Assembly (NCBI GenBank): GCA_965240325.2
Contig: OZ251232.1
Location: 620,001 to 684,000 of the forward strand
Direction of reading: 5' to 3'
Length of the DNA stretch: 64,000 bases
DNA from: Rebecca billardiae RCC1528
Lineage: Eukaryota; Protista; Haptophyta
Made by a program: the position numbers and the translations under genes. A model generated the notes under the pieces. It had not been told where the DNA came from. It did not search any database and saw only the letters and a program-made list of their open reading frames with translations. Of the stretch, positions 1 to 64,000 are shown one piece after another. Numbering within the stretch: position 1 is the stretch's first letter; the number at the start of each line of letters is the position of its first letter.

Positions 1-42
1 GTGTCCCCACGCCCCGCCCGGGCGCGCGGGCATCGGACGCAC

Positions 43-2177
43 CGGAAGCGTGGGCGCAGGTTGTACAGGAAGCGGTAGGTGAGCTGCATGGCGCTCAGCT
101 CCTCCTCCTCCTCCTCTGCCGCTTCCTCGGCTGCCCCCTGCACCTCACCCGCGCCCGTATCGTCGCGCTGCCGCCGCGAGGCGGCCGAGGCGGCCGAGGC
201 GCGCGAACGGCTGCGGTGCGTGCCGGGCGCCGAGCTGCCGCCGCTCTCCCGGGCCTCCCACAGCGGCGGGAGGGGCGGCACCGGCGGCTGGTGCCTCGGC
301 GCGCCCGGCTCGTCGCCGTCGAGCGCGGGCAGCGGCGCCCACTCCACGCCGCCGCCACAGGCGCCGCCGCCGAGCTCTGCGGCGCTGATCAGCCCGCCCG
401 CGCCACCCTCGGCGGGGCGCGAGGGCGGTGGAGGCTCTGCACTCTCGCTCGCCCAGCCCCAGCTCAGCTCCTCCGCGCGGCGGCCGCGCGCGAAGCTGCC
501 GTTCTCCGCGATGGTCGTCTCCGTCTCGGCCTCGTCCGCCTCCGACGGCGGGACCAGCACGATCGGCACGCTCTGCCGCGAGGAGCGGCCGTAGCCGAGG
601 CCGTCGCCGCGCGAGAGGCGCGCGGAGGAGCGGCGGATGCTCGCGCGTGAGGTGCCCACGCCCTTGGACACGGCGAACGGCCGCCGCCGCCGCGTGCGCC
701 GGCGGTGCAGGAGGCACGCGTACGCCGCGTAGGACGCGCACAGGCAGAGCACGATCAGGGGCAGCACGCCCCAGTACCACACGCTCACCCCGCCGGGCGT
801 GGCGGAGAGCAGGGTGGACATGGTCAGCGTGGGCCTTGCGCCACTGGCCCCGACGCCGCTCGCAGCGGCGGCGGTGTCGGCGCCGTCCTCCTCTTCGCCG
901 CCGTCGGTGTCGTCGTCACCCTCCTCGTCGTCGCCACCGCCGTTGACGCTCGCCGAGACGCCCGCAGGCTCGAGCTCGGGCGGGGGCGAGGGCGGGGGCG
1001 AGGGCGGTGGGAGCGGCGGCGGTGCGGGCGGTGCGGACGGCGGCGGGCTGGGCGGCGGTGCGGGTGGCGGGCGAGGCGGCAAGCCGGGCGGCGGGCTCGG
1101 CGGCGGTGATGGTGGGCGCGCGGGTGGTGGCAAGGGTGGTGGTGAGGGCGGTGGTCTCGGTGGCTGGCCGGGCGGCGGACTTGGCGGCGGGCTTGGCGGT
1201 GGGCTCGGCGGGAGACCTGGTGGCGGACTTGGCGGTCGACGTGGCGGTGGACTTGGCGGCGGGCTTGGCGGCGGGCTCGGCGGGGAGCTTGGTGGCGGGC
1301 TTGGAGGCGGGCTCGGCGGTGGACTCGGCGGAGGGCTCGGCGGCGGGCTTGGCGGCGGGCGAGGCGGCGGGCGAGGCGGTGAGCTTGGTGGCGGGCTTGG
1401 AGGCGGGCTCGGTGGTGGACTCGGCGGAGGGCTCGGCGGCGCCCGGGGCGGCGGGCTTGGCGGCGGGCTCGGCGGCGGTGATGGCGGTGGCGGGCTCGGT
1501 GGCGGGCTTGGTGGCGGACTGGGCGTCGGCGGTGGCGCTGGAGGTAGAGGCGGGCTCGGTGGCGGCGGGGGCATCGGCGGCGGGTGCGGCGCGCACGTGT
1601 CACCCCCTGAGTAGTTGTAGCTGCCTGAGAGACACGTGTACGGGCACTCGTACGTGGTCATGCCGCGGATGGTGTTGTCGAGCTCGATGCCTGCGCCGGT
1701 GTAGACAATCGTGCACACGATGTTGTCCTCCGTGCCGGGCGGGTTGTAGAAGAGCCCTAACGTGCGCATGCACGGGCGGCAGCCCCCCCAGAGCCAAAAA
1801 GGGCCCGGGTGGCCGCGGATGTACCCGTCCTCGGCGCAGAACTCCTCGCAGTTGTCCTCGCCGCCGCCCGAGGTGAGCCAGTCCGTCCACGAGCCCTCCA
1901 TGAACGCAAACGGCCCGATGCCACAAGCCGGAACGAGCCCGTTGCCGTCCTCGCCCGTGCAGTTGTACCGCGCGCACGTGTTGTTGGGCGAGAAGGAGCC
2001 GCGACCGACCCACTCCACGACGCCCGCGTCCGAGCACCACTCGTCGACGCCGCAGAGGGTGGAGTTGATCGTCGACTGGTTGCACGTGACCAGTGTCGCA
2101 TTCGACTCGCCCGCGGACGTTGCGTGCTGCAGCCCACCCAGCGCCGCGACCGCGGCGAGGAGCCACGCTGCGCGCAT
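43..2177 (-). CDS. Type I membrane protein: signal peptide, Cys-rich ectodomain, extensin-like SPPP stalk, one TM helix, long cytoplasmic tail; first exon only, gene runs off the left edge
   Basis: Read manually (absent from the ORF track because there is no stop in the window). ATG 2177 gives MRAAWLLAAVAALGGLQHATSA, then a Cys-rich region (CNQSTINSTLCGVDEWC...ECPYTCLSG), (S/K)PPP repeats at ~975-1590, TM VWYWGVLPLIVLCLCASYAAYACLL followed by HRRRTRRRR, ending ...YRFLYNLRPRF. GT donor (GTGCGT) at 42. Confidence 0.8.
975..1590 (-). repeat. Coding tandem repeat of ~12-bp units encoding SPPP/KPPP/RPPP
   Basis: Repeated GGCGGCGGGCTY/GGTGGCGGACTY units on the + strand, with a longer duplicated block near 1285-1440. 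Confidence 0.9.
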
Positions 2178-2401
2178 CCGGGCGTGGACGGGGACGCGGT
2201 CGGTCTGTTCGGACCGTTGTTTGTGGTGCGACCGCGATCCGGGCGGTCGACCGACAAACGTGCTGCTCGGCCCGGGAAGAAAAAGAAAAAAGAATAAAAC
2301 CGCCGGTTGGCCGATCGGGACAGCCATCGTGCGCAAGGTGACGGGGGCGGCCGCGGGTTCCCGTGCCGTGCAAGACTCGGCGGGCGCGCTCGCTCACGGC
2401 C

Positions 2402-2650
2402 ATGGTGAACGGAGAGACGGGGTTTGTGCTGATCGAGTGCGACGTGCCGACGAGGGTGTTCATCGAGAAGGTCGACCGTGACTTGCGCGAGGCCGGGAGG
2501 GGTGGCGGGGACGTGGGCAAGACCTCGCTCATCCGTGAGACGCTGGACGAAACACACCTGCTCGTCTCGCGCAGCCTGCTCGAGCCACTGCAGAGGCAGA
2601 TCGAGGAGAGAAATCGCGAGAACACTTTCACTCGCGATCAGCGCAGCTGA
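2402..2650 (+). CDS. TFB5: TFIIH subunit TFB5/TTDA (GTF2H5)
   Basis: 82 aa, MVNGETGFVLIECDVPTRVFIEKVD...LIRETLDETHLLVSRSLLEPLQRQIEERNRENTF; fits the Tfb5 pattern (GVLIECD...DDTHVFV...NAF) and size. Confidence 0.85.
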   Translation: MVNGETGFVLIECDVPTRVFIEKVDRDLREAGRGGGDVGKTSLIRETLDETHLLVSRSLLEPLQRQIEERNRENTFTRDQRS

Positions 2651-3210
2651 TCTGGCCTCGCCGCGTGGCGTGCTCCCGGAGGGGCGTGCCTTTGTGTGCA
2701 GGATGCGCTGCTGCCGCGGGGAGGCGACTGTGCGAAAGCTGCATACACTGTAAGCCACGTGGGCCGATGGTCCTGACATGCTGAGTTCCTCTGCGCAGGC
2801 CGCGGAGACATGCGCGGCGGCGGCGTTGAGGCGTGGGTGCCGGGTCGGGCCTCGGGGTCCGCGATGCCTCCGCAGTCCCGACGCCGACGCCCGGGTCACG
2901 CCTCACGGCCCGACGGCGACGGGCTCAGCCTCAGGCTCAGCCCTCAGTAGTCAGTAGTCGTCTGAAAGAGTCGTCTCTCGTCATCATCGCAGGAACAGTT
3001 CGGAATAACTGCGATGATATATAGTGATTCACCGAACTGAAGCTGAGCAGATACAACAGCGCATGATATGATCAGATCAACTTACAAATAAAAACTGCCG
3101 GCGTCTGCCGGCCGCCTCCGGGCTTGTTCCTCGCGAACACTCAATCGGGCCCGGCGCGCACGAGCTGGCGGGGGCCACAACCCCCATCAGCCGCGGCGGC
3201 CGGGCTCCGG

Positions 3211-5362
3211 TCACCTCGGCGCGGGCGAGGGCGGCGCCGGCTCGCCCCTGGCACCGTTTGCGTCTCCGTCGAAGGGGTGCACCGCCGCGTCGCCGCCGAC
3301 CGCCGTGTCCTGCGCGGGCGGCACGGGCGCGGGCGCGCCGCCCTCCGCCTGCGCGTCGGCGTTCCACGCCTTGCCCGACGTCGACTGGCTCGCCGGCGCG
3401 GAGGAGGCGTTGGGCGTGCGGATGCCGCTGGTGCTGTTCTCCGTGACGAGCGCGCGGCTCGAGCGGTTCGAGCCGCCCGCGCTCGCCGAGGTGTACGACG
3501 AGCCCACGCGCAGCGCGTTGGTCGCCATCGCGGTCGCGCGGATGTCCGCCGAGCGCGTCGCCTCCGCGGCAAACGCGAGCATCTTGTGCGCCTCCTTGTT
3601 GAACGCGTCGAGGTCGCCGAAGCCCTCCTCGATGATGCCGAGCAGCTTCTGCCGGTCGCGCTCGAGGTGGCAGGTGCACATGTGCACGTCGAAGCGCGCG
3701 AACTCGCGCGTCATCCGCATCCGCGCCGCCTTGACGCGCGACTCGCCGAACGACATGACCGAGTCCTCTGCCGAGGGCAGCGGCCACAGCTCGATCCGCT
3801 CCTTGGAGCCGCCCATCTCGATGAACACGTACAGCTCGAGCACGCACCAGAGGCGCTGCAGGTACGTCTCGCCGCAGAGCACGAGGAGCGTGTTGCACCC
3901 CGCGAGCCAGATGGGCATGCACTGCAGGTTGTTCTCGATGTCGTTCTGGTCGATGCCTGCGGGCGCGCGCGCACGGCGGCGGCGGCGGCGGCAGGAGCGG
4001 CGCGGTGCGTGCGTGAGCACACGAGCGCGGGGCGAGCCGGGCAGGGCGCGCGCCCTCGGCGCGGCGCGGCGCGCGGGCTCGTGCGGGCGCGCACAGAAGC
4101 GATCGAACCACACGAGCGGCCGCCGGTTGTGCGTCGCGTAGAAGCCGTGCGCCCAGCGCTGCAGCGCCGCGTACTTTGCGTCGGGGTCGTCGTGCCAGCT
4201 GCAGCGGGGGGCGGGGCGGGGGCAGCCGAGCGAGGGTGGGCGCGCGCGTGAGCGCGGGGCCGTCGCGGCACAGCCTCTGGCGGCGAGGCGCGCGCGCGCG
4301 CGCGCGCGGGCGGGCGGGCGCGGCGGCGCACCTGTGGCTCACGAACGCGTCGACGTCGCCAAAGTGCGCGCGGAGCGTCTGCAGCGTGTGCGCCTGCGGC
4401 TCCTCGCGCGAGAGCATCTCCACCTTGATCTCGTCGGCGTACACGCACTTGAACATGGCCTCGGACTTGTCCATCAGCTCCTCGGACGTGATCGCGGTGC
4501 CGACGAGCGAGGCGATCTTGGCGGCGGAGCGCGCCTCGGCGCCCTGCGAGGCGAGCCAGGCCTGGATCCGCGCGCGCAGCTGCGTGTTCATGAACACCAG
4601 CCCGACGAGCAGCATCAGCAGGATGTGCACTATGAAGAGCACATAGGGCAGCGTGTCCACGCGCATGCCGGCAATCACGTCCGCGGCAATCAGCCCGAGC
4701 TCGAGGGCGGAGGAGGCGAAGCAGGTCTGGCCCGTGAGGCGCCACGTGCCGTCGAGGGTGGCGCGGACCGGCCGCGCGCGCACGAGCAGCATCAGCACGC
4801 CGATGCCGCCGCGCCCCCAGATGATCGCGACGAGCGAGTAGCGCACAAACTGCACGATGGCGTACCAGCACGGCATGCCCGCGGGCGCGAGCGACTCAAA
4901 CGTGCACTCGACCTCGTCGGTCTCGCCGAAGAGCCAGAGGCCGACGAGCGCGAGCACGCGCGCCACGTACATCACGCCCACCACCGTCATCGACAGCGAC
5001 GTGAACGCGGCCGTGCCCTTCACGGGCAGCGTGTCGGTCGGCAGCGGCGAGAGCAGCAGCAGCGTCGCGCCGACGAGCGCGACGATCGCGCCGATCCGTC
5101 CGACGGCCGTGTTGGATTCGGCGAAGAAGAAGCCCGCGCCGACGACGATCGACGTCACGCCGATCAGCGCCGACGGGTACTGCACGCGCGTCCGCCGCTT
5201 CTTGCCCTGGCGGCGGGCGTCCCGGAGCCTGTTACTCACCGCCGTGGGCACGACCGAGTTGCGTCGCTCGCTTGGCGCCTCGAGGTCGCTCGCGCCGAAC
5301 GGGCGCGTTTCAGGCGAATCGAGGCTGGCGGGCCGCACGGTTCCGCCCCCGATCCCTGCCAT
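3211..5362 (-). CDS. Multi-pass (~6 TM) membrane protein with a cytoplasmic TIR-like/HET-like domain
   Basis: Exons 5362-4332, 4198-4095, 3956-3211 (GTGCGC...CAG introns restore frame). Spliced motifs: DAFVSHSWHDD, WFDRFCIDQNDIENNLQCMP, LLVLCGETYLQRLWCVLEL. About six hydrophobic helices lie N-terminal to these. Confidence 0.75.
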
Positions 5363-5799
5363 GGCTCGCCTCGGAGCCAACCAGCGCTGCTCTCGTGCCC
5401 CCCCCGGCGCCTTAACAAGCCCTCATCCCTCGAACACCCGCCAAGGGTTGCAGCTCGCAACGCACGCACTCACACGCCCTGCACTGGGCACTCAGCTGGC
5501 CATTTTACCCAACCGCTATGATCCGAGCGCATCAGCAGCCTCCACGTGCAAGTTCAGACTGTGGATCCCGAAATCAGTTGAGCGACCTCGCGACCCAATA
5601 TATTAATCTGAAATCGACGACCGCTTCCCATGATTTGACGTTTCGTGGCGGGGTACGATAGTCCGGTAGGTTCAGCAACCGGACAGCCGGACAACCGCCG
5701 CCCGGCGGTTGACACCCGGACTGACTGCGATGGCGGTATCCGCTGCCACCAGTTGACGCGCCTAAACGTTCAATTGGCCAGATCACGGCCGCGAGGACG

Positions 5800-7179
5800 A
5801 TGCTGCGGGACAAGCCGGAGCCGATCAGCATCCCGCTCCCGGAGCGGTCACGCTCGTGCCTCGACAGCGCGGGCGCCGGCTGGTCTCAGCCCGGCGCCAG
5901 CATGTGCATCGACGTCACGCACTCGGCGGCGGCGAGCGACGCGCAGCAGGTGGATGCGCTCGACGCCAGCCTCGCCTCGAGCGGCGCCGCAGCCGAGATC
6001 CGGCACGAGGACCTGCAGGTGCTGAGCGTGGTGGGCCACGGCTCGAGCGGCATGGTGCAAAAAGTGCTGCACAAGCCGACCAACTCGATCCTCGCGCTCA
6101 AGGTGATCCCGCTCGTCGCGGAGGAGAGCGTGCGGCGCGCGATCCTGCTCGAGCTGCGCACGCTGCACGGCTCGCAGTGCCCGGCGATCGTCTCGTTCTA
6201 CGGCGCGTTCTACCGCGAGGGCGCGGTTCAGATCGCCCTCGAGTACATGGACGCCTCGCTCATGGACGTGCTCAAGGGCACGGGCTCGCCCATCCCCGAG
6301 CGCGTGCTGCTCGCGATGACGCTGCCGCTGCTGCAGGGCCTCGCGTACCTGCACAAGACGCGGCGCGTGATCCACCGCGACATCAAGCCGTCCAACCTGC
6401 TGATCGACAAGGACGGCTCGTGCAAGATCGCCGACTTCGGCGTGTCGGGCGAGCTGCAGTCCTCGCTCTCCAAGTGCGCGTCGTGGGTGGGCACGGTGCA
6501 CTACATGTCGCCCGAGCGGATCTCGGGCGGCAGCTACTCGTTCAACAGCGACCTGTGGTCGCTCGGCCTCTCGCTGCTCGAGCTGGCGGGCGGGCGCTTC
6601 CCGTACCCGCCGACGCACAGCGACCAGCGGCTGGGCTTCTGGGACCTGGTGCGCCGTGCGCAGCCGCCGCCGCGCGGGCACGCGCGCCGCGCCGGCTCGC
6701 TCGCTCACCGCCGCTCCGCCCCGCGCGCGCGCGCGCGCGCTCCCGCCGCCCGCGGCCGCGTCGCAGCTCGAGCACATCGTGGAGGAGCCGGCGCCGACAA
6801 TCCCGGCGCATCTGTCGCCGCCGTTTGCGGACTTCCTGCGCCAATGCCTGCAGAAGGAGCCCGAGCGCAGGCCATCGACCACCGAGCTGCTCGAGCACGA
6901 GTGGGTGCGCTCAGCGGCGGAGCTGCCGCGCGACGAGCTGCTGCACTGGAGTCAGGATGTGCTCGCGAGGGTGCGCGCGCGCGCCGAGCGCCGAGCGCCG
7001 ATGCCGACGCGGTGCCCGGGCGCCGCGCTCGCTGCTTACGTGCATTGCCCGTGCCCCTCGCGCGGCGCTCCTCGCCACGCGCGCAGTTGCCACCTCGCGG
7101 CGTCGAGGGCGACGTGGAGCACTCAACGGACGCCATGGACGCGTCTATGCAGGCGGGCGCGGGCGCGATGATGCAATAA
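5800..7179 (+). CDS. MAP kinase kinase (STE7/MKK family)
   Basis: Exons 5800-6648, 6767-6970, 7087-7179. GHGSSG loop, ALKVI, HRDIKPSN, DFGVSGELQSSLSKCASWVGTVHYMSPERI (S-x5-S activation loop as in plant MKKs), SDLWSLG. Confidence 0.92.
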   Translation: MLRDKPEPISIPLPERSRSCLDSAGAGWSQPGASMCIDVTHSAAASDAQQVDALDASLASSGAAAEIRHEDLQVLSVVGHGSSGMVQKVLHKPTNSILALKVIPLVAEESVRRAILLELRTLHGSQCPAIVSFYGAFYREGAVQIALEYMDASLMDVLKGTGSPIPERVLLAMTLPLLQGLAYLHKTRRVIHRDIKPSNLLIDKDGSCKIADFGVSGELQSSLSKCASWVGTVHYMSPERISGGSYSFNSDLWSLGLSLLELAGGRFPYPPTHSDQRLGFWDLVRRAQPPPRGHARRAGSLAHRRSAPRARARAPAARGRVAARAHRGGAGADNPGASVAAVCGLPAPMPAEGARAQAIDHRAARARVGALSGGAAARRAAALESGCAREGARARRAPSADADAVPGRRARCLRALPVPLARRSSPRAQLPPRGVEGDVEHSTDAMDASMQAGAGAMMQ

Positions 7180-7726
7180 CACCGCGTGATGCCTGCGCGG
7201 CACGCACAGCACAGTCTGTCGTCTGAACGGAGCGGGCGGAACATGCGGCGCGCGTGCTCGCTGCACGCTCGCGCTGCACTGGTGGCGCGTGAGCCTGCGT
7301 TGCCGGGCCAGGCCGCTGTGGCCGCGCTGGCGAAGCCGAGTCGCCAGCACGTACGCCACTGACTACTGAGTGACTGCTGCGGACTGCTGCTGATTGCCGA
7401 TTGGCATCGGGGCCGGGCCTCCGAGACCGAGTCAGCCGCACCGCGCACGGCCACGGTCAGCAGCCGTCCGGGCGGGTCCGCGCCGGCGCCGGAGACACGG
7501 GATCAGACGGGCTGGAATTGGATCGGGTACGTAAAGTTTACTACGTCGAACGTAGCTGATGACGGTGTACAGTACACGTATGTCGTATATATACATCGCG
7601 GATGATATGGCGGCGGCGCGGACGATATTGATCACGTCGTCAGCAGTGAGAGCAGACAGTCACGCGTACTCGTGCAGTGTCATAGCCTGTGTCTGTGACT
7701 TGGGTCTGGGAGGCTGTGAATCAGAC

Positions 7727-8485
7727 TCACGACGCGGCAGTGCCAGCGGGCGGCTCATCCCCGGCCCCATCTGTGGCGTCGCCGCTGGGCACGGCCTCGA
7801 CGAATTCGAACCCTTCGTCCTCGTTCGGGCCGCTCGTTGGCGGTGGTGGCGCGTGGCCGTGCTGCTCGGCGCCATGCGCGTCGACGTAGATGGGCTGCAG
7901 CGACGCGAGTGTCGTCGCGTTGTGCTTGGCGAGCACCTTGCGCAGCCTGCAGTATCGCACACTGCACACGGCTGCGACGACGAGCAAGATGGCGATGAGC
8001 GAGAAGCACACGCCAAGCATGACGGCAGGGTCGATATGGATCGGATGCCGCTTCGCGTGGTGCTGGCGGATCGGCGGCTTGTGCACCTTGGGCGGTGGCG
8101 CAGACGGCGCCTTGGCGGGCTCAGAGGCCACATGGGCGGGCGGAGGCTTGGGTGACGCCGGGGCACCAGAGCTGTGTGGACGGGAGTCGTCGGCTGCTGA
8201 GGTGATGCGATCCAAGCCCGACTTGACCGCGCCTTTGCCGGCATTGATGAGCGCGTCAGTAACGCCGGCCTCGTCGGCTGCCTTCTTGACCGCGATCGCT
8301 GTTTCAGCTGCGCTGCGCGCTGCCTCCGCCGCACTTTTCGCAGCCTCCGTGACATCCTTGGTGGTAGAGGCGATCGCGTCCTTCGCCGAGCGCACGCGAT
8401 GCGACAGCTGATCCACTGTCCGCCCGTCCGCGACCGTCAGCACCATCGCCAGCCACACGGCCGCCTTGGCCGCCCACCTCCCCAT
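7727..8485 (-). CDS. Small type I membrane protein of unknown function (252 aa)
   Basis: Signal-like N-terminus (MGRWAAKAAVWLAMVLTVADG), helical Ala/Lys-rich segment, Pro-rich linker, TM PAVMLGVCFSLIAILLVVAAVCSV followed by RYCRLRK; coding-like codon usage. Confidence 0.7.
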   Translation of the reverse strand: MGRWAAKAAVWLAMVLTVADGRTVDQLSHRVRSAKDAIASTTKDVTEAAKSAAEAARSAAETAIAVKKAADEAGVTDALINAGKGAVKSGLDRITSAADDSRPHSSGAPASPKPPPAHVASEPAKAPSAPPPKVHKPPIRQHHAKRHPIHIDPAVMLGVCFSLIAILLVVAAVCSVRYCRLRKVLAKHNATTLASLQPIYVDAHGAEQHGHAPPPPTSGPNEDEGFEFVEAVPSGDATDGAGDEPPAGTAAS

Positions 8486-8622
8486 GGCTGCGCCCTGCAG
8501 TGCTTTGGGCGGGCGTGAGCCGGCGTCAACAGTGCTGCTGGTCGACTCTCGGCGGGTGTCTCGTCAAAGCGTTTGCCGCTCTCCAGCGATGGTCCGAGGA
8601 CGAACCAGGGTGCTGCGTCAGC

Positions 8623-10035
8623 ATGGCACCCAGGACCGCCGGGTGGGCGCCGGTCCTGCTGCTGTTGCTCACGTACGCGGCGCTCGCCCTGTCGGGTGGG
8701 CCCGTGCCGGATGCGTCGACAATCTGCAGCGATGGTGCAGCCCTCGCCGGCATCCCCTTCCCCTTCGACCCCGCCTCCAGCCGCGCCTTCACGCCGTATG
8801 AGTTCCAGACGTCCAAGGGCCCGATGGTGCCCGCCACGGTGATGGCGGCCGTGTACGAGGCGCGCGCGAGCGCGCTCTGCGCCCGGCTCGTGGCGAACGC
8901 GACGCTTGCCAAGCTCGTGCGCGACGCCACGTCCGACGGCGTCGCCGTCGGCCCGGTCGCCGTCGACCCGAGCGCATGGCTCGCCAAGCGCGTGGCGGCT
9001 GGCGTCGAGGGCCCGGCCCAGCTGCTTGCGCTGCCGCCCATCCGCGCGCTCCGCGAGGCGTACTTTGCGGGCGCGCGGGATCGGAAGCTGGAGGCCCGCA
9101 TGCAGCCCCGTGTAGGCGACCTGGCGATCAGCGAGGCGTTCTGGGCGCTTGACACGCCCGCGCGCACGCCGTCCGCGGCCACGCTGGCCGCTGCGCTCGG
9201 CGAGGGCGCCGAGGCCGACCCGGTCGCGCGCGCGATGTACGAGGGATTGGCGCGCGACGGCTTCGTGCAGGTGGAGCGGTGGAGCCCGCTCGACATCGAC
9301 CGGCTGGAGAACCTCGCGATGGGGGCGCTCGACGACGCGGAGCGCGCGCGCGCCGCCGCGGGCAAGCGGTGGGAGCCGTTCGTGACGGCGACGCACAAGG
9401 AGATTGGCCCGCTGCTGCGGCCGCTGCTCGGGAACAGCTCGCTCGTGCGCGCGCTGGGCGCGTACGTCGACCCGGACACGGCGGCGGAGGCGGGGAGCGC
9501 GCACGCGCTGCCGGCGTGCTGCTCGTACGGCTACCAGCTGCTCCGACTCGCGCCGAACGCGACGGAGCACGGCTCGTACCTCTCGAGCCACTGGCACCAC
9601 GACCGCGCGGGCCGGCGGCTCAAGCTCTTCATCTTCCTGCACGACGTCGACCCGGCGCACGGCCGGCCGACGGTGGTCGCGCGCGGCACGCAGGGGTATA
9701 TGTACTACTCGTCGCACCAGCTGGACGACACGCGCTTCGCCCACGGCTGGGTGCGCTCGGCGCTCGACGCCGTGCCGATGGGCGGCCCGCGCGGCGGCGG
9801 GTTTGTCTTTGACACCAACACGCTGCACAAGGGGGAGCACCTGGGCACGCGCGCGCGCTCGACCGTCATCGTCGAGATCGACCGGCCGACGCGGTGCACG
9901 GCGCTCAGGAGCGCGCTGGGCGCGTTGCACAGGCGCGAGTGGATGATGTACCCGTGCCCCTCGTCCAAGAGCCTGCGGTCGGCGTCGAGCGAGGCCATCA
10001 AGAAGTGCGGCAAGAAGCAGCTCCGCCTCCGGTGA
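8623..10035 (+). CDS. Secretory-pathway PhyH-like Fe(II)/2-oxoglutarate dioxygenase
   Basis: ATG 8623 gives a signal peptide (MAPRTAGWAPVLLLLLTYAALALS). HxD motif in WHHDRAGRRLKLFIFLHDVD, PTVVARGT, distal His in FVFDTNTLHKG, then RSTVIVE. Confidence 0.78.
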   Translation: MAPRTAGWAPVLLLLLTYAALALSGGPVPDASTICSDGAALAGIPFPFDPASSRAFTPYEFQTSKGPMVPATVMAAVYEARASALCARLVANATLAKLVRDATSDGVAVGPVAVDPSAWLAKRVAAGVEGPAQLLALPPIRALREAYFAGARDRKLEARMQPRVGDLAISEAFWALDTPARTPSAATLAAALGEGAEADPVARAMYEGLARDGFVQVERWSPLDIDRLENLAMGALDDAERARAAAGKRWEPFVTATHKEIGPLLRPLLGNSSLVRALGAYVDPDTAAEAGSAHALPACCSYGYQLLRLAPNATEHGSYLSSHWHHDRAGRRLKLFIFLHDVDPAHGRPTVVARGTQGYMYYSSHQLDDTRFAHGWVRSALDAVPMGGPRGGGFVFDTNTLHKGEHLGTRARSTVIVEIDRPTRCTALRSALGALHRREWMMYPCPSSKSLRSASSEAIKKCGKKQLRLR

Positions 10036-10775
10036 GTGAGACTCGATCTGCGCTGACTGCCGAGTGCCGAGTGCTGTGACTCTACTTTATCGTCATATCA
10101 CAGCAGCAGTCGATTAGATCGATGATCGACTACTATATAGGGCGCTTGCGCCGATTCCGATAAGTATGACCGACGAGCAGCGCAGCAGATCGCTGAGATA
10201 GCAGCAGTTGCGCGCGCGCGCGCGTCAGACATATATGTGGGGTTATTGGTACAATAACTGATTGTCTAAGAGGACGACAAGAACGCCGGGCGCCAGCGCC
10301 GCTCATCAGCCACATCGCCCTCTACCAGACCATCGCCTCAAAGGGCGCTGCTCCCGGACAAACAGTCTGTCCGGGTTGTTCTGCCGCCCAGGAGATCGAT
10401 TTCCGGCGCCGGCCTCTGCCGCCTGCTTCGCCAGGCGCGGCGTGCGAGATGGCTCCAGCCAAGCTCGTCCTGCGTCGCCGGCGGCGGCGGCTCGCACGCG
10501 GGTGGCGCGTCGCGTGCACCGACCAACATCTTTCGGCAACGTCTCGTCGACGGCGAGCGGCATGCCCACCGCATCTGCTGCCGCTCGCCAAGGCATGAGG
10601 ACACGTAAATCCCACTGAGTAGGAACACACGCAGCCGCCTCGGCATCGACATGCCAGGCGGCGTGCCCACCTTCGGCCAGCAGTTGGCGTCGGCGTTCAG
10701 GAGGACGGCTAGACATATATATATTCTGCGCTTTGTCATCTGCTCGCGCGCGCGATTGCTTCACTAATGCTTGCG

Positions 10776-10915
<140 letters not shown>

Positions 10916-10979
10916 CATAGCAGTTGGCGCGGAATTCATCATATCATCGAAATCGCGCGAATAACGAATAATCGATATA

Positions 10980-12959
10980 TCATAAAAGGACCGGCATCTG
11001 ATGATGACGAGCATCATCTGATGACGATGATGACGATGGCATCATCGTGTCGAGGGCGCCGCCAATAGCGTGCGCGACGCGCTTAGCGACGGCCCGCAGC
11101 CGCTCCGCCTCCAGCCGCCGCCCCTTGCCCTCGAGGCACGCGACGCGCGCACGCAGGACGCCGGGCAGGGCGCCGAACAGTGCGGTCACAGGCGGCTGCA
11201 GGGCCGGCGCGCGCGCCCGGCGCCTGTCCGCGGCGGTCGCGTTGTGGATCTGCGCGGTCGCGTCGGCCAACGACGGCGCGGGGAACCCGGCAAACGTGAG
11301 TGCGCCCGCCGCCTGCGCCAGGGGCAAGTAGAAGCCGGGTAGGAAGTAGTGCCGCGGGAAGAGCTCCACGACGGCAGCGCACGGGCGCGCGAAGAGGAGG
11401 TTCGCGTTCTGCGCGCCGTGCGGGGTGAGGATCAGGTCCCGGGAGAGCACGAACGCCGCCTGCGCCTCGAAGGAGAGGCCCTCGAACCTTCCAACCTCGA
11501 CGGTGGCGTCTGGCTCGGGCAGCACGGCGCGCAGGGCGGCGACGAGCGAAGACTCGCCCGCGAGCTGCCGAGTGCCGCGGCGCTGCAGGATGCCGACGCG
11601 CAGTGCGGGCGGCGGGGCGCGCCCGAGCGCTGAGGGGGAGGCGGCGGAGGCGGCGGGGGCAGCGTCGTCCGCGCCGCGGCCCCCCGGCGCGCCCCTGTCC
11701 ACGTCCGCGCCGCGGCGGTGCAGCGCGTGCGTCATGCGGCGATGCAGCGAGTGTGCATGCGCCGCGTCCGCCAGCCAGCGCACCTCGTCGCCCTGCCAGC
11801 CCGCGGTGGGCGGGGCGCGCGGCTGCGCGGCGAGCTCGCACGCCCCGCGCTGCGCGAGCCGGCGGCGGCGCTGGCTGCTGCGCGCGGCTCCACGAGCAGC
11901 CCAGGGCACCGGAGCGGTCCGGTTCTGCGCATCAAGCCGCAAAGCAGGCAGCGCACCCTCAGCGCGCACCGCAGCGCCGATGCTGCGCCGTGCACCGCAC
12001 TCTTGCGCCGCCGCGCTGCCCGGCGCAGCCGACCCTGCGCGGCGCACAGGGCGACGAGGAGCCTGCGCGGGCGCGAGCGACTCCGCCCCCGACCCCCGCG
12101 CTGGCGCCTGTGCAGGCCCAGCCGGCCGTGCCCCCGCGCCAGGCTGCTCCCACGAGCCGGACGTGTGCGCCTCTGCCCGCGCGGCCTTGTCTGCGGCCTT
12201 GGGCAGGTGCGCCCACGGCCTGGCCTGGCGGCGGCTCGGCGCAGCGTGCCGGCCGCGGGGCGGGCGCGAACGGCTGGTGGCCAGGTGCGATGGCGCGCTC
12301 TGCGGCCCCTCCAGCGCCGCGGATGCCACCGCCAGCGCCCGCGGCCGCGGCGGCCCACGACCGCCGCCTGTGCGCGGCTGCGCAGCCGTGGCCGCCGCCT
12401 GCCGCCCTCGCCCCGGCGCGGAGGAGGTGGCAGCACCGCTGGCGCGCGCCGTGCCGTCGTCGGTCCCCGCGGGCGTCTCCGTCGGCTGCCCAGCAGGTGC
12501 CGGCACCGGCGCCGCCACAGATGCAACCTCCACGCGCATGAGCTCAACCAGCCCCTGCGTCCACCTGCTGACCGCCTGCACGCCCGGGCCAGCGCCGACT
12601 CGGCCGGGGCGGTCGACGACCAGCACTGGCCGCAGGCGGGGGTGCGTGCGGAAGAAGGACCAGCAGGTCAGAAGCGACTGCGCGTCGTGGGCGAAGTGCC
12701 GGCCCGCCACCGACGCGTCCGTGTTCCCGGCGTGCAGCCAGCACTGGGCGGCTGCACTTGCGCCGCCCCCGCTCGCGCCTCGCAGGCGGCGCTGCGCTGT
12801 CGAGGTGGCGGCGTAGTGGAGCGCCGTTCGGGCGCAGGGACGCGGAACGAGCCGCTTGTCCACGTCGAAGAACGGCTGCGGCAGCGACCAGTTCGTGACG
12901 AGGTAGGCAGCGCCGTGCGGGAGGCACAGGCCGGCCAGGGACAGGGCGACCGCCGCCAT
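10980..12959 (-). CDS. Glycosyltransferase family 61-like protein
   Basis: Hydrophobic N-terminus ([13 protein letters not shown]). C-terminal GT61-like motifs [67 protein letters not shown]; long low-complexity insert in the middle. Confidence 0.8.
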
Positions 12960-13262
12960 TTCACGTCGGACGGGTTCCCCAACTCGCAGCACTGTCCGTT
13001 ACGGGGTTCCATCGACCGATATCTAACGATGCCTAATTGCTTGCCCCCGTGACTATTGGCTCGAATTGTGGATACGGGTGCGCAATTGGTGAGATGACGA
13101 ACGGGACGCCATATTCATACTTGCAAGTGTGCCGCTCACGGGGGGCCATGTTACCCGGCGAAGGTGAGAGGCCGTAGTTGCTGCGAGAGCAGCAGTGGTG
13201 GCCGCCAGCAACGCACGCAGCAGTAACCTCCGGCTCATCACGACGGCTGCCCCCGCCGCGGC

Positions 13263-16200
13263 ATGCCCGCCGCCACGGTCGCCCCGCTGAGCGTGGAGAC
13301 GCAGCCCACGGAGAGCGCTGCTGCCACGCTCGCAGACGACGATGCCACCACGGCCGGCGGCCCACCCGTGATCACGGAGGACGGCCAGGTCATCATGCCG
13401 GGCGTTGACGACGGCCTCGCCGAGGCGGAGGAGGGGTTGGTCATGCCGATGGACGGCGAGGGGGTGCGCGCGCGCGCGTGACGACGCGCCATCTGCACTG
13501 CCCCCTCGCGCCAGGCGCCCCGCCCCCGCTCCCGCCGCGCCGCGCGCCGCTGCGCGCCTGAACTGCCCCGTGCGCCGTCTCGCGCGACCGCGCGCGCGCA
13601 CACGCGCCGCGCGCGCAGGACGAGTTCCTCGAGTACGAGGAGCTGACGTGGACAGAGTACTTCAAGTACTACATCATGATGCTCCTGGAGAACGCGTACT
13701 TCTCTGTGCGCGCTCCGCACCCTGCGCGCAGCCACGGGCGCGCGCGCAGCTGCGCTGCGCATGGCTGGCGGCGGCGGCGGCTCACGCGGTGCCGCGCCGC
13801 GCGCGCCGCCGCTCGCCGCTCGCGCCGCCGCTCTCGCGCAGGGCCTGATGACGCTGACGACGGTGTACGCGCTGTACGGCGAGGACCTCCGCCTCGTCGC
13901 CTTCTCCAAGAGCGCGGACATCGTCTTCTACTCGATCTCGACGGTCGCGATGTTCCTGTTTGCGCTCGAGCTCGGGCTGGGCACGTGGGCGAAGCGCGGC
14001 TTCGTCTTCTCCTTCTTCTGGTGGCTCGACCTGGTGGCGACGCTCTCGCTGATCGCGGACATCCCGTGGTTCATGGACCCGATCACCGCGGCGATGTCCT
14101 CGGACGACGGCGACGACGTGGGCGGGACGGGCACGGCGGCGCGCGCCGGGCGCGCGGCGCGCGCGGGCACGCGCGCGGGCCGCATCATCCGCATCGTGCG
14201 CATCGTGCGCGTGCTGCGGCTGATGCGGCTGGTGCGCGCGATCAAGCACGCGCTGCACATCAAGTCGAAGCACAGCCACGCGCACAAGACCAAGTCCGGC
14301 GGGCAGTCCGCCCCGACCGACTCGCCCTCGCAGACGGGGCAGAAGCTCTCGGACGCGATCACGCGGCAGACGGTGATCGGCGTGCTGCTGTTCATCCTCG
14401 TCTTCCCCTTCCTCAACGTGAACGAGGTGTACGGCCGGCTGGACTACAACGCGAACGCGCTGGAGTACGCCGAGCTCAACGTGCTCGCCGGCGTCTCAGG
14501 CGGCGCGCTCGACGCCGTCGTCGCCCAGCTCCGCGACTTTTACGCCGCGGTGCGCATCGACACGTACGGCGTGCTGCTTGTGGACGAGGGCGAGCGGCTG
14601 GCGCAGCTGCGGGCGCGCGAGGAGGTGGAGGTGGTGCGGCTGCGCGCGCGGGACGGGCGCACGGTGCTGGAGGGGCTGTTCGACATCACCGGCGACGTGC
14701 AGGCCGCCGGCCTCTACTCCATCGGCTTCACCACCTTCATCATCTTCATGCTCGGCGTGGCTGCGTTCATGTTCAACCGCGTGTCCAACAAGTACGTGAT
14801 CGCGCCGATCGAGTCGATCATGAAGATGATGCGCGAGTTCTCGGCGAACCCGCTGGACAAGATGAAGGCGTCGACGCAGGGCGCGGGGAAGGAGACCTCG
14901 CAGCTCATGCAGTCGATCACCAAGATCGGCGCGCTGCTGCAGATCGGCTTCGGCGAGGCGGGCGCGCGCATCATCGGCGAGAACCTCAAGTCGGGCGGCG
15001 AGCTCAACGCGATGACGCCCGGCCGCAAGATGGTCGCGCTGTTCGGCTTCGTGGTGATCTTCCACTTCGGCGACGCGACGGAGGCGCTGAAGGAGCAGGT
15101 GATGCTCTTCGTCAACCGCGTCGCCGCCATCGTCCACGCCTGCGTCCACGAGCACTCCGGCGCGATCAACAAGAACATCGGCGAGGCGTTTCTGATGGTG
15201 TGGCCTCTCGCGCACCGCACGGAGAAGCGCAAGAAGGCGCTCTCGAAGCGGCGCTCGAGCGTCTCCTCGCTCGAGGGCGGGAGCCGGCCGGGCTCGCCGA
15301 TGAAGACGCCGGGCAAGTCGCCCGGCCGCCGGCGCGGCTTCGGCTCCGACGCCGCGCAGCAGGCGCAGGCGCAGAGCGACGCCGCCGCCGGCACGCCGCC
15401 CGACCGGCGCGGCAGCGCGGGCGCCACGCCGCCGGGCAGCACCGGCCGGTTCGGCAGCAGCGACCGGCGCGGGAGCGGCGGCGCCACCACGCCGCCGGGC
15501 GCCACGCGGTGCGGCAGCGGCAGCGGCGCGGGCTCGAGCGGCGGCGCGGGCAGCGCGTGCCCCGACGGGGTGCACGGCGGCGGCGCCGTCGCCGTCCGGC
15601 GTGGCTCTGGCGCGGAGGGCGTGCCCAACGCTGAGGACCTGAGCCGGAGGCTGAGCGACATCAAGGAGAAGGCGCCGGCGGCGGAGGCGCGCGCGGAGAG
15701 CCGCGGCAGCGTGATCGACGAGAAGTCGGTGGTCACCGACGTCGAGGGCGCCAGCTCCGCCGCCGCCGACAAGGGCGACGGGCCGCCATCGCAGGTCAAG
15801 ACCCTCACCTCGTTCAGCGCGCACCGCGCGCGGCTCGGCTCGGGCGGCGGCACGATCGGCACGCTCGAGCTGCCGGAAGGCGCGCCGCCGCACCCGTCGC
15901 CGCCGTCGCTCACGACGCAGCAGACGGACCACGACTACTCGAGCCTCGCCTCCTCGCCGCCGGAGACCCCCGCGCGCGTCGGCGTCGCCATCGACGCGCG
16001 CGTCGGCACCGCGCGCACGCCGCCGCGCGAGCGCGACAAGCGGCGTGCCTCGATCCAGAGCGACGGCCCGACCGTGATCGAGGTGGAGAAGATGTACGTG
16101 CTGCCGGAGGGGACGAAGATGTTCACCACGGCGGACTGCGCGGTGGCGGGCTTCGCGCTGTGCGTGCTGCTCATCAAGGCGAGCAAGCAGCTCCAGCAGC

Positions 16201-17525
16201 TGTGCCAGCACGAGCGGCTGCAGACGCTGCACCCGGGTGCGCGCGCGCCGACCGCCGACCGCCGACCGCCGACCGCCGACCGCCGACCGCCGACCGCCGA
16301 CCGCCGACCGCCGACCGCCGACCGCCGACCGCCGACCGCCGACGCGCCGGACGCGCCGCGCCGCGCCGCGCCGCATCCGGCGCGCGGCCGCCCACACACC
16401 CCGTCCCCTCGCGCCCGCGCGGCCGCACGCCGCGCCCGCGCGCGCAGGCTTCAGCGTGCAGACCGGGTACGGGCTGCACCTCGGCTGGGCCATCGAGGGC
16501 GCGATCGGCTCCGACCTCAAGATCGACGCGTCCTACCTCTCGCCCAACGTGAACCTCGCGTCGCGGCTCGAGGCGGCGTCCAAGCAGTACCACGTACGCA
16601 TCCTCGTGTCGGAGCAGGTGTACAACACCATGTCCAAGACGGTGCAGGTGCGCGCGGGGCGCGGGGCGCGCGCGCCGCGCGCCCTCCGGCCTCGCGCACG
16701 CCGCCGAGGGCGGTCGGCGCGCGCGGCACGGCTGGCTGGCTGGGAGCCTGGCTGGCTGGTTGGTTGGCCGCTGGAGCTGGGGTGTGGCGCGTGTGGGCGG
16801 GCGCGAGTGCGCCCGCGCTCACGCCGCCTCGCCCCGCGCCTCCGCGCCATCCCTCGCTCCGCCCGCCGCCCCGCCCGCACCGATCGATCGCGCGCAGGCG
16901 TGCATGCGCAAGATTGACTGCGTGACCGTCAAGGGCTCGGCGCGGCCGATGGTGCTGTACACGCTCGACGTGTCGGAGGACGAGGAGAACGTGCGCGCGG
17001 CCGAGAGGCTCGACCCCACGGCGATCCAGGAGGAGGAGGGCGAGGAGGGCGCGGGCGAGGAGGAGGGCGAGTCGACGGACGACGAGGACGAGGAGGTGGA
17101 CGAGGAGCTGGTCGAGGCGGAGAAGGAGGCGCTCGAGGAGCTCGAGCACGAGCGCAAGATGTTCGAGCGCGTCGACAAGATCTACAAGCTCAAGCGCACG
17201 ACCACGCCCGAGTTCATGGCGCTGTGGGACTCCGCGCGGGACAAGTACCTCGCGGGCGAGTGGGGCGAGGCGCACGCGCTCTTCGTGCAGTGCGAGCAGA
17301 TGCTGCCGGACGACGGGCCGACGCAGACGCTCAAGTCGTACATCGAGCGGCGCGACTGCGTGGCGCCCTCCTCTTGGAAAGGTGCGGCCGGACGCGGCCT
17401 GCGCGCGTGCGGCCGCCCACGCGCGCTCGGCGCGGCCCTGCTCACGACCGTGCCGCCATCGTGGCGCGGGCGTGCTGCGTTCTTTCCGCACGCGCGCAGG
17501 TGTGCGCGAGCTCACGTCCAAGTGA
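13263..17525 (+). CDS. Ion-transport (voltage-sensor-like) domain fused to a class III nucleotidyl cyclase domain with a TPR-like C-terminus (ciliate/apicomplexan-type channel-cyclase architecture); metal-binding Asp residues substituted
   Basis: Exons 13263-13463, 13619-13705, 13842-16236, 16448-16647, 16898-17381, 17500-17525, all with frame-consistent GT-AG junctions. YALYGEDLRL, FFWWLDLVATLSL, S4-like RAGRAARAGTRAGRIIRIVRIVRVLRLMRLVR, GALLQIGFGEAG, KNIGEAFLMVW, GLHLGWAIEGAIGSDLKIDASYLSPNVNLASRLEA, TVKGS, C-terminus WKGVRELTSK. Confidence 0.9.
16248..16343. repeat. (CCGACCG)n heptamer tandem repeat, ~13.7 units, inside an intron of the cyclase gene
   Basis: Directly visible; source of the spurious PPTADRR peptide repeats in the ORF track. 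Confidence 0.97.
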
Positions 17526-18140
17526 TGCGAGGCCCCGTCGGGCCGTCACAGCAAGGGGACTTAGAGCTATACGCCGAGTCACAGCTTGAGCTGATGATCG
17601 ATCGATGGGCGTCCGGACGGACGGAGTGAGCGCATCATCTGCACTCGACTGCAGCATGTCGGCGACGGTCACGGGCCCCAGCGCGGCCAGCGCCATTGCG
17701 TGCGGGCGGTCAGTCACGGCCGGGCTGTCTTAGTACGTAGTAGTATAACTTGATATGATGAGCCGCCGCTGCGCCGCCGGCACGGCTCGGACGACATGCG
17801 ATGAGTAGTCGCGATCTGCTGATGCGAGTCAGGCGGCACCACCGGCGCGCCGCACTACTGTCTGCTACTGCTCCGCCGTCAAAATCAAATGACCAAATCG
17901 GCAAATGTCACTGACTGCTACCGTACACTGTCCCGGCCGGCGCCGGCCGCCTGATGAGCAGTAGCGAGCTTAGAAGTTAGATGGCGCGCTGCTCGCACGA
18001 CGACCCGCTGACTCCAGCCGTCGCCCGGCGCCGCCGCGCCGCCGCGAATCATCATCGTCATATATATCGCTACTCGCCACCGGCGTCGCGACCGCGGCCA
18101 TATCGATCATCATCCGTGTTGGCGGCAGCGTGCGCGCCCC

Positions 18141-19325
18141 TCATCGGACTTCGGAGCCCGGCGGACTCGTCTCGTCAGTCTGATGATGATACGAGCTCGT
18201 CAAGCCGTCAGCTATCGGCACGGCGGCGTGGGGGGCGGCGGCACATTGGATCGCCCGCGTCGTGCACGGCGCGCCGTGGACAAGCAGGACCTCGAGCGCC
18301 TCCAACTGTCGTGCGGCCGCCGCCGCTTCGCACGCGCGCTCATCCCATCGCCTGCGCACGACCGGCGGGGGCGGGGCGGTCGGCGAGCGGCCCTGCTGCT
18401 CATACCACGGGGTGTCCTCCTGCGCCGGCTGCGTGGCGGGGGGCGAAGACTGCGACCGCGGGCCGGGCCCGGGCGGCGGCGGCGAAACCGTCGCTGGCGC
18501 GCTTCGCCGCTCCCGCTCGGGCGAGGATGCCGCCGGGCCGAGCACGAACTGCAGCCACCACTGCAACAGGCCGGCCGGCTGCGTCTGGGGCGGCGCCGGC
18601 CGCGATGAGACCGTCGAGGCGAGGCGCGCGGGCGAGTCCGGCGCGGGGATGGGCTGGTTGCGCTGGGCGAGCGTCGGCGTCTCGATCCGCCCAAGCCCCG
18701 CCGGCGGTGCCGCCTCCGCCGCCAGCTCGCGCGGGACGGACGGGTCGGTGTAGTTGTACACGTCGAGCTGCTCGTCCGTCTCGTGCTCCATCAGCAGCCG
18801 GAGGCACACGGTGCAGCCGCTGCGCGCCGCGGCGACGTACGCGTCGGAGTCCCAGCGGACGCCGCTGAGGGCGAGGAAGCGTTCGAGGATACGTGGCTGC
18901 CCGCCCGCCGCCGCCGCCTCGACCTCGCGCGGGCCCGGGATCAGCTCGTGGTGCAGGAGCAGCCACTCGACGCTGAAGAGAGAGCCGTGCCGTGCGGCCT
19001 CGCGCAGCGCGCCGCCGTCGGCGTCGATGCCGAGCTTGACGAGCACGCGCATGATGTGGACTCGGTTCAGGCGTGCCGCCGCCGCCCAGACGCGAGCGCC
19101 CGCCGGCGCGTGCCCCTCGCCGAGACCCATGGCCCAGGCTGCATGCGCCGTCGATTTGCAAGCCGCCTGCGTGCGCGTGCGGATGCCCGCGGGGAAGCGA
19201 GCGAGCGCGGCGTCGCGCGTCGCCTTGCAGCAGAGCGTCACGCAGAGGGCATCGTCCTCGTCCAGCTCGTCGATCACGAGTCGGAGGTGCTCGTCCGTGC
19301 CGAGGATAGCCACCAGGGACGACAT
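18141..19325 (-). CDS. F-box-like N-terminus plus degenerate ankyrin-type repeat protein
   Basis: N-terminus EHLRLVIDELDEDDALCVTLCCKATRDA; repeats AAARLNRVHIMRVL, EAARHGSLFSVEWL, AAAAGGQPRILERF, WDSDAYVAAARSGCTVCLRLL, WDERACEAAAAARQLEALEVLLVHGAP. Confidence 0.7.
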   Translation of the reverse strand: MSSLVAILGTDEHLRLVIDELDEDDALCVTLCCKATRDAALARFPAGIRTRTQAACKSTAHAAWAMGLGEGHAPAGARVWAAAARLNRVHIMRVLVKLGIDADGGALREAARHGSLFSVEWLLLHHELIPGPREVEAAAAGGQPRILERFLALSGVRWDSDAYVAAARSGCTVCLRLLMEHETDEQLDVYNYTDPSVPRELAAEAAPPAGLGRIETPTLAQRNQPIPAPDSPARLASTVSSRPAPPQTQPAGLLQWWLQFVLGPAASSPERERRSAPATVSPPPPGPGPRSQSSPPATQPAQEDTPWYEQQGRSPTAPPPPVVRRRWDERACEAAAAARQLEALEVLLVHGAPCTTRAIQCAAAPHAAVPIADGLTSSYHHQTDETSPPGSEVR

Positions 19326-19808
19326 GTGGAAGTCCACGGTGTGAGGTATGACGTGCGACGACGGCGTGCTCGCTCGTTGGTATCGTATCGGATGAATTGA
19401 AAAGAAGGAAACTGCTGCAAACTTTCGCAGATGCGCGCCTTTCGGGACGGTGCAACGTCAATGAGTGCGCATATCTCTTGTTGCCTGAGCTGCGAGATTG
19501 CGTCTGGCTAAATTTAGTCAACCCTTTTCGAGTGAATCGCCGCGAGGCTTGCCGAGCCTATTGAAAAGTGCATCATTTCAAAATACTCACGTGGTTGTGG
19601 CCTTGTGGGTATTCAAGTTTTCTCGTGCAGGGCCCGGCTCAATGAACCGCCGATTCGCCGAATTCAGACGATGATTCCTTTCTGAGTTAATGACGCTCGC
19701 CCGATTCTCGGCATGGAATTTGTGATTTGGTATTCGGTCTCGATCTGCCGATGATCTCACCGCCTTCTAATGGCCCTGTAACGGCCGGCGGGTCGCTCTC
19801 CGCCAACA

Positions 19809-20565
19809 GAAAGGACAGTGGAAACCCGGGGACTTTGTCCCCCCGCGCCCCTATCGCGGGCTCTGGCGCGCGAACGCTTTGTCACTACTGGCTCCCCGAG
19901 GTGGAGAGCGGCGCTCCGTGCACCAACAAAGACATCCCCAGCCGCATGTTGCCACTCGACACCTCGTCTCGCCTCGCGCGGAGCCAACTTGTGGTGTGCG
20001 GGAGCCACCCGTAGCACACTGGGCCGTGTAGCGACGCGTGTGGCGGGTCAACAGTGCATCGCGAAGGCGTCGCACGCGCAATCCGTTGAGTACATACTCA
20101 TGTCTGTCCCATGGCACGTCATGCACCGCCTGTCGACACCTCGTCTCGCTTCGCGCGGAGCCAACTTGTGGTGTGCGGGAGCTACCCGAAGCACAGGCTG
20201 TGCTGCACGCGGCGCGTCGCGAGTCGGGAGTGCATCGGCGCACACGGCGGCGCACGACGTGCCATGGGACAGACATGAGTATGTACTCAACGGATTGCGC
20301 GTGCGACGCCTTCGCGATGCACTGTTGACCCGCCACGCGCGTCGCTACACGGCCCGGTGTGCTACGGGTGGCTCCCGCAAACCACAAGTTGGCTCCGCGC
20401 GAGGCGAGACGAGGTGTCGAGTGGCAACATGCGGCTGGGGATGTCTTTGTTGGTGCACGGAGCGCCGCTCTCCACCTCGGGGAGCCAGTAGTGACAAAGC
20501 GTTCGCGCGCCAGAGCCCGCGATAGGGGCGCGGGGACAAAGTCCCCGGGTTTCCACTGTCCTTTC
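19809..20565. mobile_element. Foldback/MITE-like element: ~320-bp near-perfect inverted arms around a ~115-bp spacer
   Basis: Left arm 19809-~20130 (GAAAGGACAGTGGAAACCCGGGGACTTTGTCCCC...) is the reverse complement of ~20246-20565 (...GGGGACAAAGTCCCCGGGTTTCCACTGTCCTTTC). No credible ORF and no clean TSD found. Confidence 0.75.
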
Positions 20566-21130
20566 CGCCGCACCCCTCGCCTAGCGAGGGGTGCTCGACC
20601 GTTACGGGAGATTAGATGCACCTGCGATGATCTCGTAGGCTCTCGGATGAATCAAATATAATTACCTATGACGGTGAAGATTCGTCCAATGTCAGTGACA
20701 CTCGCTGACTCACACTGAGTGACGGACTATCACTCAGTCACAGTGTCAGCGAACTCAGCCTAAAGCACATCAATGGGAGCCGCATCAGCAGTCTAACCAT
20801 TCTGACTATCATAGTGATCGTCGACTTTCTATGCTACTAAGAGCAAACGAGATGGTCGTGAGCGAAAGCTCGCGCACGGCCACGGCGCACGCGTATGCGT
20901 TGGCGCTACCTCGCCCGCGGGCGTGGTGCCCACTGGCAGCGCGTGCGCGCGCAGTCTGCGCGACCTTGCCGTTGGGGCTTGCACTTGAAGTCGCGCGGCA
21001 CTTTAACCGTAGTGACCGGCCACCCGCCAACGCCTTGCGTCACTCGGCGCCGCGCGGCCGAAACAGAGCTGCTGCGCGTGCCCCCGCGCTCCCGGCCGTG
21101 CCGTCAGCTCGGCGCCGCGCCGCGCGGCGC

Positions 21131-23621
21131 TCAGTACTGCTGCCCGACGATGCCGGTGCCGTGGCCGCAGATGCGCTCGGCGGCGAGCACCGCCATCAGC
21201 GCGTGCAGCCGCGGCTCGGCCGCCGCGTCGATGGTGCGCGACGCGGCGACGATCAGGCAGTCAGCGAGCTCGAGCGCGTCGTTCTCGATCACGCGCGGCG
21301 GCGGGCTGAACGCGCTGCCGCCGCGGCCGGCCGCGCTGGGCGCGCCGAGCGGCTGCAGCCGCACAATGGCCGCCAGCAGCCCGTTCGCCTCGTCCGTCTC
21401 AGGGCCGAGCAGCGGCGCCGAGCCGCGCGCGGCGGCGGCGCGGCCGAGCGCGGCGAGCGGCGGCGCGTCGCTCGGCACGAGCTCGTCCTCGATCGCTCCG
21501 TACAGCCCGCCCGCCGCCTCCTCCGCCGCCTCCGCCTCCGCCTCGGCCGCGCTGCCGCTGCTGCACTCGTCGTCGTCGCTCGGCGGCGCGCCCGCGGGCC
21601 CCGCGCCGTCCGCGCGCGCCGGCGTGGCGGGCGAGCCGTCGCGCCGCGCCGCGCCGGCGCGGCGACGCGTGGGCGAGGAGCGCGCGGAGTCGACGCGCGG
21701 CGTGCCTGGGCTCGAGTTGCACGCGCCGCTGGTCGGGCCGCTGGTCGGGCTGTCCTCCTCCTGCAGCGAGCTGTGCGCGCCGTGCCGCGCGCGGCCAAAG
21801 GCGGGCGCGTGCACGCGCACGCCCGTGCTCGCGCCGAGGCAGCTCGCCAGCCCGCCGCCGCCGCCGCCACCGCCGCCCGCGCCACGGCCGGCGGCGGCGG
21901 TGGTGGCGGCGGGTGCGCCGTGCAGCCCGAGCGCGCGCGCGGTCGCGAGCAGCTCGCGCCTGTGCGCGGCGTGGTGGCGCGTCGCCGCCTCCAGCCCTAT
22001 CTGGGCCGCCCTGCAGCCGAGGCTGACGGCTAAGTCGTACCGCGCGCCCAGCTCGCGCGCGGCGCCCGCCGTCTCCGCGCCGCCCTCCGCGCCGGCGGCA
22101 CCGCCGTCCTCCGCCTCGGCCTCCTCCTCCTCCTCGTCCTCCAGCTCCGCCGCCCGGTGCCGCCGCGCGAGCGCGTCGAGCAGCGCGCTCGTGCTCGCGC
22201 GCTGCTTCGCCTTGGGGCGGTACGCGACCGGCATGGCGCGGCCGCGCTCGTGCCCGACGATGGCCTCCAGCTCGTCCGCGGAGGGTGCGCGCGCGCCCAG
22301 CGCCGCGCCGAGCTGCGCGTGCAGCAGCGCGGCGCGGCGGCAGATGGGCTGCTCGGCGGGCGGCGCGGCCGCGCCGCCGTCCGCGTCCGCGCGCGCGCCG
22401 CCCGCCAACCCGCTCGCCGCCGCGGCGACCGAGGCGGCGGCGAGCGTGGCGGAGGCGACCACGCCGCCGGCGCTGCCGCCGAGCGCGACCGCCGCCGCCC
22501 AGCGCTCGTCGCACACGAGCTCGAGCGTCAGCGCCCAGAGCACGCACGCGATCGGCGCGGCGCGGCGCGCGGCGAGCGGCGCGTCGGCCGCGGTGAAGCG
22601 CGTCACGGCCGCCACCGCGTCGAGCGCGCGGCACAGCCATGGCCCGCTCTCGCACGCGCGCGCGCGCGAGACGCGGCGCACGCCGAGCACAGTGACGGCC
22701 AGCCGCGCGTGCGCCACGCGCGCGTCGCCCGAGCCGCCGAGAAGCAGGTCGGTCGCGCCCATCGCGGCGTGGGCGTGCGCGTGCGCGTGCGCGCTGGCGT
22801 GGGGGGGCGTGTGCGCGCCGCCCGCGCCGTGCGCCTCTTGGCCGCGCGTGGCGGCGGGCGCGACCTCGCTCAGGCAGTGCGCGCACGCCAGCGCGGCGCC
22901 GTCCAGCCAGCCGCCCACCGCCTCGACCGACATCGCCTCGCAGGCCTCGGCACCGTCGCCGCCACCGCCCGCGGCGCTGCCGCCGCGCCGCGCGGAGCCG
23001 GGCGGGGTGCCGCCGTTGCTGAGCGGCGCGCCGCGCGCGGAGGCGGCGGTGGGCGCGCGGCCCGCGCCGCCTCGGCCAGCCGCGCCCGACCCCGGCTGCA
23101 GCCGAGAGCACAGCCGCGCGCACGCCGCGCCGACGCTCGCGACGAGCTGGCTGAGCGCCGCCATCTCCGCGGCGAGGTGCGGCGCGCCGCCGAGCGCGGC
23201 GAGGTCGGCGTAGACCTGCATGGACGAGGGCGCGCGCGAGAGGCGGCGGAACGAGCCCGAGCCGTCGCCGCTGCCGCCGCTGCCGCCGCTGCCGCCGCGC
23301 GCCGCGCCGGGCTTGGCGCCTTCGGCGCGCGCGCGCGCGCGCGCGTGCGCCGCGGCGCGGCGCGCCGCGCGCGCGAGCGCGCGCACCGTGCGCGCGTGCT
23401 GCCACGGCGAGTGCGGCAGCGGCAGCGCGAGCGCGGGCGCGGGCAGCGTGCACGCCGCGCCGAGCAGCAGCAGCGTCGCGTGGCAGCGTGCGAGCGTGGG
23501 CAGCGGGTGCGGCAGCGGCGCGTCTGGCAGTAGCCCGCGCTGGGGCACGAGCACGCGCAGGCCCGCGGCGGCTGCGGAGGGCGCGCGGCCGCTGGTGGGT
23601 CCGCCTTGCTCCGCCGAGAGC

Positions 23622-23652
<31 letters not shown>

Positions 23653-24795
23653 GCGCGTGCTGCTGCTGCTGCTGCTGCTGCCGCGCGTGCGCCGCCACGT
23701 CCGCGGCGCGCGCGAGCGGCGCCTTGAGCAATGCCCAGTCCGCGGCCTGCAGCGGCCCCGCGCTGAGCAGCGCGGCGCCGCCCGCGCCGCACGCGCACAC
23801 GAGGCGCGTGGCGCGCGCCGCGCCCTCGTCCGCCCACAGCGCCGCGCTGCCGTGCTGCCGCCACGGCAGCTCAGCCACCGCGGCGCACAGCGCGCGCAGC
23901 TGGGAGCCGCGCGCCGCGCGCCCGCCGCGCCACGAGGCGTCCAAGTCCTCGCCCTCCGCCGAGCGCGCGCGCGAGCCCGCGCCGAGGGGCATGGGCTGCG
24001 CGCCGCCCGCCGAGCTCTGCGCGCGCGCGCTGCTCGGCGGCGCGGCCGCGCCGCCGGGCTCCGCCGCGCTCGCGCCGCCGGCGCCGCGCCGGCGCGCGTC
24101 GGCCGCCGCGGCGCGCTGCGCGTCCGCGAGTGCGCGCGCGGTGGGCGCGAGAGCGGCGAGCGCGCGCGCGCCCGCCGCGCCGAGCAGCGCGGGCGACGCG
24201 CGCACGGCGGCGCCGAGCGCGCGCGCGTACGCGACCGCCGCGTCCGCGGGCATCGGCGCCGCGCCGCGCCGCGGCCGCAGCGCGCGCAGCGCGCGGCCGA
24301 CGCACTCGGCGAGGCGCGGCGCGAGCGCGGCCGCGGCCGCGCCCGCGCGCGCGTGCGCGTGCGCCGCCGCAGCACCCACGGCCTCGAGGGCGGGCGCGAG
24401 CGCGGCGGGCGGCAGCGGCGCGGCGCGGCCGAGCTGCTCGACCACGCGCAGCGCGAGCGCCGCGCTCGGCGCGTCCGCGCCGCCGCCGTCCGCGCAGAGC
24501 GGCAGCGCACGCAGCGCCTCGCGCAGCGCGGTCGCGCCGAGCGCGCCGCGCGCCGCCGCGCGCGCCGCGCAGCCCGCGAGCGCGTCTGGGTGGGCGCGCG
24601 CGTGCGCGGCGTGCTCGCACGCCGCGCGCAGCAGCGCGGCCGCGGCGGCGTGCAGCGGCGGCCGCGCGGACATGGCGTCGACCAGCGCGTGCGTGAGCTC
24701 CGCAGCCGTCGCGCGGCGCGGCTCGGCCGCGCCGCCCGCCGCGCCGCCCGCCGCGGCCGCGCCGTGCTCGCCGAGCCGCGCGCGCGCGCGCGCCG

Positions 24796-24826
<31 letters not shown>

Positions 24827-27557
24827 CGGCGGCGCGGCGGCGGCGGCGCGCTCCGGCGCCCTCGGCGCCCCGGGCGTCGCCGCCGCCGCCGCGGCGTGAC
24901 GCGCGCCCTCCGCGCCGCCGCCGCGGCCGCCGAGCGCGCCGAGCGGCACTGCGGTGGGCGTGGCCGGCTGTGCGCTCGGCTTGAACTGGCCGAGCTCGAA
25001 GCACGCGGCCACCTCCGCCTCGTCCGAGGGGAAGAGGCAGCCGGGCGCGCGCGCGGCGAGGGTGTGCAGTAGCTCGAGGTACGCGAGCTCGGCGCCCACG
25101 CCGTCGAACTCGGCGGAGGACGCGGCGGCGAGCAGCGCGGCGCGCGGCCGCAGCAGCCGCCGCACCCACACCAGTCGCCGCGCCGACCGGCCGCGCGCCG
25201 GGCCGTGGCGCCCGCCGCCCGCGGCGCGCTCGCGGCGCACGGCGATGGCGCGCGCGTCGAGCAGCGCGCGGAGGCAGCGCCGCTGCGCGCCCGACGTCGG
25301 CGCGATGGCGCGCGAGCCCAGCGCGCCGGCGAGCTCGGCGGCGGCGACGCTCGCGCCCGCGAGCGCAACGCCCGCGCCGCCCTCCGCGCCGCCGCCGCCG
25401 CCGCCGCCGCCGCGTTCAGAGCCGCCGCCGCCGCCGCTCGGGCGGCAGCGGCTGAGCAGGTGCGCGGCGGCGAGGTCGTTGGCCGCGAGGTTGATGAGCA
25501 GCGAGACGAGCGCCTCCGCCGCCACGCTCGCGGGCGGCGGCTCGTGCGCGCGCGGCGAGGACGGCGGCTGCGCGCCCAGCGCCGCGCCGCCCGCGGCCCC
25601 GCTCAGAAGCGCAGGCGCGCAGCAGCCGCCGACGCCGACGCCCCCGCCGCCGGGGCCGGCGCCGGCGGCGCCGGCGGCGCCGAGCGCGGCGGCGGCCGCG
25701 ACCGCCGAGGCCGACGCGCCCGTCAGGCTCGCCGAGCGCGAGCGCGAGCTGCGCTCGAGGCCCTCCACCGCGCGGCGCGCGCACGTGCGCACGCACGCGA
25801 GCGCGCGCGCGAGCGCGATCGCGGCGTGCCGGGCGCGCGCGCAGCCGTCCGCGCGCGCGGCCTCCCACGCCGCGCCCGCGCCGTCGGCGCCGCCGCCGCG
25901 CGCGGCGGCGGCGGCGGCGGCGGCGAACGGGTCGTCCGCGTCGACGCGCGCGAGCGCGGCGCGCGCCACGCCGTACGCGCGCGCCACCGCCGCCGCCTCC
26001 TCCGACGCGCGCGCGCCGCCGGCCGCGGCGCGCGCGGCCGCGCCGGGCGGCGGCGCGCACGCGGCGTCCGCGTCGGCGAGCGCGCGGCGCGCCGCCTCGA
26101 GGCCCGCGAGCGCCTCGCCCAGCGCGCGCATCGGCGCCCACTCGAAGAGCGGCGCCGCGCGCGCGTCCACCTCAGCGCCGAGCGCGGCCGGCGCCGACGG
26201 CTCGGCCGCGCCGCCGCCCGCGGCCGCGCCGCCCGCGCCCGCGCCGCGCGCCGCATGCCGCGCGGCGCGCGCGGCGCTCGCGAGGCGTAGCAGCGCCTCG
26301 AGCGCGCTGTCCGCCGCCGCCGCGTCGCACGTGGCCGCGAGGCTCGCCGGCGTGGGCACGGGCGGCATGCTCAGCGCGCACAGCGCGCTGCGCGCGGCGC
26401 GCGCCGGCGGCGGCGACGCGCCCGCGCCCGCGGACGCGTCGGCGGCCGCGGCCGCCGCAGCATTGTCGTCGCGCCAGCGCGCGCGCGCGGCGGCGCCGAG
26501 CGCCGAGTGCGCGGCGGGCTCGGCGAGCGGCGCGGCGGCGCCGGCGCGCGCCGAGGCGACGAGCGCGCACGCCGCCACCGCGTGGCCGAGCGCGCTCAGC
26601 GAGGCCGCATGCGCGCGCGCCGCGCCGCCGGGCCCGGCGGCGGCGCGCTCGGCCTCGGCCGCCGCCGCCGCCGCCGCCGCCGAGAGCACACCGCTCACGC
26701 CGCCGGCGCGCGCGGCGGCGCCGAGCGCGGCGGCGGAGGGCGAGCGCGCGCTCGCCGCGCGCGCGTCCGCGGCCGCGCGCGCGCGCAGCCCGGCGGCCAG
26801 CCCGCTCACCAGCCCGGGCCACGCCGGGAACGCTCGCTGCAGCACGAACCGACTGCGGCTGCTGGCGGCGAGAGCTCCGAGCGCGCACGCACGGTGCGCG
26901 AGCAGCAGGCGCGCCGCGTCTGGGCACGTGGCGAGGAGGGCGGCGGCGAAGCCGCGCGGCGGCGGCGGTGCCGCGTGCTGCTGCGCGCGCGCACCGACGC
27001 CGCCTCCGGGCCCGCCCTCCGACTCGGCGCGCGCGGCGCGTGCTTGCCCAGGCAGCTCCCGGCCGGCAGAGCGCGCGCGCCGCAGGGTGCCCGGCGCGGC
27101 CGTGCCGAGAGCGCGGCCGCACGCGGCCACTGCGTCACGCCCGCTGCCGAGCGCGGCGCCCACCGCCGCGGCGGCCCAGGAGGAGCGGCGGCGGAGCAAG
27201 CCCAGGTCGGTGCCGCCCGACTCGCCGCCGTCCTCGGCGTCCGCGTCGGCGGCAGCCGCGTCGGCGGCGTCCGCGGCGGCGCCCGCGTGCGCACGCGCGC
27301 CCTCGCCGCCGCCGCCGCCGCCGCCGTCGCGAGCGGCGCCGCGCGCGCGCTCGGCGTCCGCCGGCGCGGCCTGGAGCAGCGCGATCGCCAGCCCGAGCCC
27401 GTTCTTCGTCTCGCCAAAGTCCGCATGCCGGTACCCCTTCGACGGCAGCACCTCGCCGCTCAGCGCACCGAGCGCAGAAGGAGTGCCGCCGCTGCCGCCG
27501 CGCGCGCCGCCGCCGCTGCCGCCGCTGCCGCCGCGCGCGCCGCCGCCGCCGCCCCGC

Positions 27558-27593
<36 letters not shown>

Positions 27594-27919
27594 GCGGGCG
27601 GCTGCGCGGGCGAGGTGCTTGCCGAGCGGTTCTCGCGGCGCTGCGAGGGCGGGCGCAGCCCGAGCCGCGCCGTGCCGCCGCCGCCCGCGGGCGTGCACGG
27701 CGCCGCGCGCTGCGCGCCGCCGCCCTCCGCAGAGTCCGGCGCGGCCGCGCTGTCACAGCCCGCGCGGCGCGGCGCGGCGCGGCCGTCCGGGGCGCGCGGC
27801 GGCCCGAAGAGCGGGGCGCGTGAGCTCACCTTGCGCCCGGACCAGCCGCCGCCGCCGCCGCTGCCGTCCGCGCTCGCCGTGGACGAGCGCGCGGACGCGG
27901 GCGGCGTGCGGTGGCCACA

Positions 27920-27967
<48 letters not shown>

Positions 27968-29934
27968 TGCGCTGCTGCTGCTGTCCGCACCGCCGAGCGC
28001 CGCGCGGCGCGCCGCGCCCTCCGCGCGGCCGAATGAGTGCACGCGGCGGATCTGCGCCGCCGCGCCGGACTTGAGCGCGTGCGACACGCGGCGGAACGAC
28101 GAGGCGCGGCGCACGGGCGCGGCGGGCGGCGGCGCGCGCCCGAGCGCAACATCCAGCACGCTGCCTCGCGCGAGCGGCGGCAGGCCCGGCGCAAAGGCGG
28201 CACAGAGCGCGGCGGCGGCGAAGGGCTGGCCGAGGGCGAGGGCGGCGTGCACGCCGCGCCAGCGCACGCAGAGCGGGCCGAGCGCGCGCGCGAGCAGCGG
28301 CAGCGCGCCCACGCGCGCGCCCGGCGGCGCGCGCGCCGGCGGCGCGCCGGCGGCGCCGGCCGGCGCGCGCGCGCGCGCCCACAGCGCCGCGCGCGCGCCG
28401 TGCGCGCGCTGCCGCGCCCCCGGGTCGAGCTCGGCGTGCGGGCTGGGCGGCGCGGAGCGGCGCGGCGTGGCGGGCGTGCCGCCGCAGCTCGGCGGCGGCG
28501 CGCCGCCCCAGCCGCCGTCGTCGTCCGCCGCGCCTAGCTGCACATCTCTCCAGCCGTCGCCGCCGCCATCGCACCCGTCGCCGCCGCCATCGCCGCCGCG
28601 CGCGGCTGCGGCCGCGCCGTCGCCGCCGCCATCGCCGCCGCGCGCGGCTGCGGCGGCGCCGTCGTCCGGGCCGCCGCAGTCCCACCCGCCGCCGCCGGGC
28701 GCGGCGGTGGGCAGCGCGTACGCCAGCACCGCCGCGAGCTCGTCGAGCACGCCCAGCGCACGCAGCGCGTGCGCGCGCGCGCCGCCCGCACCGCCCGCAC
28801 CGCCCGCGCCGCCCGCGCCGCCCGCGCCGCCCCCCGTCTGCGCCGCCTGCGCGTGCGGCGCGTGCGCGCGTGAGAGGCCGAGCGCCGAGCCTCGGGAGAG
28901 CGAGGCGCGGGGCCCGAGCGGCGGCGGGCGCGGCGACGCGGGGGCGACCGTGCTAGAGGCGGCGGCGGGCGGCGGCGGCGGCAGCGCCTCGAGCCGAGGG
29001 CCGCACGCGCTCACGGCGTGCGCCGCCGCCGCCTGCGCCACCGCAGCCCAGAACGCGGCGCGGCCGCGCGCGGCCGCGGAGCCGGTGGGCGGCGGCGCGG
29101 CGGCGGCGGCGCCGAGGTCGGCCAGGGCGAGGCGGGCGAGGGGCGCGCGGAGCGGCGCGCACTCCGCGCCGCGCGCGCACGCCCACGCCGGCGCGCGCGC
29201 GCTCAGCGCGCATAGCACGGCCGCGAGCGCGGCCGCGCCGCGCGCGCCGTCCGCGTCCGCCGCGCACACGGCGTGCGCAATCCGCAGCAGCTGCGCGCAC
29301 GCAGCGCTGGCCTCGGCGGGCGCGGGCGCGGCGGCGGGGCCGGTGGCGCCGTGCGCGGGGCTCCTCGCGCCGCGCCGATCGACGACGCGCGTGCGCGCCG
29401 CCGCGAGCGCGAGCGCGCCCGCCGCGCGCACGCGCAGCGCGCACTCGTCGCAGCCGCCGCAGCCGGCGCCGCAGCCGTCCGCGTCGGCGGCGAGCGAAGC
29501 TGCGACCAGCGCGCACGCGGCCGCGCGCGCCGCGGTGGCCAGCTGCTGCGCGGCCGAGCCCGCGCGCCGCGCCGCCGCGTCGCGCTCCGAGCCGCGCGCG
29601 CGGCGCGCGCCGCGCACCGTCTGGCCCGGCCGCTCGCCCTCGCCGTCCGAGCCGCCGCTGCTGTCGCTGAGCGCGAGGTCGCGCGGCGCGCGCGCGGATG
29701 GGTGGTGCGCGCGCGGGGACGTGCTGCCCGCGCCGATGCCAACACCGCCGCCGACGGCTGCGGCGCGTGGCATGAGCAGCTGCGCGCGGCCGCCCGCGGC
29801 TGCAGCGGCGGCGGCCGCGCCGTCCTCCTCCTCCTCAGCCGAGCCCCAGCCCTCGTCCGCCGAGCCCTCCGACGCCGAGCACACGCCGCCGCCGCCCCAC
29901 TCGGAGGCGGCGGCGCCGAGCGAGCGCGCGCCGT

Positions 29935-29979
<45 letters not shown>

Positions 29980-30800
29980 GGCCGGGGGTGCGCGAGCCGA
30001 GGCCGAGGCGGAGCAGTGCGGGCACGAGCGCGCGCGCCGCGAGGGAGCGCGCGTCCACCACCGCCTCGGCCGCGCGCGCGCCCTCGCCACCGCCGCCCTC
30101 GCCCTCGCCCGGCGGCAGGCCGAAGCGCGGGCGCGCGCGCAGCAGCCGGGCGCGCGCGCACGCGCACGCGCGCGGCGGCGGCGCGGCGCGGCGCGCGCCG
30201 TCGGCGCCCTCGGCGGCGGCCGCGGCGGCCAGCTCGGCCAGAAGCTGCTCGGGCGCGAGCGGTCTCTGCAGCAGCGCGGTGAGCGTGAGGAGGCCCTCCG
30301 CGCGCACGCGCGCCGCGTGCCGCGCCGCGCGGCCGACCGGGCGGTGCGCGGCCGATGGCCGCCGCCCGGCCCCGCTCGGCGCGCCGCGCGCGCACCCGTC
30401 GGCCGCGCCTGCGCACCAGCACACGCGCAGCAGCAGCCGCGCACACGCCACCTCCGCCGCGGCCGCCGCGGGCGCGTGCGCGTGCGCGTGCGCGGGCGCG
30501 TGCGCGGCGGCCTCCGCGCCGAGCGCGAGCGCGCGGCCCCAGCGCGAGTCCACCGCCGCGCCGCCGCCGCCGCCCTCCGTCTCAAAATCGTCCGACGCGT
30601 CGGCCAGCGTTGGGAACTCAGCGCCTCGGCCGAGCGCGCCGCGCAGCGCCAGGCTCGCGAGCAGGCGGCGCGTGGGCAGCCCGAGGTTGCTGGCGGCGCA
30701 CGCGTGCAGCGGGAGGCAGTCGAGCGCGCGCAGCACCGCGCTCGCCACCTCCGAGTCCGGCAGCGCGGCCGGCGCGCCGCCGCCCACGCCGCCCGTGCCC

Positions 30801-30850
<50 letters not shown>

Positions 30851-32995
30851 ACCGCCCTCTGAGGGTGAGAGCCTTGGGCGCGCGCCCGCAGCCGCCGCCG
30901 AGGCGCGCGCCGCCGCCGCGCGCGCGAGCGCGCCCGCCGTCTGCAGCGCGCCGCGCACGGCCGCGCCGGGCGTGGACGGCGCGCCGGTGGGCGAGACCAG
31001 CCACGGGCTGCCGCCGCCGCTGCCGCTGCCCATCGCGCTGCCGCCAAGGCCACCGCTGCCGCCCGCGCCGTACAGGCCGGCGTGCGCATGAGGCCCTGGG
31101 CCGCACCCGCCGTGCGCGCCGCCGCCGCCACCCGGGCGCGCGCGCGAGCTGACGGCGGCGAGCACGTCGACCAGCGACTCGAGCGCGAGCGGCAGCAGCT
31201 CGGGCTGCGCGGCGCACAGCCCGCCGAGCGCGCGCGCCGCGCCGTGCCGCGCGCGCCCGTCGCGCGCGTGCGTGCACACGCGCAGCAGCTGCACCGCCGC
31301 GCGCGCCTGCGCCGGCCACGCCGCGCGCGCGCGGCGCAGGTCGTGCGCGCGCGCGAGCGTGGCGTGGAGCGCGAAGAGCGCACAGCCGCCCTCGGCCGGC
31401 GCGCCGAGCGCGGCGCCGCGCCCGTCCTCGGCGGCGGCGGCGGCTGGCGCGGCGGCGGCGGGCGCGGCCGCGGCGGGCGCGGCCGCGGCCGTCGCCGCGC
31501 GCAGCCGCGCGGCCGCGTCCGCGGCTGCGAGCGCCTCCGCGCCGCTCGGAGCTCGGCGCGCGCTCGGCCGCGACACGGCGACCGCCAGCCGCGCCCAGCC
31601 GTCCACGTCCTCCGCCTCCTCGTGCGCGCCGCCGCCGCCGTCGCGCGCGCGCGCGGGCGGCGCGCCGCGCGGCTGCGGGCCGACCATCACGCCGAGCGCA
31701 GCGATGGGCCCTTCGGGCAGGGCGCCGTCCGCGTGCGACGCGGAGGGCGCGCAGAGCGGGTGGGGGGCGAGCGCGTCCGCCGCCCAGTGCGCCCACACCG
31801 CGCCGCTCTCCGTCGGCTGCTCGCCCGGCGGCTGCGCGTGCGGCCGCGTCGCGCACAGCAGCCGAGCGCACGCCTCGGAGACCGCCGCGCGCGCGCGCAC
31901 CACCGCCGCCGCGCTCGCGGGCGGCGGCGCCGACGGCTGCGCGCGAGCGTCGACCCCGCCGGGCACGGGCGCGGGCGGCTCGGCCGCGCCGGCCGAGAGC
32001 GCGCACAGCGCCGCGTGCGTGAAGTCCGCCACGCAGCCCGCGCTCGCGCTGATCGAGATCCGCCAGCGGCGCGCGGGCGCGAGCGAGATGGCGACGGCGT
32101 GGGCGAGGGACTGGACGCCGCCGTGGTGGGGCGCGGTGCCCGGTGCGCCCGCCGCCGGCGCGTGCGCCGGCTGCGCCGCGGAGCCCGCCGCCGCCAGCAG
32201 CGCGCGCGCGTGCCGAGCGCCCGCCTCCGCCCACGGCAGCAGCCGGAGCGAAGCGGCAAGCTGCTCGTCCGACCTCGCGACGCCGCCGCCGCCAGCGCCG
32301 CTGTCGTCGTCGCCCTCGCCGAGCTGCGCGTCGAGCGAGCCCGCGGGGTGCTCGTGCGAGGCCGCGTGCGCGAGCGCCGCGCCGACCAGCGCCGCGACCG
32401 CGCCGCCCGACGCCAGCTCGGCCGCCGCGAGCGGCGCGAGGCACACGGCCCACGGCGGTGCGCCCGGCCGCGACAGCAGCGCTGCAGAGAGCGCGGCGCG
32501 CGCGGCGGGCGGCGAGGCGCGGAGCGCCGGGCGGAGGGCGCGGAGGGCGGGCTCGAGGATCGGCGTGGGCGTGCGCGCCACCCACCCCTGCAGCACGTCC
32601 GCGACCACCTCGGCGCCCTCGCGCGGACTCGCGCCGGCGCCGGCCGCCACGCCGCCGCCGCCGCCGCCGTCGCTGCCGATGGCCTCGGCGACGAGCGCGG
32701 CGCAGACGTGCTGCTCGTACGAGATCTCGAAGACGGCGTCGGATGCGTACGAGATCGCGTGCTCGCGCAGTCGCTCCAGCCGCACGTGCAGCTCGGCGCC
32801 CGCATCGGCGCTGGGCGGCGGCACGTGGGCCGGCCACGCGAGCTCGGCGCGCGCTGTGCCCGGCGCGCCGACCCACGCGACGGCGCGAGCCTCGTCGACG
32901 GCGCGCACGAGCGCAGCGGCATCGTCCTCGAGGTCGAGCAGCCGCTGGAGCGCGCCCACCAGCCGGTCAAGCCGGCCGCCGAGCTCGAGCGCCAT
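21131..32995 (-). CDS. Giant (~3950 aa) Ala/Gly-rich protein, probably a HEAT/ARM-like helical solenoid; function unknown
   Basis: 11.9-kb uninterrupted frame from ATG 32995 (MALELGGRLDRLVGALQRLLDL). Amphipathic helical blocks (e.g. RHGAARALGGLCAAQPELLPLALESLVDVL, ALVSLLINLAANDL) separated by low-complexity linkers. Hidden in-frame introns cannot be excluded. Confidence 0.7.
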
Positions 32996-33212
32996 GCCTC
33001 GGCCTGACCGACGCGCTACGTTGCCGCCATCGCTCCGAGGGTTCTTCAAGCATCAAGGGTGCGCGGGCCCGGCGGCGGAGTCCACGCAGCAGCTTCAGTT
33101 TTCTGTTTTCATCCTTTCTTGGGACAGATCCAAAACGAGGAGGACGCGCGGCTACGGAAAAAGTTTTTTGCCTTTTTGGTCGGCCGGCGGCCCGCCCGGG
33201 CGGGCGGGCGCG

Positions 33213-34325
33213 ATGGCCGACGCCTTCGCGTCGAGCGAGGGCTTCCGTGCGCTCCCAAGGGTCGTCGAGATCCTCCGCCTCATCCTCGACCGCGTCCCGC
33301 CGGAGGACGCCGCGTGCGTCGCGCTCACATGCCGCGCGTTTGCAGAGGCGGCCTTTGCGCAGCACGGTCGGCCTCTGCGCACGTGGGCGCGGCACTTCTG
33401 CGCGCGGGCCTCGCGGCTGGCGTGGGCGCTCGAGGCGGGCGGGTGTCCGCGAATGGGGCGCATGTGGCTGTGGGCCGTCGAGCTCGGTGACGTGCCCGTC
33501 ATGGAGTGCGTCGAGCGCGCGTTCGGCCCGAGCGCGGAGCGATGCGACGCGTCGGGACCGGCGCTCTGCGCGGCGGCGGCGCAGCGCGGCGCACTCGACA
33601 TTCTGGCGTGGCTGCACGCGCGGGGCTTTGCGTGGGACAAGTCCACGATGCGCGCCGCCTGCGTCGGCGGCCATCTCGACACTCTGTGCGCGCAGAGGGC
33701 CCGCCGCGCCGCGCCGCGCCGCGCCGCGCGCCCGGCCGCCACACGCTCACACAGCCGCGCCGCCCTCCGGCTCTCGCCCCGCGCCGGCAGCGCGTTCTGC
33801 GTGGAGCACGGCTGCCCCGTCGACCTCCTCGCGTGCCACGCCGCCGCGGCGCACGGGCACATCGTCACGTTGCGCTGGCTGCTGGCGCACACCGAGTGCA
33901 AGCTGTACAACCGCACCGCGGCCGAGGCGGCCAAGGCGGGCGAGTTTGAGACGCTCGTGTACTTGCACGAGGTGGCGGGGTGCCCTTGGGACGCGCGCGT
34001 GTGCGCGTGGGCCGCGGCGGCGGGGCACCTGCCCATCCTCACCTACGCGCGCGAGCGCGGCTGCCCGGTCGACGCGAGCGCCACGACGGCCGCCGCGCTG
34101 CACGGCCAGCTGGCCGTGTGCCGCTGGCTGCACGCGCGCGGCGTCGAGTTCACAGAGCACGCGTGCGCGGCCGCGGCGTGCCTCGCCGACCCACGCGTGC
34201 TCGCGTACCTGCGGCAGGAGGTGCGCTGCCCGTGGGACCGCGAGCAGTGCCTAGAGCTCGCGCAGTCGCGTGCCATCTCGCACCGCGTCGCGAGCTGGAT
34301 CCTCGCACACCCTGCCGAGCCCTGA
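33213..34325 (+). CDS. F-box-like plus ankyrin-repeat (GCPWD-type) protein
   Basis: Exons 33213-33685 and 33791-34325 (105-nt in-frame intron GTGCGC...GGCAG). N-terminus VVEILRLILDRVPPEDAACVALTCRAFAEA; repeats AAAAHGHIVTLRWL, YLHEVAGCPWDARVCAWAAAAGHLPILTYARERGCP, YLRQEVRCPWD. Confidence 0.82.
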   Translation: MADAFASSEGFRALPRVVEILRLILDRVPPEDAACVALTCRAFAEAAFAQHGRPLRTWARHFCARASRLAWALEAGGCPRMGRMWLWAVELGDVPVMECVERAFGPSAERCDASGPALCAAAAQRGALDILAWLHARGFAWDKSTMRAACVGGHLDTLCAQRARRAAPRRAARPAATRSHSRAALRLSPRAGSAFCVEHGCPVDLLACHAAAAHGHIVTLRWLLAHTECKLYNRTAAEAAKAGEFETLVYLHEVAGCPWDARVCAWAAAAGHLPILTYARERGCPVDASATTAAALHGQLAVCRWLHARGVEFTEHACAAAACLADPRVLAYLRQEVRCPWDREQCLELAQSRAISHRVASWILAHPAEP

Positions 34326-34555
34326 CGAGCCTGTCAGCAATCGCGTGATGAGCACAGCAGAAATATAGCATCGTCAGATGAAGCAGTCGTCAGTCGCACG
34401 GTCATCGCGTTTACTTTATTAGTTTTCGGAGCTTTTGTTGCCCATTGGCCATTGCTGATTCCACTTTTCGGGTCGTTCCGCGGCGGCCCCGAGACGGGTC
34501 GCCGCGGCGACTGGAAGGTCCGCGAAGCATCGCTGGCAGCGCGACCGCCGTGCTG

Positions 34556-36208
34556 ATGGCGACGATGTCCGCGCCGGTGTTGCTGGGCCTGGCGTGCCTG
34601 GGCATGCGCCCGGGCCTGCCGCCGATGGCGAGCACGCGCGTGCGCATGCTCACTCGCGCCTCGCTGCGCGCACAGACGCCGCCGCCAGAGTCGGCGGGCG
34701 CGGTGGCGCCCGCGTCGCCGGCCGCCATCCCGGTCGCGGCGGACGCGCCCGCGGCGCAGCCGCAGAGCGAGTTCCAGTGGACAAAGCAGTGGTACCCCGT
34801 GGCGGTCGTCGAGTACCTCGACCCGGAGAAGCCGCACGCGATGCAGCTGCTCGGCATGGACGTCGTTCTCTGGAACGACGGCAAGATTGAGGGCGCGACA
34901 GCGACGACGACCAAGAAGGAGCGCAAGCGCGGTCAGCGGCGCACGGGCGGCACGTGGCGCTGCTTCGAGGACGCGTGCCCGCACCGGCTCGCGCCGCTGA
35001 GCGAGGGGCGCGTCGAGGAGACGGGCGAGCTGCTCTGCGCGTACCACGGCTGGCGCTTCGAGGGGGGCGGCGGCTGCACGGCGATCCCGCAGGCGGCGCC
35101 CGGCGACGAGGAGCAGCGGCTGATGGCGAACCCGAAGGCGCAGTGCAACGCGTTCCCGACGATGGAGGCGGACGGGCTGCTCTGGGTCTGGCCCGAGTCG
35201 GGGCCGAACGCCGCCCTCGAGGCCGCCGCCACGCGCGCGCCCGCGCTCGTGCCCGAGCTGCACGACGACGCGCTGCGCGCGTCGGGCCGCGTGAAGCAGC
35301 TGCCGTGGAACGTGCGCGAGCTGCCGTACGGCTGGGACTACTTCGTCGAGAACGTGAACGACCCGGCGCACGTGAGCGTGAGCCACCACGGCATCGTGGG
35401 CAGCCGGTACTCCACGCAGAACCGCTTCGAGATCGAGCTCGACCGGCCGGTGAGCGCGCAGGACGGCTTCAGCCTGCGCGTGCTCAACGAGGGCATGGAG
35501 CCGGGCGCGTCCAGCACCAACGACTTCCGCCCGCCCGCGCTGACGCAGCTCACGTCGGAGAACGCGCAGGGCGGCAAGATGATTCTCGCGCTGTACGCCA
35601 CGCCGACCAAGCCCGGCTTCTGCAGGCACATCGGCTGCCAGGTCCTCGTCAAGAACCGCGACGGCAGCACGCCGCGCGGCATCGGCGCGTTCGACCTGCC
35701 GATGCCCAAGTGGCTGCTGCACGTGACCGCCAGCCTCTTCCTCAACCAGGACGCGGTCTTCCTGCACCGGCAGGAGAAGATCCTCGCCAAGAAGGGGTAC
35801 GAGGCGCGCGCGGGCGGCGGCTCGTACGCGCGCGCCGTGTACACGCCGACGCAGGCGGACAAGGCGCTGCTCACGTTCAGGGGCTGGCTCGAGCAGCGCG
35901 CGGGCGGCGGCGTGCCGTGGCGCTGCGATCCGACGCTGCCGCCCGCCGCGGACGAGAAGGCGCTCTTCGACGTGTACGAGTCGCACGTCAAGGACTGCCA
36001 GTACTGCCTCGGCGCGCTCGTCAAGCTGCGCCGCGCGCGCGCCCTCTCCTTCGTCGCCTCCGCGCTGCTCGCGACGGCGGCGCGCGCGGTGATCGGCGTC
36101 GTGCCGGCGACGGGGCTCGCCGCGCTCGCCGCTGGCGTCGGGTGCGCGCTCGGCAAGCTGATCAGCCTGTTCTATCGGTACGAGTTCTCGCACGCCAACA
36201 ACAACTGA
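34556..36208 (+). CDS. Rieske non-heme iron oxygenase of the PAO/PTC52/TIC55 family, probably plastid-targeted
   Basis: FQWTKQWYPVA; Rieske ligands DACPHRLAPLSEG...LCAYHGWRF; mononuclear Fe site ENVNDPAHVSVSHH; FLNQDAVFL; C-terminal HVKDCQYC plus a hydrophobic tail; signal-plus-transit-like N-terminus. Confidence 0.92.
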   Translation: MATMSAPVLLGLACLGMRPGLPPMASTRVRMLTRASLRAQTPPPESAGAVAPASPAAIPVAADAPAAQPQSEFQWTKQWYPVAVVEYLDPEKPHAMQLLGMDVVLWNDGKIEGATATTTKKERKRGQRRTGGTWRCFEDACPHRLAPLSEGRVEETGELLCAYHGWRFEGGGGCTAIPQAAPGDEEQRLMANPKAQCNAFPTMEADGLLWVWPESGPNAALEAAATRAPALVPELHDDALRASGRVKQLPWNVRELPYGWDYFVENVNDPAHVSVSHHGIVGSRYSTQNRFEIELDRPVSAQDGFSLRVLNEGMEPGASSTNDFRPPALTQLTSENAQGGKMILALYATPTKPGFCRHIGCQVLVKNRDGSTPRGIGAFDLPMPKWLLHVTASLFLNQDAVFLHRQEKILAKKGYEARAGGGSYARAVYTPTQADKALLTFRGWLEQRAGGGVPWRCDPTLPPAADEKALFDVYESHVKDCQYCLGALVKLRRARALSFVASALLATAARAVIGVVPATGLAALAAGVGCALGKLISLFYRYEFSHANNN

Positions 36209-36489
36209 CGTGCGTCTCGCCATGACGCCCGGAGTCGACCCATCTCAGCAGAACCGATGCTGAGCGCCTGAGCTCTCCGTAGTCAGTACTCAGCAATGCG
36301 GTTCTGACGACACTATCATTGGCGGTTCAGACTACTAGCTAGTATACTACTGTAATATTGATGCCGTGGCAGTGACTGTCAGGAGTCCACGTGCACATGA
36401 CTCGCAGCTCCGAGGGATGGCATCCGTCATCGGTCGGCGCGAGACTCGCCGGCCGTGCATCGGCTGCCACAGTGGCGTCAGGCCGCTCA

Positions 36490-37608
36490 TCAGCAGCATG
36501 ACCCGCCGCCGCCCGCGGCGCCGCCCGTCGACGCCGACTTGAAGGGGTTACCGCGGCCGCAGCCCTCGAAGATGCCGTAGTGCGTGTCGAAGCTGCCGAG
36601 GAAGTCGAAGTGCGGCTTGAAGCGCGTCGCGTGCAGCATGTTGTACGTGTTGCCGCAGACCGGAAACACCTTGCCGGTCTGGATGCGGTGGTGCGAGTCG
36701 AGCTCCCACCAGTGCGGGTGGCCCTCGATCGTGCCCTTGTACACCACCGCCTGCCCGTAGTCCTCGCAGTCGGGCTCGAGGAGCCCGCTCAGCTTGAACA
36801 GCCGGTACGTCGCCGAGGTGAAGGCGAGGTGGCCGACCAGCTGCTCGAGCTTCTTGTTGTTCACAGTCACGACCGAGTCCTTCACCAGACGCGGGTCGGC
36901 GAAGCCCGCGCGCTGCGCGAGCCGCTCAAAATCGTTCCAGTACAGCGCGCCGCTCAGGCACTCGCCCCAGAGCACGCTATCCTCCTGCAGCTCGCGCGGC
37001 ACGCGCCTGTCCGCGTACACGTCCGAGAAGTAGAACTCGCCGCCCTCCTTGAGCATCGAGTGCGCCTGCGCGAGCACCGCCGGCTTGTCGGGCGAGAGGT
37101 TGAGCACGCAGTTGGAGATGATCACGTCGAACGAGCCCGGCTTGAGCTCGGGGAGCTCGTCGAGCCGCTCCATGTAGCCCTGCACGAAGCACGTGTTCTT
37201 CTTCTTGTAGCCAAACTTCTGCCGGTGCCACTCCTCGTGCTGCCGCGCCACCTTGAGCTGCTCGTCCGTCATGTCGACGCCAACGACCTCGCCCTCCTCG
37301 CCGACGAACTGGGCGAGGACGTACACGTCGCGCCCGGCGCCGCAGCCCAGGTCGAGCACGCGCTTGCCGCGCAGCTCGTCCGGCGCGACGATCCCGCAGC
37401 CGTAGTACTTTGCGAGGACCTCGTCGTGCACGTTGCGGAGCGCCGCCTTCACCACCTCCGGGATCGACTCGGCGGTGCAGCACGCGTTCGTCTTCAGGTC
37501 GTCGGATGTCTTGAGGACCTTGGCGTAGTACTCCTTCACCGACTCGAGCGTCTCATCGCGCGAGCCGGTCTTCTGCTTCTTCGAGGCGCCGTTCGCCGTC
37601 GGGCTCAT
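36490..37608 (-). CDS. arsM: Arsenite S-adenosylmethionine methyltransferase (ArsM/AS3MT)
   Basis: VKEYYAKVLKTSDDLKTNACC, YYGCG, VLDLGCGAGRD, GVDMTDEQL, ISNCVLNL, WGECLSGALYW, EPDCEDYGQ, VCGNT, C-terminal GGSCC; intronless. Confidence 0.95.
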   Translation of the reverse strand: MSPTANGASKKQKTGSRDETLESVKEYYAKVLKTSDDLKTNACCTAESIPEVVKAALRNVHDEVLAKYYGCGIVAPDELRGKRVLDLGCGAGRDVYVLAQFVGEEGEVVGVDMTDEQLKVARQHEEWHRQKFGYKKKNTCFVQGYMERLDELPELKPGSFDVIISNCVLNLSPDKPAVLAQAHSMLKEGGEFYFSDVYADRRVPRELQEDSVLWGECLSGALYWNDFERLAQRAGFADPRLVKDSVVTVNNKKLEQLVGHLAFTSATYRLFKLSGLLEPDCEDYGQAVVYKGTIEGHPHWWELDSHHRIQTGKVFPVCGNTYNMLHATRFKPHFDFLGSFDTHYGIFEGCGRGNPFKSASTGGAAGGGGSCC

Positions 37609-37676
37609 GGCGTCCACGCTCCTCCGGTCCAGACGTGGACCTCTCTCAGGCTCTCACGAAAGTTCCGGACTCCAGC

Positions 37677-38787
37677 CAAGGGTGTCCAGGGTCCGCAACA
37701 GCCAGTGCGCAGCGCGGCAGAGGCTGGGGAAGAGGCAGGTCGGCGGTCGCCAGTGGCACTCGCCCGCCCGCCGCCCTGCACGGCGGCGGGGCCGCTCGCG
37801 CCGTGCGCTCCTGCGGCCGTCGGATCGGGCTGCGTAGGCGGCGCGCGGCTTGGGCCGTCGCAGAGCCACCCAGCGCCCCTCTCTGCGCCGCGCGCCTTCC
37901 TCGTCCTCGCCTCCTCCGCGCCTTGGAGCAGCACGCACACACGCGGCGCCGCACAAAGGCAGCCCAGGCGCTCGCGTGCAAGCGTGCGCGCGCGCAGCGC
38001 GACGGGCTCGACTCGGGGCTCGCGCCGCTGCGGGGGCAGGCAGCGCCATCACATGCGCGCGCGACGCCACCTCGAACCTGCGCATCGCTGTGACCGTCAC
38101 GCGCCAAATGCTCACACGTCCTCGTGTTGAAGTAGGCCCAATCTGACCAGAACTTGCCATGCGTCAGGACAACTTCTTAGGCAAGACACGATGACAGCTA
38201 CGTACGCGGCGCTTCTCAGCAAGCGTGGAGATCATAAGAGAAGCGCAGGCAAGCATGACCGTCTCCGCATCGATCGCGTCGACGCACTCAAGGCCCGTTG
38301 TGGAAGCTTCCGTCGCACGTGTGATGATGCCAAGTCAGACCATTTTGTAACGTGCATCAGCGTGCACTGACGGTCAAACGCGCAGGCTCAAGGTGGCGTC
38401 GCGCGCGCATGTGATAGCACTGCATGTCCCCGCAGAGGCTCGAACACCGAGTCGAGTCCGTCGCGCGCTGCGCGCGCGCGCTTGCACGCGAGCGCCTGCG
38501 CTGCTTTTGTGGCGGCGCCGCGCGTGTGCGTGCTGCTTCAAGGCGCGGAGGAGGCGAGGACGAGGAAGGCGCGCGGCGCAGAGAGGGGCGCTGGGTGGCT
38601 CTGCGACGGCCCAAGCCGCGCGCCGCCTACGCAGCCCGATCCGACGGCCGCAGGAGCGCACGGCGCGAGCGGCCCCGCCGCCGTGCAGGGCGGCGGGCGG
38701 GCGAGTGCCACTGGCGACCGCCGACCTGCCTCTTCCCCAGCCTCTGCCGCGCTGCGCACTGGCTGTTGCGGACCCTGGACACCCTTG
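37677..38787. mobile_element. Non-autonomous DNA transposon with ~420-bp TIRs, CAAGG termini and 7-bp TSD (P-superfamily-like)
   Basis: TSD CTCCAGC at 37670-37676 and 38788-38794. Left TIR 37677-~38099 (CAAGGGTGTCCAGGGTCCGC...) is the reverse complement of ~38368-38787 (...GCGGACCCTGGACACCCTTG). About 270-bp spacer without a transposase. Confidence 0.88.
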
Positions 38788-38890
38788 CTCCAGCCTCCTC
38801 GACCTCCACGGCCCGGATCCACAGTTGGGTGCGAGCTGTCGTCGGGAGTGCTCACCAGTCGAGCCGTGCCGCACCAGACCCGTCCCGGCC

Positions 38891-39941
38891 ATGTCCTTCA
38901 CCGCTGCCGACGTCGCCTCCGCTACGCTCGCACTCCACGACCACTCCAACGCTCTTGATCAGCGTACGGTCGAGTTGCTGAGGAGCGTAGCAGTAGAGCC
39001 GTCGGCAGCGGCGACCGTCCCGACCAACGTCGCGGCGCGGGTCGCAAAGTGGCTGCAACAGGGTGGCGGTGACGAGCTGCGCAAGTGCCGAACGCCGGCG
39101 TCCATCCTCGCGCAGCTCGGCATGGTCATCGGGCTGCCCAATGCGCCAAAGACAAAGCAAAAGATTTGGATCCCGATCAAGCCCGAGTGGACCTCGCTCC
39201 TCAGCGACAAGGGCGTGCTGGCCCGGCTGTACGCGCATGTTGCGCGCGCATGCCAACACGTGCGTGTCCGGAAATGCGCAGCCAGCGCCGAGTCCGGCAC
39301 ACCGGCGAGTCTCGTGCTCTCCGGAAGCAAGGCGTTGCACGCAGAGCAAGTGATGCCACTAATCGACGCGTTCCTTGCTACCGCGTCCATCACGCCGGCG
39401 CGACGGGCGTCTCGGGTGGCGCCTGGTAAGCGCGCTCGCTACTCCCGGGGCTCCGGGGCTGCCCGCGCAAACAAGCGCGCGGCGGCGTAACGCGAGGCCG
39501 CACGAAGGTAATGGACGTGCCGCTCCGTGCTCCCCACGCACACTGTTCCGCCCTGCAGGTCCGGTGTGTGCCGCCCACCAGCGGCCCGCACAGGTCACTG
39601 TGCAGGCCCCTCGGTGCCGGCGGTCAGGTCCAAGGCTCGGCGCTCGGGATGCGGCGAGAATGGGCCGGCGCGGGCGTGCCTTCGCAAGGCCACCGCTCAT
39701 TGGGCCGGAGGCTCTCGCTGAGATCAAGGAAAGGCAAGCTCGCGCTCGTGAGCAGCGCTCTCGCGCGGCTGCTCGCAAGCAGCATCGCATGCAGCTCCAA
39801 GCCATCAAGGCCTACAAGGCGCAGCAGAGGCCCACTGCTGCCGCTGAGGCCGCGCGCAGACGCAGGTCAGGACGGCAGGGTGGTCGCAAACAGCAGCATC
39901 TTGCCCACTCGATGATGCTGTGGTTGGACGGACCGCTTTGA
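38891..39941 (+). CDS. Hypothetical basic protein
   Basis: ATG 38891 (MSFTAADVASATLALHDH...). It either stops at 39490 or splices GTAAGC(39426)...CCCTGCAG(39558) in phase into an Arg/Lys-rich exon ending at 39941. No family recognised. Confidence 0.45.
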
Positions 39942-40604
39942 CGAGCTAAGACTGAGCAGGGCACGGCGACGGCTTGCTTCAGCTGCTGATCATTGTCACT
40001 GTCTTGGGGCCGCAGCACGGCTCGGAATGATGACGACCGCGCATGCGACGACGATATAATGATATGCCGACATGCGGAGCCTCAGCCTCTGTCTCTGAGT
40101 CTGAGTAGGAGGCTATACGTTTGCTGTGGTGCGAACGAAACGCATCAATCTCGCCTGCCTGAGCGGTGTGCGTCTCTTATTCGATCTCAGTACTGACAGT
40201 GTAGTCCGAACTCCGCCGAAGCCAGGGCCAGGCGTCAGGGTGCACAGATTTTAACAGTGCATGCTGACACCGCCATATAATTCGGCTTTGCACTCGGTAC
40301 CGTGCATAATTTTGTCAATATAATATGTTTTATATTTATAATATACATATGTGTTATATATATATTATATTGTTATAAATTAATATACATATATATATAT
40401 ATATGCGTATCAGTAAGTACTGCCGCTCCGGTGCGGCTGTCGCAGAGCCCTGTGGGCCCACTATAAAGTATTATCAGACGGACCTGCTAAGACCTCTGAG
40501 GCGCGCGCGGTTCAGCAGCAGACTTCCGACGATCGGGTGTTCATCAGCTCGCATGCAATAATATATATATATATACTCTGATTTAATAATAATATATAAT
40601 AATA

Positions 40605-41801
40605 TTAATAATCATCGCTCATGCGGCGGGCGATGACGCCGTCAGCGCGTCCAAGCACGGGCAGTGCCCCGGGACTGCCGTTGTCACAGACGTCGGCAAG
40701 AGCGGCATCAATGCTCTTAGGAGCGGCGTCGCTCGCTCGCCAGCCCGTGAGACCACGCTCGATGCGCGCAGCGTAGCCCGCATGCCCCGCCGAGCCCGGC
40801 GGCCACCAGCGCTCGAAGCATGCCAGCCACCGCTCGTGGTCGTACGCGACTGGGATGGCGTCTGCCCGCACGCCGAGCTCCGGCAGCGCGAGGCCGTAGA
40901 CGGCGTCCTCGGGCACGGTGGTCCAATCGGCGGAGATGCGTGTCATCAGGCCCGCCCGCTCGCACTCAAAGTTTGGGATCCCAGCGGCACCGTTGTTGAA
41001 GACTGCGCCCAATGGTGCATGTGCACCTGCAGCGCTGGCCGGCGACGGGGCGCAGCTCCGGGGGATGGCGTGCGCGTGCGCAGTGCACGTGTGCGTGCTC
41101 GCGAAGATGTCCGCGTTGGCGCGGTCGAGCCAGCATGACACGCGCCGCACGTCTAGCTGCTCCACGGCGAGCCCCCAGCCTGCCAGCGCGAGCGCGTCCC
41201 CGTGCACAACGGCCACGCGCGCGCCTCCGACCTGGTACGCGGCGTACATGGGCAGCTGGGACAGCCAACTGCGCACGCGTGGCAGCGCGGAGGATGCGGC
41301 GGTCCTCAGCTGGCTCACGATCGCGTTGGCGCGCTCGACGACGCTGTCGTCCACGTACTCGGGGTACGCGCACCCGCAGCCGCTGTGGCTCAGCTCCGCG
41401 CCGCCCAGCATGGCCGCCTCAAACTCGACGTTACCAAGCGTGGCTTCCCAGGCGGAGACGCGGGTGTTGATCTCGTCCCACGCAGCAGGGGTCGCGTTGA
41501 AGAAGTTGAAGTCGCCGTTGAACACGACGCGCACCGACCCGCCGCCCGGATCGGCGCGCACGCGCGCCTCCACCGCATCAAGCGCCTGCAAGTTGCCGTA
41601 CAGGCCGCCGACGCAGAAGAGCGTGTCGGCAGGCACGGTCGGGCAGGCAGCAAGCCGCGCGGGCCCATACCCGTAGTGCGGCGGGCACGTTCGGCCCGTG
41701 TCCAGGCTGCTCAGCTGTCGCCCTCGCGCGCCGAGCCCGATGAGGCGCCGAGCAGGCGCAAGCGCGACACTGGCGACAGGCACCGCCATCGTCTTCGACA
41801 T
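40605..41801 (-). CDS. Calcineurin-like metallophosphoesterase-superfamily protein with a degenerate first motif
   Basis: GRTCPPHYGYGP, CVGGLYGNLQAL (in place of GDxHG), VFNGDFNFFN, LGNVEFE, GCGCAYP, VAVVHGD, FASTHTC, VFNNGAAGIPNF. Start at 41801 or 41789; the N-terminus looks like an organellar presequence. Confidence 0.75.
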   Translation of the reverse strand: MSKTMAVPVASVALAPARRLIGLGARGRQLSSLDTGRTCPPHYGYGPARLAACPTVPADTLFCVGGLYGNLQALDAVEARVRADPGGGSVRVVFNGDFNFFNATPAAWDEINTRVSAWEATLGNVEFEAAMLGGAELSHSGCGCAYPEYVDDSVVERANAIVSQLRTAASSALPRVRSWLSQLPMYAAYQVGGARVAVVHGDALALAGWGLAVEQLDVRRVSCWLDRANADIFASTHTCTAHAHAIPRSCAPSPASAAGAHAPLGAVFNNGAAGIPNFECERAGLMTRISADWTTVPEDAVYGLALPELGVRADAIPVAYDHERWLACFERWWPPGSAGHAGYAARIERGLTGWRASDAAPKSIDAALADVCDNGSPGALPVLGRADGVIARRMSDDY

Positions 41802-41932
41802 CGATCGGGTGTGCTCCTCGAGTCCTCGGAGACTCGCAGCAGAAAGGCCGGCCCGGAAGCACTCTTTGCGAGTTCGTGAGAGTCCGGCCGCCACCTGCCG
41901 GCCGCCTAGGCGCCTACACACCTCAACGATCC

Positions 41933-44392
41933 ATGCCGCCGCGCGCGCGAGCCGTTGACGTGGATGTGGCTGCACCTCAGCCGCGCGCGAAGAAGTTGGA
42001 GCTAGGCTATCGCCGCGCGCGCGCGGAGGGCATGCTCATCCTCCCCGACTGTGGCCTCTCGCGCCTTCCCGAGCACGCCTTCGACATATTGACCACCATC
42101 CAGCCGGGCGAAGTGTCGCTCGAATGCCACGCGTCGCAGGAGATCACCAAGATTGACGTGTCGCACAACGCGATCGACGAGCTATCGCCCGAGATGCCGT
42201 GGGACGCCTTCGTCTCGCTCGCTACCTTCCGCGCGCACGACAACCGCATCACGTCGATCGCGGGCACCCTCGAGCGGTGCGAGCGGCTGCAGGTGCTCGA
42301 CCTCTCCAAGAACTGCCTCGCCGGGCCGCTGGTCGCGGACGGGCTGGCATCGCTCGGCGCGCTGCGCGAGCTCGACGTGAGTCACAACCGGCTGACTGAC
42401 CTTGGCCCAAGCCTTCCCGCCTCGCTCGAGGCGCTGCGCGCCGGGCACAACGCGCTCGAGGCGCTGCCGCCCAACCTGGGCGTCTGCGCACGGCTGCGCG
42501 CGCTCAGCGCGGAGCACAACGCGCTCACGCACCTCGAGCTCGCGCTGCCGTCGCTCGCGCACGTCGAGCTCTCTCACAACCGGCTCGGCGCCTCGGGCGC
42601 GCGGCCCTCGCTCGGCGGCTGCCCCGCGCTCGAGTACCTCGACCTTCGCGACAACGGGCTGCGCGCGCTGCCGTCGCTGCCGCCGCTGTGCTCGTCGCAT
42701 CTCTCCAGGCTCTACCTCTCGTTCAACGCCATCGCGGAGATGGAGGACGGCGCCGAGCCGGACGGGCTGCCGCCGCTCGGCGGCTCGCTCGTCGAGCTGC
42801 ACCTCACCGACAACCGCGTGCGCGGCCTGCCCGCGCCGCTGTGCGCGCGTCTGAGCGCGCTCAAAGTGCTCGCGCTGACCAACAACGAGATTGCCGATCT
42901 CCCGTCGGAGCTGGGGTACGTGCGCGCGCTCGGCACGCTCAGCGTGGACGGCAACCCGCTCAAGCAGCTCCGCCGCTCGCTCTGGTCCTCGTGCGAGGCG
43001 CTCAAGCGCGCGCTGCGCACCCGCGGCCCGCCGCCTGGCACCGGGCCGCTCTACCTGCCAGCGGACGACGACGGGTTTGGGCCCGCGGCCGCGGGCGCGG
43101 CCAGGGGCGGCGCGGGCGGCGCGGCGCTGCTGGAGGCGTCGGAGCTGGCGCACGTGGCGCGCGAGGCGGCGTCGGGCGCGCGCGTGCTCGAGCTCAGCGG
43201 CCGCTCGCTCGGCTGGCTCCCGCTCGAGGCGCTGCGAGCGCTCGAGGCGCTGCCGCCGCCGCACGGCGTCAGCACGCTTGGCGGCGGCGGCGGTGGGAGC
43301 GGCGGATGGCCCGGCGGCGGCGGCGGCGGCGAGCCCGAAGCAGGGGAGAGCGCCCTCGAGCACGTGCGCGCCCTGCGCTTCGGCGCCAACCCCACGCTGC
43401 ACGGCAGCCTCCTCGGCACTGAGCAGGCCTCGGCGGCCGCGCCGCTGCTGCTTCGGATGCGCAGCCTCGCGGAGGTCGAGCTGTCGGGCTGCGCGCTCAG
43501 CTCGGTGAGTGGGCTGGCGCCCCTGTGCGCGCTGCCCACGCTGCGCGCGCTCGGCCTCGGCGCCAACCGCCTCTCGGCCGAGGCCATCGACTCCCTCCTG
43601 CTCCCCGGCTCGGAGGGCGCGCAGCCGGCCGCCGCGCGCGCCCAGAGCGGCGCGCTCCCCCCGGCGTGTGCCACGTCCCTGGAGCTGCTCGAGCTCTCGG
43701 CCAACGGGCTGCTCGAGCTGCCGCGCTGCGTGACGCAGCTGCCGCGGCTGCACACGCTCACGCTCGCGCACAACCGGCTGGAGCACCTCGACGCGTGGCG
43801 CGGCGCCACGCCCGCGCTCGCGCACCTCGACCTGAGCAACAACCGGCTGCGCTCGCTCGGCGCCCTCCCCGCCGCCCTCCGCGCCAGCGGCGGCGCCATC
43901 CGCAGCCTCTCCGTGGCGAACAACGAGCTGGGTGAGATCCCGCCCGCGCTCGGCCACCTCACCTCGCTGCACGGCCTCGCCATCGGCGGCAACCCGCAGA
44001 AGGGCGTGCGCGCCAGCATGCTCGAGAAGGGCACGGTGGCGGTCCTCGCGTACCTGCGGGACCGCGAGCACCTCGCGCCCGCCGAGCCGCGCGCGCCCGC
44101 GCAGCACGGCGGCGCCGGCCGGCCTGCTGACGCGGGCGCGATGTCTGGCGGGGCGATCGGCGGGCCGGCGCCTGGGGCGTGCTCGTCGGCGCCCGCCGCG
44201 ACTGGCTCCTCGGCCAAGGAGCAGCAGCTGCGCGAGGCGCTGCGTGAGGCGGAGGCGCGGCTGAACGGCAGCGCGCAGCACGGGCTGAGCGAGGCCAAGC
44301 GCTTCGCGCTCAAGAAGGAGGCTGCCAAGCTCAAGGCCGAGCTGCTGCGCGAGGAGCGGCGCCAACGGGAGGCTCGCACGGCCTGTGGATGA
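41933..44392 (+). CDS. LRRC40: Leucine-rich repeat protein, LRRC40-like
   Basis: Many LxxLxLxxNxL repeats in two blocks. N-terminal RRARAEGMLILPDCGLSRLPEHAF and caps LSVDGNPLKQLRRSL and LAIGGNPQKGVRASMLEKGTVAVLAYLRDR resemble LRRC40. Confidence 0.8.
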   Translation: MPPRARAVDVDVAAPQPRAKKLELGYRRARAEGMLILPDCGLSRLPEHAFDILTTIQPGEVSLECHASQEITKIDVSHNAIDELSPEMPWDAFVSLATFRAHDNRITSIAGTLERCERLQVLDLSKNCLAGPLVADGLASLGALRELDVSHNRLTDLGPSLPASLEALRAGHNALEALPPNLGVCARLRALSAEHNALTHLELALPSLAHVELSHNRLGASGARPSLGGCPALEYLDLRDNGLRALPSLPPLCSSHLSRLYLSFNAIAEMEDGAEPDGLPPLGGSLVELHLTDNRVRGLPAPLCARLSALKVLALTNNEIADLPSELGYVRALGTLSVDGNPLKQLRRSLWSSCEALKRALRTRGPPPGTGPLYLPADDDGFGPAAAGAARGGAGGAALLEASELAHVAREAASGARVLELSGRSLGWLPLEALRALEALPPPHGVSTLGGGGGGSGGWPGGGGGGEPEAGESALEHVRALRFGANPTLHGSLLGTEQASAAAPLLLRMRSLAEVELSGCALSSVSGLAPLCALPTLRALGLGANRLSAEAIDSLLLPGSEGAQPAAARAQSGALPPACATSLELLELSANGLLELPRCVTQLPRLHTLTLAHNRLEHLDAWRGATPALAHLDLSNNRLRSLGALPAALRASGGAIRSLSVANNELGEIPPALGHLTSLHGLAIGGNPQKGVRASMLEKGTVAVLAYLRDREHLAPAEPRAPAQHGGAGRPADAGAMSGGAIGGPAPGACSSAPAATGSSAKEQQLREALREAEARLNGSAQHGLSEAKRFALKKEAAKLKAELLREERRQREARTACG

Positions 44393-44908
44393 TCCGCGGC
44401 CCGCGGTTGGGAGCTGCGGGCGCGGACGCTGCAGCACCACTCCCGTGGCGTAGTGATGCGGATGACGACGGCCTCAGGCCTGGCACAGGCCCGCTGGCAC
44501 TCATCCGCCGACTACTCCGCAATAATACGCGCGGCGGTCACGACGAAGCCTCACGCCTCGTCGCCTGAGCCGTCGCCTCGCGGCCGCCACTCATATTAAT
44601 AATTATTTTAATAATAAATTATTAATATATGACTCAGAAGTCATATAGCTAGTCAATAGTCATATATATATATATACTGTACTCTACGACTCCTCACTCA
44701 CTCAATAACACGCCATCACACGGCGCCGGGCACGCGGGCACGGCGATCATCATCAGACAATATGACACGCGCTGTCACTATGCATGCTGTCTGTGACTGA
44801 TGTCCGACTACGGTGACGGTGTCGCCGCCGATGCGATTGATGCGCGGATGCGATGGGGCGGGGGCCCCAGCGATGGCACGCGGTGCGCCGGCACCGCCGG
44901 GCAGACAC

Positions 44909-45847
44909 TCAGACAGGCGGCGCACCGCTGCGAGCTGCGCAGGTGCGCTGCATCTCAGCCATGAGAGGCGTGTTCCGCCGTGCTTCATGGGCAGCCCTCG
45001 GATCTCGTAGATCGAGATATGCCCTTCTGGCGAACGACCTCGGTTTCAGCTTTTGCGGAAACGCCGCAACCCAACCCGGCGGGCGCTCGACCTCGGCGAC
45101 GCACCAGCCCTTCAGCCCGTACTGACGGTGGGTCAACGCGGTGCAGTTACGCTGACGGAGCACGCCATCCTTCTTGAACGTGGTATATGCGCCGAGCACG
45201 CCACGAAAGCGCGGCGTCACGTCGTCTCCGACGAACACGGTTCGGCGGGACGAGCCTGGCCCGTGTGCGGCGCGTACTGCGTTGTAGTAGTCCACGAATG
45301 CTCCGAGCGCACGGTGGTCGCCGTCGGCCATGATCAGGTCGCAGGGTGGCATGCACCCGTCCTCGACCGCGTCCGCATACGTAGCGAATGTCTTGGCCGA
45401 ATCGCCGACGAAGAAGCGCGTGCGTCCGGGGTACGCCTGCTCCACAAACGCGCGTGACGCGTTTGAGTGGAGAAGCGACATCACGTCAAACTCCAACAAC
45501 GTATGCGTGCGAGTGCCCTCGAGCCACATGATGGCGGAATGCCCGCCGTTGAAGCCGATCTCGCACACCACTGCCCGCTCGGGCAGCTCCGATGCCAAGG
45601 TGCGCAGTGCGTTGACTTGCTTCGGCAGCTGGCCAGCGTGCCCATTGACAGACCAGTAATAGGTGGTCGATCTCTTCACCTGCCGCGCGAAGCGACCGCC
45701 GATGTCCGTGGCCTTGCGGAGCATCTCTTCAAGCTTCGGATCTGGTGCGGCGGTGTCCTCAGGCGGTTGCTGCGCATTCGCGCGAGCGCACGCGACGGCG
45801 ACGGCCATCATGGAGCATAGCCTCTGCACGAGCGTCGCCGGCGGCAT
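44909..45847 (-). CDS. Class I SAM-dependent methyltransferase (Methyltransf_24-like) with signal peptide
   Basis: VVCEIGFNGGHSAIMWL, FFVGDSAKTF, CDLIMADGDH, VFVGDD; hydrophobic N-terminus. Confidence 0.8.
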   Translation of the reverse strand: MPPATLVQRLCSMMAVAVACARANAQQPPEDTAAPDPKLEEMLRKATDIGGRFARQVKRSTTYYWSVNGHAGQLPKQVNALRTLASELPERAVVCEIGFNGGHSAIMWLEGTRTHTLLEFDVMSLLHSNASRAFVEQAYPGRTRFFVGDSAKTFATYADAVEDGCMPPCDLIMADGDHRALGAFVDYYNAVRAAHGPGSSRRTVFVGDDVTPRFRGVLGAYTTFKKDGVLRQRNCTALTHRQYGLKGWCVAEVERPPGWVAAFPQKLKPRSFARRAYLDLRDPRAAHEARRNTPLMAEMQRTCAARSGAPPV

Positions 45848-46709
45848 CGGACCAGGCCACCAGCTGCAGCGCGCGGCGCATCGATGAAGAAGATCAGTAT
45901 TGACTTTTACTTGCTGATGAAATTTTTGGCCTTTATTGCCCTTTGGTCCTTTGGTCCACGCACAGTGTCAGAGGCATGCAATCAGCAATGGCGGCGTGCC
46001 GACCAGCGAGGCGCAAGGGGGCTTCTTGATCCAGCTCTGCGCGCCACGGCTCGTGTTTGCGCCGTACCCACGCGGCACTCCTTGGGTGTACCTTGGCCCC
46101 CTGCACAAGGGAACGTGATACCGCGGTCTGCGATCATCGAAGACCACGCCTGCCGAGTGCCGCGACCAGTCCTGAGCATGAGGCCCGCGGCCGGGTCCCA
46201 CGCCCGGCCGCGCCGGCGTGTTGCCAGTCGCGACCGCGCCAGCGGCCCATGCGGGCACTGCGCGTGGCTTTGCGCGTGACCTGTGGCTCACGAAGGCCGT
46301 CACTGTGCGGTCTCCGGACTACGGTTCCGACGGCCGGGGCCGGACCTGGCATGGCGCCGCCCCCGCGCCCGGCCCGGCGGCCCGCGGCCCGGTCCCCGGG
46401 TTGGCCGGGTTCGGCCCTGCCCGGCGTAACTGACTCAGCTTAGATCGATGGCGAATTATGCTACGTACGTGGATGACCTCGGATGGATAGAAAGAAGCTT
46501 ACGGTGCGTCGTAAGCTATACCGCTAATTCCAGGATGGGCAGCTTATTAAAAGGTACGTACGCCCACGCACTGTCATCCTGCCTGCCCGGCCTGCCCCCG
46601 ACCCTGGGGCTGCAGACAGGTGATGGTAGATCGCGCGCAAGCCGAGAGATGGATTCTGGCTACGGGTGGCACGGATGGGTGCTTGGCTTTCAGCATGCGC
46701 GGCGCCGCA

Positions 46710-49700
46710 TCAGATGAGCATCGAGTAGTGCGCCTCGACAAAGTGCTTGAACTCGTGCTGTGCTCGGCGGGGGCGGCGCGCACACGCAATGTCGGCCGTA
46801 CCGGCGCGCCCGCGGCGCGCGGCGAGCGCGTGGGTTGTGTGCAGTGTGAGCGTGCGGTGTGAGCGCTTGCCCGCGAGCGAGCTCGCGCGGGCCTCGAGCG
46901 CGGCGTGTCGCTGCGCACCCTGTCGATCTGCGTGTCGCCGCCGCCGCCGAACATCTCCTGCAGGAGCTCGTCGATCTCCTCGTCCTGCATGCCCGTGGGC
47001 AGCTTCTGCAGCTCGTCGCGGAACTCCTTGAAGGAGACGACGCCCGACTTGTCGTGGTCGAGGAGGTCGAACCTGCGCAGCGGCGCAGCGGCGCAGCGGC
47101 AGGGAGGCGCGCGCGCAGGCAGGCCGGACCATCGCGGCCAGGCGCGCGTCGGGCGCGTTGCGCGCTCAGCCCGTGCGCCAGCGCCACTCAGCCCGCGCAC
47201 GCGCCCAGCGCCCGAGCGCGCGCGCCGGGGCGAGCTGCCCGCGCGCGCACATGGAGTCGCACAGCTCCTGCACCGACTGCTTCTCCTCCGCCTCCTCGTC
47301 CACCTCGGACGCCATCACGGTGAGGAACTCGTCGAGCGAGACCGAGCCCGAGTTGTCCACGTCCATCTCGTTGCTGCGCCGCCGGGGCGCGGGGCGGGCG
47401 CGGGCGCGAGGGACGGAGGCCGCGAGGCGCGGCGGCGTGAGGGCGGCGGCGGGCGCGCACGGGCGCCCCGCCCGCCATCGCATCGCGGCGCGCGCGCCGT
47501 GCTCGCGCGCTCGGCGTGCGCGCACAGCAGCATGATCGCCTCGGCGTCGGTGACCTTCTGGCCCATCGAGTGCAGCAGCGCCTTGAGCTCGACGCCGTCG
47601 ATGTGGTCGTCGTTGGTGGTGTCGAAGAGGCGGAAGGCCTGCTCGAGCTCCGCCTTCATCTGCGGGTTGCGGTCGAGCACCGCCATGGCGCGCATCTGCT
47701 CCGCCTTCACCTCCTCGTCGGTGAGCTGGCGCTCGTCGGCGGGGACGCTCGCCGCGCGGCTCTTGAGCTTGCGCAGCTGGCGCGAGTGCGACTGCATCAC
47801 GGTGAGCAGCTTGAGCAGCCGCAGCGACAGGTCGAGCTTCTGCTGCCGGAAGACCCTCTGCACGGTGCCATCCTTCTTCATCATGCCGACCGACTGCGTC
47901 ACGACCAGCAGCGGCAGCAGCGGCAGCAGCAGGTACATCGCGACGACGACGGAGAGCAGCGCGGCGACGAGCATGAAGACGCCGATCACGCCGGGCTGCT
48001 GCAGCATCTCCGCCGCGAAGATCGACTGCAGCCCGATCACGTACACCGCGTCGGTGAGCAGCACGGTGCGCACGATGTGGCACATCCACTCGGGCCCGCG
48101 GTGCGAGAGGCGCAGCGGGTAGAGCGCCTCGTGCCTGTCCGCGCGCTTGAGCTGCGGCCGGAGCATGTACGGCGGGAGCGCGTCGGGGTCGCCGCTGCGG
48201 ATCTGCTCGAGCGACGACGTCGGCGGCGGCGAGAGCTCGAGCACCATCCCGTGCAGCGCGCGCTTGAGCCAGAGCAGCACGAGCACGCAGAACCAGCCCC
48301 AGAGCAGCAGCACGATGCAGATGCCCGTGTTGTCGTGCGCCTCCTCGCCCGCCTGCTGCGCGGACATGCTGAAGAGCGAGTTGAAGAGGTAGACGAGGAT
48401 GATCGAGGTGGCGACGAGCACCCACGTCACCGGGTGCACCTCGACGATCTCCGCGGTGATCCCCGCCGAGCACTGCGTGAGGTACGCGCCAAAGTTGAAG
48501 GTGTCGTTCGGGTCGTTGAGCTTGATGCGCTTGCCCTCCGAGCCCTTCATGCCGTGCACGAAGCGCTGGCGGAGCTGGAGGAAGAGGTACAGGCTCGGGT
48601 CCTTCTTGCGCAGCTGCCAGTCGTCCGTCGACTCGTCCAGGTCGAGCGCCGGCCCCTCGTCGATCTGCCGCTTGTACCCCGACGGCGTGCCCAGCCCGAT
48701 CGGCACCGCGCCGCCCTCTCCGTACCGCGCCTTGAGGTAGTCGTCCGTGGGCGGCGGCAGCGACGGCAGCTGGATGCCGTCGCCCGCGCCGACGGAGCCG
48801 CCCTCGGCCTGCTTCGCGCGGCGGCGCGCCTCGGCCGCCGCGTCGAGCGCCGCGTGCTGCTCGAGCTCGCGCCGCTTGCGCTCCACCTCGCGCCGCTTGC
48901 TGCGCTGGCTCTGCAGGTAGTCGGTCGCGCGCTTGTCCAGGTGGCGCCACATCGACGCGGCGCGGTTCTGCACAAAGATCAGCCTGCGGGGGGCGCGGCC
49001 GCGCGGGGCGGCGCGGGGCGGCGGGCGGGCGGGCGGGTGGGCGCTGAGCCGCACCGCCCGTACGCCGCACCGCGCCACCGCAGCACCGCGCCCGCGCGCG
49101 CGCGTGCGTGTGCGCGCTTGTGCGCGCACCAGCCGATCAGGAAGAGGAAGAGGACCATCACAAAGAAGAGCGCAAAGTGCACCTTCTCGAAGAGGTGGAG
49201 CAGGTGGTTCGGGTCGTGGTACACGTGGTTGGAGAGCGTGGTGAACACGCCCGAGTCCATCAGGAAGAAGGTGATCAGCGCGATGAAGCCGAGCACCGTC
49301 AGCTCGCCAAACAGCGCCTGCAGGATGATGTGCTTGTGCTCGTCCACGGAGTGCTCGAGGTAGTGCTTCGACTTCTCGAAGATGACGGAGAGGAGGATGA
49401 GCGAGAGCATCAGCAGCAGCGCCATGTCGTCGTCGAGCGGGCTGGCGTGACCGCCGTGATCGTCGTGCCCGCCGCCGCCGTGCTCGCCGCAGCCGTGCGC
49501 GTCGCCGTGGCCGTCGCCGTGGCCGTCGCCGTGGCCAGCGCCGTGGGCGTCGCCGTGGGCGTCGCCGTGGGCGTCGCCGTGGGCGTCGCCGTGGGCGTCG
49601 CCGTGGGCGTCGCCGTGGGTAGCGTGATCGTCGGGAGAATGGTCGTGCCCGTCGTCTACCGCGTGCACGGGAACGTCGCCCGCATGGTCGTCGGCGGTTG

Positions 49701-49866
49701 CGTGCGCCTCGTCGCCGTGGCTTTCCGCGACCGCGTGCGCGGTCTCGCGAAGCTCGCGGGCAGGCTTGGCGAACAGAGTGGAGGTGGATGGCTGCCGGCC
49801 GAAGACGCTGTGCCCAGCCGCGGCTTGCAGCCCCACCAAGCAGGCCAGCACGACGACGGCGCGCAT
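46710..49866 (-). CDS. MLO-like multi-TM protein with a His-rich N-terminus and a C-terminal calmodulin-like EF-hand domain
   Basis: Exons 49866-49130, 48983-47526, 47373-47251, 47072-46919, 46757-46710. MLO-like motifs LSVIFEKSKHYL, LQALFGELTVLGFIALITF, LFEKVHFALFFV, FNFGAYLTQCSAGITAEIVEVHPVTW. EF loops DTTNDDHIDGVE, DVDNSGSVSLDE, DHDKSGVVSFKE and a degenerate fourth. Confidence 0.82.
49500..49620 (-). repeat. 12-bp coding tandem repeat encoding (GDAH/GDGH)n
   Basis: GCCGTGGGCGTC units on the + strand, about 10 copies. Confidence 0.93.
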
Positions 49867-49984
49867 GGCAGCACCGAGCAGCCGCAAGAGGACGCCGGCG
49901 ACGAAGGTGGTCTCGACTCCCCGACCCGCCGCCGCCCGCCGACGCGACGTTTCGCAAAAAGAAATGTGCGACGCTCGCCGCACG

Positions 49985-51667
49985 ATGGCGGCGCCTCTCG
50001 TGAAAGTCGAGCAGCAGCCAGCAAGACCTTCACCTGGTGTGCCTGTGCGCCCCGGCCCGTCGGGACCTCGGCCGAGCCTCTCTTCGGCCGGCGGCGCGAC
50101 GCGCACCCGCGGCATGTGCGCGCTCGCAACAGCCGGAGTGCACGCCATCCTCGCGAGCTGCGCGGCCCTCCAGCCGTCATGGCGTGGCTATACCATGCAG
50201 CAGCTGACACACTCGCCCGCGCCAGCCACGGCCGCGCCCGACACGAGCGACGTGACCACGCACCTCGTGCGCCAGCCGTTGGATCACTTTGACGGCAGCG
50301 AGCGCCGCACGTGGACGCAGCGCGTGCACGTGCGCGCGACCTTCTTCGAGCGAGACCGTCCTGGGCCGGTCTTCCTGTGCGTCGGTGGCGAGGGCCCACC
50401 GCTCGGGCCGGAGGCACTCGTCGCGTCCGTGCATTGCAACGACGCGGTCGAGCTGGCGCCTGTCGTGGGCGCTCTGCTCGTCGCGGCGGAGCATCGGTTC
50501 TACGGGCCCGACGCCGCGGTGCGGCCGCTGCCGTCCTTCGACACGCCCTCGCTGCGCTACCTCTCGTCCTCGCAGGCCGTGACCGACCTCGCCAACGTGC
50601 ACGCGTTCGTGAGCGCCAATCACTCACTCGACGCGCGCCGCCATCGCTGGGTGAGCTTCGGTGGCTCCTACCCGGGCCTGGTCGCGGGTTACGCGCGGCT
50701 GAAAATGCCGCACCTCTTCCACGCCGCCGTCTCCTCCTCGAGCCCGTGGCGCAGCGTCGTGGACATGCCGCAGTACAACGACGTGGTCGCCAGCGCGCTC
50801 GCAAACCCGCTGGTGGGCGGCTCGGCCGCGTGCGCGGAGGCGGTGCGCGCGGGGCACGAGGCGCTCGGCCACGCGCTCAAGCGCCCGGCCAGCCGGCGCG
50901 AGCTCGCGGGCATGTTTCGGTGGTGCAACGCCTCCTCGCTCGAGCGCGCGTCGACGGCGCGCGCGTGGGCCGGCGCCGGCGCCATCGCCGTGCCCGCGCA
51001 GTCGAACGACCCGGCGTGCTCCGCGCCCTGCTGCGACATCCGCGCCGTCTGCGCCGAGATCGGGCGCCCGGCGGACGGGCAGGCGGCGCTGCGCGCGCTC
51101 GCGCGCGTGAGCCGCGCGCAGCGCGGCTCGGGCGGCGGCGCCGAGGCGTGCATCGCCGACGATGAGTTCGACCCGGAGGCGGCGATGCGCGAGCTCGAGC
51201 GCCCCGCCAGCGCCGCGCGCGCCTGGCCGTACCAGACGTGCGCCGAGTACGGCTTCTTCCAGACGTGCGAGTGGGGCTCGCGCTGCCCGTTCGTGCGCGG
51301 CGCGCTGCCGCTCGCGGACTCGTTCGCGATGTGCGAGCGCGCGTTCGGCATCCCGCCCGAGCAGGTCCGGCGCCACGTCGCCGCGACCAACCGGCGGTAC
51401 GGCGGCGCCTCGCCGCGCGCGACGCGCGTGCTCTTCCTGAACGGCGACGTCGACCCGTGGAGCGCGCTCGGCGTGCTCGCGTCGCCGGACGGCAACCGCA
51501 GCGAGGTGACGATGGTGGTGCGCGGCGCGTCGCACCACGCGTGGACGCACCCGGCGGACACGGTCGTGCAGCCGGCCGTGCGCGATGCCAAGCGTGCAGT
51601 CTGGCGCCAGGTGCAGGCCTGGCTGCACGAGCCCGACTCGGACGCCGCCGAGCCGATCGAGACGTGA
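49985..51667 (+). CDS. Serine peptidase family S28 (PRCP/TSSP-like)
   Basis: QPLDHFD, FLCVGGEG, AEHRFYG, YLSSSQAVTDLA, nucleophile FGGSYPG, WPYQTCAEYGFFQT, FLNGDVDPW, GASHH. Start is 49985 or 50114. Confidence 0.92.
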   Translation: MAAPLVKVEQQPARPSPGVPVRPGPSGPRPSLSSAGGATRTRGMCALATAGVHAILASCAALQPSWRGYTMQQLTHSPAPATAAPDTSDVTTHLVRQPLDHFDGSERRTWTQRVHVRATFFERDRPGPVFLCVGGEGPPLGPEALVASVHCNDAVELAPVVGALLVAAEHRFYGPDAAVRPLPSFDTPSLRYLSSSQAVTDLANVHAFVSANHSLDARRHRWVSFGGSYPGLVAGYARLKMPHLFHAAVSSSSPWRSVVDMPQYNDVVASALANPLVGGSAACAEAVRAGHEALGHALKRPASRRELAGMFRWCNASSLERASTARAWAGAGAIAVPAQSNDPACSAPCCDIRAVCAEIGRPADGQAALRALARVSRAQRGSGGGAEACIADDEFDPEAAMRELERPASAARAWPYQTCAEYGFFQTCEWGSRCPFVRGALPLADSFAMCERAFGIPPEQVRRHVAATNRRYGGASPRATRVLFLNGDVDPWSALGVLASPDGNRSEVTMVVRGASHHAWTHPADTVVQPAVRDAKRAVWRQVQAWLHEPDSDAAEPIET

Positions 51668-52263
51668 CGATGACTCGTCCGACGAGATCGCCGATTCGCC
51701 GCGAGCGTCGAGGCCGCGAGGGCTTTGCCAACGACGGGGTTGCCGCTGATGCGCGCAGATGACTGTCATCGTCAAACGCGTCATCTGCGCGTGTCACATC
51801 GTCATCCGGCGATGACGATGATGATTATAACTACGGCCATTGTCATATTGATGACGATTGTCATCATGATGCCGCGTGCGCGGCCGGACGTCGGGGGCAG
51901 ATGTGGCTGATGCCGCGGGTGCTGCCGCGCACTCAAAGCGCGCGCCAACGGCCAGTCGCCATGCTTCGCGCGCGGCAAGGGAGCAGCCGCGGATGGCTGT
52001 GCTGACGAAGTGCTTGATGCTGTTGTCGATGATGAACTTGATGGGAAGAAGCGCTATACCCACGCGCTGCGGCATGGCTGCCGACTGAGAGTCAGGGCGC
52101 GCGCGCCTGACTCGGTGAGCAGGGAGGGCACCGACGACGCTCCAAGCAGAGGTATCGGTGGGCACGCGCCCCCGGGGCGCCCCCGCCACACACACCCGCC
52201 CTCGCGCGCGCGAGCGGCGCGTCACGTGCGCGCGCTGCCGGGCGAGGCGGAGCGAGCGGCCCC

Positions 52264-52387
52264 GGCCGCTCACTCCGACTCCGCCTCCTTGCCGTGTGTG
52301 GGCGCGTTGAGCTGCATGGTGAGGTGGCCGCTCACTCCGACTCCGCCTCCTTGCCGTGTGTGGGCGCGTTGAGCTGCATGGTGAGGT
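52264..52387. repeat. Perfect 62-bp tandem duplication spanning the stop codon of the adjacent gene
   Basis: 52264-52325 is identical to 52326-52387 (GGCCGCTCACTCCGACTCC...CATGGTGAGGT). Confidence 0.95.
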
Positions 52388-53854
52388 CCTCGCGCAGCAG
52401 CGCGGCGTGGTCGTCCGCAGTGCACCCCAGCGCGGCGCACCACGCGGCGCACACCGCCTGCCGCTGCGTGAGCAGCTCGTCCACCGCGAGCGACGGGTCG
52501 AGCAGCTGCAGCTCGCCCGAGCTGCTCGTGCGCATCACCGGCGGCTGGCTCATCAGCTCGACCAGGTACCGAGCGCCCTCGAACCGCGTCTCAGGCCTGC
52601 GAGGGGGCGCGCGCGGCGCGCGGCGCGGGTGCGGCGGGTGAACGCGCTGAGAGCCGCGGGCGGCGCGGGGTCGGGTGCGAGGCGACGCGCGCCGGGCCCG
52701 CGCGCGCGCGGGCGCAGCGCGCACGTCTCGAGGAGCGGCCGCCATGCCTCGAAGCGCTCGCGCAGCCACGCCACGGTGGCGTGCTTGCTCGACGAGCCTG
52801 CGCCCTCGTCGCGCTCGAGCTCGCGCAGCGTCCTGAGCGTGGCCTCGCGCATGAGGGCGCGCTGGAGCATGTCGTAGTTGAGCGCGCGGAAGGGCGTGGA
52901 CGAGCCCGACCACGAGCGCGTCGCCTCGGCGAACGTCGCCGCCACCGGCAGCGGCACCTTGGGCCTGCCATCGCTGCTGAGCTCCTCGACCTCGAGCGCA
53001 GCGGCTGCCTCGGCCATGCCGTCGGCCGCCGAGGTGCCGCTCGCGCCGAAGCCCGGCGCGTCCGCAGGGTCGGCGCCCTGCCCCTCCCCCGGGCCGACGG
53101 CGCACAGCTCGGGCCCCGCCTCGCCCTCCGCCGCCCGCCGCTTGCTCTCCTCCTCGCTGCACAGCCACGCCTTGATCCGCGCGCCGTCGGCCGCAATGAT
53201 GGGCAGGTCGTGCAGCCACTCGTCAGAGAGCTGCGAGCGGATCTGCATGAGGCCGCGCGCGACGCGGCGCGGCTCGATCGTCTCAGTGTACTCCCTGTAC
53301 GCCGGCCCCTGGTTCTTGAGGTACGGGTTGTTGCGCCGGCTCGCCGACGCCGCCGCCCACGGCGCCTCTGCGCCGTCCGCCGTCGCCGTCGCCGACGCCT
53401 CGCCGTTCTTGCGCGGCAGCAGGTCCGGTGTGCCCACGCGGTACCGCACGGTGTACTCCTGCGGGCCGGAGGAGAGCATCGTGCGCAGGTAGTCCTGCCA
53501 GTCGCACCGCAGCCCGTCGAGCCCGCGGAATTTGATCGTACTCGTCATATCGCCCGTGCGCGTCGCGCGCAGGTGCTCGTGGCCCAAAAAGCTCTCGAGC
53601 CAGCGCCCCATGAGCTCGTTCTTGAACTCCATGGCGTACGAGAGCTGCGCCTGGATGGAGCTCTGCAGCAGGAGCTTGCGCGGCACCTCGTTGCCGTCGC
53701 GCTCGCGCGAGGCAGCCAGGGGCCGCGCGCGCGCCGGCGCCGCGCGCCCCGCGACGCGCGACGCGCCAACGGCACCACGCGCCAGGACGTGCGGCGTGGC
53801 GGGAGCCGCGAGGAGGGCGGCGAGTATTGCGTACTTAGATGCTGACCGCCACAT
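52332..53854 (-). CDS. Putative plastid-targeted protein with two internally repeated helical domains resembling RbcX
   Basis: Exons 53854-52725 and 52596-52332. Signal peptide (MWRSASKYAILAALLAAPAT) plus Arg/Ala-rich transit-like segment. Both halves share the pattern WL..F...YL..M/L...P...L..R...W. The gene is well supported; the RbcX label is inference. Confidence 0.7.
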
Positions 53855-54269
53855 CTGTGCGCGTCTGCCGAGGCCCAGGGGGCACCACCCGCGCTCGGTG
53901 ACGCTTCCTGCCGGAACCGCGCCCTTCCGCAAACGCTGCCTCCGCTCGCGGAGCAAGAACTGGCGGTGCAGGCGTGCAGCCGCTTGCCGCGCGCGCGGCC
54001 AGCGGTCATCCGCGAATCTGAGGCTGAAAACAGGCTGTGCCGTCGTCACGACGTGTGGCCGCCGCAGCCAAGAACGAAAAGCCGTTGGTCGGCACTCGGC
54101 GCGGTCCCGGCCGACGGGCGGCGGGGCAGCGGGTAAAATTCTCGGCACCTTCGTCGCCCTTCGACCGGTGGCGGCCCGGCGCCCGCGGGTGCGCAGTGGG
54201 AGGGCGCGACTACCAGCGAACAACTGGGACACTCACAACTGGGACACTCCGAAGGGTCATCGCCAAGCA

Positions 54270-55350
54270 ATATTATAAAAAACACCGCCAACGTACGGCC
54301 CTTGGGGCCTTGGCCAACGGGGCGACCGGTTTGATTCCCCACAACGGATGATGGCTGCTCCTGAGCCGCACGACGGCGCAGCTCTCCTCGTTCGTCGGCA
54401 GCAGTGCCCGATTGCGGACAAGTCGGCGTTGGTGCCATAGATTGGTAGCAGAGCACCACCCGCTCCGTGATCGAACAGAATGGAGCGCGGCTTGAGCTGC
54501 TGGAGCGCGATCCACCTGCGGCGCTGCGCAGCTCGTATAGGCAGAGAGGACAGAAGACGGCTGGTGGCCTGCACAGGTATAGCCGCAGTCAGGATTCCTT
54601 CCAATGTGACTCCACGCATCCTCCCATTGCGTCTTGCATCATTCTCCTCGCACGCCCGGCGGCGACCCAGGCGGCTCATAGGGCTTCGGGTGCAAACCAG
54701 TCTTCGCGTGGCACCGAGCTATTGACGAGCAGCGCGTTGACTGAGGTAGCCCACTCAGGACTCCGCTGGCCCAAGAGAGCTGGCCTTCCGTGGCCTGTCT
54801 TGCTCCGGCACTTGCAGGCGGTTGTGAGAGCGGCCTGCCCCCCTTTCCCGAGCCGCGTGAATAAATGCGTCGCCTGCAGGCGGCACTACTACTAGTTGAT
54901 GTCAGTTTGGCGTGGCGTGTCATCCTGGCGGCGTGGGAAGCGACTTGCTCTCGTCGATCACTCGGGGTCTGACCAGACTGACAGCCAGACATACCGATTA
55001 CCCTCGTTGGCGAGGCGCGCCCCGCGGGGTTGGGGGCGGAGGCAAGGAGGCGGGCCACTAGACTGAGACTCCGGAGCCAGCGGCGACCAGGGGCCAGGAG
55101 GACCTGACTCCGGAGCCAGGGCTGCTGACGATGTGTGACAGGCAACTATAAAAATCGTCACCTCACTGGCAGCCCAGCTGCCAAGCTTATCTTCATCCGA
55201 ATCAGCTCTACATAAGTACTGCGGCAAAGTGCTGAACCTATGACCAAGCCGCATACTGACTGCACCCGCATTTGCATCATTCATCAAATTCATGCAGCAG
55301 CTCCGCGCCGGAGTCCAACTAAGACGCCGACTACTGTAGTATATCTGCCA

Positions 55351-55410
<60 letters not shown>

Positions 55411-57520
55411 ATATATATGGGGGTAGTGCTCCGGAAGGCGCTCGGCCGCCATGGGTACGGTGGCACTGCTCGTCACCGGCGCACTGGGCACCGTGCTCGT
55501 CCTCGTGCTCGTCCTCGTCGCTGCTCTCCGCCGCCGCCTGCCTGCTACCGCTCTGACCATTTCCAAGGACACGCCTATCGATTCAGAGTATTCTTCATCA
55601 CGATGACATGGCCACGGTTGCCGAGGAGTCTCGCCAGCTTGCTGCGTGAACAAGGGCCTGTCCCGCTTCGTTTCGAGCAGATGGCGATATGCCAACAAAT
55701 GGCGCGGATGGCACCATGTAGGGGGTCCAAGCCAGCAGCCCACTGATTTGTGGTATTTGACAACCATGCCATGTAGGCGTCTGCTGAGCGTGGCGCTTGC
55801 GGAGTCACCCTCAAATATGTCCCACAGCCCAGCCCAGCCGTCAGAAGCACTAAAAACCGACTCCGCGTGTCGTCGCGCGGTCGTGCGCACGCGCAGCGGC
55901 GCCCGCTGTGTCACGTAGAGATTCAGCCGAATGTTACCTACTTGTCATTGCAGCTAGATGACGATACGCGGTCGGACTTACCTATTGACAAGCGCTGCCC
56001 CCTATCCGAAGGATTTTATGGTGAAAATACCGGAAAAGTGGGGCACAATGCTGTGCGCGTAGACGTCCATGAAAAACTACTCCAAGATCGAGCACATTAC
56101 CCATTTAATTATAGGAATTTACCCGTGTATAAGAGCATGTTTAACCACTGCATATCAAATGTGGTTACTTTTATAATATATATTCAAGTACGTGCCTATA
56201 CATGGGTACCTTGCTCACTATTTGCTGGGTCATCCGAATACGGAATACGGCGGCGCCGAGACGGCTCATGCTGCCACTGGACTCACATCAGTGAGCGCCG
56301 GCCCGCGAACGCGGGCCTGATGCCGGTGGCGGGCTGCACGTGCTGCGGCACACGGCCAACTCCGCCACTGAACATGCCACCATCCCCGTATGAGAGGCCT
56401 CTCCGCCGTCGAGGCTGGCGTGCGCAGACTAGCTCGCCATGTGTGGCGGCTTCCTTGCCGGTCTCAGGTGTCACCGGCACCGTCGCCGTTCGTCGTACAC
56501 CAGCCCACTTGAGGCCGCCACCGGTCCACCTCTGCTGCGGCTACAGCGCTTGCAGTCGAGGGTGCTCCAGGTTACCTCTGACTCGGCGAGCTGCTCGGTG
56601 GCGAGCGTTGAGCTCTCTGCCTCCGCTGCCGCGCCCAGCGCGCACGCCTGCCCCGAGCACCATGCAGTCTGCACGCTGCTCCAAGACGGCCGCCAACAGT
56701 GGCGGCGGCACTCCCGAGACGAAGACACGGTGTACAGATGTGGCAGCGGCCATAGCGGAGCTTGGCGGCGCGCGTCTGCTCCGCAGCAAGCTTGACGTTC
56801 GTGACAAGGTGCACGCTCTTCGCCTCAGGGCAGCTCGGCTGCTGCATGCAGCCAAGCGGCACGCCAAGTGGCACAACAAACAAGCCGACGCGTGCCGGCT
56901 GGAGCTTCTGGCGGTACTACTGTGGGCTGGAAGACAGGCCCCGCACGTACACAGGGTCGCCGAGCTTGCTTACCACCCACGACTGCCGCGCGCTCCCGTT
57001 TGCGCACGAGCGGCCCGGATCGCGCGAGTGCATGCGCAGCGCGTGGGGAGGTGAGCACTGCACGCACCGGGCCAAGCGCCGGGGGCTGACTCATTCTCCT
57101 CATGAACTGATGGAACCAGTAGGGAACCAGGGCGCAGCGTGCACGGTTCACCTGGAACCGGGGCTGCGTTGTCCGCGCTCATCCGGATGAGAGTTTGAAC
57201 GGCGCGCAGAGCGGGGCTGTGAGGTTCAAGATGTCCGGTGAGAGCGAGCTGCCAGCGATCATTTGGCCGAACGCTGCCATGGTGGCCACCCTGACTCGCC
57301 CGCCCGCGCGCCTCTGACGCCAGAGCGCGCTCCGCCGCGCCGACGCGACGATGAAGTCCACCGCCCAGGCGTGCTGCTCGCCCGATCTCGGGCTCGACCG
57401 TGCTCTGAACGGCCACGGCCCGTGCTGCCGCAATTCGAGGCCAAAATGTTCGGAAATGCTCAGCGCGAAATCGGTCAGTCGATTTTCGATTTTAAATTCC
57501 GCGGCTTGGACCCCCTACAC
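54270..57520. other. Lower-GC, gene-poor island, possibly decayed mobile-element sequence
   Basis: Loses the strong GC3 bias of flanking genes, has an AT-rich core at ~55920-56230, and its ORFs have atypical codon usage; no termini identified. Confidence 0.3.
55353..55418. repeat. (TA)n(TG)n compound microsatellite
   Basis: Directly visible. Confidence 0.97.
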
Positions 57521-57986
57521 CATGCATGCCACACTTCGTCACGGCGCGCCGGAGTGATGCGCACACAGCAGGACACATACGTGCAGCCCGCGGCAGCTGT
57601 CGCTGACACTAGGCCTCGCGGGCGGCTCGCCGCCCACCGGCGCTGGCGAGTGCGCGCGTGCGCGGCGCTGCAGTGACTGCAGTCAGCACCGGCGGCGCCA
57701 CTCCGACTGCTCGTCCGCTTATATAGATATTATATCGTCAAGTGCAGCCTCACAGCAGCGGGCTGCTATCGGGCGTCAGGCGGACTGACGATGATCCGAT
57801 CGTCAGTCACAATGACAGTGGCGGCGCGATCGACGACCGCCATGAGTAGTCGCGTATATATTATTATTATTTGTTATATATATATGTATACGTACGGGAC
57901 TTAGGGCTAGCTAGTAGCTGCCCCCGCGGTACGTGAACGTCGGCGGAGTCCCGGAGCGCGTTAATCGCGTATAGACGAGTCGTCTT

Positions 57987-57994
57987 AGAGAGAT

Positions 57995-58072
<78 letters not shown>

Positions 58073-58269
58073 AGCAGAGAGAGAGAGAGACAGAGACGGA
58101 GATCGACGGGAGAGAGACAGAGAGACGGAGACGGGACGAGAGAGACATGCTAGACAGAGAGAGAGAGAGAGAGAGAGTGACGGAGAGACTTCGGAGAGAG
58201 ATCTCGAGAGAGATCTCGAGAGAGAGAGAGAGAGAGAGACAGAGAGAGCTGAGAGAGAGAGAGAGAGAG
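57987..58269. repeat. (GA)n microsatellite with a degenerate GA-rich extension
   Basis: Perfect GA run at ~57999-58069, then interrupted GA runs. Confidence 0.97.
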
Positions 58270-58548
58270 TACGCATCAGTATACGACGACTACTACTGCA
58301 TGACGATGACGCGAATAAATCGGCACGCAGCTGCTCAATCGCAGCACGCCTTAGCAGCGACAGCAGTCAGCGGCTGGCCTGGACGTGTCACGTGAATGAA
58401 GGTTGCGGAATTGGCTCTGCGGACCGTGATCGTGCCCGAGCATCCCGATGCGCGGCAGCATACGATCGATCCATCTCCCGCATAGATCTCCCGCATGCCA
58501 CGTCGCACCACGCGACAGAGCCGCACGCTGGCTGGTCCCGCGCCACGC

Positions 58549-59128
58549 TCAGAAGTCGTCATCGTTGGGCATGTCGTCGTCGTCATCGAATGCCCGCCGC
58601 CGGTTGAAGACGATCTTGGGCTTGTGCTCCTCGGTGGGCGCGGTCACCTGCTCGAGGATGCGGATGAGCTGCGGCTCGTCGACCTTTCCCCGGAGCTGCC
58701 CGACCTGGGCCATCTTGATGATGGCGTCCTCCACCTTGCGCGCCTTGTCGGCCTTCACCAGCGCGATGCGTGAGAGCCGGGCGCGCGCGTCAGGTGTGAT
58801 CAGCTGCACCAACATCTCCTCGCGCATCTCCGCCATCCGCCTGGCGCGCGCACGAGGCACGATGGCGGTCGGTGGCGGCGTGTGTGGGGAGGGGGCTCCA
58901 TCAGACGCGCGTGCGCGCGCGCCGCGCGGGGCCGGTGCGCTTGGGGGCACGCGGCGCGGGACGCACGCGAGGGCGGGCCAGCCGAGGCGCCACGCGCGCG
59001 CACTTTTGCTGCTGCTGCTCCTGCTGCATCTTCTCCACGTCAAAGTTGCCCCCCGCGCCAGCGCCACCACCTCCCTGCATCTGAGCCATGCGCTGCGCGC
59101 GCATCTGCGCGAGCTCGTCGTCGGCCAT
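58549..59128 (-). CDS. PDCD5: Programmed cell death protein 5 (dsDNA-binding TFAR19 family)
   Basis: Exons 59128-59004 and 58840-58549: MADDELAQMRAQRMAQMQ...QLITPDARARLSRIALVKADKARKVEDAIIKMAQVGQLRGKVDEPQLIRILEQV...KIVFNRRRAFDDDDD. Confidence 0.95.
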
Positions 59129-59311
59129 GACCTGAGAGGCTCGCGTCGACGCGGCGGTCGACCGTTGAGCCGTGGGCCGAGGGCGTTAACGATGGCGCCC
59201 AGCGCGGCCGCGCAGGCGTGCGATCACAACTACATTCTCACAAGCCATTTATTTTTTAGTGGACGACGCGATGTATTTTTTCTCATCGATCGATCCACAC
59301 GCTGCCACCGT

Positions 59312-59539
59312 CTACAGGTCGAGTGCGAAGCGGCTGAGCTCCGCGCGGATCGACGGCTCGTCCGCCGCTCCGGATGCCGCCACGTGTGCGGCCACGCGCG
59401 TCGCGCCGACGCCGGCGGCTCCCGCGCTCGGCGCGGGCGAGGACAGCGAGCGTGTGCCCGGCGCCGCGCGCCCCGCGCCGCCCGAGCGGCCGGTCGATCG
59501 CACGCGCCGCAGCCCTGGCACGAGGAAGTGCGACGAGCT

Positions 59540-59581
<42 letters not shown>

Positions 59582-62500
59582 CGCGGCGCTTGCGCCCGCG
59601 AGCCAGCTGCGCTCCGCGCGGCGCCGCGCGCCCGGCGGCGGCAGCACCGCCTCGGCCGACACCTGCGAGACCGAGCCGTCCGCGCTCGCGCGCGCCGCGC
59701 CCGCGCCCGCGGCCGCGTCGCCGGCGCTCGGCGCGGCGACGACGCGGATCAGCCGCAGCCGCGCGGCGCGCGCGGCGCGCGCGAGCGCGCGCGCGCGCGC
59801 GAGCGAAGCCCCGCCCGGCTCGAGCAGCTCCGCCGGCGTGTCGAGCGCGTGCGCCAGCGCGCGCGTCGCGCCCACCAGCTGCGCATACGCGTGCACCTCG
59901 GCACGGCTGCGCTCGTCCAGCGCGCCGCCGGCCGGCAGCGGCCCAAGCCCGGAGCCAAACGCTGACCCAGACGGGCCGTGCGCGGAGCGCGCGCCGTCGA
60001 GCAGGGCGCGGCGCAGCCGCGTGGGCAGCGCGCGCTCGTGGGAGAGGTAGGTGAGCACGGCCCAGTGCGACGCAGTCTCCTCGCACAGCTGCGTGTCCGT
60101 CAGCAGCGCGGCGAGCTCGGCAAGGAAGCGCGCCACGCCGGCGCGAGAGCCCGAGCGCTGTTGGGCCGCGTCGGCAAGCGCGGCGCGCTCGGCGCCCGGC
60201 TGGCACAGCCGCCAGCGCGCCGCGGCGGCGGCGTCGGCGCGGCGCGCGTGGACGGCGGAGTGGCGGACGGGCAGCAGGGCCGAGTCGCACAGCTGGGCGC
60301 ACGCGTCCTCGAGCGAGGCAGCGCCGGCGCCGTCCGCCGCCTGCCCACCGCCAGCTGGCGGCGCGGCCGCATCCGCGGCCGTGGCGCCGCCCGGCTGCGC
60401 CGCCGCCGCCGCCGAACCCACCGCCGATCCATCGGCGGCCGAGGCCGCGTGGGAGGCCTCTGGGCGCATCAGCTCGGGCCAGTCGGCGCAGCGAGAGTGA
60501 AACCGACGGCTGCGCAGCACGCGGGGCGCCGCGCCGCGCCGGCGGTGGGCGGCCGCTCGATCAGAGACAGCGCGGCGCGCAGGCGGCGCGCGCGCAGGCT
60601 GCGGCGCGCGGCGCGGGCGCGCGGCGCGGGCGGCGGGCGCGCCGCGCGGCGCGGCGCGGGGCGGGGGCCGGCGCGCGGCGCAGTGCGCGCGCGCACAGGG
60701 CCCGGCAGTCGAGCAGAGGGTGCACAGGGAAGTCGAACGGCTCACACCCAGGGCACGCCGGCCGCAGCTCGGAGAAGGGCTGCGCCAGCCGAGCGACCGC
60801 CGCCGTCCACGCCAGGTCGTGCGCGCACACGCGCCGCCACGCGCGGCTGAGGCGCGCCATGCTGCCGAGGCGCAGCGCGGCGCGCGCACGGAGCGGCGGC
60901 ACGGGGCAGCGGGCGGACGGCGGCGAGACGGGCGGTCAGCGTGCGCGTGGGCGCGCGCGCACGCGCCGGCCAACGCATCCCCCGTTCCCCACCCCGCCAC
61001 GCGCGCGTGCACGGCACGGCCGCACGCGCGCAGCCGAGCGCGCGCGCGCGTGCCCGCGCGGCGCGCACCGCCCCACCTCCCGCGCGGAGGGCAGCTTGTC
61101 CAGGATGAGCGCGAGCACGTCGTCCGCGGCGTCTGAGGCGTGCGCGCTGGCGGCCGGGCCGCGCGCCGCGCACGCCGCGCACGCGCCCTCGCACAGCTCC
61201 GCGCAGCCGCAGCGAGCGTGCCGCTCCATCGCCGCCGAGCCGCCCGCCTCCGCGCCGCCCGCGCCGCCGGCGCGCGCGTGCTGCTGCTGGGTGGGTGCGG
61301 GCCGGGTGGCGACGGCGCGGTCGGCGAGGCGGCGGACGGCGCGGCGCGGGCCGTCGACATCACGGCCGAGGCTGAGCGCGTGCAGCGCCTCGACGCCCTC
61401 CTCGCCCGCGGGCTGCGCCACCGCCCGCGCCCTCCCGGACCCACCGGGCGCGGGGCAGAGAGCCGTCTCCGCGGCACGGCGCGCGCCGCCGCCGCCGCCG
61501 CAGCCGGCGCCGCCGGTGCCGCCGCCGCCGCCGCCACTGCCGCCGATGACGACGCCCCCGCATGCCTCGCTCTCGCCTCGCGCGCTCGAGCCGTCTCCGC
61601 CGGCGGCGCCCGCGCGCAGCGCGCGGCGCGAGGGCTCGACGTGCGGGTCCGCGTCCACACGCGCGCGCTTTGCGCGCGGCGTGATGAGCGGTGCCGGCGG
61701 CGTCGGCGCGAGCGGCGGTGGCGGTGGCGGCGCGGGCCGCGCGGTGGCGCCGGTGCCCAGCTGGGCGGCGGGCGGCGCGCACGCGGCCGGCGGCGGGTGA
61801 GCTCGCGCGTGCGCCGAGCCGTGCTGCGCCGAGGCGCTCGGCTCGGCCACGCCGCCGCCTCCCCAGCTGTGCGCGTCGGACGCCTCCGCCGCCGTCGACA
61901 GCTCGGCGTGAGGCGCGGGCGGAGACGCTGGCGGCGGCCGGCCGGAGCGCTCGGGCGCGCCGCTTGCCGTCGCCCCCGTCGAGGTGGCGGCGCCGACGCA
62001 GCCGTGCGCGCTCGGCGCGCGCGCGCGGGCGCTCGCAGACGCCTCGGCTCGCTGCCCGCCGTGGGGCGCCGCCGGCGCCCGCTCGTCGGCGCGCTCGGCC
62101 AACGCCGCCGCGGGCGCCGTGGCCGAGCCCGCGGCCGGTATCGTCGGCGCCGCCGCGGCCTCGCGCGCGGCGCGCGGCGGCGCGCACGCGCGCTGCTGCT
62201 CGGCGGCGCGGCCTGCGCCTGCGCCGACACGGCCAGCGCGCGAGCCGCCGCCCAGGTCGAGCCCTCCGAGCCCGAGCCGCGTGTGCCACACCGCCGAGTC
62301 GTCCTCCGGCGCGCTCTCGCCCGCCCCCCCGTCGCTGCACACGTCGCCAGAGCCCTCAGTGTCACTGCCGCCGCTGCCAGAGCCGGCGGCGCGCGCGGCG
62401 TGCGCGGCCGCGCGCGCGGACGCGGCGGCACGCGCGCGCGCGCGCGCGCCGGCGGCGCCGCCCGCCTCCTCCGCGCCGTGCCGACCGTTGGCGGGCGCCG

Positions 62501-63506
62501 CGATGCCGGCGGCCGTGCTCGCGGCGGCAGCACCGGCGCTCACGCCGCCCGCCGCGGCCGCGCCGCCAGCTCGGGCGTGCGCGTGCGCGTGCGCGTGCGG
62601 CGGCGGTGTGCTCAGCAGCGCGGCGCCGCGGACCGGTGCGGGCGGCGGCGGGCTGGCGCCGCCGTCGGCCCGCGCACGCGCCGCGCCGAACGGCGCCGCG
62701 TCCACGCCGATCGACGCGCGCGCGAACGGGTTGCTCGACTGCGCCACCAGCGGCGACGAGAGCGTGCTGCCATCGCAGTGCGCGGCAGCGCCGGCCGGTG
62801 CGCCGCCCGCGCCCGCCGCGCCCGCCGCGCCCGTGTGCGCGCCGGCTGCTGCCGCGTGCCGCGGGAGCGCCCACCACGGCCGGCCGTCGCCCTGGTGCCA
62901 GACGATCGGCGTCGAGCGCGCCGGCTGCGGCCGCGCGGCGGCCGTCGCCCGCCGCTCGCCCTGGCCGTCTGTGCTCACGCGGTCGTCCGCGGCGCACCAC
63001 GCCGCCTCGGGCGAGGCGGCGGTCGAGCGCGCGGCGCGCTTGCTCGCCGAGCGAGCGGCGCTGCCGGCGGGTGCGGAGGAGTGTGCCACCGCGGCGGAGA
63101 GCTGGCACGCCGCGAGGAAGCCCTCCAGCGCGCACTCGCTCGCTGCGCCGGCGTCAGACCGACCCGCATCCGCGGCCGACTGACACGAGGCCGAGCGCGA
63201 GTCATCGTCGCGCACCTGGGCGTCCGAGCCGTGCGCGGGCGCGTGGCTGAGGGTCTTGCTCCGCGCGGCTTTCACCGCGCGCCGCGGCGCCAGGCTCGCG
63301 TGGTTGCGCTTGCTGCCAGACGCGAGCGCTCCGGTCGGCGGTGGCGGCGGCAGCAAACCCGCGCCGCCGCTCGAGTCAGCGAGGACGAGCGAGTCGGCGC
63401 CGTCGGAGCTGGCGCAGCGGAGCACGTTGCCTTCGTACGTCCGCTGCCCCGTCTTCAGCCGGTCCCGCCAGCGGCATCCCGGGTAGCGCGGCGCCCCTGG
63501 CTCCAT
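59312..63506 (-). CDS. Large low-complexity protein with an internal F-box
   Basis: Exons 63506-61069, 60861-60697, 60509-59312. Splicing reconstitutes an F-box: DDVLALILDKLPSAREVGRMARLSRAWRRVCAHDLAW. Confidence 0.65.
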
Positions 63507-63765
63507 GCCAAGAGCTCTCCCGCCCCCCTTCGCTGTGCCTGCCCGCCGCGCAAGCGCCAAGCAGGCTTGGCCGCGGGCACCGCCGCACTGGGCATTAGAT
63601 GAGCCCCGATACCTACCGGCGGCTACCCGCCCCGTTGAGTGCCAGTCATCATCAAATCTGAGCTCACGTCCAGCCTGAAAATCTCGTCAGCAGAAAATAG
63701 CGCGGGAAAACGAAAACATGAGAAGCGGTGCCGACTGCCGAGGCCAGGACGCAAAGGTCCGCACG

Positions 63766-64000
63766 ATGGCGTCGCGCTCGGCGCTCGCTCGTGAGCTGGC
63801 GGGCATGATCCGCTTCCGCGGCCCCGTCACGTTCGCCGAGTACATGCGGCAGTGCCTGACGCACCCGGTGCACGGGTACTACATGCGCCGCGACGTCTTC
63901 GGCCGGCGCGGCGACTTCATCACCGGCCCTGAGATCTCGCAGGTCTTTGGCGAGCTGGTGGGGGTGTGGTGCGTCGCGATGTGGCAGCAGCTGGGCGAGC
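63766..64000 (+). CDS. NDUFAF7: NDUFAF7/MidA mitochondrial protein-arginine methyltransferase, 5' part only
   Basis: LAGMIRFRGPVTFAEYMRQCLTHPVHGYYMRRDVFGRRGDFITGPEISQVFGELVGVW; in-frame upstream ATG at 63718; runs off the right edge. Confidence 0.92.
   Translation, partial: MASRSALARELAGMIRFRGPVTFAEYMRQCLTHPVHGYYMRRDVFGRRGDFITGPEISQVFGELVGVWCVAMWQQLGE

What the first reader, a model, noticed from the sequence alone, without database searches (positions are those of the whole stretch)
52332..53854. Plastid-type protein with two tandem RbcX-like repeats: a candidate missing assembly chaperone for red-type Rubisco
Seen: a bipartite-looking targeting sequence and two similar helical halves. Repeat 1: KLLLQSSIQAQLSYAMEFKNELMGRWLESF...WQDYLRTML...IEPRRVARGLMQIRSQLSDEW. 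Repeat 2: LQRALMREATLRTLRELE...VAWLRERF...GARYLVELM...LDPSLAVDELLTQRQAVCAAW. Known: RbcX follows the pattern YLTYQAVRTVLxQL...WLxxF...GExYLxxL...LAxRIMxVRE, acts as a homodimer and serves green-type form IB Rubisco; red-lineage algae use form ID Rubisco and are generally considered to lack RbcX. Inference: this could be a single-chain pseudo-dimeric RbcX-fold protein acting on form ID Rubisco or another stromal client.
Basis: partly seen in the sequence, partly recalled or inferred. Interest (0 to 1): 0.75.

Follow-up and report, generated by a model that had tools for sequence, protein, structure and literature searches.

The report
Tandem RbcX-like plastid protein, haptophyte
This algal nuclear gene encodes a plastid-directed protein made of two fused, diverged copies of RbcX, the Rubisco assembly chaperone, and it belongs to an unannotated family in red algae, haptophytes and diatoms, groups that reviews say lack RbcX.

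Summary
A two-exon gene lies on the minus strand (53854..52725 and 52596..52332, with a 128-nt GT-AG intron) and encodes 464 aa. The layout is an N-terminal presequence, helical domain 1 (residues 55-227), a disordered linker, and helical domain 2 (312-455).

- **The two halves are homologous.** hhalign gives 97.5% probability, E 6e-12.
- **Both halves are remote RbcX homologues.** Profile-profile against 101 cyanobacterial RbcX gives 96.2% for the C half and 94.5% for the N half once its insert is removed. Shuffled controls stay far below.
- **The fold matches RbcX.** In an exhaustive structure search with the window's own N-domain model, the only five chains with Z >= 5 are RbcX (Z 8.1-9.6); the next best is 4.9.
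- **Pfam does not see it.** RbcX scores at best E 0.077, in 2 of 63 C domains. All database relatives are "hypothetical".
- **Relatives** occur in haptophytes, a pelagophyte, many diatoms and the red alga Porphyridium. Many diatom relatives carry ASAFAP-type plastid signals.
- **Catalytic-site-like residues are only partly kept.** The RbcX groove tyrosines Y17/Y20 are replaced in both halves. The R70 equivalent is kept in both.

Packing as a pseudo-dimer and Rubisco as the client are inferred, not shown. The scan had already flagged two other tandem RbcX-like loci in this genome. I class it as a new variant of a known kind.

The parts
52725..53854 (-). Exon 1 (ATG at 53854; codons 1-376 plus the first two bases of codon 377)
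   Evidence: It is identical to the first 376 residues of database model P0001.
52597..52724 (-). Intron, 128 nt, GT...AG, very GC-rich
   Evidence: Removing it restores a gap-free alignment to transcript-derived P0002 and a complete C domain. No RNA run could be listed.
52332..52596 (-). Exon 2 (last base of codon 377 to the stop TGA at 52334-52332)
   Evidence: Its translation aligns with the C termini of P0002, P0004, P0007 and P0015.
53693..53854 (-). Presequence, residues 1-54: hydrophobic signal-like stretch followed by an Ala/Arg-rich transit-like stretch
   Evidence: Of 154 full-length-looking relatives, 110 have an N-terminal hydrophobic region, and 79 of those have [AGSC][FW] just after it.
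53174..53692 (-). RbcX-like domain 1, residues 55-227
   Evidence: AF2 model of this very sequence has pLDDT 88. In the exhaustive PDB search only RbcX chains reach Z >= 5: 3q20_B 9.6, 4gr6_B 9.4, 2peo_A 8.9, 4gr2_B 8.7, 5bs2_A 8.1. The profile's top PDB sequence hit is RbcX 3q20, E 0.0025. hhalign against RbcX gives 94.5% without the insert.
53282..53455 (-). Insert in domain 1 between helices 3 and 4, residues 134-191: beta strands, a disordered loop and two short helices; absent from RbcX and from domain 2
   Evidence: Secondary structure. It falls in a gap in both the N-versus-C and N-versus-RbcX alignments. It is much shorter in the diatom and Porphyridium relatives.
53318..53329 (-). NPYL motif, residues 176-179. 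N176 is the only invariant column of the 94-sequence N-domain alignment.
   Evidence: N127 of the piece is invariant, and P128 and L130 are at least 90% conserved. The codons were read.
52922..53173 (-). Low-complexity acidic Gly/Ala-rich linker, residues 228-311
   Evidence: The equivalent stretch of the P0002 model has pLDDT 42-66. Length and sequence vary across the family.
52725..52921 (-). RbcX-like domain 2, first part, residues 312-377 (helices 1-2)
   Evidence: C-profile hit on residues 312-455 of the spliced protein, E 1.3e-42. See the next part for the fold evidence.
52362..52596 (-). RbcX-like domain 2, second part, residues 377-455 (helix 3, beta hairpin, long helix 4)
   Evidence: The top 8 PDB sequence hits of the C-domain profile are all RbcX, best E 0.0065. 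hhalign against 101 RbcX gives 96.2%, E 2.5e-9, 90 columns. In the model of homologue P0002, RbcX chains fill the top 16 VIA rows (Z 6.0-7.3, 102-111 residues, rmsd 3.4-4.4 A) on residues 310-445.
52264..52387 (.). Perfect 62-nt tandem duplication (52264-52325 and 52326-52387) covering the last 17 codons, the stop and the start of the 3' UTR
   Evidence: The stop lies in the first copy in gene orientation, so the protein is unchanged.

Best explanation
The gene encodes a nuclear-coded, plastid-directed protein built from two diverged RbcX-fold domains in one chain, a result of an ancient internal duplication. It belongs to a family conserved in red algae and in algae with red-derived plastids.

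Shown: the gene model, homology of the two halves to each other, remote homology and fold identity of each half with RbcX, and plastid-type presequences in relatives.

Inferred: the two domains pack through their long fourth helices into an intramolecular mimic of the RbcX homodimer. This would give one asymmetric central groove lined by helix 1 of each half, around Q64 and R336. It would also give two non-equivalent corner surfaces that keep the RbcX R70-type arginine (R206 and R422). The N half adds a beta-rich insert carrying the family-invariant NPYL motif.

Most likely function (inferred from the only known role of the RbcX fold, the compartment and the taxonomic range): an assembly or stabilising chaperone that clamps large-subunit intermediates of red-type (form ID) Rubisco. 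It would use a recognition chemistry different from the Tyr17/Tyr20 pocket of green-type RbcX.

My confidence is about 0.9 for the tandem RbcX-fold homologue and about 0.45 for the full chain including Rubisco as client.
For: Gene model. Internal duplication: (97.5%, E 6e-12), plus reciprocal cross-hits of the last helix in many relatives. RbcX homology by sequence: RbcX is the top PDB hit for both domain profiles out of 177,635 sequences; hhalign scores 58.3 and 48.1 against a maximum of 17 in 30 column-shuffled controls and 10-17 for the reversed alignment. RbcX fold: (only RbcX above Z 5; gap from 8.1 to 4.9), (Foldseek probability 0.87-0.99; the only Pfam-bearing Atlas match above TM 0.5 is RbcX). 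Domain packing: pTM 0.79 for the full-length homologue despite about 118 of 445 residues with pLDDT below 70; helical-bundle alignments span helix 4 of the N half together with the whole C half. Kept RbcX positions: E32 to E76, I50 to L95, R70 to R206 and R422 (alignments). Plastid targeting. Range: haptophytes, Chrysophaeum, many diatoms, Porphyridium. Field context: form ID Rubisco has not been assembled heterologously and is thought to need unknown chaperones (PMC9833100).
Against: Pfam RbcX does not recognise the protein. The residues that bind the RbcL C-terminal tail in RbcX, Y17 and Y20, are L61/Q64 in the N half and A333/R336 in the C half. Q29 is not kept. The red-type small-subunit hairpin is reported to make RbcX dispensable for a form IC enzyme (Joshi et al. 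2015, as cited in PMC9833100 and PMC6508576). The family has at least two deep paralogous clades, and this genome has two more flagged loci, so some members may serve other clients. There is no expression, localisation or interaction data. The C-domain fold evidence comes from homologue P0002 (51% identical), not from the window's own sequence.
Confidence: 0.45

Rival explanations
1. It is a true tandem RbcX-fold protein in the plastid, but it has been repurposed. It would bind a non-Rubisco client or act as a scaffold or regulator, for example of another stromal complex or of pyrenoid organisation, rather than assembling Rubisco.
For: The groove tyrosines are lost in both halves. The most conserved feature, NPYL, lies in an insert that RbcX lacks. 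Multiple deep paralogues suggest diversified roles. Red-type RbcS is reported to replace RbcX function (PMC9833100). The Atlas lists a separate 168-aa diatom cluster that does carry Pfam RbcX and might be the canonical chaperone there.
Against: No other function is known for the RbcX fold. The R70-type arginine, which contacts the neighbouring RbcL in RbcX, is nearly invariant in the C half and common in the N half. The named relatives found here come from algae with red-type plastids.
Confidence: 0.4
2. The resemblance to RbcX is convergent. The halves are generic four-helix bundles unrelated to RbcX.
For: Pfam gives no significant hit. Identity to RbcX is only about 15-24%. The VIA tool warns that helical bundles can reach middling Z by chance.
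Against: Two independent profiles both retrieve RbcX first among 177,635 PDB sequences. hhalign gives 94-96% with clean shuffled and reversed controls. RbcX chains are the only ones above Z 5 among 48,161 representatives and are aligned over about 90% of their length. The shared WL..F and R-x-x-(I/L)A-x-E motifs fall in register.
Confidence: 0.04
3. The gene model is wrong or the locus is a pseudogene. The database model reads through the intron, and a 62-nt duplication sits at the 3' end.
For: P0001 (433 aa) ends in an Arg/Ala-rich read-through tail. No RNA run could be listed. There is a perfect tandem duplication at the stop.
Against: The spliced frame is open. It aligns without gaps to a complete transcript ORF of a related species and to more than 50 relatives. 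It restores a full C domain. The duplication lies after the stop codon in gene orientation.
Confidence: 0.03

Closest known systems
Cyanobacterial RbcX (Pfam PF02341; e.g. PDB 3Q20, 2PEO, 2PEM, 2PY8, 3RG6)
   Same: Each half has the same four-helix fold with a long fourth helix (Z 8.1-9.6 for the N half, 6.0-7.3 for the C half). Profile-profile homology is 94-96%. Shared motifs in register are T-x-(Q/E)-A in helix 1, WL..F in helix 2 and the R70-type arginine in helix 4.
   Different: It is one chain with two diverged copies plus a linker, not a homodimer of about 15 kDa. Groove residues Y17/Y20 are replaced (L/Q and A/R) and Q29 is not kept. There is a beta hairpin between helices 3 and 4 in both halves and a roughly 58-residue insert with NPYL in the N half. 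It is a nuclear gene with a complex-plastid presequence rather than part of an rbcL-rbcX-rbcS operon. It falls below Pfam's threshold.
Eukaryotic green-lineage RbcX (Arabidopsis RbcX1/RbcX2, PDB 4GR2/4GR6; Chlamydomonas RbcX-IIa, PDB 5BS1/5BS2)
   Same: Nuclear-encoded, plastid-imported proteins with the RbcX fold. Structural similarity is as high as to the cyanobacterial proteins (Z 9.4, 8.7 and 8.1).
   Different: Those are single-domain homodimers serving form IB Rubisco and are recognised by Pfam. This protein is a tandem fusion from the red lineage, where Rubisco is form ID.
Unannotated tandem family in the red lineage (e.g. Emiliania EMIHUDRAFT_438618, Prymnesium AB1Y20_000753, Chrysophaeum CTAYLR_001392, Porphyridium FVE85_1592, Skeletonema QTG54_008466)
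   Same: The same two-domain architecture. The window's protein is a member and groups with a Pavlovales transcript inside the haptophyte clade (SH-aLRT 99 and 98).
   Different: The diatom and Porphyridium members belong to a separate deep clade with a compact N domain of 119-155 aa that lacks the long insert. All are named 'hypothetical' and none has been studied in the papers searched.

Membership tests
RbcX (PF02341) | Scores above the Pfam RbcX gathering threshold | tested here: not met
   No hit for the window's pieces at E <= 10. 0 of 17 N domains hit, 0 of 16 C domains hit, and 2 of 63 C domains hit with best E 0.077.
RbcX (PF02341) | Homology detectable by profile methods | tested here: met
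   RbcX is the top PDB hit for both domain profiles (E 0.0025 and 0.0065). hhalign against 101 cyanobacterial RbcX gives 96.2% for C and 94.5% for N without its insert. Shuffled and reversed controls score at most 17, against 48-58 for the real alignments.
RbcX (PF02341) | Four-helix fold with a long C-terminal helix | tested here: met
   N half (window sequence): the only chains with Z >= 5 among 48,161 are five RbcX entries, with 91-96 residues aligned at rmsd 3.2-4.0 A. C half (homologue P0002): RbcX fills the top 16 rows, Z 6.0-7.3.
RbcX (PF02341) | Acts as a homodimer with a central groove formed by both helix-1 copies | not testable with these tools
   Here two copies lie in one chain.
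RbcX (PF02341) | Groove residues Tyr17, Tyr20 and Ile50 that hold the RbcL C-terminal Phe residues (roles recalled from Saschenbrecker et al. 2007; the mutant names appear in PDB titles 2PEJ and 2PEK) | tested here: not met
   By the alignments, Y17/Y20 correspond to L61/Q64 in the N half and A333/R336 in the C half. I50 corresponds to L95 in the N half only.
RbcX (PF02341) | Peripheral polar residues Gln29, Glu32 and Arg70 | tested here: inconclusive
   R70 corresponds to R206 in the N half and R422 in the C half, where it is at least 90% conserved in the family. E32 corresponds to E76 in the N half. Q29 corresponds to Y73 in the N half and is not kept in the C half.
RbcX (PF02341) | Promotes assembly of Rubisco large-subunit oligomers | not testable with these tools
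   There are no interaction or expression data. No RNA run was listed.
Red-lineage tandem RbcX-like family (unnamed) | N domain plus linker plus C domain, both matching the family profiles | tested here: met
   The spliced window protein matches N at 55-227 (E 9.8e-59) and C at 312-455 (E 1.3e-42). 309 cluster representatives match the N-domain profile at E <= 1e-3.
Red-lineage tandem RbcX-like family (unnamed) | Complex-plastid bipartite presequence | tested here: inconclusive
   The window protein has the hydrophobic stretch and the Ala/Arg-rich stretch but no aromatic +1 residue. Many relatives have ASAFAP-type motifs. No dedicated predictor was available.

The most novel reading that the evidence does not exclude
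This family is the missing, lineage-specific assembly chaperone of red-type (form ID) Rubisco. Co-expressing it, perhaps together with its paralogues, would allow diatom, haptophyte or red-algal Rubisco to assemble in E. coli or in plant chloroplasts, which has failed so far.
Probability: 0.2. Interest if true: 0.92.

Novelty: new variant of a known kind. Interest (0 to 1): 0.7.

Why it matters
[quoted passage not shown] They also state that form ID enzymes, which have the best CO2 specificity known, cannot yet be assembled in heterologous hosts, presumably because unknown chaperones are missing (PMC9833100, PMC6508576).

A conserved, plastid-directed RbcX-fold family that spans red algae, haptophytes, pelagophytes and diatoms gives a concrete candidate to test by co-expression. 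The open question becomes an experiment. It also shows how a homodimeric chaperone can become a single-chain asymmetric pseudo-dimer.

Two things temper the novelty. Function is unproven, and an Atlas cluster suggests that some diatom proteins already carry a Pfam RbcX label.

Tried and rejected
- **Pfam scans** of the window's pieces and of every member of four domain alignments gave no usable RbcX hit.
- **Narrow haptophyte-only profiles** found no RbcX among PDB sequences and only a one-helix internal repeat. Broad profiles were needed.
- **Foldseek** E-values were weak (0.26-10), although RbcX dominated the lists. VIA-align gave the clear separation.
- **RNA evidence:** no run could be listed, so read laying was not used and the intron rests on homology.
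- **Names and accessions:** 30 cluster look-ups gave only Chrysophaeum and Porphyridium. No Phaeodactylum or T. pseudonana gene identifiers were obtained, so the pyrenoid-proteome papers could not be queried by gene.
- **Literature searches** for RbcX-like proteins in red-lineage algae found only green-lineage cases, such as Ulva.
- **Spliced protein:** the window's full spliced protein has no reference id. The full-length model and the C-domain fold evidence therefore use homologue P0002 (51% identical).
- **Model coordinates** are not exposed, so the pseudo-dimer geometry was not measured.
- **Readings rejected:** an upstream in-frame extension (it has no ATG before 53854), and the unspliced 433-aa database model.

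Full report
**Gene model**

The window is 72.8% G+C. That value matches the 73.25% reported for the Pavlovales haptophyte Diacronema lutheri (PMC8379373). The closest full-length relative is an MMETSP transcript that groups with the window's protein inside the haptophyte clade. A Pavlovales-type haptophyte is therefore the likely source; this is an inference.

The finding's span is a minus-strand gene. The ATG is at 53854 and exon 1 runs to 52725. A 128-nt GT-AG intron covers 52724..52597. Exon 2 runs from 52596 to the TGA at 52334-52332, giving 464 aa.

The database model of this locus (P0001, 433 aa) reads through the intron into an Arg/Ala-rich tail. The spliced form is preferred for three reasons:
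- It aligns without gaps to the complete transcript ORF P0002 and to more than 50 relatives.
- It restores a full C-terminal domain: the profile hits residues 312-455 at E 1.3e-42, against 312-382 only for P0001.
- No RNA run could be listed, so the junction rests on homology alone.

**Family**

A word-indexed search found 32 relatives. All are 'hypothetical' with no Pfam domain, and they come from Emiliania, Chrysotila, Chrysochromulina, Prymnesium and MMETSP or metagenome data.

A profile of the N-terminal domain, searched against 1.84 billion cluster representatives, found 309 proteins at E <= 1e-3. Local domain mapping shows that most of them have the same N-domain, linker, C-domain layout. 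Named members include:
- the pelagophyte Chrysophaeum taylorii;
- many diatoms, among them Thalassiosira, Skeletonema, Stephanodiscus, Fistulifera, Nitzschia and Pseudo-nitzschia;
- the red alga Porphyridium purpureum, FVE85_1592.

A quick maximum-likelihood tree of 111 two-domain members splits the family into two deep clades (SH-aLRT 99). One clade has a long N domain; it holds the haptophytes, including the window's protein paired with P0002, and the pelagophyte group. The other has a compact N domain; it holds the diatoms and Porphyridium. Rows above 75% identity to a kept row, and P0001, P0021 and P0025 (wrong C termini), were left out. The root is at the midpoint only.

**The two halves are homologous**

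With haptophyte sequences alone, only the last helix aligned (39.8%). With broad alignments (A5, 94 N domains; A6, 63 C domains), hhalign gives 97.5% probability, E 6e-12, over 112 columns that cover all helices. The N half carries an insert between helices 3 and 4 that falls in a gap. In many relatives each profile also cross-hits the last helix of the other domain.

**Both halves are RbcX homologues**

Single-sequence and Pfam methods fail. Profile methods succeed.
- *PDB sequences.* The broad N-domain profile has RbcX 3Q20 as its top hit among 177,635 PDB sequences (E 0.0025), with two more RbcX entries below it. The top eight hits of the C-domain profile are all RbcX: 2PEO at 0.0065, 2PY8 at 0.018, 7XSD at 0.026, the Synechococcus ORF134 entries, and AtRbcX2.
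- *Profile against profile.* I scanned the genome collection for the motif YLTYQAVR, as printed. I extracted 101 cyanobacterial rbcX ORFs from the matching loci and aligned them.

| Query against 101 RbcX | Probability | E-value | Columns | Score |
|---|---|---|---|---|
| C domain | 96.2% | 2.5e-9 | 90 | 58.3 |
| N domain, complete (breaks at the insert) | 45.6% | 2.1e-4 | 53 | 31.1 |
| N domain, insert columns removed | 94.5% | 7.4e-8 | 82 | 48.1 |

Thirty column-shuffled RbcX alignments scored at most 17.1, and the reversed alignment scored 10-17.

**Structure**

- *N domain, the window's own sequence.* The AF2 model built with A5 has pLDDT 88. An exhaustive VIA-align search of 48,161 PDB representatives gives exactly five chains with Z >= 5. 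All are RbcX: 3Q20 9.6, AtRbcX2 9.4, Anabaena 2PEO 8.9, AtRbcX1 8.7 and Chlamydomonas RbcX-IIa 8.1. They align 91-96 residues at rmsd 3.2-4.0 A. The next chain scores 4.9.
- *Full-length homologue P0002.* The window's spliced protein has no reference id, so P0002 was modelled with 60 sequences. The model has pLDDT 81.4 and pTM 0.79.
- *C domain, within that model.* RbcX chains head the Foldseek list with probability 0.87-0.99. They also fill the top 16 VIA rows, at Z 6.0-7.3, 102-111 residues and rmsd 3.4-4.4 A, all on residues 310-445.
- *Atlas.* Shape searches return the diatom two-domain cluster, a 165-aa cluster labelled Rhodophyta, and chlorophyte clusters that carry Pfam RbcX. Those are the only Pfam-bearing matches above TM 0.5.

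**Differences from RbcX**

By the alignments, RbcX positions map onto the window's protein as follows.

| RbcX position | N half | C half |
|---|---|---|
| Y17 / Y20 | L61 / Q64 | A333 / R336 |
| Q29 | Y73 | not kept |
| E32 | E76 | not kept |
| I50 | L95 | not kept |
| R70 | R206 | R422 |

- Q64 and R336 are invariant or nearly so in the family.
- The canonical aromatic pocket for the RbcL C-terminal tail is therefore absent, while the corner arginine is retained.
- Both halves have a beta hairpin between helices 3 and 4.
- The N half has a larger beta-rich insert (residues 134-191). Its NPYL motif holds the only invariant column of the 94-sequence alignment.
- The linker (residues 228-311) is low-complexity and poorly modelled.

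**Targeting**

Diatom relatives show textbook complex-plastid presequences: Skeletonema VSA|FAPP, Thalassiosira LG|FVPT, Fistulifera HA|FVPS. Haptophyte relatives have A|W or G|F.

Of 154 full-length-looking members, 110 have an N-terminal hydrophobic stretch. Of those, 79 have [AGSC][FW] just after it. This is a crude count without a null model.

The window's protein has the hydrophobic stretch (YAILAALLAA) and an Ala/Arg-rich, acid-free region, but no aromatic +1 residue.

**Mechanism**

Shown: a plastid-type, tandem RbcX-fold protein of an old red-lineage family.

Inferred:
- The two halves probably pack like an RbcX dimer. The pTM is high despite long disordered parts, and unrelated helical-bundle matches span helix 4 of the N half together with the whole C half.
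- This would create one asymmetric groove and two different corner surfaces.
- The only known role of this fold is clamping RbcL assembly intermediates. The family's named members come from algae with form ID Rubisco. Reviews say such enzymes need unknown chaperones (PMC9833100; PMC6508576).
- The most likely function is therefore a Rubisco large-subunit assembly or stabilising factor with altered recognition chemistry (about 0.45).
- A repurposed RbcX fold acting on another stromal client is nearly as likely (about 0.4). The pocket residues are lost, the most conserved motif lies outside the RbcX core, and the family has several deep paralogues.

**Novelty**

Papers searched describe RbcX-like proteins only in the green lineage, and they state that RbcX is absent from red-type organisms. 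Two cautions apply:
- The Atlas lists a 168-aa, mostly diatom cluster named 'RbcX protein domain-containing' with Pfam RbcX in 53% of members. Automatic annotation therefore already contradicts the 'no RbcX' statement for diatoms.
- This scan had already flagged two other tandem RbcX-like loci in the same genome. One has a follow-up report that reaches the same reading (s1-341036, s1-363316). I did not see those sequences. Their existence suggests a small paralogue family in this alga.

Noticed in passing
window 52264-52387: There is a perfect 62-nt tandem duplication (52264-52325 and 52326-52387). It covers the last 17 codons, the stop codon and the first bases of the 3' UTR of the gene. It is either a very recent duplication or an assembly artefact. 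The protein is unaffected.
   Followed up: partly
window 52597-52724; proteins P0001 and P0003: The public gene model of this locus (P0001, 433 aa) reads through the 128-nt intron into an Arg/Ala-rich tail. A related Pavlovales-like model (P0003, 331 aa) ends in a similar tail at the same position. This suggests a conserved intron that gene callers miss in these very GC-rich genomes.
   Followed up: partly
window 49766-51667 (+): The neighbouring gene upstream on the opposite strand encodes a serine carboxypeptidase S28 (Pfam PF05577, E 3e-78, full-length match).
   Followed up: yes
ESM Atlas cluster (no window coordinates): A 168-aa, mostly diatom cluster is named 'RbcX protein domain-containing protein', with Pfam RbcX in 53% of members. 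Single-domain RbcX may therefore also exist in diatoms, contrary to what reviews state.
   Followed up: no
window about 55000-56500: G+C drops from 0.72-0.78 to about 0.55. ORF translations there show long IYIYIY runs, which implies a TA-rich dinucleotide microsatellite near 55.3-55.5 kb.
   Followed up: no
same genome, other pieces (s1-341036, s1-363316): Two further loci in this genome were noted by the scan as tandem RbcX-like plastid proteins. Together with the two deep clades in the family tree, this points to several paralogues per genome.
   Followed up: no
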